Source: Escherichia phage BEU35. From it: DNA of 44,569 nt. The position numbers and the translations under genes are program-made. Below, one piece after another: positions 1-44,569 of the stretch. The number at the start of each line of letters is the position of its first letter. The stretch's first letter is position 1. Location: sequence record OM632668.1; one strand, given 5' to 3'. The notes below the pieces were generated by a model. It searched no databases, was not told where the DNA came from, and was given only the letters and a program-made list of their open reading frames with translations.

Positions 1-27
1 ACGGAGCCGCAAGGCGCGTTTCTCGGT

Positions 28-1251
28 ATGCATTGCAAGTTTCCGGCATTCGTAGCTGGCTTCGGTACGGGTAAATCCGAAGTTATGTGCAACTCTGCAC
101 TACTCGACAGCATGGAAGGTGGTAGCGATTCTATCATCGCCATGTATGAGCCGACCTATGACCTGGTGCGCCTCATCCTTGCACCGCGTATGGAAGAAAA
201 GCTCACCGACTGGGGTATCCGGTACAAATACAACAAGTCTGACAACATAATCTATACGTCTTCCGGACAATTTGGGGATTTTGTTCTGCGTACACTTGAT
301 AATCCAGCAAGAATCGTTGGCTACGAATCGTTTCGTGCGAAAATCGACGAGTTGGACACCCTTAACATGGAGCACGCCGAGCACGCGTGGAACAAAGTCA
401 TCGCCCGTAACCGCCAGTTGCCGCGGACATATAAACCTATTACACCGAAACCTGCTAATACCGTTTCCGTGTTCACTACTCCGGAAGGATTCCGTTTCGT
501 ACATGACCGCTGGGTAGTCAAAAAGAATCCAGGCTACGAGATGATTCAGGCGTCCACCCTGTCTAACCCGTTCCTGCCAGAAGATTATGTGCAGTCGTTA
601 CGCGACACATACCCAGGTCAGTTGATTGACGCCTACATCGACGGCAAGTTCGTAAACCTCACGTCCGGAACGGTATACTATGCTTACGACCGCAGGAAAA
701 ACAGCAGTCGCGAAACAATCAATCCCGGCGAGACTCTGTATATTGGGCAGGACTTTAACGTAGGTCACATGGCGAGCACGGTTTACGTGCAACGCGGTAA
801 GGTCTGGCACGCTGTTGCCGAGTTGGTTGATATGTTCGATACGCCTGACGTAGTGCGGGCCATAACTGAGCGATGGAAAAGTAAGGGCCACTATATCGTT
901 ATGTACCCGGACGCCAGCGGCAAAAACCGTAAAAGCAACAACGCCAGTACCTCAGACATCGCTCAGTTACAGCAGGCCGGTTTCGAAGTACGCGCCAAAT
1001 CAACAAACCCGCCGGTTAAAGACCGCGTATCAGCAATGAACAAGGCGCTTGAATCTGGTATGGTCATGATTAATGAGCAGGCATGCCCGGTTACGGCGCG
1101 ATGCCTTGAGCAACAGGCTTACGACAAGAACGGCGAACCAGATAAATCGGGTGGTGTGGACCACCAGAACGACGGGACCACATATCCTATCGCGTATGAA
1201 ATGCCGATTCGCAAACCAGTTATTAATGTCCCGGTGACTTTCGCACTTTAA
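28..1251 (+). CDS. terL: terminase large subunit; frame is open to position 1, so the true 5' end may lie upstream of the window
   Basis: Walker A-like GFGTGKSE near N-terminus, Walker B-like IDELD, Asp-rich C-terminal nuclease-type region; followed 12 nt later by portal-like ORF. Confidence 0.8.
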   Translation: MHCKFPAFVAGFGTGKSEVMCNSALLDSMEGGSDSIIAMYEPTYDLVRLILAPRMEEKLTDWGIRYKYNKSDNIIYTSSGQFGDFVLRTLDNPARIVGYESFRAKIDELDTLNMEHAEHAWNKVIARNRQLPRTYKPITPKPANTVSVFTTPEGFRFVHDRWVVKKNPGYEMIQASTLSNPFLPEDYVQSLRDTYPGQLIDAYIDGKFVNLTSGTVYYAYDRRKNSSRETINPGETLYIGQDFNVGHMASTVYVQRGKVWHAVAELVDMFDTPDVVRAITERWKSKGHYIVMYPDASGKNRKSNNASTSDIAQLQQAGFEVRAKSTNPPVKDRVSAMNKALESGMVMINEQACPVTARCLEQQAYDKNGEPDKSGGVDHQNDGTTYPIAYEMPIRKPVINVPVTFAL

Positions 1252-1263
1252 GAGGATTATTCA

Positions 1264-1818
1264 ATGTTAACTATGAACGGTCAGAATCAGGGTGTTAAGA
1301 CAAAACACCGGGAATGGCTGCACCACTTCGATAAATGGCAGAAGGTGCGCCACGCGCTGGAAGGCGACCTTATCCGCTATCTGCGCAACGTTGGGAAGAA
1401 TGAGCCGGACCCGACCTACGCGGCACAGCGCCAGGAAGAATACGAGAACGGCGCTATCTGTTACAACTTCACCAAGAGAACGCTGGCGGGGATGGTCGGC
1501 AGTGTCATGCGCAAAGACCCCGAGCAGATTATACCGCCTGAACTGGAGTACCTGTTACGTAACGCGGACGGTTCTGGTGTCGGGCTGTGGCAGCACGCAC
1601 AGGATACGCTAATGGAGATTGATTCGGTGGGTCGTGGCGGGTTGCTGGTGGACGCCCCGGAGACAGCCGCGGCAACGGCAGCCGAACAGAACGCGGGGTT
1701 ACTAAACCCGGTCATTGCATTCTACACTGCTGAGAACATCATCAACTGGCGACTGACCCGCATCGGCTCAGTGAACCGTGTGACGATGGTCGTGTTTAAG
1801 CTCCACCTGAGCTTGTGA
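1264..1818 (+). CDS. portal-like protein, N-terminal segment only (184 codons then stop)
   Basis: Canonical position immediately after terL; recalled resemblance to N-terminal region of P22 gp1-type portals (e.g. DSVGRGGLLVDA); too short for a complete portal. Confidence 0.45.
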   Translation: MLTMNGQNQGVKTKHREWLHHFDKWQKVRHALEGDLIRYLRNVGKNEPDPTYAAQRQEEYENGAICYNFTKRTLAGMVGSVMRKDPEQIIPPELEYLLRNADGSGVGLWQHAQDTLMEIDSVGRGGLLVDAPETAAATAAEQNAGLLNPVIAFYTAENIINWRLTRIGSVNRVTMVVFKLHLSL

Positions 1819-1982
1819 AGTATGAACAAGCGACCGCGGCGCGGGCAGGTAACGGAGCGGGACGTAAGTCCTGAGTGTAGTTACGCTGACGCGTTCGGAA
1901 GGGCCATACTCTATTGCTTGTGTAAAAAGTAACTGGTTTACTGAGATTACGCCGTTTCTATGTTTAAATTATAAGGACTAGC

Positions 1983-2010
1983 GCCCCGCTTTAAGGCGGG
2001 GCTTTACTTA
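1983..2010 (+). terminator. GC-rich hairpin (GCCCCGC-tttaag-GCGGGGC) followed by TTTACTT; putative intrinsic terminator
   Basis: Inverted repeat read directly from sequence in the 208-nt non-coding gap after the portal-like ORF. Confidence 0.4.
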
Positions 2011-2026
2011 TCGAGAAAGGGGAAAC

Positions 2027-2413
2027 ATGAATCTTAAAGCAACTGTCGTGGCAGGAGCATGTTTCATCATCCTGGCTTACACACACGGCATTTATCAGTA
2101 CCGCAGCGGCTGGCACGAAGGCCGCGCTAATCTCGTTTCGCAGCAACAGCAGAAAGCACAGGCCGAGTTAGCGAAGAAAACACAACGGCAGCAGCAAGAT
2201 GAATCAAAGGCCGCCGCCGCTGACAACGAAGGCAAGACGAAATCAGAGGTGATTACCCGTGAAGTCGTTAAGTACATTAAAACGCCTGGTCGCAGCGTGT
2301 GCACTTTTGACGATGCTCGCGTCCTGCTCAAGTCCCGCGCCGTCGCCAACGCCAATTCCATCTCCGGATACGACGATGATGCAGCCGCCGTGCAAGCTGG
2401 CGCCACCAAGTAG
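2027..2413 (+). CDS. Rz: Rz-like i-spanin
   Basis: N-terminal hydrophobic segment, Q/A/K-rich coiled-coil-like middle, contains embedded +1-frame lipoprotein ORF. Confidence 0.65.
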   Translation: MNLKATVVAGACFIILAYTHGIYQYRSGWHEGRANLVSQQQQKAQAELAKKTQRQQQDESKAAAADNEGKTKSEVITREVVKYIKTPGRSVCTFDDARVLLKSRAVANANSISGYDDDAAAVQAGATK

Positions 2414-2522
2414 TGACGCGGACGAGGATTTAGCTATCGACGTTCAGAACGCCGAATGCGTACGGCAACTGAGACTGAAAGTGTTCATGTTGCAGGATTA
2501 CGTGAGGAATATTCTGGAATAG
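2259..2522 (+). CDS. Rz1: Rz1-like o-spanin lipoprotein (embedded in Rz in +1 frame, extends past the Rz stop)
   Basis: Signal peptide with lipobox LASC, proline-rich mature region (SPAPSPTPIPSP). Confidence 0.65.
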   Translation: MKSLSTLKRLVAACALLTMLASCSSPAPSPTPIPSPDTTMMQPPCKLAPPSSDADEDLAIDVQNAECVRQLRLKVFMLQDYVRNILE

Positions 2523-2604
2523 TTGCCTTGCATGTTGGAATAATTTATTCTTGACATGTAAATCCGGGTGGCCCGGATTCCAACGTCCAGGGGACATACT
2601 GACT

Positions 2605-3306
2605 ATGAATCGTTTTTTACGTTATCCGTTCCAGGAAGAAGCTGGAGCAGAAGATAAAGCTGGTGGCGGTGACGCTCCTAAAATGTTCACCGCTGAAGAA
2701 GTTCAGGCGCTGATTGAGAAAGAAGTTGCCGGGCTTAAGGCCAATCAGGAAGCATTGCTGGCGGAGAAGAAAGAAGCCGCCCGTAAAGCAAAAGAGGCCG
2801 AAGAAGAACGGCAGCGTGCGCACCAGGAGGCGTTAAAGGCCGCCGGTAAGATGGACGAGTTTGAAAAGACGATTCGTAGCCAGTATGACCCGGTGTTAGC
2901 CGAGAAAGATGGCCGCATCTCCAAAATGGCAGAGCGCATCCTCGGCAGCGAACGTAAAGCGGTGCTAGGCTCTTTCGCGGGTGACTTTATTACCCCGGAA
3001 GCAGTGGACATCCTTGCGCCGTTCGTTAAGACTGAGTTCGAAGGTGATGATGTGGTTACTAAGTTTGTCGGCGCAGACGGTAACGTAATCACGACTGACC
3101 CGGAACAGTTCCGCAAATACCTGCGCGAACACAAAGCGTTTTCGCATTTGATTAAAGCAAATGCAGCTTCCGGCGGCGGGGCTTCCGGTGGCAAAGGCGG
3201 CGGGGCCGCACCAGCGTTTAAAGACATGAGTGAAGCAGAGCGTTTAGCCCTGTATAAATCGAACCCTGCCGAATTTGAACGGCAACTTAAAGCCCTGAGG
3301 AAATAA
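2605..3306 (+). CDS. capsid scaffolding protein (start taken at internal ATG 2605; ORF track opens at TTG 2551)
   Basis: Directly upstream of major capsid gene; charged A/E/K-rich helical composition. Confidence 0.55.
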   Translation: MNRFLRYPFQEEAGAEDKAGGGDAPKMFTAEEVQALIEKEVAGLKANQEALLAEKKEAARKAKEAEEERQRAHQEALKAAGKMDEFEKTIRSQYDPVLAEKDGRISKMAERILGSERKAVLGSFAGDFITPEAVDILAPFVKTEFEGDDVVTKFVGADGNVITTDPEQFRKYLREHKAFSHLIKANAASGGGASGGKGGGAAPAFKDMSEAERLALYKSNPAEFERQLKALRK

Positions 3307-3308
3307 TA

Positions 3309-4358
3309 ATGGCAATTACCACTATCGGCGATATCGTAACTGGCAACATCCCGGTCCTGGCGTCTTATATGACCGAGGACCCGGTAGAAAAAACCGCGTT
3401 CTTCCAGTCTGGTATTCTCACCCCGACCCCATACGCCGCCGAGATTGCCCGCGGCCCGTCCAACGTCGCTAATATTCCTTTCTGGAAAGCGATTGATACC
3501 TCTATCGAGCCGAACTACTCGAACGACGTATACCAGGACATCGCCACCCCGCGTAACGTGCAGACCGGCGAGATGATGGCGCGCGTTGCGTACCTGAACG
3601 AAGGTTTCGGTCAGGCGGATTTGACCGTTGAACTGACCAGCCAGAACCCGCTGCAATCCGTAGCGTCACGTCTGGATAACTTCTGGCAGCGTCAGGCACA
3701 ACGCCGTCTGATTGCTACCGCGCTCGGGCTGTACAATGACAACGTAGCCGCTACCGACGCATACCACGAGCAGAATGACATGGTAATCGACGTGTCTGCT
3801 ACTCTGGGCTTCGATGCGGGCGCGTTCATCGACGCTACCCAGACTATGGGCGATGCTCTGATGGGCAACGGCGGTGAAGTGCTGGGGGCTATCGCGATGC
3901 ATAGCTTCGTTTATGCGCAGGCACGTAAGCAGCAGCTTATCGACTTCATCCGTGACGCGGACAACAACACCATGTTCGCCACCTACCAGGGCTACCGCGT
4001 GATTGTTGACGACAGCATGACCGTAGTCGGCACTGGCCCGACCCGTAAGTTCATCTCCATCATCTTCGGCAACGGCGCTATCGGTTACGGTGAAGGTTCT
4101 CCGTCCAACCCGCTGGAATACGAGCGCGAAGCGTCCCGCGGCAACGGCGGCGGCGTTGAAACCCTGTGGACCCGTAAGACCTGGTTGCTACATCCGTTTG
4201 GTTACAGCTTCACCAGCGCGGTAATCACTGGCAACGGTACCGAGACTATCGCCCGCTCTGCTTCATGGCAGGACCTGGCGAACGCCTCCAACTGGAACCG
4301 TGTGGTTGACCGTAAGCATGTACCGATTGCCTTCCTGGTAACTGGTGTCAGGGCTTAA
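3309..4358 (+). CDS. major capsid protein
   Basis: 349 aa, position after scaffold, followed by strong terminator hairpin; HK97-fold-like MCP size and composition. Confidence 0.8.
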   Translation: MAITTIGDIVTGNIPVLASYMTEDPVEKTAFFQSGILTPTPYAAEIARGPSNVANIPFWKAIDTSIEPNYSNDVYQDIATPRNVQTGEMMARVAYLNEGFGQADLTVELTSQNPLQSVASRLDNFWQRQAQRRLIATALGLYNDNVAATDAYHEQNDMVIDVSATLGFDAGAFIDATQTMGDALMGNGGEVLGAIAMHSFVYAQARKQQLIDFIRDADNNTMFATYQGYRVIVDDSMTVVGTGPTRKFISIIFGNGAIGYGEGSPSNPLEYEREASRGNGGGVETLWTRKTWLLHPFGYSFTSAVITGNGTETIARSASWQDLANASNWNRVVDRKHVPIAFLVTGVRA

Positions 4359-4373
4359 GGTTAAGCTATAATC

Positions 4374-4400
4374 GAGAGGGACTTCGGTCCCTCTTTTCAT
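4374..4400 (+). terminator. intrinsic terminator after major capsid gene
   Basis: AGAGGGA-cttcgg-TCCCTCT stem-loop followed by TTTT. Confidence 0.6.
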
Positions 4401-4419
4401 TTACTAAGAGGATTCCTCA

Positions 4420-4761
4420 ATGGCAGACGTATTGAAACGACGCATCACCGGCGTCTCCGCTGACGCCCCGGGCGCTAAGATTGACATGGCGACTATTTCT
4501 CCTGCGTCTTTCTCTCCCGCGCTGGCGGCTACTACCGCAGTGACCACAGGTGAAACTATGACGCTGACCGTAACCGTAGCTGGCGGTCTGGAGCCGTATT
4601 CTTACCAGTGGTATAAGAATAACAACGCTATCGCCGGGGCTAACGCGGCTACCTACGCTAAAGCGTCAACCACTACCGCTGATTCTGGTACGTATAAAGT
4701 GGTTGTTCACGATGTGTATGGTAATATTATCTCCAGCAGCACTGTAGCAACTGTGTCTTAA
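4420..4761 (+). CDS. Ig-like domain protein, possible head decoration protein
   Basis: Ig-like beta-strand pattern (LTVTVAGG...YQWYKNN...SGTYKVVVHDVYGN); location after capsid gene. Confidence 0.5.
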   Translation: MADVLKRRITGVSADAPGAKIDMATISPASFSPALAATTAVTTGETMTLTVTVAGGLEPYSYQWYKNNNAIAGANAATYAKASTTTADSGTYKVVVHDVYGNIISSSTVATVS

Positions 4762-4797
4762 TACAACGGCCCTTCGGGGCCGTAATAAGGAAAGGTC

Positions 4798-4977
4798 ATG
4801 GCAGATAATTATGTAATCCGCGAAAAGTACACCCACGTTGATATTGTAGACGGTCAGGTGATGCCTGTTCGCGGTGTGGTAGAAGCGGATGAACTGGTTG
4901 CGACTCAACCGGACAACGAAGAAGCGCACAACAACGGCGGTGGTGCTAAGCGTCGTCGCCGTAAATCAGAGGAATAA
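4798..4977 (+). CDS. small hypothetical protein (59 aa, below the ORF-track cutoff)
   Basis: ATG preceded by AAGGAAAGG at 7 nt; fills the gap between flanking genes; basic C-terminus KRRRRK. Confidence 0.4.
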   Translation: MADNYVIREKYTHVDIVDGQVMPVRGVVEADELVATQPDNEEAHNNGGGAKRRRRKSEE

Positions 4978-4980
4978 TTT

Positions 4981-5493
4981 ATGCCGCTAATCGTGGAAGA
5001 CGGGTCGATAGTACCTAACGCCGACAGTTACATTAGTCTGGCTGACGCCCGCGCGTTAGCGGCTAATTACGGTCTTGAGTTACCCGCAGACGATACTGCC
5101 ACCGAAGTAGCCTTGCGCAACGGCGCTACTTATGTCGGGCTTGCAGAACCGCAGATGTGCGGCCGCCGTGTGTCCGCCGAGCAGTCCCTGGCGTACCCCC
5201 GCACCGGCGTTACGTTAAACGGGTTCCCGGTGGTCAACAACGCCATTCCGAAACAGGTGATTCTTGCGCAGGTAATCGCTGCCGCTACATATGGCGAGGG
5301 CACCGAAGTCCGGGCTAACTCAGACGGTCGCGCCGTGCAGACCGAGCGTGTCGAGGGTGCGGTAACAGTGACCTACTTCAACAATGGCAACAGTGGCGCT
5401 ACGACCGCGATTACCGCTGCTGACGACGCTTTACGCCCGTTATTGTGTGGCGGTCTTAACAATGGTTTCTCGTTTAACGTGTACCGGGGTTAA
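4981..5493 (+). CDS. putative head-tail connector/adaptor protein
   Basis: Gene order between capsid and tail genes; ATG 3 nt after the stop of the small ORF. Confidence 0.4.
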   Translation: MPLIVEDGSIVPNADSYISLADARALAANYGLELPADDTATEVALRNGATYVGLAEPQMCGRRVSAEQSLAYPRTGVTLNGFPVVNNAIPKQVILAQVIAAATYGEGTEVRANSDGRAVQTERVEGAVTVTYFNNGNSGATTAITAADDALRPLLCGGLNNGFSFNVYRG

Positions 5494-5495
5494 AA

Positions 5496-6110
5496 ATGGC
5501 GAAGACTAAATCAGAGATATTCACGCTAATCGGTTCCGAGCTACCGGACAACACGACCGGACTTATTACGCCTGCGAAGTTGCGCGGGGTATTAACCCAG
5601 ATGGCTGACTCACCTATTTACGCCACTCCGGGTGTTAAAGAGGTTGAAGTTCTCCGCGCTGCGTCGACAGTAGCGCAAGCGCCTACCGCAGTAGATACGG
5701 CGTTGCAGGTATCGTTCGGCTCTGCTCAGGGTAGTGCATCTGACCCGGTAATGATTAATGCTGCGGGGCTGGTTACATTCAACACCGCGGGTAACTATGC
5801 CGTTCGCATCAAGTTACAGGCCGGTCGCTCCGGCGCTAGCGGAACGTCTATCCTGTTGTCGCGTATCCTCATTAACGGCGCTCAGTACGGCTCACCAGCA
5901 GCTACGAAACTTGTTAGCTTGGAAACCACCATCCCTATTGAATCCCGTGTAGTGATTAACCCAACCGCCGGGCAAACATTCGCCGTTCAGATTATGCGAG
6001 ATAGCGCCGGGACTAACTTCGGAGGCGTATACCCGCAGGTGGCTACTGTAACTGCATGGGGCACGGCACCGTCCGCGCTACTGGTTATTTCGAGACTGGA
6101 GGCTGCCTGA
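5496..6110 (+). CDS. hypothetical structural protein
   Basis: Tightly packed within head-tail joining block. Confidence 0.4.
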   Translation: MAKTKSEIFTLIGSELPDNTTGLITPAKLRGVLTQMADSPIYATPGVKEVEVLRAASTVAQAPTAVDTALQVSFGSAQGSASDPVMINAAGLVTFNTAGNYAVRIKLQAGRSGASGTSILLSRILINGAQYGSPAATKLVSLETTIPIESRVVINPTAGQTFAVQIMRDSAGTNFGGVYPQVATVTAWGTAPSALLVISRLEAA

Positions 6111-6469
6111 TGAGCACTGCTTTCAGTAAACGTATGCAAGGCGTGGGTACACGCCTGCTAACCAAATTCGGCAGCACGGTATCTTTGGTTCGCGCTGGCT
6201 CGAAAGTGTGGGACGAAGTTCTCGGTGAGTACGTCTGGTCTGCGGACGAAGTGTTGCCGTTGAAGGCCGTTCCGGTTCCTGTTAATGCGGGTCTGGTGAA
6301 CGGTACGACGATTCAGGCTGGTGACATGATTGTTAAAGCCGATTACAGCGTCGTTCCTAAGATGGAAGACAAAGTGCAATTCGGCGGCGAGCAATGGTCC
6401 GTCGTAGCCATTGAGAAGAAGGTGGTTAACGATGATGTTGTGGCCTACTTTATTCAGGTGAGAAAATGA
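6110..6469 (+). CDS. putative head-tail joining / head closure protein
   Basis: ATGA start-stop overlap with upstream gene; gene order. Confidence 0.4.
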   Translation: MSTAFSKRMQGVGTRLLTKFGSTVSLVRAGSKVWDEVLGEYVWSADEVLPLKAVPVPVNAGLVNGTTIQAGDMIVKADYSVVPKMEDKVQFGGEQWSVVAIEKKVVNDDVVAYFIQVRK

Positions 6470-6861
6470 GTTTCGCGCTGGACGTCTCTAAGTTCGTGGA
6501 AAAGGCGAAGAAGAACCCTGAGAAGGTGATGCGTCAGGTGTCTATCAAGCTGTTTTCCGCTATTATAAAGGCGAGTCCGGTAGATACTGGTCGGTTTCGC
6601 ATGAACTGGATGGCATCTGGCGGTACTCCTGCTTCCGGGATTACGGATGCTACGGATAAATTAGGAAACACAGCAACCGGAAACGCTACAAGTTTCGTGC
6701 TGAAAGCCACCGACTGGCATGAGTTCACGCTGACAAATAACCTGCCGTATGCACAACGGCTGGAGTATGGCTGGTCGCAACAGGCCCCGCAAGGATTCGT
6801 CAGGACTAACGTGTCCCGCTTCCAGCAACTCATTAACGAAGAAGCTAGCAAGGTGAGATGA
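6466..6861 (+). CDS. HK97 gp10-like neck/tail component
   Basis: Recalled family pattern (DTGRFRMNW ... LEYGWS); 4-nt overlap coupling. Confidence 0.5.
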   Translation: MSFALDVSKFVEKAKKNPEKVMRQVSIKLFSAIIKASPVDTGRFRMNWMASGGTPASGITDATDKLGNTATGNATSFVLKATDWHEFTLTNNLPYAQRLEYGWSQQAPQGFVRTNVSRFQQLINEEASKVR

Positions 6862-7274
6862 TGGGCTACTTTGAGGACTTAACAAAAGCGTTTGATGTGC
6901 CGCTGGTAGCCTTCGGAACCACCAACGGCATCAAGGTAGCGCTTGAAAACATCGACGCGCCGACGTCAACAGATACGCCGTATCTGGCAAGTTACATGTT
7001 GCTGGCGGATACCGAGCAGGCTGACTTATTCTTCACGGAACAACGCGCCGGTGTCTATCAGATAGACATTAACTACGCATCGGTGAAAGGTAGCGCGCCA
7101 ATCAATAAAATGGCAGACTTACTTAACACGGCGTTTAAATCAGGTAAGGCATTTTCGCGTAACGACATCTGCGCCGAGGTTCAATCGGTTAGCCTGGGGC
7201 CGCTGATTGTAGAAAACGGATGGGCCAAACGACCATTGTCAATTAACTTTATTGCATTCACCAAGAGGCTGTGA
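6858..7274 (+). CDS. putative tail completion / tail terminator protein
   Basis: Gene order immediately before the tail tube gene. Confidence 0.4.
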   Translation: MMGYFEDLTKAFDVPLVAFGTTNGIKVALENIDAPTSTDTPYLASYMLLADTEQADLFFTEQRAGVYQIDINYASVKGSAPINKMADLLNTAFKSGKAFSRNDICAEVQSVSLGPLIVENGWAKRPLSINFIAFTKRL

Positions 7275-7276
7275 AT

Positions 7277-8443
7277 ATGGCTACAACTCCTTTTAAGGGC
7301 GCGAATACCGCGCAATTCTATGTGGCGGAAACTACCCCGGGCGTAACACCGGCTAACCCTGTCTGGTCGCCGTTGCGTAACACTGGCGGTGTTCCTGCCG
7401 TAACCCGCGATGCGCTGACTTCCAACGAACTAGACGGCAGCCGTGAAACTACATCCATCCGAACCGGTAACAAACAGGTTAGCGGGGAGTACGCCATCGA
7501 ACTTAGCTCTCGTAGCCAGGATGATTTCCTTGCGGGAGCGATGACTTCTACGTGGCAAGCTGGGGTAGAGATTACTGGCGCCGAAATTACGGTCGCCCCA
7601 GCAGGTAAAACATTCACCCGCGCTGCCGGTAGCTTCATTACTGACAGTGTAGAAGTTGGCGACCTTATTGCGTTCACCGACTTAACCGGCGACAACGCAA
7701 AACCGTTTATCGTGACCGCGGTTTCCGCTCTGGTAGTTACGGGCGCAGGTATTCAGCACACGCTGACAGCAGAGACAGTAACTACTGACGCAAAAACTGG
7801 CGACAAGCTGGAAACCGGTAACGCGTGTAAGACGTTCTCCATCCTGACGTGGTTCAAGGGCCAGTGTGGTAACCTGGACGCGTACATGCTGACCAAAGGT
7901 GTGGAAATCTCTGGCTTTACCGTAGAGCAGGCGGTTAACGCCATGGTCACCGGCAGCTTCCCGTTCATCGGCCTGAGTCAGGAGATTCTTACCGCGCCGC
8001 CGTCTGGCTCTGATTTCTCTCAGGTTACGTTCACCGATGAGCCGTTCTCGTCGGTAGATGTGTCGGTGTTCGATGGCTCCACGCCGTTGCGTTGCGATAC
8101 TCTCACCATCACCAACGACAACGGAGCTTCCGCGCAGTTCGAACTCGGTAACAGTAGCGTGGCGTTCGTCGAACGTGGACGCGCAGCTAACACATTCTCT
8201 ATCTCTGGCAAGCTGTACGACATGGCGATGATTCAGAAGTTTATCAACGAGCAGCAGGTAGAGATTAACTCTATTCTGGCAGGGGTAAACGGGGCTATGT
8301 CTTTCAGTTTGAAACGTGCAGAGCTTACGGCGGTTACACCTGAGATTGGTGGGCCTGAGTCAATCACTCAGTCCATTGAAGGCCAGGCTACCGGCAATCA
8401 GTACCAGTCGTCTATCGTAATTCAACGTATCACCTACGCATAA
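7277..8443 (+). CDS. major tail (tube) protein
   Basis: AAGAGG RBS 7 nt upstream of ATG; 389 aa; followed by strong terminator; position upstream of chaperone/tape measure. Confidence 0.65.
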   Translation: MATTPFKGANTAQFYVAETTPGVTPANPVWSPLRNTGGVPAVTRDALTSNELDGSRETTSIRTGNKQVSGEYAIELSSRSQDDFLAGAMTSTWQAGVEITGAEITVAPAGKTFTRAAGSFITDSVEVGDLIAFTDLTGDNAKPFIVTAVSALVVTGAGIQHTLTAETVTTDAKTGDKLETGNACKTFSILTWFKGQCGNLDAYMLTKGVEISGFTVEQAVNAMVTGSFPFIGLSQEILTAPPSGSDFSQVTFTDEPFSSVDVSVFDGSTPLRCDTLTITNDNGASAQFELGNSSVAFVERGRAANTFSISGKLYDMAMIQKFINEQQVEINSILAGVNGAMSFSLKRAELTAVTPEIGGPESITQSIEGQATGNQYQSSIVIQRITYA

Positions 8444-8448
8444 AACTA

Positions 8449-8471
8449 AGGCCCCTTTCGGGGCCTTTTTC
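8449..8471. terminator. bidirectional-looking intrinsic terminator between convergent genes
   Basis: AGGCCCC-tttc-GGGGCCT stem-loop followed by TTTTT. Confidence 0.6.
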
Positions 8472-9026
8472 TTACAAACCTAATTTTAAAGCAATGTCTA
8501 TAACGTTCGATTTAACGTCACCCGGTATGATGTAGGTGTCGTAATCTTTTACACCACTAACATCGTACAGATAGCCACGGCTATCGCCGATGAACGTATA
8601 GCCGTCACGATGGAGGCGGACGATTCGCACGTCATGCCCCGCGGCGACGATAGGGGCAACTTCACTGGCGAATCCACCGTCGGACACTACAAAAACTTCG
8701 TCGCCGTCAGGCAAGTTTTCAGCAAGATACTTACCGAAATAATCATCGCCGAATACCGGTTTAATGAATTGCTCAGAAATGGCAATCATTAACTGGCGGC
8801 GGGACAACCCATTAAGAAAACCCTCGGGTTTTTCTTTCCGCGCCCGGTCGTCGTAGCCGTCGAGAAATTCGTGGTAAGCATCCTGGCCTAACGCTGCCAA
8901 AGCAATATTGAACATTGGATTCTTGAAACTGGTAGTTCCTTTCGCAAAGCCCATTTCTACCAGCGCCATAGCAAGCGTGTCTTTCCCGCAACCCGCAGGG
9001 CCATTAAGAATAATTACCTTAGCCAT
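8472..9026 (-). CDS. P-loop nucleotide/nucleoside kinase (dNMP-kinase-like)
   Basis: N-terminal MAKVIILNGPAGCGKDT Walker A resembling T4-type dNMP kinase P-loop (SGKDT). Confidence 0.65.
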   Translation of the reverse strand: MAKVIILNGPAGCGKDTLAMALVEMGFAKGTTSFKNPMFNIALAALGQDAYHEFLDGYDDRARKEKPEGFLNGLSRRQLMIAISEQFIKPVFGDDYFGKYLAENLPDGDEVFVVSDGGFASEVAPIVAAGHDVRIVRLHRDGYTFIGDSRGYLYDVSGVKDYDTYIIPGDVKSNVIDIALKLGL

Positions 9027-9514
9027 TATTTATCGCTCCCGTGGGGTTTTAAGTGTGTAGAGTTCCCGTTACAGTCGTATTCGGTAACTGCGTGTGCGGT
9101 TATGCCGAGGTCACGGAAATGCTTTATTACCGCTGGAGAGTCGTCGAACGCACACAAGATTCTTTCCAGTCCGAAAGCACGCAACACCTCTTCTTTAATT
9201 ACGATGTCTTTTCTGTTGTCGTGTTTGCTGCGCATGATTAGCGTGTCAAACCTAACGTTATTCTCTCGTAACCATTCGCGAGTCTCCTCCTCAGCGTCAT
9301 CACTTCGCCCGGTAAGGATAATTATAGTAAGTCCGGAATGCCACAGTACGCTACACAAATGGATATTGTCGTATATCGGAGCGTCATCTTTGCAGGCCAT
9401 GTTAAATGGCTTCCACGCCCACGTTTCTCCGTAGTTATCTTTTGGTAACAGGTGTAAGCGATGGGTACCGTCGGCCAATGTCCCGTCTAAATCGAAAATT
9501 ACAATATCTTTCAT
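9026..9514 (-). CDS. HAD-superfamily phosphatase
   Basis: N-terminal FDLDGTLAD (DxDGT) motif. Confidence 0.65.
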   Translation of the reverse strand: MKDIVIFDLDGTLADGTHRLHLLPKDNYGETWAWKPFNMACKDDAPIYDNIHLCSVLWHSGLTIIILTGRSDDAEEETREWLRENNVRFDTLIMRSKHDNRKDIVIKEEVLRAFGLERILCAFDDSPAVIKHFRDLGITAHAVTEYDCNGNSTHLKPHGSDK

Positions 9515-10641
9515 CCCAGCATCTCCGGTGAAATAGTTAAACGTGCGACCTCGCCATATTCGGCGCTATAAGTAATTACATTTGCACTGCGGCCCGACAT
9601 CCATCCGCCGCGAGAGGCGTAGGCGTCTTTAGCCGCTAAGGTGCGGTGTTGCTCAACAATCATGTTACGGCTTTCTACAATCTTCTGGTGGTGCAGATGG
9701 CCTACGTGGGCGTAGCTGTAAACACTCTCGCCGAACGCTTTACGGAACTTGGCAATCATAACCGGTTCGATAGCGTCGAATCGTGCTTTATGCCCGTGAT
9801 GGAAGAACAGCGTCGTTTTGCCGTGTTGCACCATCTTGTAAACATCCGGCGACGTATCGACGAACACGCGCGGCTCATTGTCGTACAGCGTACTGAACAT
9901 CTCAGCCAACCAAATCATACCCGATTCGTCGTGATTCCCTTGCACGATAAGCAAGCGAACATTTTTATGCTTAACCAACGCCATATCAACGACACGGCGG
10001 ACCATACGAATCATGTAACGGACCAGTTTCTGATAGCGCGTGTCAGCGTCAAGGACATGACCGCTTGCGGGCGTAACGGCATCAAGACTATCGAAGTGCG
10101 CTAAGTCACCAAGAAGATTGATAACCCCAGTACCGGCATCCGGTGCTTTCTGGAATGCTGCATCGAACCAACGAGAGAACAGGTCTTCCGCAATCTTCAT
10201 GTCCCAGTCGTCGCCGCTCTCGTCGGCCCAGGCCAGCATACCGAGATGGAAATCGGATACAGTGTAAAGATTGAGCAGCTTATCGTCCCGTTTGGCACGA
10301 ACGGCTTTAACAGGTGCAACGGGCGTAATCTCCGATTTCATGCCTTCGATCACGGCTTTCATCAATTCAACCTGACGTTCGGCGTCAGTGTCGGTCTTAA
10401 CCCATTGCAACTTAGTGTTGCCGAACTCATCCACCAGTGACGACGTTCCTTTAATCTTATAGCCGTCCGGGACAAGGTGGCTAACATCACGTCCGTGACC
10501 TACACCTTTCTTAGCCAGCTTCGCTTTACGGATACGAATTACGCGGTCTGAGATGCCGTATTTACGGGCGATGTCTACATTCTTCATTCCGGCGTTCAAT
10601 TCTTCCTGTAACTGTTCGTCGGTTATTTTCTTCCGGGCCAT
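9511..10641 (-). CDS. metallophosphoesterase (calcineurin-like) with N-terminal helix-turn-helix
   Basis: Motifs SDFHLG, GDLAHFD, GNHDE, HVGHLHH in canonical order; N-terminal HTH-like segment. Confidence 0.7.
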   Translation of the reverse strand: MARKKITDEQLQEELNAGMKNVDIARKYGISDRVIRIRKAKLAKKGVGHGRDVSHLVPDGYKIKGTSSLVDEFGNTKLQWVKTDTDAERQVELMKAVIEGMKSEITPVAPVKAVRAKRDDKLLNLYTVSDFHLGMLAWADESGDDWDMKIAEDLFSRWFDAAFQKAPDAGTGVINLLGDLAHFDSLDAVTPASGHVLDADTRYQKLVRYMIRMVRRVVDMALVKHKNVRLLIVQGNHDESGMIWLAEMFSTLYDNEPRVFVDTSPDVYKMVQHGKTTLFFHHGHKARFDAIEPVMIAKFRKAFGESVYSYAHVGHLHHQKIVESRNMIVEQHRTLAAKDAYASRGGWMSGRSANVITYSAEYGEVARLTISPEMLG

Positions 10642-10679
10642 GCTTACTTCCTCGTGTTTAGGATTTGTCTTATAGTAGC

Positions 10680-10871
10680 CTACTTCTCTTTCACGTTCGA
10701 GTTACAAGCCCAGATTAAAATGAATACCCACGGCAACAGAACCCACCCGAGAAATAAGTTAGCCATGAATATCGCTAGCTTTGCTTTATGGTTTCGCATA
10801 TGGGCCACAAAAAACGGGATAAAATAAACGCCTACAACAATAATTAAAAAGAACATAGCGATACCGGTCAT
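10680..10871 (-). CDS. small membrane protein (two predicted TM helices); start taken at internal ATG with AGGAG RBS
   Basis: Hydrophobic segments FFLIIVVGVYFIPFFVA and LFLGWVLLPWVFILIWA. Confidence 0.45.
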   Translation of the reverse strand: MTGIAMFFLIIVVGVYFIPFFVAHMRNHKAKLAIFMANLFLGWVLLPWVFILIWACNSNVKEK

Positions 10872-11049
10872 AACATAACTCCTGATTTGAGATAACATCG
10901 TTGGTGTAAGTGAATAGTACGCTATTATATTGGGGAGTGCAAGTAGTGTGCTAGAATAATTTTGCGCCTAGTGTCGCACACGAAAAGCGGGTGGTTCCCG
11001 TCTGGCGCATTTCCTTTAACCAGTAACCTCTTAACCAAAGGATTAAAGA

Positions 11050-11466
11050 ATGAAACTTTCTGATTTTTATTACGAAGCGGAAGCCGAAAAGGGCGCACGT
11101 ATGCCGATACCGCTAAAAGACGGTACTGATTCCGGGGAATGGCTTAATGTTGTTTCTCCTGAGGCGGACGTTGCCGTTAAGGCTATGCGCGCGTTCACCC
11201 TTGCATACCGGGCAGTATTAGGGAAATTAAAACCGCTTCGTGATAAGTGCGAAGAGATGAAAGATTTCTCTGAATACAACCTGAAGATGGAAGACGCGGC
11301 GACGGACCTTAACCGTCAGTTAGCGATTGAATTGGTTAACGGGTGGAGCCTTGACGACGAATTCAATAAAGAGAATCTGAACACACTCCTGACGCAATAT
11401 AAACGACTCGCGGAACTTGTTGTTGTGTTTCATAACGAACAACTGCACCAGCTACAGGAAAAGTAG
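11050..11466 (+). CDS. tail assembly chaperone (G-like)
   Basis: Immediately upstream of tape measure gene; downstream ORF open in the -1 frame. Confidence 0.55.
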   Translation: MKLSDFYYEAEAEKGARMPIPLKDGTDSGEWLNVVSPEADVAVKAMRAFTLAYRAVLGKLKPLRDKCEEMKDFSEYNLKMEDAATDLNRQLAIELVNGWSLDDEFNKENLNTLLTQYKRLAELVVVFHNEQLHQLQEK

Positions 11467-11471
11467 ACGCG

Positions 11472-11831
11472 TTGCTCCAGTTCGCCCGTTGGAACTTCAT
11501 AACCCGCCACAAACGGCGGGAATTTGACAGTATCGCCGATGGGCATAAAGCCGCGCTAATTGCTATGGGGGTTATGCAAGACGCGCCGGATGCAACGCAG
11601 GCCGCTGGGCCGGAATGCCCCCCTGAGCTATTAACCACATTTGAGAAGTACAGGGAAATTAAATTCACCCGCCGAGTGGACGACGACGGCATCAAGATGT
11701 ACCCGCGCGAGCAATTACGATGGTCAGATTTAGTGGCGTACAGCACCGTTTCAGGCCAGAATATAGGGATGTTCGAATCCGACATCATCATGAGCTTAGA
11801 CGCTATTTTCGAGGGTAGAAACGATGGCTGA
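11472..11831 (+). CDS. tail assembly chaperone extension (T-like), probably made as a G-T fusion by -1 frameshift
   Basis: Open in -1 frame from 11436, overlaps the G stop and the tape measure start. Confidence 0.45.
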   Translation: MLQFARWNFITRHKRREFDSIADGHKAALIAMGVMQDAPDATQAAGPECPPELLTTFEKYREIKFTRRVDDDGIKMYPREQLRWSDLVAYSTVSGQNIGMFESDIIMSLDAIFEGRNDG

Positions 11832-14163
11832 TGTAGCTAGTTTAGTAGTAAAAGTAACAGAGCAAGGCGCGAAAGCCACATCAGACCGTCTTGACAACCT
11901 TTCAAAGTCCGCAAAAGTAGCGGGGGCCGCCGTAGCAGGCCTTGCTTCTATCGTAGCGGCTACCGCGTATAAAGCTGCCCAAGAACTGGTTGACTCACAG
12001 CGGCAACTGGACAAGATGTCCGCCAGTTTGAAGACCTTAACAGGAAGTACCCAAGGTGCTAAACAGGCGCTAAGTATCCTGCAAGATTTTGCCCGCGATA
12101 CCCCATACGGACTGGAGCAGGCGGTGGAAGGCTTCCGTAAGCTGGTGGCCCTTGGCCTTACCCCATCCGAGGAGGCGTTGCGGTCCTACGGCAATACCGC
12201 ATCGGCTATGGGCAAGGACCTTAATCAGATGATTGAGGCGGTAGCCGACGCCAGTACGTTTGAGTTCGAACGCCTAAAAGAATTCGGCATCAAAGCCAAG
12301 CAGAACAAAAACGACGTAGAGTTTACATTCCAGGGGACAACAACCGTAGTTAAGAAAAGCGCTGCCGATATTGAGCAGTATTTACTTAATATTGGTAACG
12401 TAAATTTTGCCGGTGCCATGGCGGACCAGGCCAACACCCTTAATGGCGCTATCGCGAGCGCCAGTGACTCATGGTCGCAGCTAAAAATGACGCTTGCCAC
12501 CAGTCTTGATGTTGGCGCACTTGCGGAACCTATCAGGTATATCGATGACTTGATCCAGGAATTAAACGCGTCTGTTGCTTCCGGTGAATTAGCCGCTGAA
12601 ATGCAGATGTGGGGCGACATAGCGTCGGAAGTAGGAAGCGCTATCGAGATGTCATTCGACGCTGCGTTTGGCTTTGTTGGTGATGCCATCAACGGGCTTA
12701 ATGAACTGTGGGATTTCAGCAGCAAGAGTATTACCGATAGCGGAGAACAAACGGCCACCACCATCGCTGAATCCGCCGCCGATGCTCTTGACTTCATCGC
12801 GGAAGAGTTCACCGCGATGGAGAGATTCTTTGAAGATATGGTTAAAGGTGCTCAGGACGCTGGCCGTCTTGTACGCGCCGCTTTTACCCCCGGGGAATCA
12901 GTAGACGTAGCTAAAAATATCAACTTCCAGCTTGGCATGGCTTTGGATACCCAGCGCGATGTCGCCGACGTTACGCGTAAAAGTTTCCGCGAACAGGTAG
13001 AAGCTCAACAGGATATTGTAGCGTTAAAACGCGCGGCGTATGACATCGATAAGGAGTCCGCAAAAGCTGAGGGGTTAAACAAATTTAAGGTAACCGGAAC
13101 CGGCGGCGGTTCTGACGATGACGGGTCAGCCGCAAAAGCCGCTAAGAAAGCAGCGGACGCGTTCGAGCGCCAGAAAAAGGCGGCGGAAGACTTCTACTAT
13201 CAGTCAATCCATCTTAATGATGACGTATTTCAGAAAATAGAAGCTAACCAGGAAGAGCAACTGTCTAAGTTGCAGGATTTTTATAGCAATAAGCTTCTTA
13301 GCGACCAACAGTACGAAAACGCCAAGACGCAGATTATGCTCTCTGCCGAACAGGCCCGCCAGGAAGAACTGGACAAGAAAAGGAAAGAAGCCCAGGAGAA
13401 GCAGCAGAAAGGTGATGATTTCATGGCTCAGATTATGGGCCAGAACGCCGCTGAGCTTGAGCTTCTCGACATCCAGGAACAGCAGAAACTGGCGGTCGCA
13501 GATAAGTACCGTGAGCAAGGGCTTATTAGTGAGAAGCAGTATCAGGCTGCGCTTAATGCCATCAACGAGCAGTACGCCACGAAGCGTGCCGACGCAACGG
13601 CAACGGCCTTCGGTAACATGGCCTCAAACATCGGGTCTGCGTTGGGCGAAGCCTCTGGTGCGTATAAGGCATTCGCTATCGTACAGGCCACCATAGCCAC
13701 TTACACCGCGGCTATCGAGGCGTACAAGTCCACGGCGGCTATCCCTGTAGTTGGCCCATTCCTGGCTCCTGTAGCTGCCGCCGCTGCCGTTGGGGCGGGT
13801 ATGGCGCAGATTTCCGCTATCAGGTCCGCACGTGAACAGGGCGGACAGTTATCCGCGGGGCAGGCTTCAACCATCGCCGAACGCGGTAAACCAGAAGTTA
13901 TCATGCCCGCTGGTGCGTCACGTGTACGCACCGCACAGCAGATGAAAGAAATTATGGGGCAAAACGGGTCTTCTTCCGGACCGTCTAATGTTACTATCGT
14001 AAACAACACGAGTTCTCAAATCGGCAACGTATCCACTGAGCAAGATGATGAAGGCCGTTTGCGTATCATCATCGAGGAGCAAGTGGCTGCCTCTTTGCAG
14101 AACAGTAACAGTAAGATTAGCAAGGCCCGCAAGGCCACAAGAAATGCGCCGGGGTTTAAATAA
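11824..14163 (+). CDS. tail tape measure protein
   Basis: 779 aa, long alpha-helical/coiled-coil composition, Gly/Ala-rich segment, position after G/T. Confidence 0.8.
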   Translation: MADVASLVVKVTEQGAKATSDRLDNLSKSAKVAGAAVAGLASIVAATAYKAAQELVDSQRQLDKMSASLKTLTGSTQGAKQALSILQDFARDTPYGLEQAVEGFRKLVALGLTPSEEALRSYGNTASAMGKDLNQMIEAVADASTFEFERLKEFGIKAKQNKNDVEFTFQGTTTVVKKSAADIEQYLLNIGNVNFAGAMADQANTLNGAIASASDSWSQLKMTLATSLDVGALAEPIRYIDDLIQELNASVASGELAAEMQMWGDIASEVGSAIEMSFDAAFGFVGDAINGLNELWDFSSKSITDSGEQTATTIAESAADALDFIAEEFTAMERFFEDMVKGAQDAGRLVRAAFTPGESVDVAKNINFQLGMALDTQRDVADVTRKSFREQVEAQQDIVALKRAAYDIDKESAKAEGLNKFKVTGTGGGSDDDGSAAKAAKKAADAFERQKKAAEDFYYQSIHLNDDVFQKIEANQEEQLSKLQDFYSNKLLSDQQYENAKTQIMLSAEQARQEELDKKRKEAQEKQQKGDDFMAQIMGQNAAELELLDIQEQQKLAVADKYREQGLISEKQYQAALNAINEQYATKRADATATAFGNMASNIGSALGEASGAYKAFAIVQATIATYTAAIEAYKSTAAIPVVGPFLAPVAAAAAVGAGMAQISAIRSAREQGGQLSAGQASTIAERGKPEVIMPAGASRVRTAQQMKEIMGQNGSSSGPSNVTIVNNTSSQIGNVSTEQDDEGRLRIIIEEQVAASLQNSNSKISKARKATRNAPGFK

Positions 14164-15581
14164 TGAGCGACTTATACTTTCCACGTAGCCTTAAGCCGGT
14201 GGTATCAAAAGGCTACTCAATGACCAGACGTAACAACGTCTGGAGTGTAGATTTAGCCGGTGGCGGAGTGCGTCAAGGCCGTGACACGTATTATGATGTG
14301 TTCCCAATAAGCGTAACCCTGATTACATCCGCAATGGGGCGGCAGGCGTTTCTGTCGTTCCTCGAGAAAGTCGATGGTGGCGCGTCAAGTTTCTGGATGG
14401 CGCACGACTTCGGCATGGGTATTGAGGATTATCAAGTCACCATTACATCCACCGTCGCCGAGTCCACTGAAGACGGGATTAACTGGACAATTACTTTCAC
14501 GGCAACCGCTGAGAAATCACCGTTCCAGGACCTCGAGAACCAGTGTCTGATTAACAATCTGCCAGATTTGTATGGCTGTTATGGTGATTGCCTGGGCAGT
14601 TTCCTGAAAATATACGCGAACTACGAGACTACGTTCCCACGCATCTGGAGTAATGAAGGGCCTGCGGGATACCCGCCAATTAACCTTCTGGCGTCCGCGC
14701 TGGATAGCCGCATTGTTTATGAGGGGCCACAGGTATACCACATCAACCGAAACGGCAATCTTGTGCCATCAGCCGCAAATGAATGGCCCCTTACGTTTAT
14801 TGACGGGGTTGCTGTTGGGCGTGTGCCACCAGAAGGCGGTTCTATTAACTACCAGATAGGCGGGTTAGGTATTGGGTGGGTACATACTTTCAACCGTATA
14901 CCACTAACATCAACAGAGGACAGTGTATATCAAGGCAACCTGGCGGGCACAGTCACCCCAACAGCAGAAAATAACAGCCATTTCTTGTATGCCGAATCGC
15001 TGGGGGATTCAGTAATAGATGTTGGGGAAACATATACTGCTACGGTAATTCTTAAGGCGAATGGTGTCCAGTTTATTCAGGTTTATTGGAACGCAGGTAG
15101 CACAGGGATTTCATCGCACTACTCTAACTTCGACCTTATTAATAAAGCTGTATCAGGCACGGCGACATCGGCTTTCGTAACTGAAATATCTGATGGGTGG
15201 GTTCTATGCTCAACTACCACAACCGCGACAGGAGACGGTTCTGCACTATCCTCCATCGCGGTGGCAAGCGTACCGTCTATGACGTCTACCAGACTCCCGT
15301 CTTACGCATCGGATGGAGCATCTTCTTTTTCAGTTGCGTCCGCTCAGGTTGAAAAAAAACCATTTGCCACGTCGCCGATAGTAACTGACGCATCACCATC
15401 CGCCCGCCCGGCGGCATCGGCAAAAGTAGCAATGAACGGCGCAACAAGCATCGACATTACCTATTCTGACGGCACTGTGGTAAACATTCCAGCGATTGGA
15501 GATTACGCCGCCATCCCACAGGCTGATTCTGCGTGGGGCAGTAAATACATCACTCGTATTGATTTTAATGTGGGCGGTTAA
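14163..15581 (+). CDS. distal tail protein (lambda M-like N-terminus with C-terminal extension)
   Basis: ATGA overlap with tape measure stop; gene order. Confidence 0.5.
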   Translation: MSDLYFPRSLKPVVSKGYSMTRRNNVWSVDLAGGGVRQGRDTYYDVFPISVTLITSAMGRQAFLSFLEKVDGGASSFWMAHDFGMGIEDYQVTITSTVAESTEDGINWTITFTATAEKSPFQDLENQCLINNLPDLYGCYGDCLGSFLKIYANYETTFPRIWSNEGPAGYPPINLLASALDSRIVYEGPQVYHINRNGNLVPSAANEWPLTFIDGVAVGRVPPEGGSINYQIGGLGIGWVHTFNRIPLTSTEDSVYQGNLAGTVTPTAENNSHFLYAESLGDSVIDVGETYTATVILKANGVQFIQVYWNAGSTGISSHYSNFDLINKAVSGTATSAFVTEISDGWVLCSTTTTATGDGSALSSIAVASVPSMTSTRLPSYASDGASSFSVASAQVEKKPFATSPIVTDASPSARPAASAKVAMNGATSIDITYSDGTVVNIPAIGDYAAIPQADSAWGSKYITRIDFNVGG

Positions 15582-15584
15582 CTT

Positions 15585-16100
15585 ATGAGTCAGGAATCAG
15601 TAGAAGCAGCCTACCGCCGTAAGCTGGCCTCAAACCCCGACGGCGAGATTGACTACACGACGCTGGAGATAGTGCATCCGCTTCTTTCGAAGCGGTATTT
15701 ACTTGTGCGCGGGCTACAGGAACTTACGGCAACACTGGAGACAGGCGAAACTATCACATTCGAACCTACCCCGATGGAGGCGTCGGGGGCGGCTAACAAC
15801 AGTGATATGGACCAGACGACAACATTCACTCTGCCGGATATTCTCAATCAACTGGATGATGAGATGGATAAAATCCCGATGAGTAATACCGAGTTACCGA
15901 AGTTCATATTCCGCCGTTACGTCAGCACTGACCTGTCTTACCCGGCTGACGGCCCTGTCGTGTACGAGTTACAGGCCATTAATCAGGAGAAGGGCGAGTT
16001 CTCCGCAGATGTCGGTACACCTATGCTGAACCAACGAAGCACTGGTATACTGATGACACCTAAAGAGATACCGTTATTACGCGGCCTGTTGACCACATGA
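15585..16100 (+). CDS. minor tail protein
   Basis: Gene order in tail tip block. Confidence 0.4.
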   Translation: MSQESVEAAYRRKLASNPDGEIDYTTLEIVHPLLSKRYLLVRGLQELTATLETGETITFEPTPMEASGAANNSDMDQTTTFTLPDILNQLDDEMDKIPMSNTELPKFIFRRYVSTDLSYPADGPVVYELQAINQEKGEFSADVGTPMLNQRSTGILMTPKEIPLLRGLLTT

Positions 16101-16462
16101 ATATTAACGACTACACGGGAATACCTTACGACTTTCGCAAACGCAATTGCTGGCATCACGTTCGCATTGTACGGGCCGATGCCGGGTTAGAAACCCCGGC
16201 GTTCGACGTTACAAGCCCAACGGCGATTAACGAAGCGTTCGACGAAGGCCATCGTGACACGAAGGGGCTTACGAAGATTGATAAGCCTGAAAACTTCTGT
16301 GCGGTGCTTATGGGGTATCGCCGTGGCGGTCGTATCGTGTGGCACGCGGGAGTTTACTTCGACGGGATGGTGAGTCATTGCGAGCTTGCGTCCCGTCAGG
16401 TACGACTTGACCGGCTGGCGGACCTCAGAGACACGTACACGGAGATTGAATTTTGGCGATAA
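16097..16462 (+). CDS. tail assembly protein with NlpC/P60-like Cys-His peptidase motif (lambda K-like)
   Basis: NCWHHVRIV catalytic-Cys-like motif and downstream His; gene order. Confidence 0.5.
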   Translation: MNINDYTGIPYDFRKRNCWHHVRIVRADAGLETPAFDVTSPTAINEAFDEGHRDTKGLTKIDKPENFCAVLMGYRRGGRIVWHAGVYFDGMVSHCELASRQVRLDRLADLRDTYTEIEFWR

Positions 16463-19020
16463 TCCTGCACTACACGCGAAATGCCGACGGGGCTTTCGAC
16501 CGTACAAAACACGTCGGGATGCCGATGGAGTTTGTCGTTAACCGTATCCCGGACGGCGTTCCGGTACGCGTCTATCTTGGCGAGATTGGTGATGATACTG
16601 ATGTTACAGACGACTTCGACGCGCTCAAAGACGAGGACGCCGTGTACCACATTATTGAGGGCGCTGGCGGCGGCATTGGCGACGCCATCGGGAGTGTATT
16701 CAGTTTCATCCTTAAGCCAATCGCCAAATTGTTCGGGCTAAACACAGCGGCTAACGCTAATTATTCCGCTACCAACAATCAGGCTACGTCGCCTAACAAC
16801 AGTCTCACCGACCGCTCAAACAAGCCACGACCTTATGAGCGTTCTTATGATATCTGCGGGACAGTGCAGACCATCCCCAATGACCTGATGCAGACATATA
16901 AGGTGTTTAATGCCGCGGGTGCGCTTATTGAATATGCGTACTATGACGCCGGTCGAGGGTATCTGCATATTGAGGAAGACGGTGTAACGGAGGCGGATAC
17001 CCGAATCAGCGAGATAACTGGCTCGTCGGTGGCGGTGTATTCCCCTTACACTTCGCCGAATAACACCAACGCCCCACAATTGCATATTGGCGACCCGATA
17101 GACCAGAAATTGTACGTTACATTTAAAAACGCCGATGTCGATGGCGCTGTTCTTCCCGCCCCTAATGATATCGCTATAGACGTGCAGGACTACACTGTCC
17201 AGCGGCAGGGAACAACCGGCGTTGTAATAGGCGATGACGCTGGTTTCGATGAGTTTTTGGCTGTCGGAGACCTGGCATATTTCGATAACGTATATGCGGA
17301 CACAACTCCTGGGTCTTTAGGTAATGAGGTTAACTTAGACGGGAGGTACACTGTTCTTTCGGTTAGTGAAACCACCCTTATTGTGGACGTCAGTACAAAT
17401 CAATCAGTATGGAACCAGCTAGGGGCGTCTGTGTGGTTTATAGGTGAAGAGGGTAACCATCTTATAGGCCCGGCGGACACTTACGCGGCTTCTCTCTCTG
17501 AATGGGCGTACATCACCCGCGGTACTGTCGACCGTGTTGTAGCCAATGTCGCCGCCAGCAACGGCATGTATAAATACAACGGCGACTATAACCGCGCTTC
17601 AGTGACAGTGGAACTGCAATACCAGATGGTTGATGAGCTGAAACAGCCTGTAGGTGATATGTTCACCGTGCAAGGCACTGTTACAGGGAGAAACACCGAT
17701 TACACTGGTATTACCCTATACGGAAGCTTGCCTACCGCTTCCAGATTCCGCGCCCGTATGCGCCGTGTTTCCGATACTGATAAAGATTTTGAGGGTACTG
17801 TTAGCGACGAGGTTACTTTCACTAATCTGTACGGGCAGTCACTGGATACAACCCCGCACTACGGCAACCGCACTACTATACACTGCGCTCGTAAACAAAC
17901 CCCACGTGCCGCCGAGGTGTCAGAACCGGAACTGCGCATGATTGCTACCGAGATGTGCTACAAATACTTAGGTAACGGCGTATTCGATACGGTAATGACA
18001 CCGAACACTCAGGCCGTGCAGTCGCTAATCAGGCTGGCGCGTGACCCTGTGGTGGGTAATCTGGAACTGACAACGGCAAATATGGACAAGTTACTTGCCG
18101 TGCAGGAAGAAATTGAGTCGTATTTTGGCAGTGAATTAGCCGGGCAGTTCTGCTACACGTTCGACGACTACGACACCACGATGCAGGACATCGTTCATAC
18201 CATCGCGGAAGCCGTTTTCTGTACTGCGTACCGTAAAGGTGCGGATATTATGCTGCGATTTGATCGTCCGGTTGCGGGGCCCGAAATGGTGTTCACCCAC
18301 CGCAGCAAAACTACTGGTACAGAGAAATGGACGCGCACGTTCAACGATTCGACAACCTATGATAGCCTGTCGTTCTCATACATCGACCCGGATACTAACG
18401 TACAGGAAACGATTTATATCCCGGAAGAACTCGGCGCGAACACCGAGGAATATGAATCGAAGGGCGTACGTAACTATCAGCAGGCATATTGGCTGGCGTG
18501 GCGTCGCTACCAGCGCAACGCGTTAAGTAAAGTTGTCGTAGAGTTCGAAGCTACCGAAGAGGGTGCACTCGCTACACCGGGTGGTGTAATCAGCGTGGTT
18601 AAAGGTTCACGTATCGCGCCTCAGGATGGTTATGTTGTTGCCGTTAATGGGCTTACGCTGACACTGTCGCAACCTGTTACGTTTACCCCCGGCGATGACC
18701 ACTCCATCATCCTCAAGAAGCGCGATGGCTCCGTGCAGAGTATTTCTGTTATCAAAGGAAGCCACGACCGCGAGGTGATTATGCTCTCCGCGCCGGAGGA
18801 GGCAATCTACACGGGGAATAGCGCACTAAAAACTGAGTTTTCATTCGGCAACGAAGCAAGGCATAATGCTCAGAAGATAGTTGTTTCTTCAATCGACCCC
18901 GGCGACGACCGCACGGTCAAGATTACTGGTTACAACTATGACGACGGATTCTATAAATACGACGGCGTCGCGCCATACGGCAGCAGCTTCTCCGACGGAT
19001 TCAGCAATGGTTTTAATTAA
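16453..19020 (+). CDS. tail tip / central fiber protein (lambda J-like, host specificity)
   Basis: 855 aa, follows K-like gene. Confidence 0.55.
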   Translation: MAIILHYTRNADGAFDRTKHVGMPMEFVVNRIPDGVPVRVYLGEIGDDTDVTDDFDALKDEDAVYHIIEGAGGGIGDAIGSVFSFILKPIAKLFGLNTAANANYSATNNQATSPNNSLTDRSNKPRPYERSYDICGTVQTIPNDLMQTYKVFNAAGALIEYAYYDAGRGYLHIEEDGVTEADTRISEITGSSVAVYSPYTSPNNTNAPQLHIGDPIDQKLYVTFKNADVDGAVLPAPNDIAIDVQDYTVQRQGTTGVVIGDDAGFDEFLAVGDLAYFDNVYADTTPGSLGNEVNLDGRYTVLSVSETTLIVDVSTNQSVWNQLGASVWFIGEEGNHLIGPADTYAASLSEWAYITRGTVDRVVANVAASNGMYKYNGDYNRASVTVELQYQMVDELKQPVGDMFTVQGTVTGRNTDYTGITLYGSLPTASRFRARMRRVSDTDKDFEGTVSDEVTFTNLYGQSLDTTPHYGNRTTIHCARKQTPRAAEVSEPELRMIATEMCYKYLGNGVFDTVMTPNTQAVQSLIRLARDPVVGNLELTTANMDKLLAVQEEIESYFGSELAGQFCYTFDDYDTTMQDIVHTIAEAVFCTAYRKGADIMLRFDRPVAGPEMVFTHRSKTTGTEKWTRTFNDSTTYDSLSFSYIDPDTNVQETIYIPEELGANTEEYESKGVRNYQQAYWLAWRRYQRNALSKVVVEFEATEEGALATPGGVISVVKGSRIAPQDGYVVAVNGLTLTLSQPVTFTPGDDHSIILKKRDGSVQSISVIKGSHDREVIMLSAPEEAIYTGNSALKTEFSFGNEARHNAQKIVVSSIDPGDDRTVKITGYNYDDGFYKYDGVAPYGSSFSDGFSNGFN

Positions 19021-19032
19021 AGAGGACTCTAT

Positions 19033-21018
19033 ATGTCAAGCGGATGCGGTGACGTTTTAAGCCTGGCGGATTTACAAACCGCCAAGAAGCACCAGATTTT
19101 CGAGGCCGAGGTTATCACTGGCAAATCCGGCGGTGTAGCTACGGGTGCAGACATTGATTACGCAACAAATCAGGTTACCGGGCAGACGCAGAAGACGCTT
19201 CCTGCCGTGTTGCGCGACGCGTGTTTTTCTCCGGTGTCATGGGATTTCTCCACAGGCGGCACGTTAACCGTTAACGACCGGGACAAGGTGGTGTATGACC
19301 CTGTTAGCAAAACATGGTACTCGTACGCAGGTACGTTACCAGTTGTTGTCCCTGCATCGTTTAATCCAGTCGGTAACGCTAACTGGAAGCCGCAGACAGA
19401 CCCAAATTTGCGTAATGATTTGGCGTCAAGTACCGCCGGTTTGGGGGCTTCACTGGTGTCTTTTTCCAACGGTAACACCGTTGAAACATTATCTGACGCG
19501 GACGGTGCCAAGAACATAGGCAGCGGCGAAAGGAGTTTGCTTGCACGTAACAATGATATTAAGCATTCAGGAGACTTCTCTACCCTGCAAGCTGCAGTAG
19601 ATGCATCGTTACCGAAAAATGACTTACTTATTTCCCCTGGTGAATATACTGAAAAAGTTACTATTGGTAGCGCACAGTTAAAAGGCGTTGGTGGGGCTGT
19701 AGTACTAAAAACACCAGCAGACTTTACAAACACTGTTCAGGTTAATTTATCGACGCCTCATTGGCAATTCCGCCATAGTGGCGGTTTTGCTATAGATGGT
19801 TCTGGTACAACCGGGGCCGTAGGTATTAGTTTTGACCCGTCAGACCAATATTCCGGACGTCATAATTTTAGTGATTTATACATACACAACATCAACAAGG
19901 CAATTCAGAAGCCTTCCGGGAACATCGGTAATACATGGAGAAATATTGGGGTATCTACGTGTGATTGGGGGTATTACGCGATTAGTGGCTCAGAGATGCA
20001 TTGCGGGGCCGATACCCTCTACAATATCCACTTCGACGACATCTCCACCTATGCCGTCTACCTAAACGGCACTGTCGATAACGGCGGGATAGGCGGATGG
20101 TGGCTTAAAGACTCCATTATTGAGGCTTCCGGAGGCGGCGGGATATATTTAAAAAGCAAATCAGGTGACTGCCCTACATCTCCATGCGGGGTATCCAATG
20201 TATGGACGGAAGCGATTGCAACATCATCGGCTGTTCAGGTAGACGGCGTGGCGCAAAAACCGCGAGTTCTCAAGTTGGTAGACACCGCGATATTCTTTGC
20301 TGAGTATTCTTATCTCAATAACATCGAGCTATCCAACTCCAACTTAGTAACTTATGGTTGCCGTTTTGACAACGCCGATGGTAATCAGGATATTGTAGTG
20401 GATGCACAAAGCACCATTGTAGCCCACGATGTGTATTTAAACGGCAGTTCTGGAAAGGACGTTATTGTAGAGTCTGTCGCGTCGCAATCCGCAACGGTAG
20501 CCACTACAAACTTGTCTCTGCGAGGAAATTTAACAAGGGGACGAGTGTTTAATACGCCGACGGGGAATAAGTTAAAAGCTATCACATTTGACTCAGGTCG
20601 CCATAATTTTTCTGGTAGCGGTACCGTTAACGGTTCGACTGTATCTGACGGACTTCACGCCGCTACATGTACCGAATTTTCATTCCCTGGGTCCGGTTTA
20701 TATGAAATGGTAGCGTCAAGAACGACACTTACATCCGGTAGATGGTACGTGTGGGGCGTCAACTCTCGCCTCCAATCAGGAACAGCAGATGTGAGTATAA
20801 CGTCAGGTATTACTATGGGTAGCGTTTATACTAAGTCTGGTGAGTGGATTAGCACATTTGGGGTGGGTAAAGCTTCCGCTAACGGTACTGTAAGTCTGTA
20901 CGTCTCTACTGCGGGAGGTTCAGGTGCTGTTATCAGATTTAGCGACTTCTTCATCGCTGAGTTTACGACGCAGGCTCAGGCTTTAGCTTTCGCTAACTCC
21001 AGAATGTCGTTGGCTTAA
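19033..21018 (+). CDS. tailspike / receptor-binding protein, possible beta-helix depolymerase
   Basis: 661 aa, last structural gene, Gly/Asn/Ser/Thr-rich repetitive central region typical of beta-helix spikes. Confidence 0.55.
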   Translation: MSSGCGDVLSLADLQTAKKHQIFEAEVITGKSGGVATGADIDYATNQVTGQTQKTLPAVLRDACFSPVSWDFSTGGTLTVNDRDKVVYDPVSKTWYSYAGTLPVVVPASFNPVGNANWKPQTDPNLRNDLASSTAGLGASLVSFSNGNTVETLSDADGAKNIGSGERSLLARNNDIKHSGDFSTLQAAVDASLPKNDLLISPGEYTEKVTIGSAQLKGVGGAVVLKTPADFTNTVQVNLSTPHWQFRHSGGFAIDGSGTTGAVGISFDPSDQYSGRHNFSDLYIHNINKAIQKPSGNIGNTWRNIGVSTCDWGYYAISGSEMHCGADTLYNIHFDDISTYAVYLNGTVDNGGIGGWWLKDSIIEASGGGGIYLKSKSGDCPTSPCGVSNVWTEAIATSSAVQVDGVAQKPRVLKLVDTAIFFAEYSYLNNIELSNSNLVTYGCRFDNADGNQDIVVDAQSTIVAHDVYLNGSSGKDVIVESVASQSATVATTNLSLRGNLTRGRVFNTPTGNKLKAITFDSGRHNFSGSGTVNGSTVSDGLHAATCTEFSFPGSGLYEMVASRTTLTSGRWYVWGVNSRLQSGTADVSITSGITMGSVYTKSGEWISTFGVGKASANGTVSLYVSTAGGSGAVIRFSDFFIAEFTTQAQALAFANSRMSLA

Positions 21019-21023
21019 AACTA

Positions 21024-21046
21024 AGGCCCCGAAAGGGGCCTTTTCT
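21024..21046 (+). terminator. intrinsic terminator after tailspike gene
   Basis: AGGCCCC-gaaa-GGGGCCT stem-loop followed by TTTTCT. Confidence 0.6.
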
Positions 21047-21184
21047 CTACTCTTCTGATAGCTTCTCCAGTACAAACGCCAGTTGCGCATTAGCGGCGTC
21101 TCTTTGCTGGCGTAATCGTAGAACCTCTTCTTCAAGTTCCTTGATACGTTTTTGCAACGCCGGAATCGGGGCTGTGATGTTCAT
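21047..21184 (-). CDS. small coiled-coil protein (45 aa, below ORF-track cutoff)
   Basis: ATGA overlap with upstream Toprim gene stop; translation MNITAPIPALQKRIKELEEEVLRLRQQRDAANAQLAFVLEKLSEE. Confidence 0.35.
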   Translation of the reverse strand: MNITAPIPALQKRIKELEEEVLRLRQQRDAANAQLAFVLEKLSEE

Positions 21185-21696
21185 TTGACAAATTTCCTCG
21201 CAAGATACGTTATTTCTTCTTCACAAAGTTCATCAAGGTCGTTAGATACAAATCCTCTGGAGAATGTTCTGCTAAATTTTAAACCAGCTTTATCATTGTC
21301 ACCGGCGCACACCCATTCATACGGCAAAAGTGACATTTGCTGCCGTAAGTCAGCTGGTATGTTCGACCCCAATGCGCTAACTGCATTAAACCCGCAATTC
21401 ATCAAAGCAACAGCTTTAAATATGCTTTCGGTAACAAATACCACCCCGCTACTTGGCAAATACTCAAGTCCCCATAAACACGGCCTTGTTGTTCGGGTAA
21501 AGTACCGCGCGTCTTTAGGGTTTTTACAGTTCTTTTCAGCATGTGGCTTGTAATGCTGGTATCCTCGTAGCCTACCGTCAAAACCCCACAAGTAGAATGT
21601 AGCAACGCCAGGGGCTAAGACTACCTGGAGACGGTCTGCGTCAAAACCTCGTGACAGCAGATGCGCCTTAAGTAGTAACTCCTCGCCATCCATCAT
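21181..21696 (-). CDS. Toprim-domain protein (primase-like catalytic core)
   Basis: VFVTES (conserved Glu) and AGDNDKAG (DxD) motifs. Confidence 0.5.
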   Translation of the reverse strand: MMDGEELLLKAHLLSRGFDADRLQVVLAPGVATFYLWGFDGRLRGYQHYKPHAEKNCKNPKDARYFTRTTRPCLWGLEYLPSSGVVFVTESIFKAVALMNCGFNAVSALGSNIPADLRQQMSLLPYEWVCAGDNDKAGLKFSRTFSRGFVSNDLDELCEEEITYLARKFVK

Positions 21697-23117
21697 TTCT
21701 TACCTCGTCTCTTCATGTAATTAAGCAACTCTTCCTGTACCGATTTCTTCTCGTCAGTACGTGTGGCAACAACCTCGTCCAGCGTGTCTTTAGCGACGAT
21801 GTGATAGAGGAACACCGGTCGCTCGTGCCCCGCTTGTTTCTGGCGGACCGGGCCTATACGCTCAACAACCTGCAAATAGTGCTCAAGGTTCCAGCCTTGC
21901 GAGATGAACGCCAGATGATGACCCCCGTCCTGTAAATTCAAACCATGCCCGGCTGACGCAGGATGCACGCATAAAATCTCGATTTCCCCACGGTTCCACG
22001 CTTCCATCTGCTTATTACCCTTCGCACCTTTGGCAAATGCCTGGGCCTGCGGGAATCGCTTAAGGATGCGCTCCAGTTCGTGCTTGAACTGATAGGCCAC
22101 CAGTAACGGCGCGCCCTGTAACTCTTCCACAATGGACTCCAGTGCGTCCAGTTTCGTGTCGTGCACTTTCTCCCAGTCTTTGGTTGCTTCGCCGTCAGGG
22201 CCCGAAACATACACGGCACCGGAGGCAATCTGCAGACACTTCGACGTCTTCGCCGCAGCGTTAGCCGCTTCAACTTCTCCGCTTTCCAGTTCCGCGAATA
22301 GCTTCTCCTCCATATCGATGTACGCCTGACGTGCTTTCTTCGGCAGGTCGATTTCAACCGGCACGATAACAGGCGCTTCACAACCGAACCACTCGGCGGC
22401 GTCAATCGTCAGACTGATGTCCTTCATCTTCTGGTGAATCTCGTTATCTGCACCAGGGCGGGCGTGATATTCACGTGCCATCGCAGATTTTCCTTTCTGT
22501 ACCGAATTAAACCAGCGGTCGGTGAATGCTGTATACGACGAACCTAGGCGCTCGCCAGCGTCGATAAACCAGTTCTGGCCCCACAAATCCTTGAGGCCGT
22601 TTGGTGACGGTGTACCAGTCAGGTTAATAAAACGCTTAACCCTTCCGAAAGCCACTTTACTAAGCGCCTTTGCACGCTTGCTACCACCTGAACGGCTGCG
22701 GAATGATTTAAGCTTCGTGCTTTCATCGGCAACGATAACAGTAAAAGGCCAGTCATCTTTGCCATAGTAGTCAATCAGCCACTCAATAACTTCGTAGTTC
22801 GTGCAAACCACGTTAGCATCTGACTCCAGCGCCGCGATGCGGCGCTTCTCTGAACCAGTCGCATCTACAACACGCAGACATGGGAATTGCCATTTCTCTT
22901 GCTCTGCAGGCCACGTACCAGACGCAACCCGCAGCGGGGCGAGGATTAACACGCGGTCGTCATCATTAAGTTGGCCGTTTCGGAACAGTCGGTTTAATGC
23001 CCACAGTACGCTGCCAGTCTTCCCAGCGCCCATGCTTGCCCATATGTTGCAGCGATGGTGCCGCAGCATGAACGAAGTCATGAGCTTTTGGTACTCACGC
23101 CTTTGAAACTTACTCAT
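21693..23117 (-). CDS. SNF2/DEAD-like superfamily-2 helicase
   Basis: Walker A GAGKTG, DEXH-like IVADESTK, LTGTPSPN, C-terminal helicase motifs. Confidence 0.8.
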   Translation of the reverse strand: MSKFQRREYQKLMTSFMLRHHRCNIWASMGAGKTGSVLWALNRLFRNGQLNDDDRVLILAPLRVASGTWPAEQEKWQFPCLRVVDATGSEKRRIAALESDANVVCTNYEVIEWLIDYYGKDDWPFTVIVADESTKLKSFRSRSGGSKRAKALSKVAFGRVKRFINLTGTPSPNGLKDLWGQNWFIDAGERLGSSYTAFTDRWFNSVQKGKSAMAREYHARPGADNEIHQKMKDISLTIDAAEWFGCEAPVIVPVEIDLPKKARQAYIDMEEKLFAELESGEVEAANAAAKTSKCLQIASGAVYVSGPDGEATKDWEKVHDTKLDALESIVEELQGAPLLVAYQFKHELERILKRFPQAQAFAKGAKGNKQMEAWNRGEIEILCVHPASAGHGLNLQDGGHHLAFISQGWNLEHYLQVVERIGPVRQKQAGHERPVFLYHIVAKDTLDEVVATRTDEKKSVQEELLNYMKRRGKK

Positions 23118-24039
23118 TTACCGCCCCCATGAATGCCTTTATAAATTCAGCAGCTACTTGCGGGACGATGGCATTGCCGTAACCGCGCAATCGTCCCACT
23201 CTGGCGGGTATCCCATCAGCCAGCGGGAATGTGCCGGGTTCAACTGGCCTGAATTTTCCATCCCGGCATCCGAGCCAGTCTGCCTCTGACCAGAAGCCGT
23301 GATGCGGATTGGTCGCGATATTTTCAGTCCCTGCTCCGTTGAGTAGTCCAGCCTGTCGAAAGTCCGGTCCTTTCCGTCCTTGCGAATCACTGTCTCTCCG
23401 CTCCCTCTGTAATCGTTCGCGGTCGGCGTCGCCCATGCCGTCATCGCGGCGGCCCACCCCAGTTTGTTCGGTTTCGTCCTGCCGTCTGTGCTGCGCATGT
23501 TCACGTCGTTTGTTATCAGTGATACTGCTGGCGTGGGCCAATCTATGCGCGCCGAAGAAAAGTCGGTCGCGTTTGTGCGGTGCGCCGACGCTACAAGCTG
23601 GGAGTACGGCAAACCCGACGGCGTAGTTTTCTCCTTCCAGGTGAGTTTGTAAATCGCACATCCACGATTTTGCAATTGCTGGCGCAACCTGCTCCCCAAA
23701 GAGGACTGGAGGGCGGCACTCGCTGATGAGGTCGAGGAACACAGGTGCGAGGTGTCTCGGGTCGAACTGTCCGAGTTGCTTTCCCGCTGCGCTAAACGGT
23801 TGGCAAGGCGGGCTTCCCGTCCAGAGAGGCGCATCTTCCGGAACTCCCGCAAGTCTGAGCGCGAGAGGCCAGCCGCCGATACCAGCGAAAAAATGACACT
23901 GGGTGAATCCGTCGAGGTCTTCTGGCTTAACTTCAGTAATGCTTCTTTCATCTACAACTCCAAAAGGTATGTGACCCTGTTTTATTAATTCACGCAGCCA
24001 CGCGGCTGCGCCTTTATCCCATTCGTTGTAATAGTTCAT
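23110..24039 (-). CDS. DNA (cytosine-5)-methyltransferase; central target-recognition part appears to be encoded in another frame (overlapping ORF 23154..23951)
   Basis: Motif I FAGIGG, motif IV PCQPFS, motif VIII-like PHKRDRLFFG, motif X GNAIVP in this frame; GYPPEW (GFPD-like) in the overlapping frame. Confidence 0.75.
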   Translation of the reverse strand: MNYYNEWDKGAAAWLRELIKQGHIPFGVVDERSITEVKPEDLDGFTQCHFFAGIGGWPLALRLAGVPEDAPLWTGSPPCQPFSAAGKQLGQFDPRHLAPVFLDLISECRPPVLFGEQVAPAIAKSWMCDLQTHLEGENYAVGFAVLPACSVGAPHKRDRLFFGAHRLAHASSITDNKRREHAQHRRQDETEQTGVGRRDDGMGDADRERLQRERRDSDSQGRKGPDFRQAGLLNGAGTENIATNPHHGFWSEADWLGCRDGKFRPVEPGTFPLADGIPARVGRLRGYGNAIVPQVAAEFIKAFMGAVNE

Positions 24040-24227
24040 TTTGCCACCAGAACTAACTCTTTACGCCCGAACGCCGTAACGTTACCGGTTACATCTTCGA
24101 TAACCAGTTTACCGTTCGACTCGACGTACACCGTATCAACGGCAACAGGCCGACGGGTCTTAACGTTGAAAATCATGTCGCCAGGTACGATGTCACGTGC
24201 TGGTTTGCGGTCATATTCGTGTTTCAT
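24036..24227 (-). CDS. small hypothetical protein
   Basis: First gene downstream of a strong sigma70-like promoter. Confidence 0.45.
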   Translation of the reverse strand: MKHEYDRKPARDIVPGDMIFNVKTRRPVAVDTVYVESNGKLVIEDVTGNVTAFGRKELVLVAK

Positions 24228-24257
24228 TTCTCAATTCCTTATATTGTTGGTGTAGGA

Positions 24258-24545
24258 CTAACTATAATAGTTCGCTATTAGGGCGTCAACCTGTTTAAAC
24301 GAACCAACGACAAAAACATTAGCACCACGCTTACGCATCCGCTCGTGCTCCCGTAACTGGTGTGGATCCGGCTTCGTGCTTTCGTCTTTCTTTATCTCGA
24401 CGAACCAGATGACGCCGCCGGGGAGAATTACCAGCAGGTCAGGGGCGCCGGAACGTCCTTCGTAGGAAAGTTTACGAACGAGGCCACCAATGGCCTCGAA
24501 TCGGTCTTTTGCGTATTTCTGTATTTTGCCCTCAGGCGTACTCAT
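24258..24545 (-). CDS. VRR-NUC domain nuclease-like protein (start at internal ATG)
   Basis: PDLLV ... VEIKK pattern of PD-(D/E)xK VRR-NUC proteins. Confidence 0.5.
   Translation of the reverse strand: MSTPEGKIQKYAKDRFEAIGGLVRKLSYEGRSGAPDLLVILPGGVIWFVEIKKDESTKPDPHQLREHERMRKRGANVFVVGSFKQVDALIANYYS
24261..24289 (-). promoter_or_regulatory. sigma70-like promoter (TTGACG-N17-TATAGT) for the leftward operon
   Basis: Read on minus strand: ttgacg ccctaatagcgaactat tatagt. Confidence 0.5.
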
Positions 24546-24626
24546 CCACACACCCCTCACGTTTCGTATGCGCAATACCACAGCGCGGACAGATCCGGCG
24601 GTCTTCTTCGTAGAACCAGTAAATTT

Positions 24627-24758
24627 TCATTCCAGCACCCACAGATAAATTGTTACTAACATACCTAATACGGCAACCATCATGCCGTATTGACCCTCGT
24701 GACAGTAGACACCGGCGGCGAATCCCGCCAGTACCGCAATAATCAGTTTACTTGGCAT
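24627..24758 (-). CDS. small hydrophobic membrane peptide (43 aa, below ORF-track cutoff)
   Basis: Translation MPSKLIIAVLAGFAAGVYCHEGQYGMMVAVLGMLVTIYLWVLE; overlaps the 3' end of the polymerase gene. Confidence 0.3.
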   Translation of the reverse strand: MPSKLIIAVLAGFAAGVYCHEGQYGMMVAVLGMLVTIYLWVLE

Positions 24759-27000
24759 ATCGCTTCATCTCCGCACCTTCAGCTACAAGAGGGAACCCCT
24801 CCGCCCATTCCGGCAATTCGCACATCAACCGCTCAAGCTCTGCTACATTGTATTCCGGTGAATCTGGTGTCTCGCAGATAATCTCATCGTGTACGTGAAG
24901 TACAATCGGGTAGCCGTTTGCTTCTACGTTCAGCAGGGCATTAGCCAGCAAATCACGGCACAATGCCTGAGTGCAGTTTTCCACCAGTTTACCCGAGTAG
25001 GTGTACTGGAACCCCCACTGACGGGTTAGCTGATTTTCGCCCTGGTACTTAATGCGCACGTTAGTAGACACCTTCCCGTCTCCATCTGTTTCTTTCGACA
25101 CGCTCAACCCGACGCCCGGATAAGACATAACGCGACCCGACGGCAACGTCATGCGCAACCACCAACCAGCGACTTTGTTGCCGTTGTTGTCCGTTTCTAC
25201 GTTACGCGAAAACTTAACACCCCGCGGTCCCGCAGTGAACTCTTTACCTGGATTGCGGATAGCCGCCATAGCCGCGTCTTCAATATCACGCCAGAAAGCT
25301 ACTGTTTCCGGGTGTGACTCACGCCACATGCGCTTGATAGCGTCGCAGGTACGCCACACTTTCTTATCAAGAATATACGATGGTCGGTCATCCTTTTCAC
25401 CTGGCCGCGGAGGTCGCTTGGCTTCCTGAATACGTGCCCATTCATAGCCGCGTGCAGTAGCGGCCCATATATGGTTGGGGAATGTCCCGTCCATTGTTTT
25501 TGCCATATCAACCAGGTTTAAGCCGAGGTTCTTAGCAAACTGAACGAAAGCACCGACACCACCAGCATAGCCAAGGCCCAATTCACATGCTTTACCTATC
25601 TGGCGTAGGTCACTACGGCTTTCGAGAATGTAATCAGGGTCCATGCCGAACATCTTACCCGCGGTTACACAGTAAATATCCAATCCCGCACGGAAGGTAT
25701 CGAGAGCGGTTTCTTCTCCCGCCAGCCATGCCAACCCGCGACCTTCAACGTTAGAGTAATCAGCTACGACAAACTTACGCCCGGCTTCCGGTATGATGCA
25801 GCTACGCACCGTCGATGCCGTTAGCTTGGCTACATCGAAACGGCGATGCGCGCGGCCTTTAAACAACAGGTCGATTCCGTAGGACAATGGGTGTGTTACT
25901 CTCCACCAGTCCTTCTCTGACATCCAGTCATAACGTACTTTCTTCTTTTTATTCTTCGGGTCGTCATGATAGTACCCGCGCGCCAGGTTCTGTGGCTGGA
26001 AGCCTTTACCCGCGAACCGTAACGTACGCTTTGCCCCACCGTACTGGATACAACCGCGGCGTCGGTCGTCCGACGAGCGGCCTAACAGCAGCGGGTTATA
26101 TTTCGTGGACGCTGTTGACGCGGCCCCGAGGCGCATTTCGATAATCGTGCGGGCGTCGTCAGGTAAATCATCATCGGCCAGCAGGTCATTCAGCGTCGAC
26201 TTCTGTGCGTTGTGTATGCGGTGTGCGGGGGCCAGTTCACGTAGAATAGGCAGAAAGTCCTTACCGGTAAGCGAGCCGCCGTATTTACGTTGAGCTTCTT
26301 CCTGTAACTGTGCCTTGTGCTTCTCTACGGCTTCAATCGCGGCTTCCGCCAGTGCGACGTCAACCTTAAATCCGCGGTCGTTGATTAACTGGTCAAGTTC
26401 CAGTACACGGTCTTCGAACTCGGAGTTACCCCAACGCGGCAGCTTATGGAAGACTTCACGCATCGCAGTGATGTCGCTCACGGCGTACCTGATGAACATC
26501 GCCCACTCGTCAGGGTGAGTTTCTGCGGTGTAGCGGCGGATTTTGTAGTTCTTCGGCGTCGGTTTAGAGAAACGCTTAATCAGAGCCTTGCCGCGTTTAT
26601 CTTTCGCGTTGTCTGCAGACACGCCCAGCACTTCGCACAGCGCATCAAGAGAACCCGGCAGCGCGTGACGGAACGCCCAAATCATAGTATCAATGGTGTT
26701 ACTTACCGGAATATCAAAGCCCCAGCAGTGTTTCATGATTAGGCGATCGAAAAGTCCACCGTTGTGCCATACCATCTTAATGCGACTGTTTGGCTTAACC
26801 AGACGGCGTAGAGCGCGGTGTAAATCCACGGGCATATCACTGCCGTCGGTGCAATCCCATACCTGTACAGGCTCGTCGTCAAAAGCGTAGGTACAGATAA
26901 GCACTTCGGTAGTTGGATGCTCGGCGTAAGCATAGGAGCCGACTTTCTTCAAATCGGCTTCGGAGAATGTTTCAAAGTCTAAGTAAAGCAATGTGTTCAT
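24748..27000 (-). CDS. family-A DNA polymerase with N-terminal 3'-5' exonuclease domain
   Basis: Exo I LDFETFS, motif A-like DYSNVEGR, motif B-like RQIGKACELGLGYAGG, motif C HVHDEI; ATGA coupling to upstream gene. Confidence 0.85.
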   Translation of the reverse strand: MNTLLYLDFETFSEADLKKVGSYAYAEHPTTEVLICTYAFDDEPVQVWDCTDGSDMPVDLHRALRRLVKPNSRIKMVWHNGGLFDRLIMKHCWGFDIPVSNTIDTMIWAFRHALPGSLDALCEVLGVSADNAKDKRGKALIKRFSKPTPKNYKIRRYTAETHPDEWAMFIRYAVSDITAMREVFHKLPRWGNSEFEDRVLELDQLINDRGFKVDVALAEAAIEAVEKHKAQLQEEAQRKYGGSLTGKDFLPILRELAPAHRIHNAQKSTLNDLLADDDLPDDARTIIEMRLGAASTASTKYNPLLLGRSSDDRRRGCIQYGGAKRTLRFAGKGFQPQNLARGYYHDDPKNKKKKVRYDWMSEKDWWRVTHPLSYGIDLLFKGRAHRRFDVAKLTASTVRSCIIPEAGRKFVVADYSNVEGRGLAWLAGEETALDTFRAGLDIYCVTAGKMFGMDPDYILESRSDLRQIGKACELGLGYAGGVGAFVQFAKNLGLNLVDMAKTMDGTFPNHIWAATARGYEWARIQEAKRPPRPGEKDDRPSYILDKKVWRTCDAIKRMWRESHPETVAFWRDIEDAAMAAIRNPGKEFTAGPRGVKFSRNVETDNNGNKVAGWWLRMTLPSGRVMSYPGVGLSVSKETDGDGKVSTNVRIKYQGENQLTRQWGFQYTYSGKLVENCTQALCRDLLANALLNVEANGYPIVLHVHDEIICETPDSPEYNVAELERLMCELPEWAEGFPLVAEGAEMKRYAK

Positions 27001-27275
27001 AGTCTGTACCACGTCTGATAGTCTGCTTCTGTGAGATGGTCGTCGCGATCTTGTTTCTTGTTTTTACCGCGTTCTATGATTTCTGCCCAAGTCCGGTCTG
27101 GGTCTGTGTCTTCTATTAAATGTTTATGCTCCTCGCATGCATAGTGTTTATACCAGTCTCGTACACCGTAAGCTGGAGGGTATTTAGTCATCCAAATTGC
27201 TCTAACTTTTTTACCTTCTGCCTTACAAAATTTGCAGTATGTGATGCGTCTGTATCTCTTAAGTTCCGCTGCCAT
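26997..27275 (-). CDS. small Cys/His-containing hypothetical protein (possible zinc binding)
   Basis: CKFCK ... CEEHKH pattern. Confidence 0.45.
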   Translation of the reverse strand: MAAELKRYRRITYCKFCKAEGKKVRAIWMTKYPPAYGVRDWYKHYACEEHKHLIEDTDPDRTWAEIIERGKNKKQDRDDHLTEADYQTWYRL

Positions 27276-27292
27276 TATTTTCGACCCTTAGT

Positions 27293-27314
27293 AAAAAGGC
27301 CCAATGAAGGGCCT
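27293..27314 (-). terminator. intrinsic terminator on minus strand
   Basis: AGGCCC-loop-GGGCCT hairpin followed on the minus strand by TTTTT. Confidence 0.5.
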
Positions 27315-27334
27315 TAGTTAAATTGATTCAGAAA

Positions 27335-27958
27335 TTAACGGCGGCGACGTTCGCGACGCGGTGCGTCTTCTTCGTCGTCTTCCAGGTCATCGACGCTTGC
27401 AGCTACTTTAGAACCACCGAACGCTTTACCTTCGCCTACGTATTTAATCGCCAGCAGGTTAACGCCGAGGACTTTATATTTCTGGCTGAACCAGATTTCT
27501 ACGCTTACGTTAGCAACGCAGCCGCTGTAAACCTGTTCACCTTCAATCTGTTCACCGTCTACATTGAAGTCCTGCTCTACCTGAGTCTCGCCTTTTTTAG
27601 AGGTTACAATCAGCGGTTGTTTCTGTGCCTTCGCTTTGAAGTAGAAGCCTTCCGGGAAGTCTTCAAACGGATTGTCGCGCTCGGCAATGTCTTTAATCGC
27701 GCATTTATCCATGTGCTTACCTTCACCGTAGTTGGACTTCATCCATTTCTCGGCAGCGGCTGCGCCTAACGCTTCTTCAACTACAGCGTAAACGGTGTCG
27801 TAGAGTGCATCGATTTGAGCATGGTCAGACGGCAGGATGATAGTCGCGCTGTACTGGCCTTTAGTGATTGAGCCATCATCGTTTTCACGGTCTTTTTCAC
27901 GTTCAAATACGTTAACCCATGCAGTGTTTACTTTACGCAGATTCAGTTTAATACCCAT
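27335..27958 (-). CDS. putative ssDNA-binding protein (DUF2815-like), acidic stretch then basic RRERRRR tail
   Basis: Location between Cas4-like exonuclease and polymerase; DDLEDDEEDA followed by RRERRRR. Confidence 0.45.
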   Translation of the reverse strand: MGIKLNLRKVNTAWVNVFEREKDRENDDGSITKGQYSATIILPSDHAQIDALYDTVYAVVEEALGAAAAEKWMKSNYGEGKHMDKCAIKDIAERDNPFEDFPEGFYFKAKAQKQPLIVTSKKGETQVEQDFNVDGEQIEGEQVYSGCVANVSVEIWFSQKYKVLGVNLLAIKYVGEGKAFGGSKVAASVDDLEDDEEDAPRRERRRR

Positions 27959-28026
27959 CGTGATTTCTCGCTTTTCAGTTTATATTTCAAAGTTTACTCC
28001 GGGAAGCTGCCCGGCCAGTGATTAGA

Positions 28027-28055
28027 ACTATAATAGCTAACTATTCAGGTGTCAA
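28027..28055 (-). promoter_or_regulatory. sigma70-like promoter (TTGACA-N17-TATAGT)
   Basis: Read on minus strand: ttgaca cctgaatagttagctat tatagt. Confidence 0.5.
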
Positions 28056-28244
28056 ATAAAATTTTGCAATAGGGATTATGTTCTCGAAATTAAGCATATT
28101 GGCCGGTTCGAACTCATCCTCTACAGGGTAGTATCGCATCATGGTACCGTTCAAGAACGTGAACGATTCCGAGTGTAGATACCCATCCCAGTGCCATACC
28201 ATCAAAAAATCTTTATCAGTCGGCATTTCATTTACTTGAATCAT
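28041..28244 (-). CDS. small hypothetical protein
   Basis: GGAGGA RBS 6 nt upstream; ATGA overlap with the exonuclease stop. Confidence 0.4.
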   Translation of the reverse strand: MIQVNEMPTDKDFLMVWHWDGYLHSESFTFLNGTMMRYYPVEDEFEPANMLNFENIIPIAKFYLTPE

Positions 28245-29482
28245 TCTAAATCCTCCTCTGTAACTTGATTCCACTCAGGACGTTTGTCATCCGCCGTTGC
28301 GACGCATGGCGCACCGGGCTTACGGGTAATGAAGTCTTTCAGTTCTTCTTCCGGTACAATTTTAACCGCTTCGGTCGGTGTCATAAGAACTACCTTTTGC
28401 AGCATAGTACCGTACTTCTCGAATACTGCATCGGTATCTTTCCACGCACGATTACCCGGGCGTCCTTCAACCAGTTTATACCCCGGCACTTTCTTACCGG
28501 AATGTAACGCAGCAGCCATAGCTTTCTCAACCTTGTCGATGTGCTGGCGCAACAACGGCAACTTCTCATACTCAGCTACGAGTTGCTCTGGCGTAAGCTC
28601 AAGTGCAAAGTCGTCCTCCAGTTCTTCCGCCAGCCCCGCGTTAACGGTTTTTGTACGCGCTGCGCATTGTTCAGAGAACCGACACCACTGACAACCATCT
28701 ACCGACGGCTTGAAGTCCGACGCTTTCAGGTTCTTTTTACCCCGGAAATAGGCATCAAGAGCCAACAGCGCCCGTTTCTGTGCAAACTTAGCGAACAGTT
28801 CCAGACCTTCAACCGAGATGTCCCACTCCGATGCACCGCCAGCGTACGGCTGGAAGATGACCAGTCGAACGGTTGTTATGCTATAACGTCTCTTGAGTCG
28901 GCGATAAACGCCGAGAGCATAAAGCATAAGCTGCTTGTTTTCTTTCGCTTCGACACGATGCCGCCCGGTTTTCAGGTCGCAGATGATAAGCATGTGTTCG
29001 TCGGTGTTAGCCAGTTCCTGTATGGCAACAAGGTCAGCAGTTCCGAACGTCTCAACGCCTTCATACCCCGGATGCAATACCTCAGTAAGATTAACACGCA
29101 TTTCCAGCTTGGCGTAAGTCGCTATATCGATAATCGCCTTGCAGTAGTCGGTGTACTTGCGCACCTGCTCAATCATGTCCGCCGTAATCAGTACCGCGCC
29201 TTTCATCGGGCTGATTAGTGCCTTAATCTGGCCTTTGCCTTCATCCAGCACGTAAGCACCGACTTCACGCTCTAACGGCAGCGCAGTTCCGCGAATATAA
29301 GCGTTGAGATGGACCTCAGCTATGGTGTGCATTGCCGTGCCTAATACAGCGGCTTTACCTGACGTGTTAGGGATATCTTTTTCACAGGCCAGTGATGCCG
29401 CGCAACTTAGCCACTTTTTAGCCCCTGACGGCGACAGTAAGGCATGTACATCGTTATTGCCGCCGCGTTCTTTAAGAATCAT
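28241..29482 (-). CDS. PD-(D/E)xK exonuclease, Cas4/DUF2800-like, with C-terminal Cys cluster
   Basis: RecB-nuclease-like core with CQWCRFSEQC; ends in TEEDLE. Confidence 0.65.
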   Translation of the reverse strand: MILKERGGNNDVHALLSPSGAKKWLSCAASLACEKDIPNTSGKAAVLGTAMHTIAEVHLNAYIRGTALPLEREVGAYVLDEGKGQIKALISPMKGAVLITADMIEQVRKYTDYCKAIIDIATYAKLEMRVNLTEVLHPGYEGVETFGTADLVAIQELANTDEHMLIICDLKTGRHRVEAKENKQLMLYALGVYRRLKRRYSITTVRLVIFQPYAGGASEWDISVEGLELFAKFAQKRALLALDAYFRGKKNLKASDFKPSVDGCQWCRFSEQCAARTKTVNAGLAEELEDDFALELTPEQLVAEYEKLPLLRQHIDKVEKAMAAALHSGKKVPGYKLVEGRPGNRAWKDTDAVFEKYGTMLQKVVLMTPTEAVKIVPEEELKDFITRKPGAPCVATADDKRPEWNQVTEEDLE

Positions 29483-29841
29483 CGTAAACTCTCCAAATAC
29501 AAGTTTAATGCCTGTAACTGTTCTTCTGTAGGAATGAAAGAATCATCGCGATGTAAGTCGCTTAACTGTTGCAACATTCCTGCGAACTGACGTCTTGCGT
29601 CAACAGCGTCCATGTGATGCTTTTCACTTTTATATATTAATGTTTTCGGGTAATCCTCAAGCCTGCCAGACGATTTATTCACGCGGAGCGCACGAGCTTC
29701 ATGCACAATGTGAATGTACTTTTTGCCGTTTTGTAACACAGTAGCTACGCCGCTGCTCTTTCTGCGGTCGCCGACTGTGTAAACCTTGTCGCCACTACGC
29801 AGATTAAGCCACCATTTATCGGTCATACCCTGTTCTCCCAC
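29479..29841 (-). CDS. hypothetical protein
   Basis: Operon context. Confidence 0.4.
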   Translation of the reverse strand: MGEQGMTDKWWLNLRSGDKVYTVGDRRKSSGVATVLQNGKKYIHIVHEARALRVNKSSGRLEDYPKTLIYKSEKHHMDAVDARRQFAGMLQQLSDLHRDDSFIPTEEQLQALNLYLESLR

Positions 29842-30095
29842 TGGTCAATTAAATGTCGTGTCTGGTGCTGGCAGTGCATGGCCCAGCTATACATCGACTC
29901 GAAGACATAAAAGTCAGGCTTGGCAAAAGTCGTGCGCTTAATCTGCGACACGTGACGGCCTATATCTTTGGGCCTGGGTACTTTGCCTAAGTACGCCATC
30001 TCTTCCATCTGGTGCGCACCGGAAGGAGCGCGCAATAGCCATAGAGCCTCCGTGTTATCCCGTCGGTCAATACCTCGGTAGAGTTGGTAAATCAT
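29823..30095 (-). CDS. hypothetical protein
   Basis: Operon context. Confidence 0.35.
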   Translation of the reverse strand: MIYQLYRGIDRRDNTEALWLLRAPSGAHQMEEMAYLGKVPRPKDIGRHVSQIKRTTFAKPDFYVFESMYSWAMHCQHQTRHLIDQWENRV

Positions 30096-30137
30096 ATTAC
30101 GACCCTCTGTTAAAGCGGCCAGAAGGCCGCGGGATAG

Positions 30138-30641
30138 TTATTCTTCTTCGAAATACTTGTTCTTAATCGCCGTCAGGCGTTTCAGGTATTCAGCCAGGTC
30201 TTCGTCTTTAATCGCGGCAATCTTCATTTTCTTACCGGTGAACTCCTCCAGCAGTTCATCGGAATCGTCGCACGCAGCATCGCTAGGACCTTCGTTAATT
30301 GCATCGTCGATAGCCTGAATCTGGTCACGAAGAGACTGGTAATCGACCTCTTCTTTCTCTTCTTCTGGTTCTGGAGTCGGCTCCTCTACTTTAGCTTTAC
30401 GCGGCTTGCGTTTCGGCTTCTCTTCTTCTTCTGCTGGTTTAGCGTCAACGATGTCTTCACCTTCAACAGGGATTTCTTTTGTTGCTTCTTTTTCGCACTC
30501 AGCTACCGCTTCTTTGGTATACACTACCGTCTCTACTTCTAACGGCGCTGCAACTTGTGCTGACTGTTTCGCACTGTTCGCAGCAATCAGTTCATGTGCA
30601 ACTACGAAACGTTCCAGTAATTTTAAGAATTGTTCTAACAT
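30138..30641 (-). CDS. highly acidic hypothetical protein
   Basis: E/D-rich with internal KPKRKPRKAK; second gene of leftward early operon. Confidence 0.5.
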   Translation of the reverse strand: MLEQFLKLLERFVVAHELIAANSAKQSAQVAAPLEVETVVYTKEAVAECEKEATKEIPVEGEDIVDAKPAEEEEKPKRKPRKAKVEEPTPEPEEEKEEVDYQSLRDQIQAIDDAINEGPSDAACDDSDELLEEFTGKKMKIAAIKDEDLAEYLKRLTAIKNKYFEEE

Positions 30642-30663
30642 TTGTTTCTCCTGTTTATTTAGG

Positions 30664-30891
30664 TTACTCGCCGTCGCCTTCTGTAAGGCTATCGTCTATT
30701 AATTCAAATTTACCGTTTGAGTGTTGGATAGCTTCTTGCCCGCAATGGTCGCAAACCACCAGTTTATCGAATCCGTCAAACTCGTCCCCGACTACGCAAG
30801 AAAGTACAAATTTATGTTTTGTACATACTTCTTGATGTTCACCGAAAATTACCCGGAAACATTTAGTTATAGCTCCAGTGATTATGTTCAT
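30664..30891 (-). CDS. small Cys/His-rich protein, paralog A
   Basis: Near-identical core to ORF 35878..36090 (QEVCT-HKFVLSCVVGDEFDGFDKL-VCDHCGQEAIQHSNGKFELI). Confidence 0.55.
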   Translation of the reverse strand: MNIITGAITKCFRVIFGEHQEVCTKHKFVLSCVVGDEFDGFDKLVVCDHCGQEAIQHSNGKFELIDDSLTEGDGE

Positions 30892-30919
30892 ATCTTCACC
30901 TCTCGTTTGGTATGGGCTA

Positions 30920-30949
30920 ACTATAATAGCGAACTATTCATGATGTCAA
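30920..30949 (-). promoter_or_regulatory. sigma70-like promoter (TTGACA-N18-TATAGT) for leftward early operon
   Basis: Read on minus strand: ttgaca tcatgaatagttcgctat tatagt. Confidence 0.5.
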
Positions 30950-31013
30950 TGGGCTTTTCTAAAATAATTAATATGGTACTATTCACACATCAACTGACTA
31001 AGGAGTAATTGAC

Positions 31014-31229
31014 ATGCAACCATCCGAACTAGGCATCCGTGTAGAGCAACGCCGTAAAGAACTCGGCATCTCCCAGCGCCGTCTGGCGGTCCTGACCGGC
31101 GTTTCCCAGGGCGCAATTAACCAGCTGGCTCTCGGTGTAACTCAGGACGTCCGCCCGGCAACGTTGTTTAAACTGGCGGAAGTGCTGGAAGTAGACGCTA
31201 AGTGGCTGGCGTTCGGTGAAGGGGCTTGA
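31014..31229 (+). CDS. XRE-family helix-turn-helix transcriptional regulator (Cro/CI-like)
   Basis: ISQRRLAVLTGVSQGAINQL HTH signature. Confidence 0.65.
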   Translation: MQPSELGIRVEQRRKELGISQRRLAVLTGVSQGAINQLALGVTQDVRPATLFKLAEVLEVDAKWLAFGEGA

Positions 31230-31247
31230 CGCCCCTTTCTTTTTATT
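31219..31247 (+). terminator. intrinsic terminator overlapping the regulator stop codon
   Basis: GGGGC-ttgac-GCCCC followed by TTTCTTTTTA. Confidence 0.55.
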
Positions 31248-31440
31248 GCACCTTTATCGGGTATCTTTTGCGAAACTTACCTAACCCGCAGTACACGCTG
31301 TAAGCCTCTGTGTAACTGAACACAACATGATACCCGCGCCCATAAGGAACTACGTTAAGAACTTCTACTACTTCGCCTCTGTGGTTGGTGTATTTATTAC
31401 CTTTCAGTTCGTCGCTTACTTCTTTAAATTTACCGCTCAT
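31243..31440 (-). CDS. small hypothetical protein
   Basis: GGAGGA RBS; ATGA overlap with primase stop. Confidence 0.4.
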   Translation of the reverse strand: MSGKFKEVSDELKGNKYTNHRGEVVEVLNVVPYGRGYHVVFSYTEAYSVYCGLGKFRKRYPIKVQ

Positions 31441-33704
31441 TCCAAATCCTCCTCTGTCACTGTCAACATTTCATTCGGTTCGTATATTGTCTTTGGAATC
31501 TTGTTATCAGTTATTCTGGTGTTCAGCCTGTAACGACCTGGGATTATCTGATTGTTTTCGTCAGTACCCGGAACAAGATACCCGGCCTCAACCATTTTCT
31601 TAATCTTCCCGCGTTCTATGGCTTCTTTGGAGTTAAACGCCTTTGCGTTGGGGTCTGACTGTGCGAGCTTATTCGCCGCGGCGACTGTGATGCCTTCGTT
31701 GCCGTTGTAGGTTCCTTCCGCCAGTTCAAACGCCGCGAGTATCGTGGCCTCCGAACTGTTGACGGCGTTCTCTACGGTTTTACGTACATTTTCTTTACCT
31801 TCTTTCGTCAACCCTTCTTCCCGCTCTTTCTCCTCGTCAGTTTTGAACGGCTCGAAACCCCACGGCATCAACACAAGCGCCTTGTGTGGTTCAGGCAGGT
31901 CCAGGTTTACGATTGTGCCGTATTCCTCTGTGCTACCCAGGAACTCAACCGCTCGGTATTCTTTAGGTGGCGGCGCTTCACGGAACTGTACCGACTCCAG
32001 CACCATGCCAACCGTCTTCTGCTGAGGCCCGTGCTTGAATTTCGAGTGATATACGTTTATCTGACGGTCGGTTGCACGTTCGATTGTCAGTTCCACATCA
32101 ACACCCGCATACAGCGCCCCACTGCCGCGTGCTTTCTTTCCACCCTTCGGCGTATGGTGGACAACGCCTACTGCGGCTTTAGTTGCATCGCGTACTTCTT
32201 TCAGAATGGCGATAACTTTACCCATGCCGATTGCTGTTGATGAACTGTTCTCGTCGAACTTATCAATCGTCAGTGCCAGGGTCTGGTTAAGGGTGTCGAA
32301 CGCAACCATGCCAATTGGCTCGTCGCCAGCAGTTTCGCGCATTAACTTAATCAGGCTTTTAAGTTTGCCGACTTCGCCCATATCGATGACATGTACATAA
32401 TCTTTACCTTCCTCGCCGTATTTAGCCGCGAGCGCATCAATACGTGTACGTGTGGCTGCCCCACCCTCGCCGTCGATATAGAAATGGTGACAACGCTGGG
32501 TGTCAGCCCCTGCAAACCGGTATCCGGCGGCGCTCAGGTACATCATCCCCAGCGTATAGAATGATTTGTACGTGCCCGATTCTCCGACGATACCCCAGAT
32601 ACAATCCGACGGCATGTACCCCTCAACGACGAAATCAGCCTTTACCGGCTCCGGTAACTCGTCCTCCTCTGAGTCCTCGTCGTCTTCCAGGTCGTCGAGG
32701 CTGCATGAGACAGATTCACGCGCCCCCCAACCGATGGCCTCTGCGACTTCACTGAACGGCAGCCCGGTCGCATCGCACGCGTACTTCCACACCTCTTTCG
32801 GTGACAGGCCTTCTGTCGCCGTAATGTCTGTGTCGTGAATCATGGTTACGTTTGGCGCTTCATACCCCTCGCGCGGGAAGCACAGCAGGAAGTCGTCCGG
32901 GCGCGGTGTCGGGTCGCTGTAGTTTTCAGCATGTTCCGGTGTGGCTGGCATCTTAAGGCCGCGCGGCGTCATGACGCCGCCGTACTCAAACGCCAGTGCT
33001 TCAAACGCGTCTGTAAACGCGGTGCGCAGTTCTTCCGGTATCTGGTAATCCGATGCGCTGCTAACGTCAACGGCTGGGATGCCTTCCAGTAACTCGTTCG
33101 GGTCGATCAGGTCGTTGCGGCGCGACCAGATAACGGTAGCGCCGACCGGCGGCAGGTACATCGGCTGCGACAGAGTGAACCCGCTGCGGTCCGCACCCAT
33201 GCCTTTGAAGAAGTGCTCCAGCAACCCATGACGAACACGGATGATATCACCACCCTCAACTGGGCGGGCCAGCGGCATGACGACGCGAAAGCGAGGCGAC
33301 TCATCGGTATGTGATGCCGTGGTGTAGAGACACATCGCCCGGCGGCTGCGATTAACCAGGCGCACCGCTTCCTGGTACTCTTCCGGTGTTGCACTGTCGA
33401 AGTCCAGATACGCCAGCGACGATTTGCTCACAGACGCGTCACAGCGATAGAAGAAGCCTTTACGCGCTTGTTTAAAGCCACCGGTTTCCGGGTCTTTTAC
33501 GGTGCTGTGTGTAGAATCGCACGCGGCCGTGATATAACCGGGCGCAGTCTTGGGGTTAATCCCGTCACGAACGGCATCGAGCGGCTGGATTAACTCTTTC
33601 AGGTCGTCCAGTGTTGCCGTGTGTGCGGTTCTGACATTTATATCCTTTTTCCCCGCCCGCGCGTTGCGGCGTGACCACGAGTAGGATAAAATTACATCGG
33701 ACAT
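31437..33704 (-). CDS. DNA primase/helicase-like replication protein (central P-loop ATPase)
   Basis: Walker A GESGTYKS, acidic linker DDLEDDEDSEEDE, 755 aa, ends in TEEDLE. Confidence 0.65.
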   Translation of the reverse strand: MSDVILSYSWSRRNARAGKKDINVRTAHTATLDDLKELIQPLDAVRDGINPKTAPGYITAACDSTHSTVKDPETGGFKQARKGFFYRCDASVSKSSLAYLDFDSATPEEYQEAVRLVNRSRRAMCLYTTASHTDESPRFRVVMPLARPVEGGDIIRVRHGLLEHFFKGMGADRSGFTLSQPMYLPPVGATVIWSRRNDLIDPNELLEGIPAVDVSSASDYQIPEELRTAFTDAFEALAFEYGGVMTPRGLKMPATPEHAENYSDPTPRPDDFLLCFPREGYEAPNVTMIHDTDITATEGLSPKEVWKYACDATGLPFSEVAEAIGWGARESVSCSLDDLEDDEDSEEDELPEPVKADFVVEGYMPSDCIWGIVGESGTYKSFYTLGMMYLSAAGYRFAGADTQRCHHFYIDGEGGAATRTRIDALAAKYGEEGKDYVHVIDMGEVGKLKSLIKLMRETAGDEPIGMVAFDTLNQTLALTIDKFDENSSSTAIGMGKVIAILKEVRDATKAAVGVVHHTPKGGKKARGSGALYAGVDVELTIERATDRQINVYHSKFKHGPQQKTVGMVLESVQFREAPPPKEYRAVEFLGSTEEYGTIVNLDLPEPHKALVLMPWGFEPFKTDEEKEREEGLTKEGKENVRKTVENAVNSSEATILAAFELAEGTYNGNEGITVAAANKLAQSDPNAKAFNSKEAIERGKIKKMVEAGYLVPGTDENNQIIPGRYRLNTRITDNKIPKTIYEPNEMLTVTEEDLE

Positions 33705-33762
33705 GTTGTATTTCCTTCAGCAAGTAATTTGGCCTCGGCGTTCACCGCGTCGGGGCTTTCTT

Positions 33763-33996
33763 TTATTCCAGGTCTTCTAAAGTAGCGGTCATTCCGCGAA
33801 CTTCAGCAAAGGCACTATATTTCCCGCCAACATTTTTCACGACGCCAGATTTAACCAGCACTTTTAACGACCCTTCAATAATGACGGAACTATAGTACTT
33901 AAAATAACTGCGGCGCAAGTCGATAACGCTGCACGACCCTTTTTTACGTGTCAACGAAACGACCGCCGTAAATACGCGTGACTGAAACTCGGTCAT
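33763..33996 (-). CDS. small hypothetical protein ending in TLEDLE
   Basis: Operon context; C-terminal motif shared with exonuclease and primase. Confidence 0.4.
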   Translation of the reverse strand: MTEFQSRVFTAVVSLTRKKGSCSVIDLRRSYFKYYSSVIIEGSLKVLVKSGVVKNVGGKYSAFAEVRGMTATLEDLE

Positions 33997-34196
33997 TTCA
34001 CGTTCTCCTTAATCCACGCTTCCACTTTCTCCGGGTCGAACGTACCGGGCTGCCGGCGACCCATAATGCGGATACAACAATCAGGGAACCTCCCACTCTT
34101 TAACCAGTTATTAAGCGTGCGGCGAGTAACCCCGATACGCTCAGCTACTTCATTCTGTGTCATTCTCAAACCCTCATTATCAGTTAACGAAACCAA
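33993..34196 (-). CDS. AlpA/MerR-like helix-turn-helix DNA-binding protein
   Basis: MTQNEVAERIGVTRRTLNNW HTH signature. Confidence 0.55.
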   Translation of the reverse strand: MVSLTDNEGLRMTQNEVAERIGVTRRTLNNWLKSGRFPDCCIRIMGRRQPGTFDPEKVEAWIKENVK

Positions 34197-34599
34197 GTAT
34201 ACATTGCGAATAATGGGAAATCAAACATAATCGCACCTATTGACATTATGAAAATCTTCGTTTAAGGTGCTTCTATATCTTAGTTACTTTGATTCCTGTT
34301 CACCTTGTAATACCTGCTTGAAACGCAGCGGCGCCAAAGCGCCAGCGAAGTGTTAAGCAGCAGATTACTGAACATAAGAATTACCGTAACTTTCCTTCCG
34401 TAGTATCTCTGGTTGCCCTGGGCAAGCTCTATTCTCATCGGCAGCATATCTCTTAAGTATCTGATAATTAAAAGTTTCTATAGTTGCCGTGAGCAAGGTA
34501 GAGAGTACTTCACTCCGCTGGGGTGGGCTAACGCCCACCCACTGCGTTGCGTACTCTTTTAAGAAACGAAAGAATCACAACGGCAACGTAACTATTCTC

Positions 34600-34628
34600 T
34601 TGCACACCCCAACATAATAGGATACTAT
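34600..34628 (+). promoter_or_regulatory. sigma70-like promoter (TTGCAC-N17-TACTAT)
   Basis: Hexamer spacing read from sequence; shares aataggNtactattca with promoters near 30977 and 35841. Confidence 0.4.
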
Positions 34629-34662
34629 TCACTTATCGAAACGAGACAGAGGAGTGAGGGTT

Positions 34663-34854
34663 ATGTTTAAGAAGGGTCAGTTGGTTAAAACTAAACGCGG
34701 AGGGCAATATGTATTAGTGTTGCAGGACGAGAGCGAGTATGACGAGGATAATCTGGTTGACGTATGGGGTCTGGTAAGAAAGAAAACTGGGTTCGCCTCA
34801 CGCGATAATTTAGAACTCATCGGCAACAATTTTAAATTCAAAGGGGTGAAGTGA
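34663..34854 (+). CDS. hypothetical protein
   Basis: GAGGAG RBS; first gene of rightward operon. Confidence 0.4.
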   Translation: MFKKGQLVKTKRGGQYVLVLQDESEYDEDNLVDVWGLVRKKTGFASRDNLELIGNNFKFKGVK

Positions 34855-35060
34855 TGGAAGAATTAATTTGTATTGAATCCCGCCAGGATTGGTTTGTGAA
34901 AGGTAACAAATATTCGTCAGGAGTATATTACGACGGCCGTCGATACGTTTTAGATGAAGACGGTGATGAATGGGATTTAGAGGACACTGTGGGCGAGACT
35001 TTAACCGTTAGTTTTCTTCAATGTTGTTTCCGCATCATTCACAACGGCATCGAATCATGA
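34851..35060 (+). CDS. hypothetical protein
   Basis: 4-nt overlap coupling. Confidence 0.4.
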   Translation: MMEELICIESRQDWFVKGNKYSSGVYYDGRRYVLDEDGDEWDLEDTVGETLTVSFLQCCFRIIHNGIES

Positions 35061-35142
35061 GGCTCGTGCCGACGACTCTGAGGGAGGTTGCCGTGGATAA
35101 TATTTTAATTGTCAGCGCTGTTTATGTGGGGTGGAGGTTGAT

Positions 35143-35337
35143 ATGAGTCCATATAATGAATTCCGCTTACGCCGTCTTGTTGGTGGGCTGCGCGCCGCCG
35201 AGTTTGGCGTTGAATGTTGGGAAAAGGCGAAGTACACCCCATGGAAGTCGTGGAATTTGGCCCACGCTAAGGCGGTAGCGCAGTACCGGGAGTACAAGTT
35301 AAATAGTTTCCTAAAGCACCACGGGGTAGAGCTATGA
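35143..35337 (+). CDS. hypothetical protein
   Basis: GGTGGAGG RBS upstream of ATG. Confidence 0.4.
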   Translation: MSPYNEFRLRRLVGGLRAAEFGVECWEKAKYTPWKSWNLAHAKAVAQYREYKLNSFLKHHGVEL

Positions 35338-35477
35338 GAGAAGCATTCGAACGGTGGGCCGTCGTCGAGGGTCTGCCGGTTAACAAGGGTTCAAAGAAAG
35401 AGTACCTGAACGTTAAGACGCGTCTTGCGTGGCGGGCGTGGAAAGCTGGTGTGCAGTATGTGATGAATACGAGGTGA
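35334..35477 (+). CDS. small hypothetical protein (47 aa, below ORF-track cutoff)
   Basis: ATGA overlap upstream, next gene 3 nt downstream. Confidence 0.35.
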   Translation: MREAFERWAVVEGLPVNKGSKKEYLNVKTRLAWRAWKAGVQYVMNTR

Positions 35478-35480
35478 TTT

Positions 35481-35669
35481 ATGGGTGAGTGGATTAAGTG
35501 TAGTGAGCGGATGCCGGAGCCTTATGAATACGTTCTTGTAACTGATTGTTTTGTTGGCTGTGAGGTTATGCGTGTTAATTCGGATGGCTACTGGGGACCA
35601 GCGAAGAGTTTATACCACGGCGATATCTCCCACTGGATGCCCTTACCTGAGCCACCGGCGCCGGTGTAA
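35481..35669 (+). CDS. DUF551-like small protein
   Basis: C-terminal WMPLPEPP pattern. Confidence 0.45.
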   Translation: MGEWIKCSERMPEPYEYVLVTDCFVGCEVMRVNSDGYWGPAKSLYHGDISHWMPLPEPPAPV

Positions 35670-35703
35670 CAGGTCAATAGTTTACTATTTGGCTTTGTGA
35701 CTT

Positions 35704-35740
35704 ACGCTGCTACACAGCAGCGTATCATTTTTCTCATTTT
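35704..35740 (+). terminator. intrinsic terminator
   Basis: ACGCTGCT-acac-AGCAGCGT followed by T-rich run. Confidence 0.55.
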
Positions 35741-35817
35741 TGTTCTATTTCACCAAACGCAACAATCGAAGCGACTATTGCGGGAGATGCAACAATACAA
35801 ACACCAATAAAATTTAC

Positions 35818-35846
35818 TTGCACGCTAAGATAGAATAGGCTACTAT
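35818..35846 (+). promoter_or_regulatory. sigma70-like promoter (TTGCAC-N17-TACTAT) for rightward early operon
   Basis: Hexamer spacing read from sequence; GAGAGGAG RBS precedes first gene. Confidence 0.45.
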
Positions 35847-35877
35847 TCATTTACACAAACGAGAGGAGAGACAGAAG

Positions 35878-36090
35878 ATGAATGTAGTGGCGAGATGTTT
35901 TCACGCAATTTTCGGCGCACCGCAAGAAGTATGCACTAACCATAAATTTGTACTTTCTTGCGTGGTGGGGGATGAGTTTGATGGGTTCGATAAACTTATT
36001 GTCTGTGACCATTGCGGGCAAGAAGCTATACAACACTCAAACGGTAAATTCGAACTAATTAACGAGGAAGGGGATGGGGATGGTGAGTAG
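35878..36090 (+). CDS. small Cys/His-rich protein, paralog B
   Basis: Paralog of 30664..30891 in inverted orientation. Confidence 0.55.
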   Translation: MNVVARCFHAIFGAPQEVCTNHKFVLSCVVGDEFDGFDKLIVCDHCGQEAIQHSNGKFELINEEGDGDGE

Positions 36091-36562
36091 CAAAAACGAA
36101 GTATTCGAGTACCTGATTGACCAGTTACGGCAGCACGTAAATAGCCACCCGCACAAGCAGCAGTGCGAAGACCTGGCGCATGAGGTGCAGTCACTCAAGA
36201 ATCAGTTACGTGATGCGTCAGCACTGGTGGCGGAGTTACATGAAACAATAAAACTAATGAACGAGGACTTTAACCGTGCAACCGGGCGAGGTGGCTCACT
36301 GCCGAAAGGGGAGAGCTACGTAGTAGGTGAACATGGGCCCGAGCAACCCGGTTGCCGTAAGGAAGATACTCAGGAATGCGAGCACTCTTGGATTATTATG
36401 CTTGGGTTGTTTCTCAGCGAAGGCAATACGAACAACGTTCCTGGTAGTGAGCTTTGCTCTAAATGTGGTAAACGTGAGTGGGACGACAAGGTATATAAAC
36501 CGAAAAACGATACTCAGGAATGTGAGCATGAGTGGAGATGTAAGACGGTTTTTTGGCAATAG
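36074..36562 (+). CDS. hypothetical protein with internal DTQECEH(S/E)W repeat
   Basis: Two copies of a ~20-nt direct repeat giving KEDTQECEHSW and NDTQECEHEW. Confidence 0.45.
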   Translation: MGMVSSKNEVFEYLIDQLRQHVNSHPHKQQCEDLAHEVQSLKNQLRDASALVAELHETIKLMNEDFNRATGRGGSLPKGESYVVGEHGPEQPGCRKEDTQECEHSWIIMLGLFLSEGNTNNVPGSELCSKCGKREWDDKVYKPKNDTQECEHEWRCKTVFWQ

Positions 36563-36607
36563 ACCTGGTGTTCCGTATTGCCGTAAATGTGGTGTGGAGG
36601 CGAAGCA

Positions 36608-36811
36608 ATGACCAGCATCTTATTTATCTGGGTACTATCCGCGGGCCAGATGCAACTAGCGGCATCAGAAACGTTTTATTCGATGGAGGCGTGCCAGTCA
36701 GCGGCGCGTGCCGCAGAGAACGCGCACTTCCTGTTTCAGGGCGACAAGCCCATCGATTCAGAGGTACGCGCTATCTGCTCACCTAAGCGACTTGGTAAAC
36801 AGGAGAAGTGA
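36608..36811 (+). CDS. small secreted/membrane-anchored protein
   Basis: GGAGG RBS; N-terminal hydrophobic signal-like segment. Confidence 0.4.
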   Translation: MTSILFIWVLSAGQMQLAASETFYSMEACQSAARAAENAHFLFQGDKPIDSEVRAICSPKRLGKQEK

Positions 36812-36996
36812 TTATGGTGCGGAGATATACCTACGACCAGATATTCGGGTTTACTCCTGATGTTGAGGGCGTGTTAGTGCTTTACGAAGATTACGCGAAA
36901 CTTGAAGCTGAGTTACAGAAATACAAAGACCAGTACCCTGATTATGTCGAGTGCGCGAACTGTGGGTCGGTTACACATGTGGAGGGAGTGGAGTGA
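36808..36996 (+). CDS. hypothetical protein
   Basis: Overlap coupling. Confidence 0.4.
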   Translation: MIMVRRYTYDQIFGFTPDVEGVLVLYEDYAKLEAELQKYKDQYPDYVECANCGSVTHVEGVE

Positions 36997-37289
36997 TGTC
37001 GTTAGCAACTGACATCCTGAAACGAAGCGGCCTTGCGCCGCTGTCACCGAGAGCGAAGACACGTATACACAAGCGTCGCCGTAACGTGCTGTACCCAGAG
37101 ATTCAGGACAGACGTAAAGCTATCCGCGCCTGTGGATTCCAGAACGGGAAGGCTGTGAATCTCGGTGAGTTTAAAACGCAGGAGCGCGCTGCAATCGCTA
37201 ATCGGTTATTTAATTACTGGAAATCGCTGGGATACGATGATATTCCGACGAAACCACAGAGACGACAATACATCTGGCGTCATAAATAA
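36996..37289 (+). CDS. putative AP2-like DNA-binding protein
   Basis: NGKAVNLGEFKTQERAAIANRL resembles AP2 core; GGAGGG RBS. Confidence 0.3.
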   Translation: MSLATDILKRSGLAPLSPRAKTRIHKRRRNVLYPEIQDRRKAIRACGFQNGKAVNLGEFKTQERAAIANRLFNYWKSLGYDDIPTKPQRRQYIWRHK

Positions 37290-37364
37290 ACCGTTATTAA
37301 GATAATTCCTAACCGTGCTATCCTCCAGTTACTGCATACTTAATACGCACCTGGAGGATTCATC

Positions 37365-37673
37365 TTGGATAAATTTACTGAAACAGTGACAGGCTGGCTT
37401 CTCGCTGCCGCGCTAGCCGGAGGGGTAATCGGACTACGACAACATAAGTCTGTTATTTCTGGCCCCATCGACGGATTCTGCTTTATCGCAACCGGCTTCA
37501 CTTGCGCTGTATTCGGCGCGCCTCTTGCCGCTCAATGGTTCGGTATTACCGGAGAGCGCGAGATAGCTGGCCTCGGATTCATCATCGCAATTCTCTGGAT
37601 GCCCATCTATTCCCGTCTCTCCGGTATCGTCTCTGGAGAATACATCGCTCGTCGAGGAGGCACAGATGAATGA
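37365..37673 (+). CDS. holin (TTG start)
   Basis: Hydrophobic TM segments, charged C-terminus, GGAGGA RBS, first gene of lysis cassette. Confidence 0.55.
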   Translation: MDKFTETVTGWLLAAALAGGVIGLRQHKSVISGPIDGFCFIATGFTCAVFGAPLAAQWFGITGEREIAGLGFIIAILWMPIYSRLSGIVSGEYIARRGGTDE

Positions 37674-37938
37674 GTTATTCTGGTTCGGTGGTATGCTGGC
37701 AATCGGGGGCACATCGCTGTTTAATGTGTATCATCCCAGCGTGGACGACGGATTATTTGGCCGGGTGCTCTATATCCTGACTGCCATCGTCTGTGCTGCC
37801 GGATGTATCCACCTGTTACAGGGCAGCATGTCACCAACGCTGCCTGAGACGTTAATCACATTAGTTGCGCTGCGTCAGATTCGCCAGGTGTGGCTGTCAT
37901 ACGGAGGACATAAGCGTGTCTCGAAATATTTCAGATAA
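37666..37938 (+). CDS. second small membrane protein of lysis cassette (holin/antiholin-like)
   Basis: Two predicted TM helices; overlaps holin stop. Confidence 0.45.
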   Translation: MNELFWFGGMLAIGGTSLFNVYHPSVDDGLFGRVLYILTAIVCAAGCIHLLQGSMSPTLPETLITLVALRQIRQVWLSYGGHKRVSKYFR

Positions 37939-38404
37939 TGGATTGCATTTTACCGCCGCGTTCGAGGGATTCCGAGGAACTGCGTATCGCGCTACACCGA
38001 ATGAGAAGTACCTGACTATTGGGTATGGAAGCTATGGCCCGCATGTTAAGGCGGGGCAGACCATCACTCCAGGACAAGGCCTCCTGTTACTTAATCGCGA
38101 TATGGCTAAAGCCGTAGCTGCGGTTGATGCGGCAGCGCACCATTCACTGACACAGGCACAGTTCGACGCTGTGTGTGACCTGGTCTACAACGCAGGCGCT
38201 GGCGTGATTGCCGCTACCACGGGCACAGGTAAGGCGCTGCGTTCTGGTGACATCGAGACGCTGCGGGCTAAGCTGACACTGTTCATCAACCAGAACGGCA
38301 GACCACTACTCGGCCTGCGTCGCCGTACAGCAGGTCGTCTGGCGCTGTTTGACGGTAAACCGTGGCAAGAGGCGGAGGCAATTGGGCGCGCGGTGAAAGG
38401 TTGA
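37916..38404 (+). CDS. endolysin, GH24 lysozyme-like (GTG start)
   Basis: FEGFRGTAYRATPNEKYLTIGYG catalytic Glu-Asp-Thr-type signature; GGAGGA RBS. Confidence 0.7.
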   Translation: MSRNISDNGLHFTAAFEGFRGTAYRATPNEKYLTIGYGSYGPHVKAGQTITPGQGLLLLNRDMAKAVAAVDAAAHHSLTQAQFDAVCDLVYNAGAGVIAATTGTGKALRSGDIETLRAKLTLFINQNGRPLLGLRRRTAGRLALFDGKPWQEAEAIGRAVKG

Positions 38405-38468
38405 CACCTAAGACTAATCCGACGATACTTAAATCACCTCCTGTTCCATCCCTCTGCTCTCCAGTTTT

Positions 38469-38501
38469 ATCCCGGCCCTGACCCAGCCGGGATTTTTTTT
38501 T
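38469..38501 (+). terminator. strong intrinsic terminator after lysis cassette
   Basis: ATCCCGGC-loop-GCCGGGAT followed by T9. Confidence 0.7.
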
Positions 38502-38523
38502 ATCTATTTTCGGTAATGACTAG

Positions 38524-38552
38524 TTGACTATTACCCTCGACCCTATTATATT
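38524..38552 (+). promoter_or_regulatory. sigma70-like promoter (TTGACT-N17-TATATT)
   Basis: Hexamers and spacing read from sequence. Confidence 0.45.
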
Positions 38553-38585
38553 TACTCCATCGACAACGAGAACGGAGTAGAGAAG

Positions 38586-38783
38586 ATGAGTAACGTACCG
38601 ACAATCGCAATAACCGAGGAACTTGAAGCCAAATGTATCGCATCAGTTATAGGGAATGGTTCGGTGGAAAAACTACAGATGAGGGCCGCTGCGGGCTACA
38701 TACGCAGGGCTAATAGCGCGCAGACTGATGTTTTACGTAAACGTTACCTCGTGAAAGCGTTAGAAATACTGGAGAATAACTAA
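38586..38783 (+). CDS. hypothetical protein
   Basis: GGAG RBS; first of a string of coupled small genes. Confidence 0.4.
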   Translation: MSNVPTIAITEELEAKCIASVIGNGSVEKLQMRAAAGYIRRANSAQTDVLRKRYLVKALEILENN

Positions 38784-38932
38784 TGAAAATCACAGATATC
38801 GAAGCATTCAAAGACGCGCAACTGATGGCACGTATCGCCGTTAGTAACCTTAGCAACAGCATCCCGGCAGACGCGTTCTGGTTCGCTGCGATGCAGACAC
38901 TTAAAGCAGCATATGCAGGAGAGAAGAAATGA
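38783..38932 (+). CDS. small hypothetical protein (49 aa)
   Basis: TAATG overlap upstream, ATGA overlap downstream. Confidence 0.35.
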   Translation: MKITDIEAFKDAQLMARIAVSNLSNSIPADAFWFAAMQTLKAAYAGEKK

Positions 38933-39126
38933 AAGTTAAAGCAGCTAAAATTCTCTGGTTACCCGCCCTTGACTATGTGACAGAGGGTAAAGTGTATGAC
39001 GTATACAACCCGAAAACTACTGGTTTTGGTTATATAGTTGCCGATGACGGCTGTGATATTTACATAGACTTTGGTAGCGATGAAGGTGATGGTTTCCACG
39101 GCGTTAAATGGGAGATTGTCGAATGA
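38929..39126 (+). CDS. hypothetical protein
   Basis: Overlap coupling. Confidence 0.4.
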   Translation: MKVKAAKILWLPALDYVTEGKVYDVYNPKTTGFGYIVADDGCDIYIDFGSDEGDGFHGVKWEIVE

Positions 39127-39281
39127 GCGAACAAACACCAATCAGCCAACCGTTACGAGTAGGCCGTAAAGTCAGTCACACCCCGTTCCCGACACGCGAG
39201 GAACTGATGAAACGTAACAGTTTCCCGGGGCCGGACAAGAACAAGTATCTCAATCGCATGTGGGGAGAGCGTAAAGAATGA
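39123..39281 (+). CDS. small hypothetical protein (52 aa)
   Basis: ATGA overlaps at both ends. Confidence 0.35.
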   Translation: MSEQTPISQPLRVGRKVSHTPFPTREELMKRNSFPGPDKNKYLNRMWGERKE

Positions 39282-39463
39282 CTGACCGCGAATATGAAAA
39301 GATGATGGTTGAGGCCGTTAACAGCGGCGTAGACATCGGACACGTGATGTGCGTCCTGAATACTAAAATCGCGGTAGCCGAGCAAATGGTCGAGTCGCTT
39401 TACGAGACGCGCCGTGAACTGATTAACCGCTTCAACCTGAACAAAGGTGACACCAATGCCTAA
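39278..39463 (+). CDS. hypothetical protein
   Basis: Overlap coupling. Confidence 0.4.
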   Translation: MTDREYEKMMVEAVNSGVDIGHVMCVLNTKIAVAEQMVESLYETRRELINRFNLNKGDTNA

Positions 39464-39743
39464 AATCACAATCGCATCTCTCGAGCGCCGTATTCTGGTG
39501 CTTGAGTCGGAGAAACAGACGTTAGGCGGGCAACTGTCGATTAACGGTGAGTTTCAGCTGGAGGCGTTCCGTATACTCCTCGGCGTTATGAAGCAGGAAC
39601 CCAGCGCATACGCGGGAGTGTTCCTTGACGAGGAAGGTTCGCAGACACTAAGTTACTACGCTACCGAAGAAGAATTAGCGTTCGACGGCCCCGCGGTATC
39701 TATCCCGCTGTTCGATAACTGGATGGTGTACGACTATGACTAA
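39456..39743 (+). CDS. hypothetical protein
   Basis: Overlap coupling. Confidence 0.4.
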   Translation: MPKITIASLERRILVLESEKQTLGGQLSINGEFQLEAFRILLGVMKQEPSAYAGVFLDEEGSQTLSYYATEEELAFDGPAVSIPLFDNWMVYDYD

Positions 39744-39921
39744 AGCGCCTGAACCAGTAGTTATCGATGGCGTCCTGTGGAAGCCATACTCGGTTTACCA
39801 CATCGACGCCGACGGGAAGAAGTTTAGCTTCTACATTTTTGCAATTAGCCGTGAGCACGCCGCTTGTGTGGTTGACGATATTCGAGAAACGGCGTGGCTT
39901 GGTGATGAGATAGCGGGGTGA
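39736..39921 (+). CDS. hypothetical protein
   Basis: Overlap coupling. Confidence 0.4.
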   Translation: MTKAPEPVVIDGVLWKPYSVYHIDADGKKFSFYIFAISREHAACVVDDIRETAWLGDEIAG

Positions 39922-39925
39922 GAGT

Positions 39926-40009
39926 ATGAGTCTCGAGGTGGTTATCGGTCTGGTGGGTCTTAGTTACTTCATTGGGCTGTTGGTTGGGTTTCTGTGGGGT
40001 AAATACTAA
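39926..40009 (+). CDS. very small hydrophobic peptide (27 aa)
   Basis: Translation MSLEVVIGLVGLSYFIGLLVGFLWGKY; stop overlaps next ATG. Confidence 0.25.
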   Translation: MSLEVVIGLVGLSYFIGLLVGFLWGKY

Positions 40010-40179
40010 TGTTCAGTGACATTAACGCGGCAATCGAAGAAGCAATCTGGCGTCGCTACAACGGCGAGCAACAACGGCATTTCTGCCTGGTGCAACGCGG
40101 TAACATGATTGCCGTAGTGCAGGACCGCGATAACAAATATCCGAATGCGATGTGGACAACGAGGAATTTTTTAGGATGA
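40009..40179 (+). CDS. small hypothetical protein (56 aa)
   Basis: TAATG and ATGA overlaps with neighbours. Confidence 0.3.
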   Translation: MFSDINAAIEEAIWRRYNGEQQRHFCLVQRGNMIAVVQDRDNKYPNAMWTTRNFLG

Positions 40180-40412
40180 TTACCAGCATTCCGAACCTGA
40201 TTAAAGAATTCGGCACGATGGCCGAGACATGCCGGCAAACCGGCATCAACGAAATGACGATTGCGAAGTACAGCAAAGACGTTGATTGCGAGCGCCACGT
40301 AATTTATAACAATCGTCTGATGACACATGTTAAGACAAGCCCGGTGTTATTCACGCGCCGAGGTATCACTAAAACTGAGCAACGCATTGCTAAAGGGGAG
40401 AGTGGGGAATGA
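40176..40412 (+). CDS. hypothetical protein
   Basis: Overlap coupling. Confidence 0.4.
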   Translation: MITSIPNLIKEFGTMAETCRQTGINEMTIAKYSKDVDCERHVIYNNRLMTHVKTSPVLFTRRGITKTEQRIAKGESGE

Positions 40413-40591
40413 TTGAGATTTTGAGGGCTACGAATGTTGCTGGTGACCTGGTGTTTTGGCTGGCCTTTCTCGGTGTGCTGATAAAACAACCGACTCTGTT
40501 TAACAGTCTCCCTCGTTACCTGTGGTGGCCTATGTTTTTAGGCATGGGTGTATCAGGCGTGGCAGGCATCCTTTTGTGGTTTTTCAAATGA
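40409..40591 (+). CDS. small membrane protein
   Basis: Two hydrophobic helices. Confidence 0.4.
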   Translation: MIEILRATNVAGDLVFWLAFLGVLIKQPTLFNSLPRYLWWPMFLGMGVSGVAGILLWFFK

Positions 40592-40693
40592 GACTACTAA
40601 TCATCCCTAACGCCTGGGCCATTCCCGTAGCCAACGACCATTACGGCGGCGACGGTAAAAGAGCGCAACGACACGGCCTATACAACTGATACA

Positions 40694-40718
40694 AGCCCTC
40701 TACGGAGGGCTTTTCTGT
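40694..40718 (+). terminator. intrinsic terminator before packaging genes
   Basis: GCCCTC-tacg-GAGGGC followed by TTTTCTGT. Confidence 0.55.
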
Positions 40719-40810
40719 ACATCCCGCCCAATCCCCTTATATAATCTATTTAGACGCGTAGGGCGCGTCTGGTGCGCTCTGATGGTCAGACGCATATGCA
40801 AGGGGATTCT

Positions 40811-41320
40811 ATGAAGCTGAAACTTAAGCAGCCATCGCCAGAGGTGGTGCAAGCTGCACATGAAGAAGCTGTTAGCGCAAACCGTCGCCGTAAACAACCG
40901 CGCGGTAAACAGAGCCTTTATCAATCATCCCGTAATTCCGCTGCGCTGTGGGACCCGGACTATTGCGACGAATTGATTCGTTTCTTTGACCGCACGTCGT
41001 GGGAGCTTGTGCCAACGTCTAAGGGTGATGAACGCCCACTGATTCAGGATAAGCCGCCGTCACTGGCCCGCTTCGCCTTACACATCGGCGTAACTATCCC
41101 GATAATTAAGCTGTGGCTGCGCGAGATTCCCGCATTTGCAGAAGCATACGAAACCGCCCAGGCTCTGGAAGAGGCATACTTCACTGAGACAGGGGCTGCG
41201 GGCATCTCGGCTACGTTTGCTGCCGCGAAACTGGGCCTGAATAAAACAGTTGTCGCCGAAGAAGTACGCGACGAGCCAATCAGCGAAGTAACAATTAAGG
41301 TGGTGTCCGGTGAACGTTAA
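40811..41320 (+). CDS. terS: terminase small subunit
   Basis: HTH-like PSLARFALHIGVTIPIIKLWLRE; AAGGGG RBS. Confidence 0.6.
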   Translation: MKLKLKQPSPEVVQAAHEEAVSANRRRKQPRGKQSLYQSSRNSAALWDPDYCDELIRFFDRTSWELVPTSKGDERPLIQDKPPSLARFALHIGVTIPIIKLWLREIPAFAEAYETAQALEEAYFTETGAAGISATFAAAKLGLNKTVVAEEVRDEPISEVTIKVVSGER

Positions 41321-41337
41321 TATCACGGCAACGTGAG

Positions 41338-42279
41338 GTGTGGGAATACTCAGAACCAAGTGCAGAGTTCGAAACAAAGTTCGGTGAACAATACCGCGTT
41401 CTCGATTTGATTGACGGGCGCTACCGCCAGCGAATCTATCGCTTCGATGCCGAAGGTGGCGCTCAGGATGATGTAATCGAAATATTCCCGGAACTTGGCG
41501 AACAGTTACGGGGCAAAATCCCGTTCACGTTCATTGGGGCAAGCAACAACGATGCGACCATTGATGATGCACCTTTGCTGCCGCTTGCTGAACTAAACAT
41601 AGGACATTTCCGCAACAGCGCAGACAATGAGGAGTCCAGTTTCGTTGTAGGTCAGCCAACTCTGTTCATCGCCCCGGGTGAGAACATGAGCATGGAACAG
41701 TGGAAAGAAGCCAACCCACACGGCGTGCGTATGGGGTCACGTTCTGGCCATAACATCGGTTACGGCGGCAATGCGTTTCTGGTCCAGGCCGGTGAGAACA
41801 ACCTAGCCAAGCAGAACATGCTGGATAAAGAGAATCAGGCCATCCAGATTGGTGCGCAGCTTATCACCCCTACCCAGCAAATCACCGCTGAATCAGCCCG
41901 CCTGCAACGTGGTGCCGACACGTCCGTTATGGCGACAATTGCACGTAACGTAAGCATGGCGTATACCGATGCGCTAAAGTGGGTTGCGGGTATGCTTGGG
42001 CTTAGTGACGGCACTGAAATTGAGTTCAAACTGAACATGGAGTTCTTCCTGCAACCAATGACCGCCCAGGACCGCGCTCAGTGGATGGCGGATATTAACG
42101 CGGGCCTGTTACCGGCTACCGCTTACTATGCCGCGTTGCGTAAGGCGGGGGTAACTGACTGGACAGACGAGGACATTCAGAACGCTATCGAGGATGCGCC
42201 GCTGCCGTTAGGTGCTGTTACTCAGGTGGCGGGGGAGATTCCGCAGTCGGCGCAGCAACAGGACACCACTCAGCCGTAA
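41338..42279 (+). CDS. portal-like protein, C-terminal segment (GTG start in ORF track)
   Basis: Recalled resemblance to P22 gp1-type portal core (TLFIAPGENMSMEQW vs PFFWPEQIAGFEHMY); immediately upstream of Mu-F-type gene. Confidence 0.45.
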   Translation: MWEYSEPSAEFETKFGEQYRVLDLIDGRYRQRIYRFDAEGGAQDDVIEIFPELGEQLRGKIPFTFIGASNNDATIDDAPLLPLAELNIGHFRNSADNEESSFVVGQPTLFIAPGENMSMEQWKEANPHGVRMGSRSGHNIGYGGNAFLVQAGENNLAKQNMLDKENQAIQIGAQLITPTQQITAESARLQRGADTSVMATIARNVSMAYTDALKWVAGMLGLSDGTEIEFKLNMEFFLQPMTAQDRAQWMADINAGLLPATAYYAALRKAGVTDWTDEDIQNAIEDAPLPLGAVTQVAGEIPQSAQQQDTTQP

Positions 42280-42289
42280 GTTCACATAT

Positions 42290-42310
42290 AGCCCCGAAAG
42301 GGGCTTTCTT
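42290..42310 (+). terminator. terminator-like hairpin between portal-like ORF and head morphogenesis gene
   Basis: AGCCCC-gaaa-GGGGCT followed by TTCTT. Confidence 0.4.
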
Positions 42311-42315
42311 ATAGT

Positions 42316-44286
42316 ATGCTATTAACTTTAGTACCACAGGGTTTAACTATGAGCTTACTTACATCCCTCATCAGCCATCAGATATGGCTGCAACGCACCG
42401 CATCCGGTGAGGTGAAAGACCTCACACCGTTCATTCAGGAGATGCGGGATGAAATTAAACGGCAGGTGCTGTTATTCGGTGACGACGGTCGTAGCACTGC
42501 GCGACTGAATAAATTGTTACGCGACCTTGAGGAAGCACTAACCGGACTTACGGGCGACTGGCAGACAAAGCTGACAGAAGACCTTAAGGAACTGGCGGCG
42601 TATGAGGCCGAGTGGAACGTAAAGACTCTGACCGCCAACGTTAACGCGGAATTTGTTACCCCTACCGCGGAACAGGTGTGGGCCGCTGCCGAGTTTCAGC
42701 CATTATCGTTGAGTGACAAGCCCGTTGATTTCACTAAGCTGATGGACGGCTGGGGTGAAACAGAAGTCGCGCGCCTGGTAACCGGCGTTAAGATGGGCTT
42801 TGTACAAGGCCAAACCACACGGCAGATTGTTAAGAACGTCGTAGGCGCTGGCGGACTGGCGGACATCTCTGAGCGTAACGCGGCCACCGTAATCCGTACT
42901 GCACTGTCTCACGTATCCAACGAAGCACGTAACGAGACGTACCGCCAGAACGACGACATCATCGAGAAATATGAGTGGGTGTCTACGCTGGACAGCCGTA
43001 CCAGTACAACGTGTTTCACGGCTGAAACAGAATTAGCGCCCATCGCGGGGATGGACGCGGTAATGCGCGGACTCTATTCAGGAAAAATCTTTACCATCGA
43101 ACTTTCCAACGGCGAGAAGTTCAGTGGCACCCCGAAACACCCTGTACTCACGCAATACGGATGGACTCCGCTTGATGAACTCGATCCAACTAAGCATGTC
43201 TTGTATACCACTGTTGACAAAGTGACTGTGCTCGAAACAGTGAAGAACATAAACATGCCAGCCAGAGCGGATTATATTTTTAATACGCTCGCTGATTTCC
43301 CCATCAGGAAAATGGTAAGCACGAGTCCCGCGGCAACAGATTTCTATGGCGATGGAGTGGGACTCAATGGCAAAATCGACATTGTACGGGCCGATTGCAA
43401 ACTGCGGAACTACGTCCACGCCAGCGGAATTAAACAATTCAAAAGCGAGGGTTTCAGTCTTATTCATAGCGCCGCTTTGCTGTCGGACGATAGCTCTGGC
43501 GATTTTCTCCTCCGGGGTGAATGTCCTGTGAGTGTGCCCGCGCTTAGCGAGGCCAAGTGTTTTGACCATAGAATAGAAAACTGTTTTGCTTACTTGGGTC
43601 CTTCTTATGCACTCAATAGGCGGGACGCCGGACTCGAACAATTCTATAGCCCTTTTTTGATTCAAAATGGTGTCGTTAGAAACCCAACCACGGGGTCGAT
43701 CATGCATGAGTCCGAGCTTCTTGAGAAATGTTGTTACCGTGGTGGTAGTGACGCCGTAATTCTTGGCTATGATGCTGGCGGGAGTGCCATCTCGGTACAA
43801 AGAGCAAATATCATCCGCATAAGCGTCGAGTTTAGAACGTGCCATGTTTATACCCTCTCTAGTAGTCAAGGATATTATACAGCAGGTAGTGCGATAGTCA
43901 AGAATTGCAGGGCCAGAGACGGAATGACGTGGGAAATCGGTAAAGGTCCGATGCCACCAGCCCATCCTAATTGCCGAAGTACCACTGCACCGGTAATCAG
44001 TTCAGAGTTCGACTTCCTTGATAAAGGCGCAAAACGTGCGGCTAAGGGTGCGGACGGCGGTACTCAGGTAAGCGCAGACACCACTTACTACGAGTTCCTT
44101 AAACAACAACCGGCGTGGTTTCAGGACCAGGCCCTCGGCCCGGTGCGAGGTAAGATTTTCCGTAACAGCGGTATATCGCCGGAAGAGTTTCGCGTAATAT
44201 CTGTAGATGGTTTCGGGAATCCGCTCACGCTTAAGCAGATGGCGGAACTCGATAAACGTGTTGCTGATTATCTGAAAGGGGAATAA
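42316..44286 (+). CDS. Mu F / SPP1 gp7-type head morphogenesis protein precursor with in-frame intein (alternative start ATG 42349)
   Basis: Extein DSRTSTT...CRARDGMTWEIGKGPMPPAHPNCRS matches Mu-F-type conserved core; interrupted by 298 codons with intein blocks. Confidence 0.7.
   Translation: MLLTLVPQGLTMSLLTSLISHQIWLQRTASGEVKDLTPFIQEMRDEIKRQVLLFGDDGRSTARLNKLLRDLEEALTGLTGDWQTKLTEDLKELAAYEAEWNVKTLTANVNAEFVTPTAEQVWAAAEFQPLSLSDKPVDFTKLMDGWGETEVARLVTGVKMGFVQGQTTRQIVKNVVGAGGLADISERNAATVIRTALSHVSNEARNETYRQNDDIIEKYEWVSTLDSRTSTTCFTAETELAPIAGMDAVMRGLYSGKIFTIELSNGEKFSGTPKHPVLTQYGWTPLDELDPTKHVLYTTVDKVTVLETVKNINMPARADYIFNTLADFPIRKMVSTSPAATDFYGDGVGLNGKIDIVRADCKLRNYVHASGIKQFKSEGFSLIHSAALLSDDSSGDFLLRGECPVSVPALSEAKCFDHRIENCFAYLGPSYALNRRDAGLEQFYSPFLIQNGVVRNPTTGSIMHESELLEKCCYRGGSDAVILGYDAGGSAISVQRANIIRISVEFRTCHVYTLSSSQGYYTAGSAIVKNCRARDGMTWEIGKGPMPPAHPNCRSTTAPVISSEFDFLDKGAKRAAKGADGGTQVSADTTYYEFLKQQPAWFQDQALGPVRGKIFRNSGISPEEFRVISVDGFGNPLTLKQMAELDKRVADYLKGE
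43012..43905 (+). other. intein (298 codons, Cys1 to Asn298, +1 Cys) within the head morphogenesis gene
   Basis: Starts CFTAETEL; block B-like TPKHPVLTQYGWTPLDEL; ends VYTLSSSQGYYTAGSAIVKN followed by Cys. Confidence 0.65.
43078..43845 (-). CDS. opposite-strand ORF nested in the intein: tandem HTH plus Vsr/DUF559-like nuclease-like region; candidate homing endonuclease (ORF track extends to 43965)
   Basis: AGAGAGG RBS before ATG 43845; HTH-like TPASIIAKNYGVTTTTVTTFLKKLGL and VPPIECIRRTQVSKTVFYSMVKTLGL; PYNVDFAIESHSIAIEI ... RSGWHVYVL. Confidence 0.45.
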   Translation of the reverse strand: MARSKLDAYADDICSLYRDGTPASIIAKNYGVTTTTVTTFLKKLGLMHDRPRGWVSNDTILNQKRAIELFESGVPPIECIRRTQVSKTVFYSMVKTLGLAKRGHTHRTFTPEEKIARAIVRQQSGAMNKTETLAFELFNSAGVDVVPQFAIGPYNVDFAIESHSIAIEICCRGTRAYHFPDGEISERIKNIIRSGWHVYVLHCFEHSHFVNSGIQDMLSWIEFIKRSPSVLREYRVFRGATELLAVGKFDGKDFS

Positions 44287-44569
44287 TGATGGGCTTTTTC
44301 AAAGTAACTGATGTACCGTCGCGTCGCGTAGTCCAGTACGCCCGCGTGTCTGGCTCTGGCGAGAACGTGGTGTTTATTGAAGATGAAAGTGTACTCGGTA
44401 CACCAGTAGACGATATGCCGTTTGCAGACAAGACAGGTATCGCACTCTCTGCCGCTGGTATGCTTTATGAAATTCCGTATCTGGCGGACGCTGGTGACGT
44501 GTATTTCTCTGTGCAACCGAAAGACACTGAACTTACAGATGGCAGCGCAACTATCACTGTCGAAGTTAA
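44286..44569 (+). CDS. hypothetical protein, 3'-truncated by window end
   Basis: ATG overlaps stop of head morphogenesis gene (TAATG); frame open to window end. Confidence 0.4.
   Translation, partial: MMGFFKVTDVPSRRVVQYARVSGSGENVVFIEDESVLGTPVDDMPFADKTGIALSAAGMLYEIPYLADAGDVYFSVQPKDTELTDGSATITVEV

What the first reader, a model, noticed from the sequence alone, without database searches (positions are those of the whole stretch)
43012..43905. Intein in the Mu-F-type head morphogenesis gene, with Lys in place of the usual penultimate His
The conserved head morphogenesis core is split (…DSRTSTT | intein | CRARDGMTWEIGKGPMPPAHPNCRS…) by 298 in-frame codons. The insert begins with Cys (CFTAETEL), contains TPKHPVLTQYGWTPLDEL (as I recall, close to block B of the Mtu RecA intein, TPDHKVLTEYGW), and ends …GSAIVKN followed by Cys. 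The terminal Asn is present but the penultimate residue is Lys rather than His, which in other inteins alters C-terminal cleavage chemistry. Inteins in virion assembly proteins are uncommon compared with replication proteins and terminases.
Basis: partly seen in the sequence, partly recalled or inferred. Interest (0 to 1): 0.65.

Follow-up and report, generated by a model that had tools for sequence, protein, structure and literature searches.

The report
Intein carrying an antisense homing-endonuclease gene
The insert is a genuine intein in a coliphage head-assembly gene, already noted in near-identical phages, and its middle is really a separate DNA-cutting enzyme gene on the opposite strand with its own promoter, an arrangement first described in 2025.

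Summary
Window 43012-43905 is a 298-codon in-frame insert (CFTAETEL…AIVKN|C) in a Kagunavirus Mu-F-type minor head gene. About 250 related phages lack it; intein-free alleles read DSRTSTI|CRARDG. The two ends are predicted to fold as an intein splicing domain.

The intein is not new: 99.6-99.9% identical copies are annotated in GenBank and were mentioned in a 2024 paper.

The gene has a near-consensus sigma-70 promoter, a Shine-Dalgarno sequence and a terminator-like hairpin, all inside the intein. The −35 box TTGAC is the reverse complement of the Val-Lys codons, which offers a reason for the unusual penultimate Lys.

The intein is almost identical in phages whose flanks differ by about 10%, which indicates recent homing. 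In 97 of 99 metagenomic viral loci this nuclease family lies antisense in a long open frame, and 96 of those have intein ends at Mu-F motifs.

Antisense Vsr-like endonucleases in inteins were reported in a 2025 preprint, so this is a new member of a known kind.

The parts
42316..44286 (+). Precursor gene for the Mu-F / SPP1 gp7-type minor head (head morphogenesis) protein: 656 aa with the intein, a predicted 358 aa after splicing
   Evidence: ORF; phrog_241 E 1e-147 and Pfam Phage_Mu_F; GenBank annotation 'minor head protein with inserted intein' in 98.8% and 94.2% identical phages
43012..43905 (+). Intein, 298 codons, from Cys1 (TGT 43012-43014) to Asn298 (AAT 43903-43905). The penultimate residue is Lys297 (AAG 43900-43902).
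   Evidence: Absent from about 250 relatives at exactly this point. Hint fold predicted. Only 3-4 differences in 894 nt between phages whose flanks differ by about 10%.
43012..43245 (+). N-terminal splicing region (blocks A and B; T40-P-K-H43 at 43129-43140)
   Evidence: pLDDT 86-97 for residues 1-70. Pfam Intein_splicing gives 23 bits, below the gathering score. H43 is invariant and T40 nearly invariant in 37 homologs.
43396..43782 (+). Sense-strand residues 129-257. This stretch is kept open but predicted unstructured, and acts as a passive linker dictated by the gene on the other strand.
   Evidence: pLDDT below 50 throughout. Over the wider middle region compared (residues 76-262), sense identity between homologs is 0.25-0.30 against 0.42-0.47 for the antisense frame, and substitutions peak at sense codon position 1.
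43795..43905 (+). C-terminal splicing region (blocks F and G: CHVYTL…GYYTAGSAIVKN)
   Evidence: pLDDT 90-96; a Hint-C profile hit was found in 93 of 97 related loci
43906..43908 (+). Cys+1 (TGC), the conserved Cys of the Mu-F LDxRT…C…DG motif and the predicted nucleophile for transesterification
43078..43845 (-). Antisense homing-endonuclease gene: ATG at 43845-43843, TGA at 43080-43078, 255 aa. It has HTH1 at about residues 7-43, HTH2 at about 57-96, a Vsr-like nuclease core at about 126-226, and a C-terminal hairpin that overlaps intein block B. Its codons are in exact register with the intein codons.
43874..43901 (-). Sigma-70-type promoter for the antisense gene: TTGACT (43901-43896), 16 nt spacer, TATAAT (43879-43874). 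The -35 box is the reverse complement of the codons Val296-Lys297 (GTC AAG). The -10 box is the reverse complement of the Tyr-Tyr codons of GYYTA.
   Evidence: 11 of 12 consensus matches. It is one of only three such sites in the whole window, against 0.46 expected from shuffles. The hexamers are conserved in L004, L005, L012 and all VKN loci while spacer synonymous sites vary.
43853..43857 (-). Shine-Dalgarno GAGGG, 7 nt upstream of the ATG. It is the reverse complement of the Thr-Leu codons of block F HVYTL. The ATG itself is the reverse complement of the block F His278 codon CAT.
   Evidence: conserved as GAGG(G/T)T(A/G)TAAACATG in L004, L005, L007 and L012
43026..43058 (-). Terminator-like hairpin (9 pairs, 6 of them G-C) followed by TAATTCTGTT, 20 nt after the antisense stop codon and still inside the intein
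   Evidence: This is weak evidence: a consensus scan only, with a poor T tract.
42985..43946 (.). Tract of near-identity shared with intein-bearing phages KMB36 and Ec1-ASingh: the intein plus 27 nt on the left and 41 nt on the right. This is the apparent co-conversion tract of homing.
   Evidence: Nearest flanking differences are at 42984 and 43947, while flanks otherwise carry about 20 differences per 200 nt

Best explanation
This is a mobile element of two genes on opposite strands of the same 894 bp.

On the + strand, the ends of the insert encode a class-1 intein splicing (Hint) domain. After translation of the 656-aa minor head precursor, Cys1 would make the thioester, Cys+1 would take over the N-extein, Asn298 would cyclise, and a 358-aa Mu-F protein plus a free 298-aa intein would result. 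About 130 residues between the splicing blocks are a disordered loop. That loop has no function of its own except to stay free of stop codons.

On the - strand, in exact codon register, lies a self-contained cassette within the intein boundaries: promoter, Shine-Dalgarno sequence, 255-codon ORF and a terminator-like hairpin. It encodes a tandem-HTH DNA-binding region fused to a Vsr-like (EDxHD-related) nuclease. This enzyme most likely cuts the intein-free allele (…DSRTSTI|CRARDG…) of a co-infecting phage. Repair from the intein-bearing copy would then transfer the intein and the nuclease gene together, along with a few dozen flanking bases.

Because codons are in register, the nuclease gene only has to avoid TTA, CTA and TCA to keep the intein frame open. 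Its signals are written in intein codons: the ATG is the block F His codon CAT, GAGG is Thr-Leu, the -10 box is Tyr-Tyr, and the -35 box TTGAC is Val-Lys. The last of these gives a plausible reason why this lineage has Lys rather than His before the terminal Asn.

Shown here: the insertion, the predicted folds, selection on the antisense frame, recent horizontal spread, and conservation of the signals. Inferred: splicing, transcription from the internal promoter, nuclease activity, the target site, and the causal link between Lys and the -35 box.
For: Intein:
- The insertion point is exact relative to intein-free alleles.
- The Hint fold is predicted and the best PDB matches are all inteins.
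- Catalytic Cys1, T40/H43, Asn298 and Cys+1 are present.

Antisense gene:
- In seven independent homologs at 25-53% protein identity both frames are open and in register.
- In the middle of the intein, antisense identity is 0.42-0.47 against 0.25-0.30 for the sense frame, and BLOSUM per column is about 2.1 against 0.9. Changes peak at sense codon position 1, which is the antisense wobble. This holds in six pairs from two clades, even with a sense-guided alignment.
- Of the four substitutions among the near-identical phage copies, three are synonymous in the antisense frame and non-synonymous in the sense frame.
- Sense residues 129-257 have pLDDT below 50.
- The gene has no TTA, CTA or TCA codon in 255 codons, where 6.4 are expected (P about 0.0015).
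- A similarly long antisense ORF elsewhere in the window (2745-3656) has no PHROG family hit.

Expression signals:
- The promoter matches 11 of 12 consensus positions and is one of three such sites in 2 x 44.6 kb.
- The hexamers and the SD are conserved across homologs. Every VKN locus has CTTGAC, whereas VHN loci have TGGAC.

Mobility:
- There are 3-4 differences in 894 nt against about 10% divergence in the flanks, with short identity tracts on both sides.

Generality:
- 97 of 99 IMG/VR loci have the nuclease antisense to an in-register open frame. 96 have a Hint-N match and 93 a Hint-C match, at two Mu-F sites.
- All 18 GenBank phage hits lie under Mu-F or minor head genes, and the two checked lie on the opposite strand.

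Against: - No experimental data are available: splicing, transcription, translation and cleavage are all untested.
- Pfam support is weak. Intein_splicing scores 21.7 bits against a cut-off of 35.8, and HTH_7 and REase_MTES_1575 have E about 1e-3 to 1e-4.
- Long in-register antisense open stretches occur by chance in this genome, up to 236 codons, so ORF length alone proves nothing.
- The His of the Vsr/EDxHD active site seen in the other clade (VAVEVWGGGWHW) is replaced in this clade by IEICCRGT, so the catalytic chemistry or activity may differ.
- Block G is also conserved at the protein level, so promoter conservation is partly confounded with intein constraint.
- GTC for Val is also used in VHN relatives.
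- The terminator match is weak.
- The AF2 model of the nuclease rests on only 4 sequences (pLDDT 73.7).
Confidence: 0.82

Rival explanations
1. The antisense protein is real but does not drive homing of this intein. It might be an inactive nuclease retained as a DNA-binding protein, or a nuclease used against competing phages or host DNA that merely hitch-hikes in the intein.
For: The clade that includes the window lacks the WH(W) histidine motif of the other clade and of Vsr-type enzymes. The 2025 preprint notes that several VSR-like HEN inteins look vertically inherited.
Against: E131, D157, E168 and R187 are invariant across 29 diverse members. The near-identical intein in divergent flanks, with short co-conversion tracts, is the signature of endonuclease-driven homing. 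Free-standing relatives sit immediately next to the Mu-F target motif. The family is tied to two specific Mu-F sites.
Confidence: 0.1
2. The minus-strand ORF is a non-functional shadow ORF produced by codon bias. The element would then be an intein with a long, decaying or linker-like middle and no endonuclease.
For: In-register antisense frames are often open in this genome, with runs up to 236 codons. A 303-aa antisense ORF exists over the scaffold and capsid genes. The GenBank annotators did not call it.
Against: The ORF keeps the same start and end in homologs down to 25% identity. The antisense frame is the better conserved one in the middle. The predicted fold is HTH plus Vsr nuclease. 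Thousands of profile hits are full-length proteins. It has its own consensus promoter and SD. The control shadow ORF has no family hit.
Confidence: 0.05
3. The middle of the insert encodes a novel in-frame endonuclease or other domain on the + strand, as in canonical inteins, and the antisense conservation is a by-product of that.
For: Some + strand motifs are conserved across clades (MPxxxxIF, DFYGDG/DFHGDG), and residues 80-128 get moderate pLDDT of 60-90.
Against: There is no Pfam or PHROG domain hit for the sense middle beyond the Hint part. pLDDT is below 50 for residues 129-257. Sense identity is only 0.25-0.30, with substitutions concentrated at sense first codon positions. The conserved sense motifs map onto the nuclease's catalytic motif (IAIEI) on the other strand. 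The sense middle of L012 is unrelated low-complexity sequence while its antisense protein is well conserved.
Confidence: 0.02
4. The insert is a non-splicing accessory domain of the minor head protein rather than an intein.
For: The Pfam Intein_splicing hit is below the gathering score and covers only the N-terminal part, and the penultimate His is missing.
Against: About 250 close relatives function without it. All the splice-junction residues a class-1 intein needs are present apart from the non-essential penultimate His, and the fold matches solved inteins. The insert splits a conserved Mu-F motif directly before its conserved Cys.
Confidence: 0.01

Closest known systems
Inteins with an anti-sense VSR-like homing endonuclease in actinobacteriophages (Gosselin, Arsenault & Gogarten, bioRxiv 10.1101/2025.01.02.630785)
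   Different: The host here is an E. coli Kagunavirus, and protein identity to the Gordonia copies is only about 25%. The insertion site is different: LDxRT…|C…DG rather than PPxHPx|CRC (the actinophage-like IMG/VR loci use the latter; the site in the preprint's own phages was not checked). The ORF here overlaps blocks B and F rather than lying outside the splicing domain. A sigma-70 promoter, SD and start codon written in intein codons are described here. The preprint calls the architecture rare, whereas here the nuclease profile finds 2,483 cluster representatives at E<1e-10, and 97 of 99 sampled viral loci have it antisense in an open frame.
[quoted passage not shown]
   Same: It is the same intein, 99.7-99.9% identical in DNA, at the same site.
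   Different: Those records describe only an intein. No antisense gene, promoter or homing evidence is given.
Fractured genes: split inteins with a free-standing Vsr-like endonuclease gene between the halves (Dassa et al. 2009, PMC2677866), and I-Bth0305I of the EDxHD family (Taylor et al. 2011, PMC3239194)
   Same: The nuclease superfamily is the same and it is associated with phage inteins. The endonuclease brings its own expression signals. The underlying idea, that a free-standing endonuclease gene invaded a mini-intein, is the same.
   Different: There the endonuclease gene is in the same orientation and breaks the host gene into two ORFs joined by trans-splicing. Here it is inverted, in codon register, and the intein stays in one piece. 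The DNA-binding part here is two resolvase-like HTH motifs. The clade containing the window lacks the conserved His of the EDxHD motif.
Anti-sense LAGLIDADG endonuclease ORFs in inteins (Gorbalenya 1998 and Gogarten et al. 2002, as cited in the 2025 preprint)
   Same: The principle is the same: the homing endonuclease is encoded on the strand opposite the intein.
   Different: The nuclease family is different (LAGLIDADG rather than Vsr-like).

Membership tests
Intein (class 1, Hint/splicing domain) | In-frame insertion at a conserved site of a host protein, absent from close homologs | tested here: met
   254 of 257 related phage records lack it. Intein-free alleles read DSRTSTI|CRARDG. The spliced exteins of related loci give a full-length Phage_Mu_F match.
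Intein (class 1, Hint/splicing domain) | N-terminal Cys/Ser nucleophile, block B TxxH, C-terminal Asn, and Cys/Ser/Thr at +1 | tested here: met
   Cys1, T40-P-K-H43, Asn298 and Cys+1 are present. C1, H43 and N298 are invariant or nearly so in 37 homologs.
Intein (class 1, Hint/splicing domain) | Penultimate His (usual, not obligatory) | tested here: not met
   The residue is Lys297 (AAG). Relatives have K, H, R or Q at this position. From general knowledge, efficient inteins such as the DnaE split inteins also lack this His.
Intein (class 1, Hint/splicing domain) | Hint fold | tested here: met
   AF2 pLDDT is 86-97 and 90-96 for the two ends. The Foldseek top hits are Mtu RecA, Ssp/Npu DnaB and gp41-1 inteins with probability about 1.0. 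Pfam Intein_splicing alone is sub-threshold.
Intein (class 1, Hint/splicing domain) | Protein splicing activity | not testable with these tools
   This needs expression and mass analysis. Indirectly, the host gene is a conserved head morphogenesis gene in plaque-forming phages that carry the intein.
Intein with anti-sense VSR-like HEN (2025 preprint) | Endonuclease ORF on the opposite strand within the intein, with the intein frame uninterrupted | tested here: met
Intein with anti-sense VSR-like HEN (2025 preprint) | Antisense product has a Vsr-like nuclease fold, and the sense middle has no recognisable structure | tested here: met
Intein with anti-sense VSR-like HEN (2025 preprint) | Sequence homology to the reported actinophage examples | tested here: met
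   tblastn hits at 24-30% identity under the MuF-like minor capsid genes of Gordonia phages Fosterous, Affeca, Vivi2 and Angelicage; for Fosterous, the one checked, the hit is on the opposite strand
Vsr-like / EDxHD homing endonucleases (I-Bth0305I) | Vsr-type alpha/beta nuclease core | tested here: met
   The best sequence-profile PDB hit of the nuclease domain is 3r3p, but it is weak (E 0.027).
Vsr-like / EDxHD homing endonucleases (I-Bth0305I) | Conserved active-site residues E, D, H, D | tested here: inconclusive
   E131, D157, E168 and R187 are invariant in 29 members. The His-containing GGxWHW of the other clade is CCRGT in the window's clade.
Vsr-like / EDxHD homing endonucleases (I-Bth0305I) | Site-specific cleavage of the element-free allele | not testable with these tools
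   Only indirect evidence is available: the homing signature.
Fractured gene / split intein with free-standing endonuclease (Dassa 2009) | Host gene broken into two ORFs, each carrying an intein half | tested here: not met
   A single 656-codon ORF with no stop. The same holds in 97 of 99 related loci.
Canonical intein with in-frame LAGLIDADG or HNH endonuclease domain | Endonuclease domain translated in the intein frame | tested here: not met
   There is no such Pfam or PHROG hit in the sense frame, and the middle is predicted disordered.

The most novel reading that the evidence does not exclude
This intein and its nuclease would form an obligate two-strand partnership specialised on Mu-F head proteins. 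It would be far more abundant than the 'rare' label in the literature suggests (thousands of protein clusters, Gram-negative as well as actinobacterial phages). The selfish gene's expression signals would be written into, and would constrain, the intein's catalytic blocks. In particular, the penultimate His to Lys change would be selected because AAG completes the -35 box TTGAC of the antisense promoter. Regulatory DNA for the endonuclease would then shape the splicing active site.
Probability: 0.4. Interest if true: 0.65.

Novelty: new member of a known kind. Interest (0 to 1): 0.5.

Why it matters
- **Annotation.** The coliphage records and older genomes such as Aaphi23 list only a 'minor head protein', with or without an intein. 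They miss a complete, probably expressed nuclease gene on the other strand. Some of these Kagunaviruses are being evaluated for therapy.
- **Intein biology.** This is a clean, culturable E. coli system for testing how a free-standing endonuclease gene and a mini-intein become one mobile unit. Sense-synonymous changes can knock out the antisense gene without touching the intein, and vice versa.
- **Overlapping genes.** About 255 codons are read on both strands, with opposite selection regimes along the element and with promoter, SD and start codon embedded in conserved catalytic blocks.
- **Scale.** The survey here suggests the architecture is common in Mu-F genes of uncultured phages.

Tried and rejected
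- A genome-contig scan with the nuclease alignment found no confirmed relative, so the family looks phage-borne. No further scan was made.
- The search for related loci with the 29-sequence alignment failed because it was too diverse. It was replaced by two clade-specific alignments.
It was redone with database proteins.
- Three literature searches on 'opposite strand', 'antisense Vsr' and 'opposite orientation' found nothing relevant. A fourth found the 2025 preprint.
- I first read the insert as 897 nt with an extra Thr codon, from BEU33 alone. This was rejected after two ordinary intein-free alleles showed the same codon count with Ile at -1. BEU33 is the odd one.
- ORF length as evidence for the antisense gene was discounted, because chance in-register runs reach 236 codons.
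- The short -35/-10-like pair directly upstream of the ATG (TTGACT…TATAAA) was rejected as a promoter because the spacer is only 11 nt.
Full report
**1. The observation**

The window is almost a whole Kagunavirus (Guernseyvirinae) coliphage genome. ORF 42316..44286 (+, 656 aa) is the Mu-F / SPP1 gp7-type head morphogenesis protein: phrog_241 at E 1e-147, and Pfam Phage_Mu_F.

The segment 43012-43905 is in frame. It starts with Cys (CFTAETEL), contains TPKHPVLTQYGW, and ends …GSAIVKN followed by Cys.

Megablast against 50,697 phage records finds 257 relatives of the gene. Only three carry the insert: fEg-Eco06, vB-Eco-KMB36 and Ec1-ASingh. The rest align in two pieces. Two ordinary intein-free alleles read DSRTSTI|CRARDG with the same codon count.

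**2. It is an intein, and that part is already known**

- An AlphaFold model built on 37 homologs gives pLDDT 86-97 for residues 1-70 and 90-96 for residues 261-298.
- Its best PDB matches are all intein splicing domains, starting with the Mtu RecA intein.
- Cys1, His43 and Asn298 are invariant or nearly so among the homologs.
- Removing the equivalent segment from related proteins restores a full Phage_Mu_F match.
- GenBank already annotates the two annotated copies as 'minor head protein with inserted intein'.
- A 2024 paper mentions a 900-bp intein in the vKMB36 minor head gene.

**3.

The minus strand carries an ORF (43965..43078) whose codons are in exact register with the intein codons. 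Counting from the ATG at 43845 it encodes 255 aa.

It has weak Pfam hits to a resolvase HTH and to a Vsr-type restriction-endonuclease family. Its homologs at 53, 45 and 26% identity all lie opposite an uninterrupted intein-in-Mu-F frame. Three further loci do the same.

**4. Which strand is under selection**

Using codon alignments of six loci, I compared three regions.

| Region (intein residues) | Sense aa identity | Antisense aa identity | BLOSUM per column, sense / antisense | Position with most substitutions |
|---|---|---|---|---|
| Middle (76-262) | 0.25-0.30 | 0.42-0.47 | about 0.9 / about 2.1 | Sense position 1, the antisense wobble |
| Two Hint ends | Equal or better conserved in most pairs | Lower, except the C-terminal end in the window's own clade | – | – |

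The middle-region result holds in six pairs from two clades, even when the alignment is guided by the sense protein. Among the four near-identical phage copies, three of four substitutions are silent on the antisense strand and amino-acid-changing on the sense strand.

**5. What each strand encodes**

- The antisense protein is predicted (pLDDT 73.7) to be two helix-turn-helix units followed by an alpha/beta nuclease core.
- The sense strand over residues 129-257 has pLDDT below 50.
- The nuclease gene contains no TTA, CTA or TCA codon. These are the only codons that would put a stop in the intein frame. At this phage's codon usage 6.4 are expected (P about 0.0015).
- Long antisense open stretches do occur by chance here, up to 236 codons, so length alone is not evidence. 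A 303-aa antisense ORF over the scaffold and capsid genes serves as a control and has no family hit.

**6. Expression signals inside the intein**

| Signal (minus strand) | Coordinates | Sequence | Intein codons on the + strand |
|---|---|---|---|
| -35 box | 43901-43896 | TTGACT | Val296-Lys297 (GTC AAG) |
| -10 box (16-nt spacer) | 43879-43874 | TATAAT | Tyr-Tyr of GYYTA |
| Shine-Dalgarno | 43857-43853 | GAGGG | Thr-Leu of block F HVYTL |
| Start codon | 43845-43843 | ATG | His278 of block F (CAT) |
| Terminator-like hairpin | 43058-43036 | – | N-terminal Hint region |

- The promoter matches 11 of 12 consensus positions. It is one of only three such sites on either strand of the window, where shuffles give 0.46.
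- The coordinates and the codon correspondences were verified directly.
- The hexamers and the SD are conserved in L004, L005 and L012, while synonymous sites in the spacer vary.
- Across the site-a loci, every intein ending VKN has CTTGAC with a -10-like hexamer 16-18 nt downstream. Those ending VHN have (A/G)TGGAC, with one exception (ATGTAC), and three of them use a TTGACA made by the extein codons TGT CAA.

This suggests, but does not prove, that the penultimate Lys is favoured because its codon completes the -35 box.

**7. Mobility**

Against KMB36 and Ec1-ASingh the flanks differ by about 20 positions per 200 nt. The intein differs at only 3-4 of 894 positions. Identity extends 27 nt to the left and 41 nt to the right of the intein. 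That is the pattern expected from endonuclease-driven homing with short co-conversion tracts.

**8. How general it is**

- A profile of the antisense protein finds 9,563 cluster representatives at E<1e-3 among 1.84 billion, 2,483 at E<1e-10 and 303 at E<1e-30. Most are full-length proteins of 250-300 aa.
- Their C-terminal motif R(E/Q)YR(V/M)(V/I)(R/W)G is the codon-by-codon complement of intein block B, T-P-x-H-P-(V/I)-L-T. Val or Met stands opposite the His codons CAC or CAT. At least 122 of the top 150 carry this motif.
- In 99 IMG/VR loci, 97 have an in-register stop-free frame opposite the nuclease. 96 of these have a Hint N-terminal match and 93 a C-terminal match.
- The inteins sit at two Mu-F sites: LDxRT(S/T)xx|C…(K/H/R)N|C..DG, as in the window, and PPxHPx|CLPGD…THN|CRC.
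- In the GenBank phage collection all 18 hits lie under Mu-F or minor head genes. They include Gordonia phages, Aggregatibacter phages Aaphi23 and S1249, an Idiomarinaceae phage and a Vibrio phage. The two records checked have the hit on the opposite strand.

**9. Comparison with what is known**

The 'fractured genes' of Dassa et al. 2009 use the same nuclease superfamily, but in the same orientation and with split inteins.

The window is therefore a new member of a recently described kind. It appears to be the first noted in a coliphage. The additions made here are:
- the codon-register logic that keeps both frames open;
- the internal promoter, SD and start codon written in intein blocks;
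- a candidate explanation for the penultimate Lys;
- evidence that the architecture is common in Mu-F genes rather than rare.

**10. Limits**

Nothing here shows splicing, transcription, translation or cleavage. The window's clade lacks the His-containing motif of the other clade (CCRGT in place of GGxWHW), so the nuclease chemistry is uncertain. The link between Lys and the -35 box is an inference confounded by protein-level conservation of block G.

Noticed in passing
L002 (Escherichia phage BEU33, OM632667), equivalent to window 43008-43904: BEU33 is identical to the window from about 41,620 to the window's end, but lacks exactly 897 nt. That is the intein plus one extein codon, so it reads DSRTST-CRARDG where normal intein-free alleles read DSRTSTI-CRARDG. 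It could be an imprecise intein loss that also destroys the homing site, or an unusual recipient allele. The record is flagged UNVERIFIED_ORG.
   Followed up: partly
window 43009-43011; L112, L113: The extein residue just before the intein is Thr (ACG) in intein-bearing phages and Ile (ATT) in intein-free Kagunaviruses. This fits either co-conversion from the donor or adaptation of the splice junction.
   Followed up: partly
L021:2492-3352 and L086:2315-3205: These are the only two of 99 loci where the nuclease gene is not opposite an open frame. It sits free-standing, convergent, immediately after the stop codon of a Mu-F gene that ends just past its intact H..CRC motif. In L021 the block-B 'shadow' motif has drifted to EYHLVW. 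These may be ancestors of, or escapees from, the intein-embedded state.
   Followed up: partly
L052, L105, L010/L064 (sense ORFs): Some Mu-F proteins carry two inteins. In L052 and L105 the second also carries the antisense-nuclease signature (DFHGDG on the sense strand); in L010/L064 it does not. L105 has one at each of the two usual sites. L052 has one at a third site (ARTE|CLTGD…YTGN|T).
   Followed up: no
L096, L098, L104 (upstream of the nuclease ATG): In relatives ending VHN|CQ, a perfect TTGACA is formed by the extein codons for Cys+1 and Gln+2 (TGT CAA). In those the candidate -35 box would lie partly outside the intein.
   Followed up: no
L114 (P0004; GCA_001292545.1 contig CYGL01006417.1): A 238-aa NCBI protein joins an unrelated N-terminus to the last 107 residues of this exact intein plus CRARDG, then diverges again. 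On a 1.5-kb contig this looks like an assembly chimera or a recombination product.
   Followed up: no
window 2745-3656 (-): A 303-aa antisense ORF overlaps the head scaffolding and major head protein genes and has no PHROG hit. It is most likely a chance shadow ORF and was used as a negative control.
   Followed up: yes
window 30949 (-) and 28055 (-): These are the only other sites in the window matching 11 of 12 positions of the sigma-70 consensus (TTGACA-18-TATAGT and TTGACA-17-TATAGT). They are probably early promoters of the leftward gene blocks.
   Followed up: no
L115 (Aaphi23, AJ560763, ORF42); also Aggregatibacter phage S1249, Idiomarinaceae phage 1N2-2, Vibrio phage vB_Vp_PvVp04_M: Long-published Gram-negative phage genomes have relatives of the nuclease under their 'putative minor head protein' genes. 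In Aaphi23, the one checked, it lies on the strand opposite that gene and is unannotated.
   Followed up: partly
L081, L060 (sense ORFs): Some host proteins are fusions. L081 is portal plus Mu-F by Pfam. L060 is a 1,499-aa stop-free frame (1,230 aa once the intein is removed) with a long C-terminal extension beyond Mu-F, possibly a Mu-F-linked toxin or effector.
   Followed up: no
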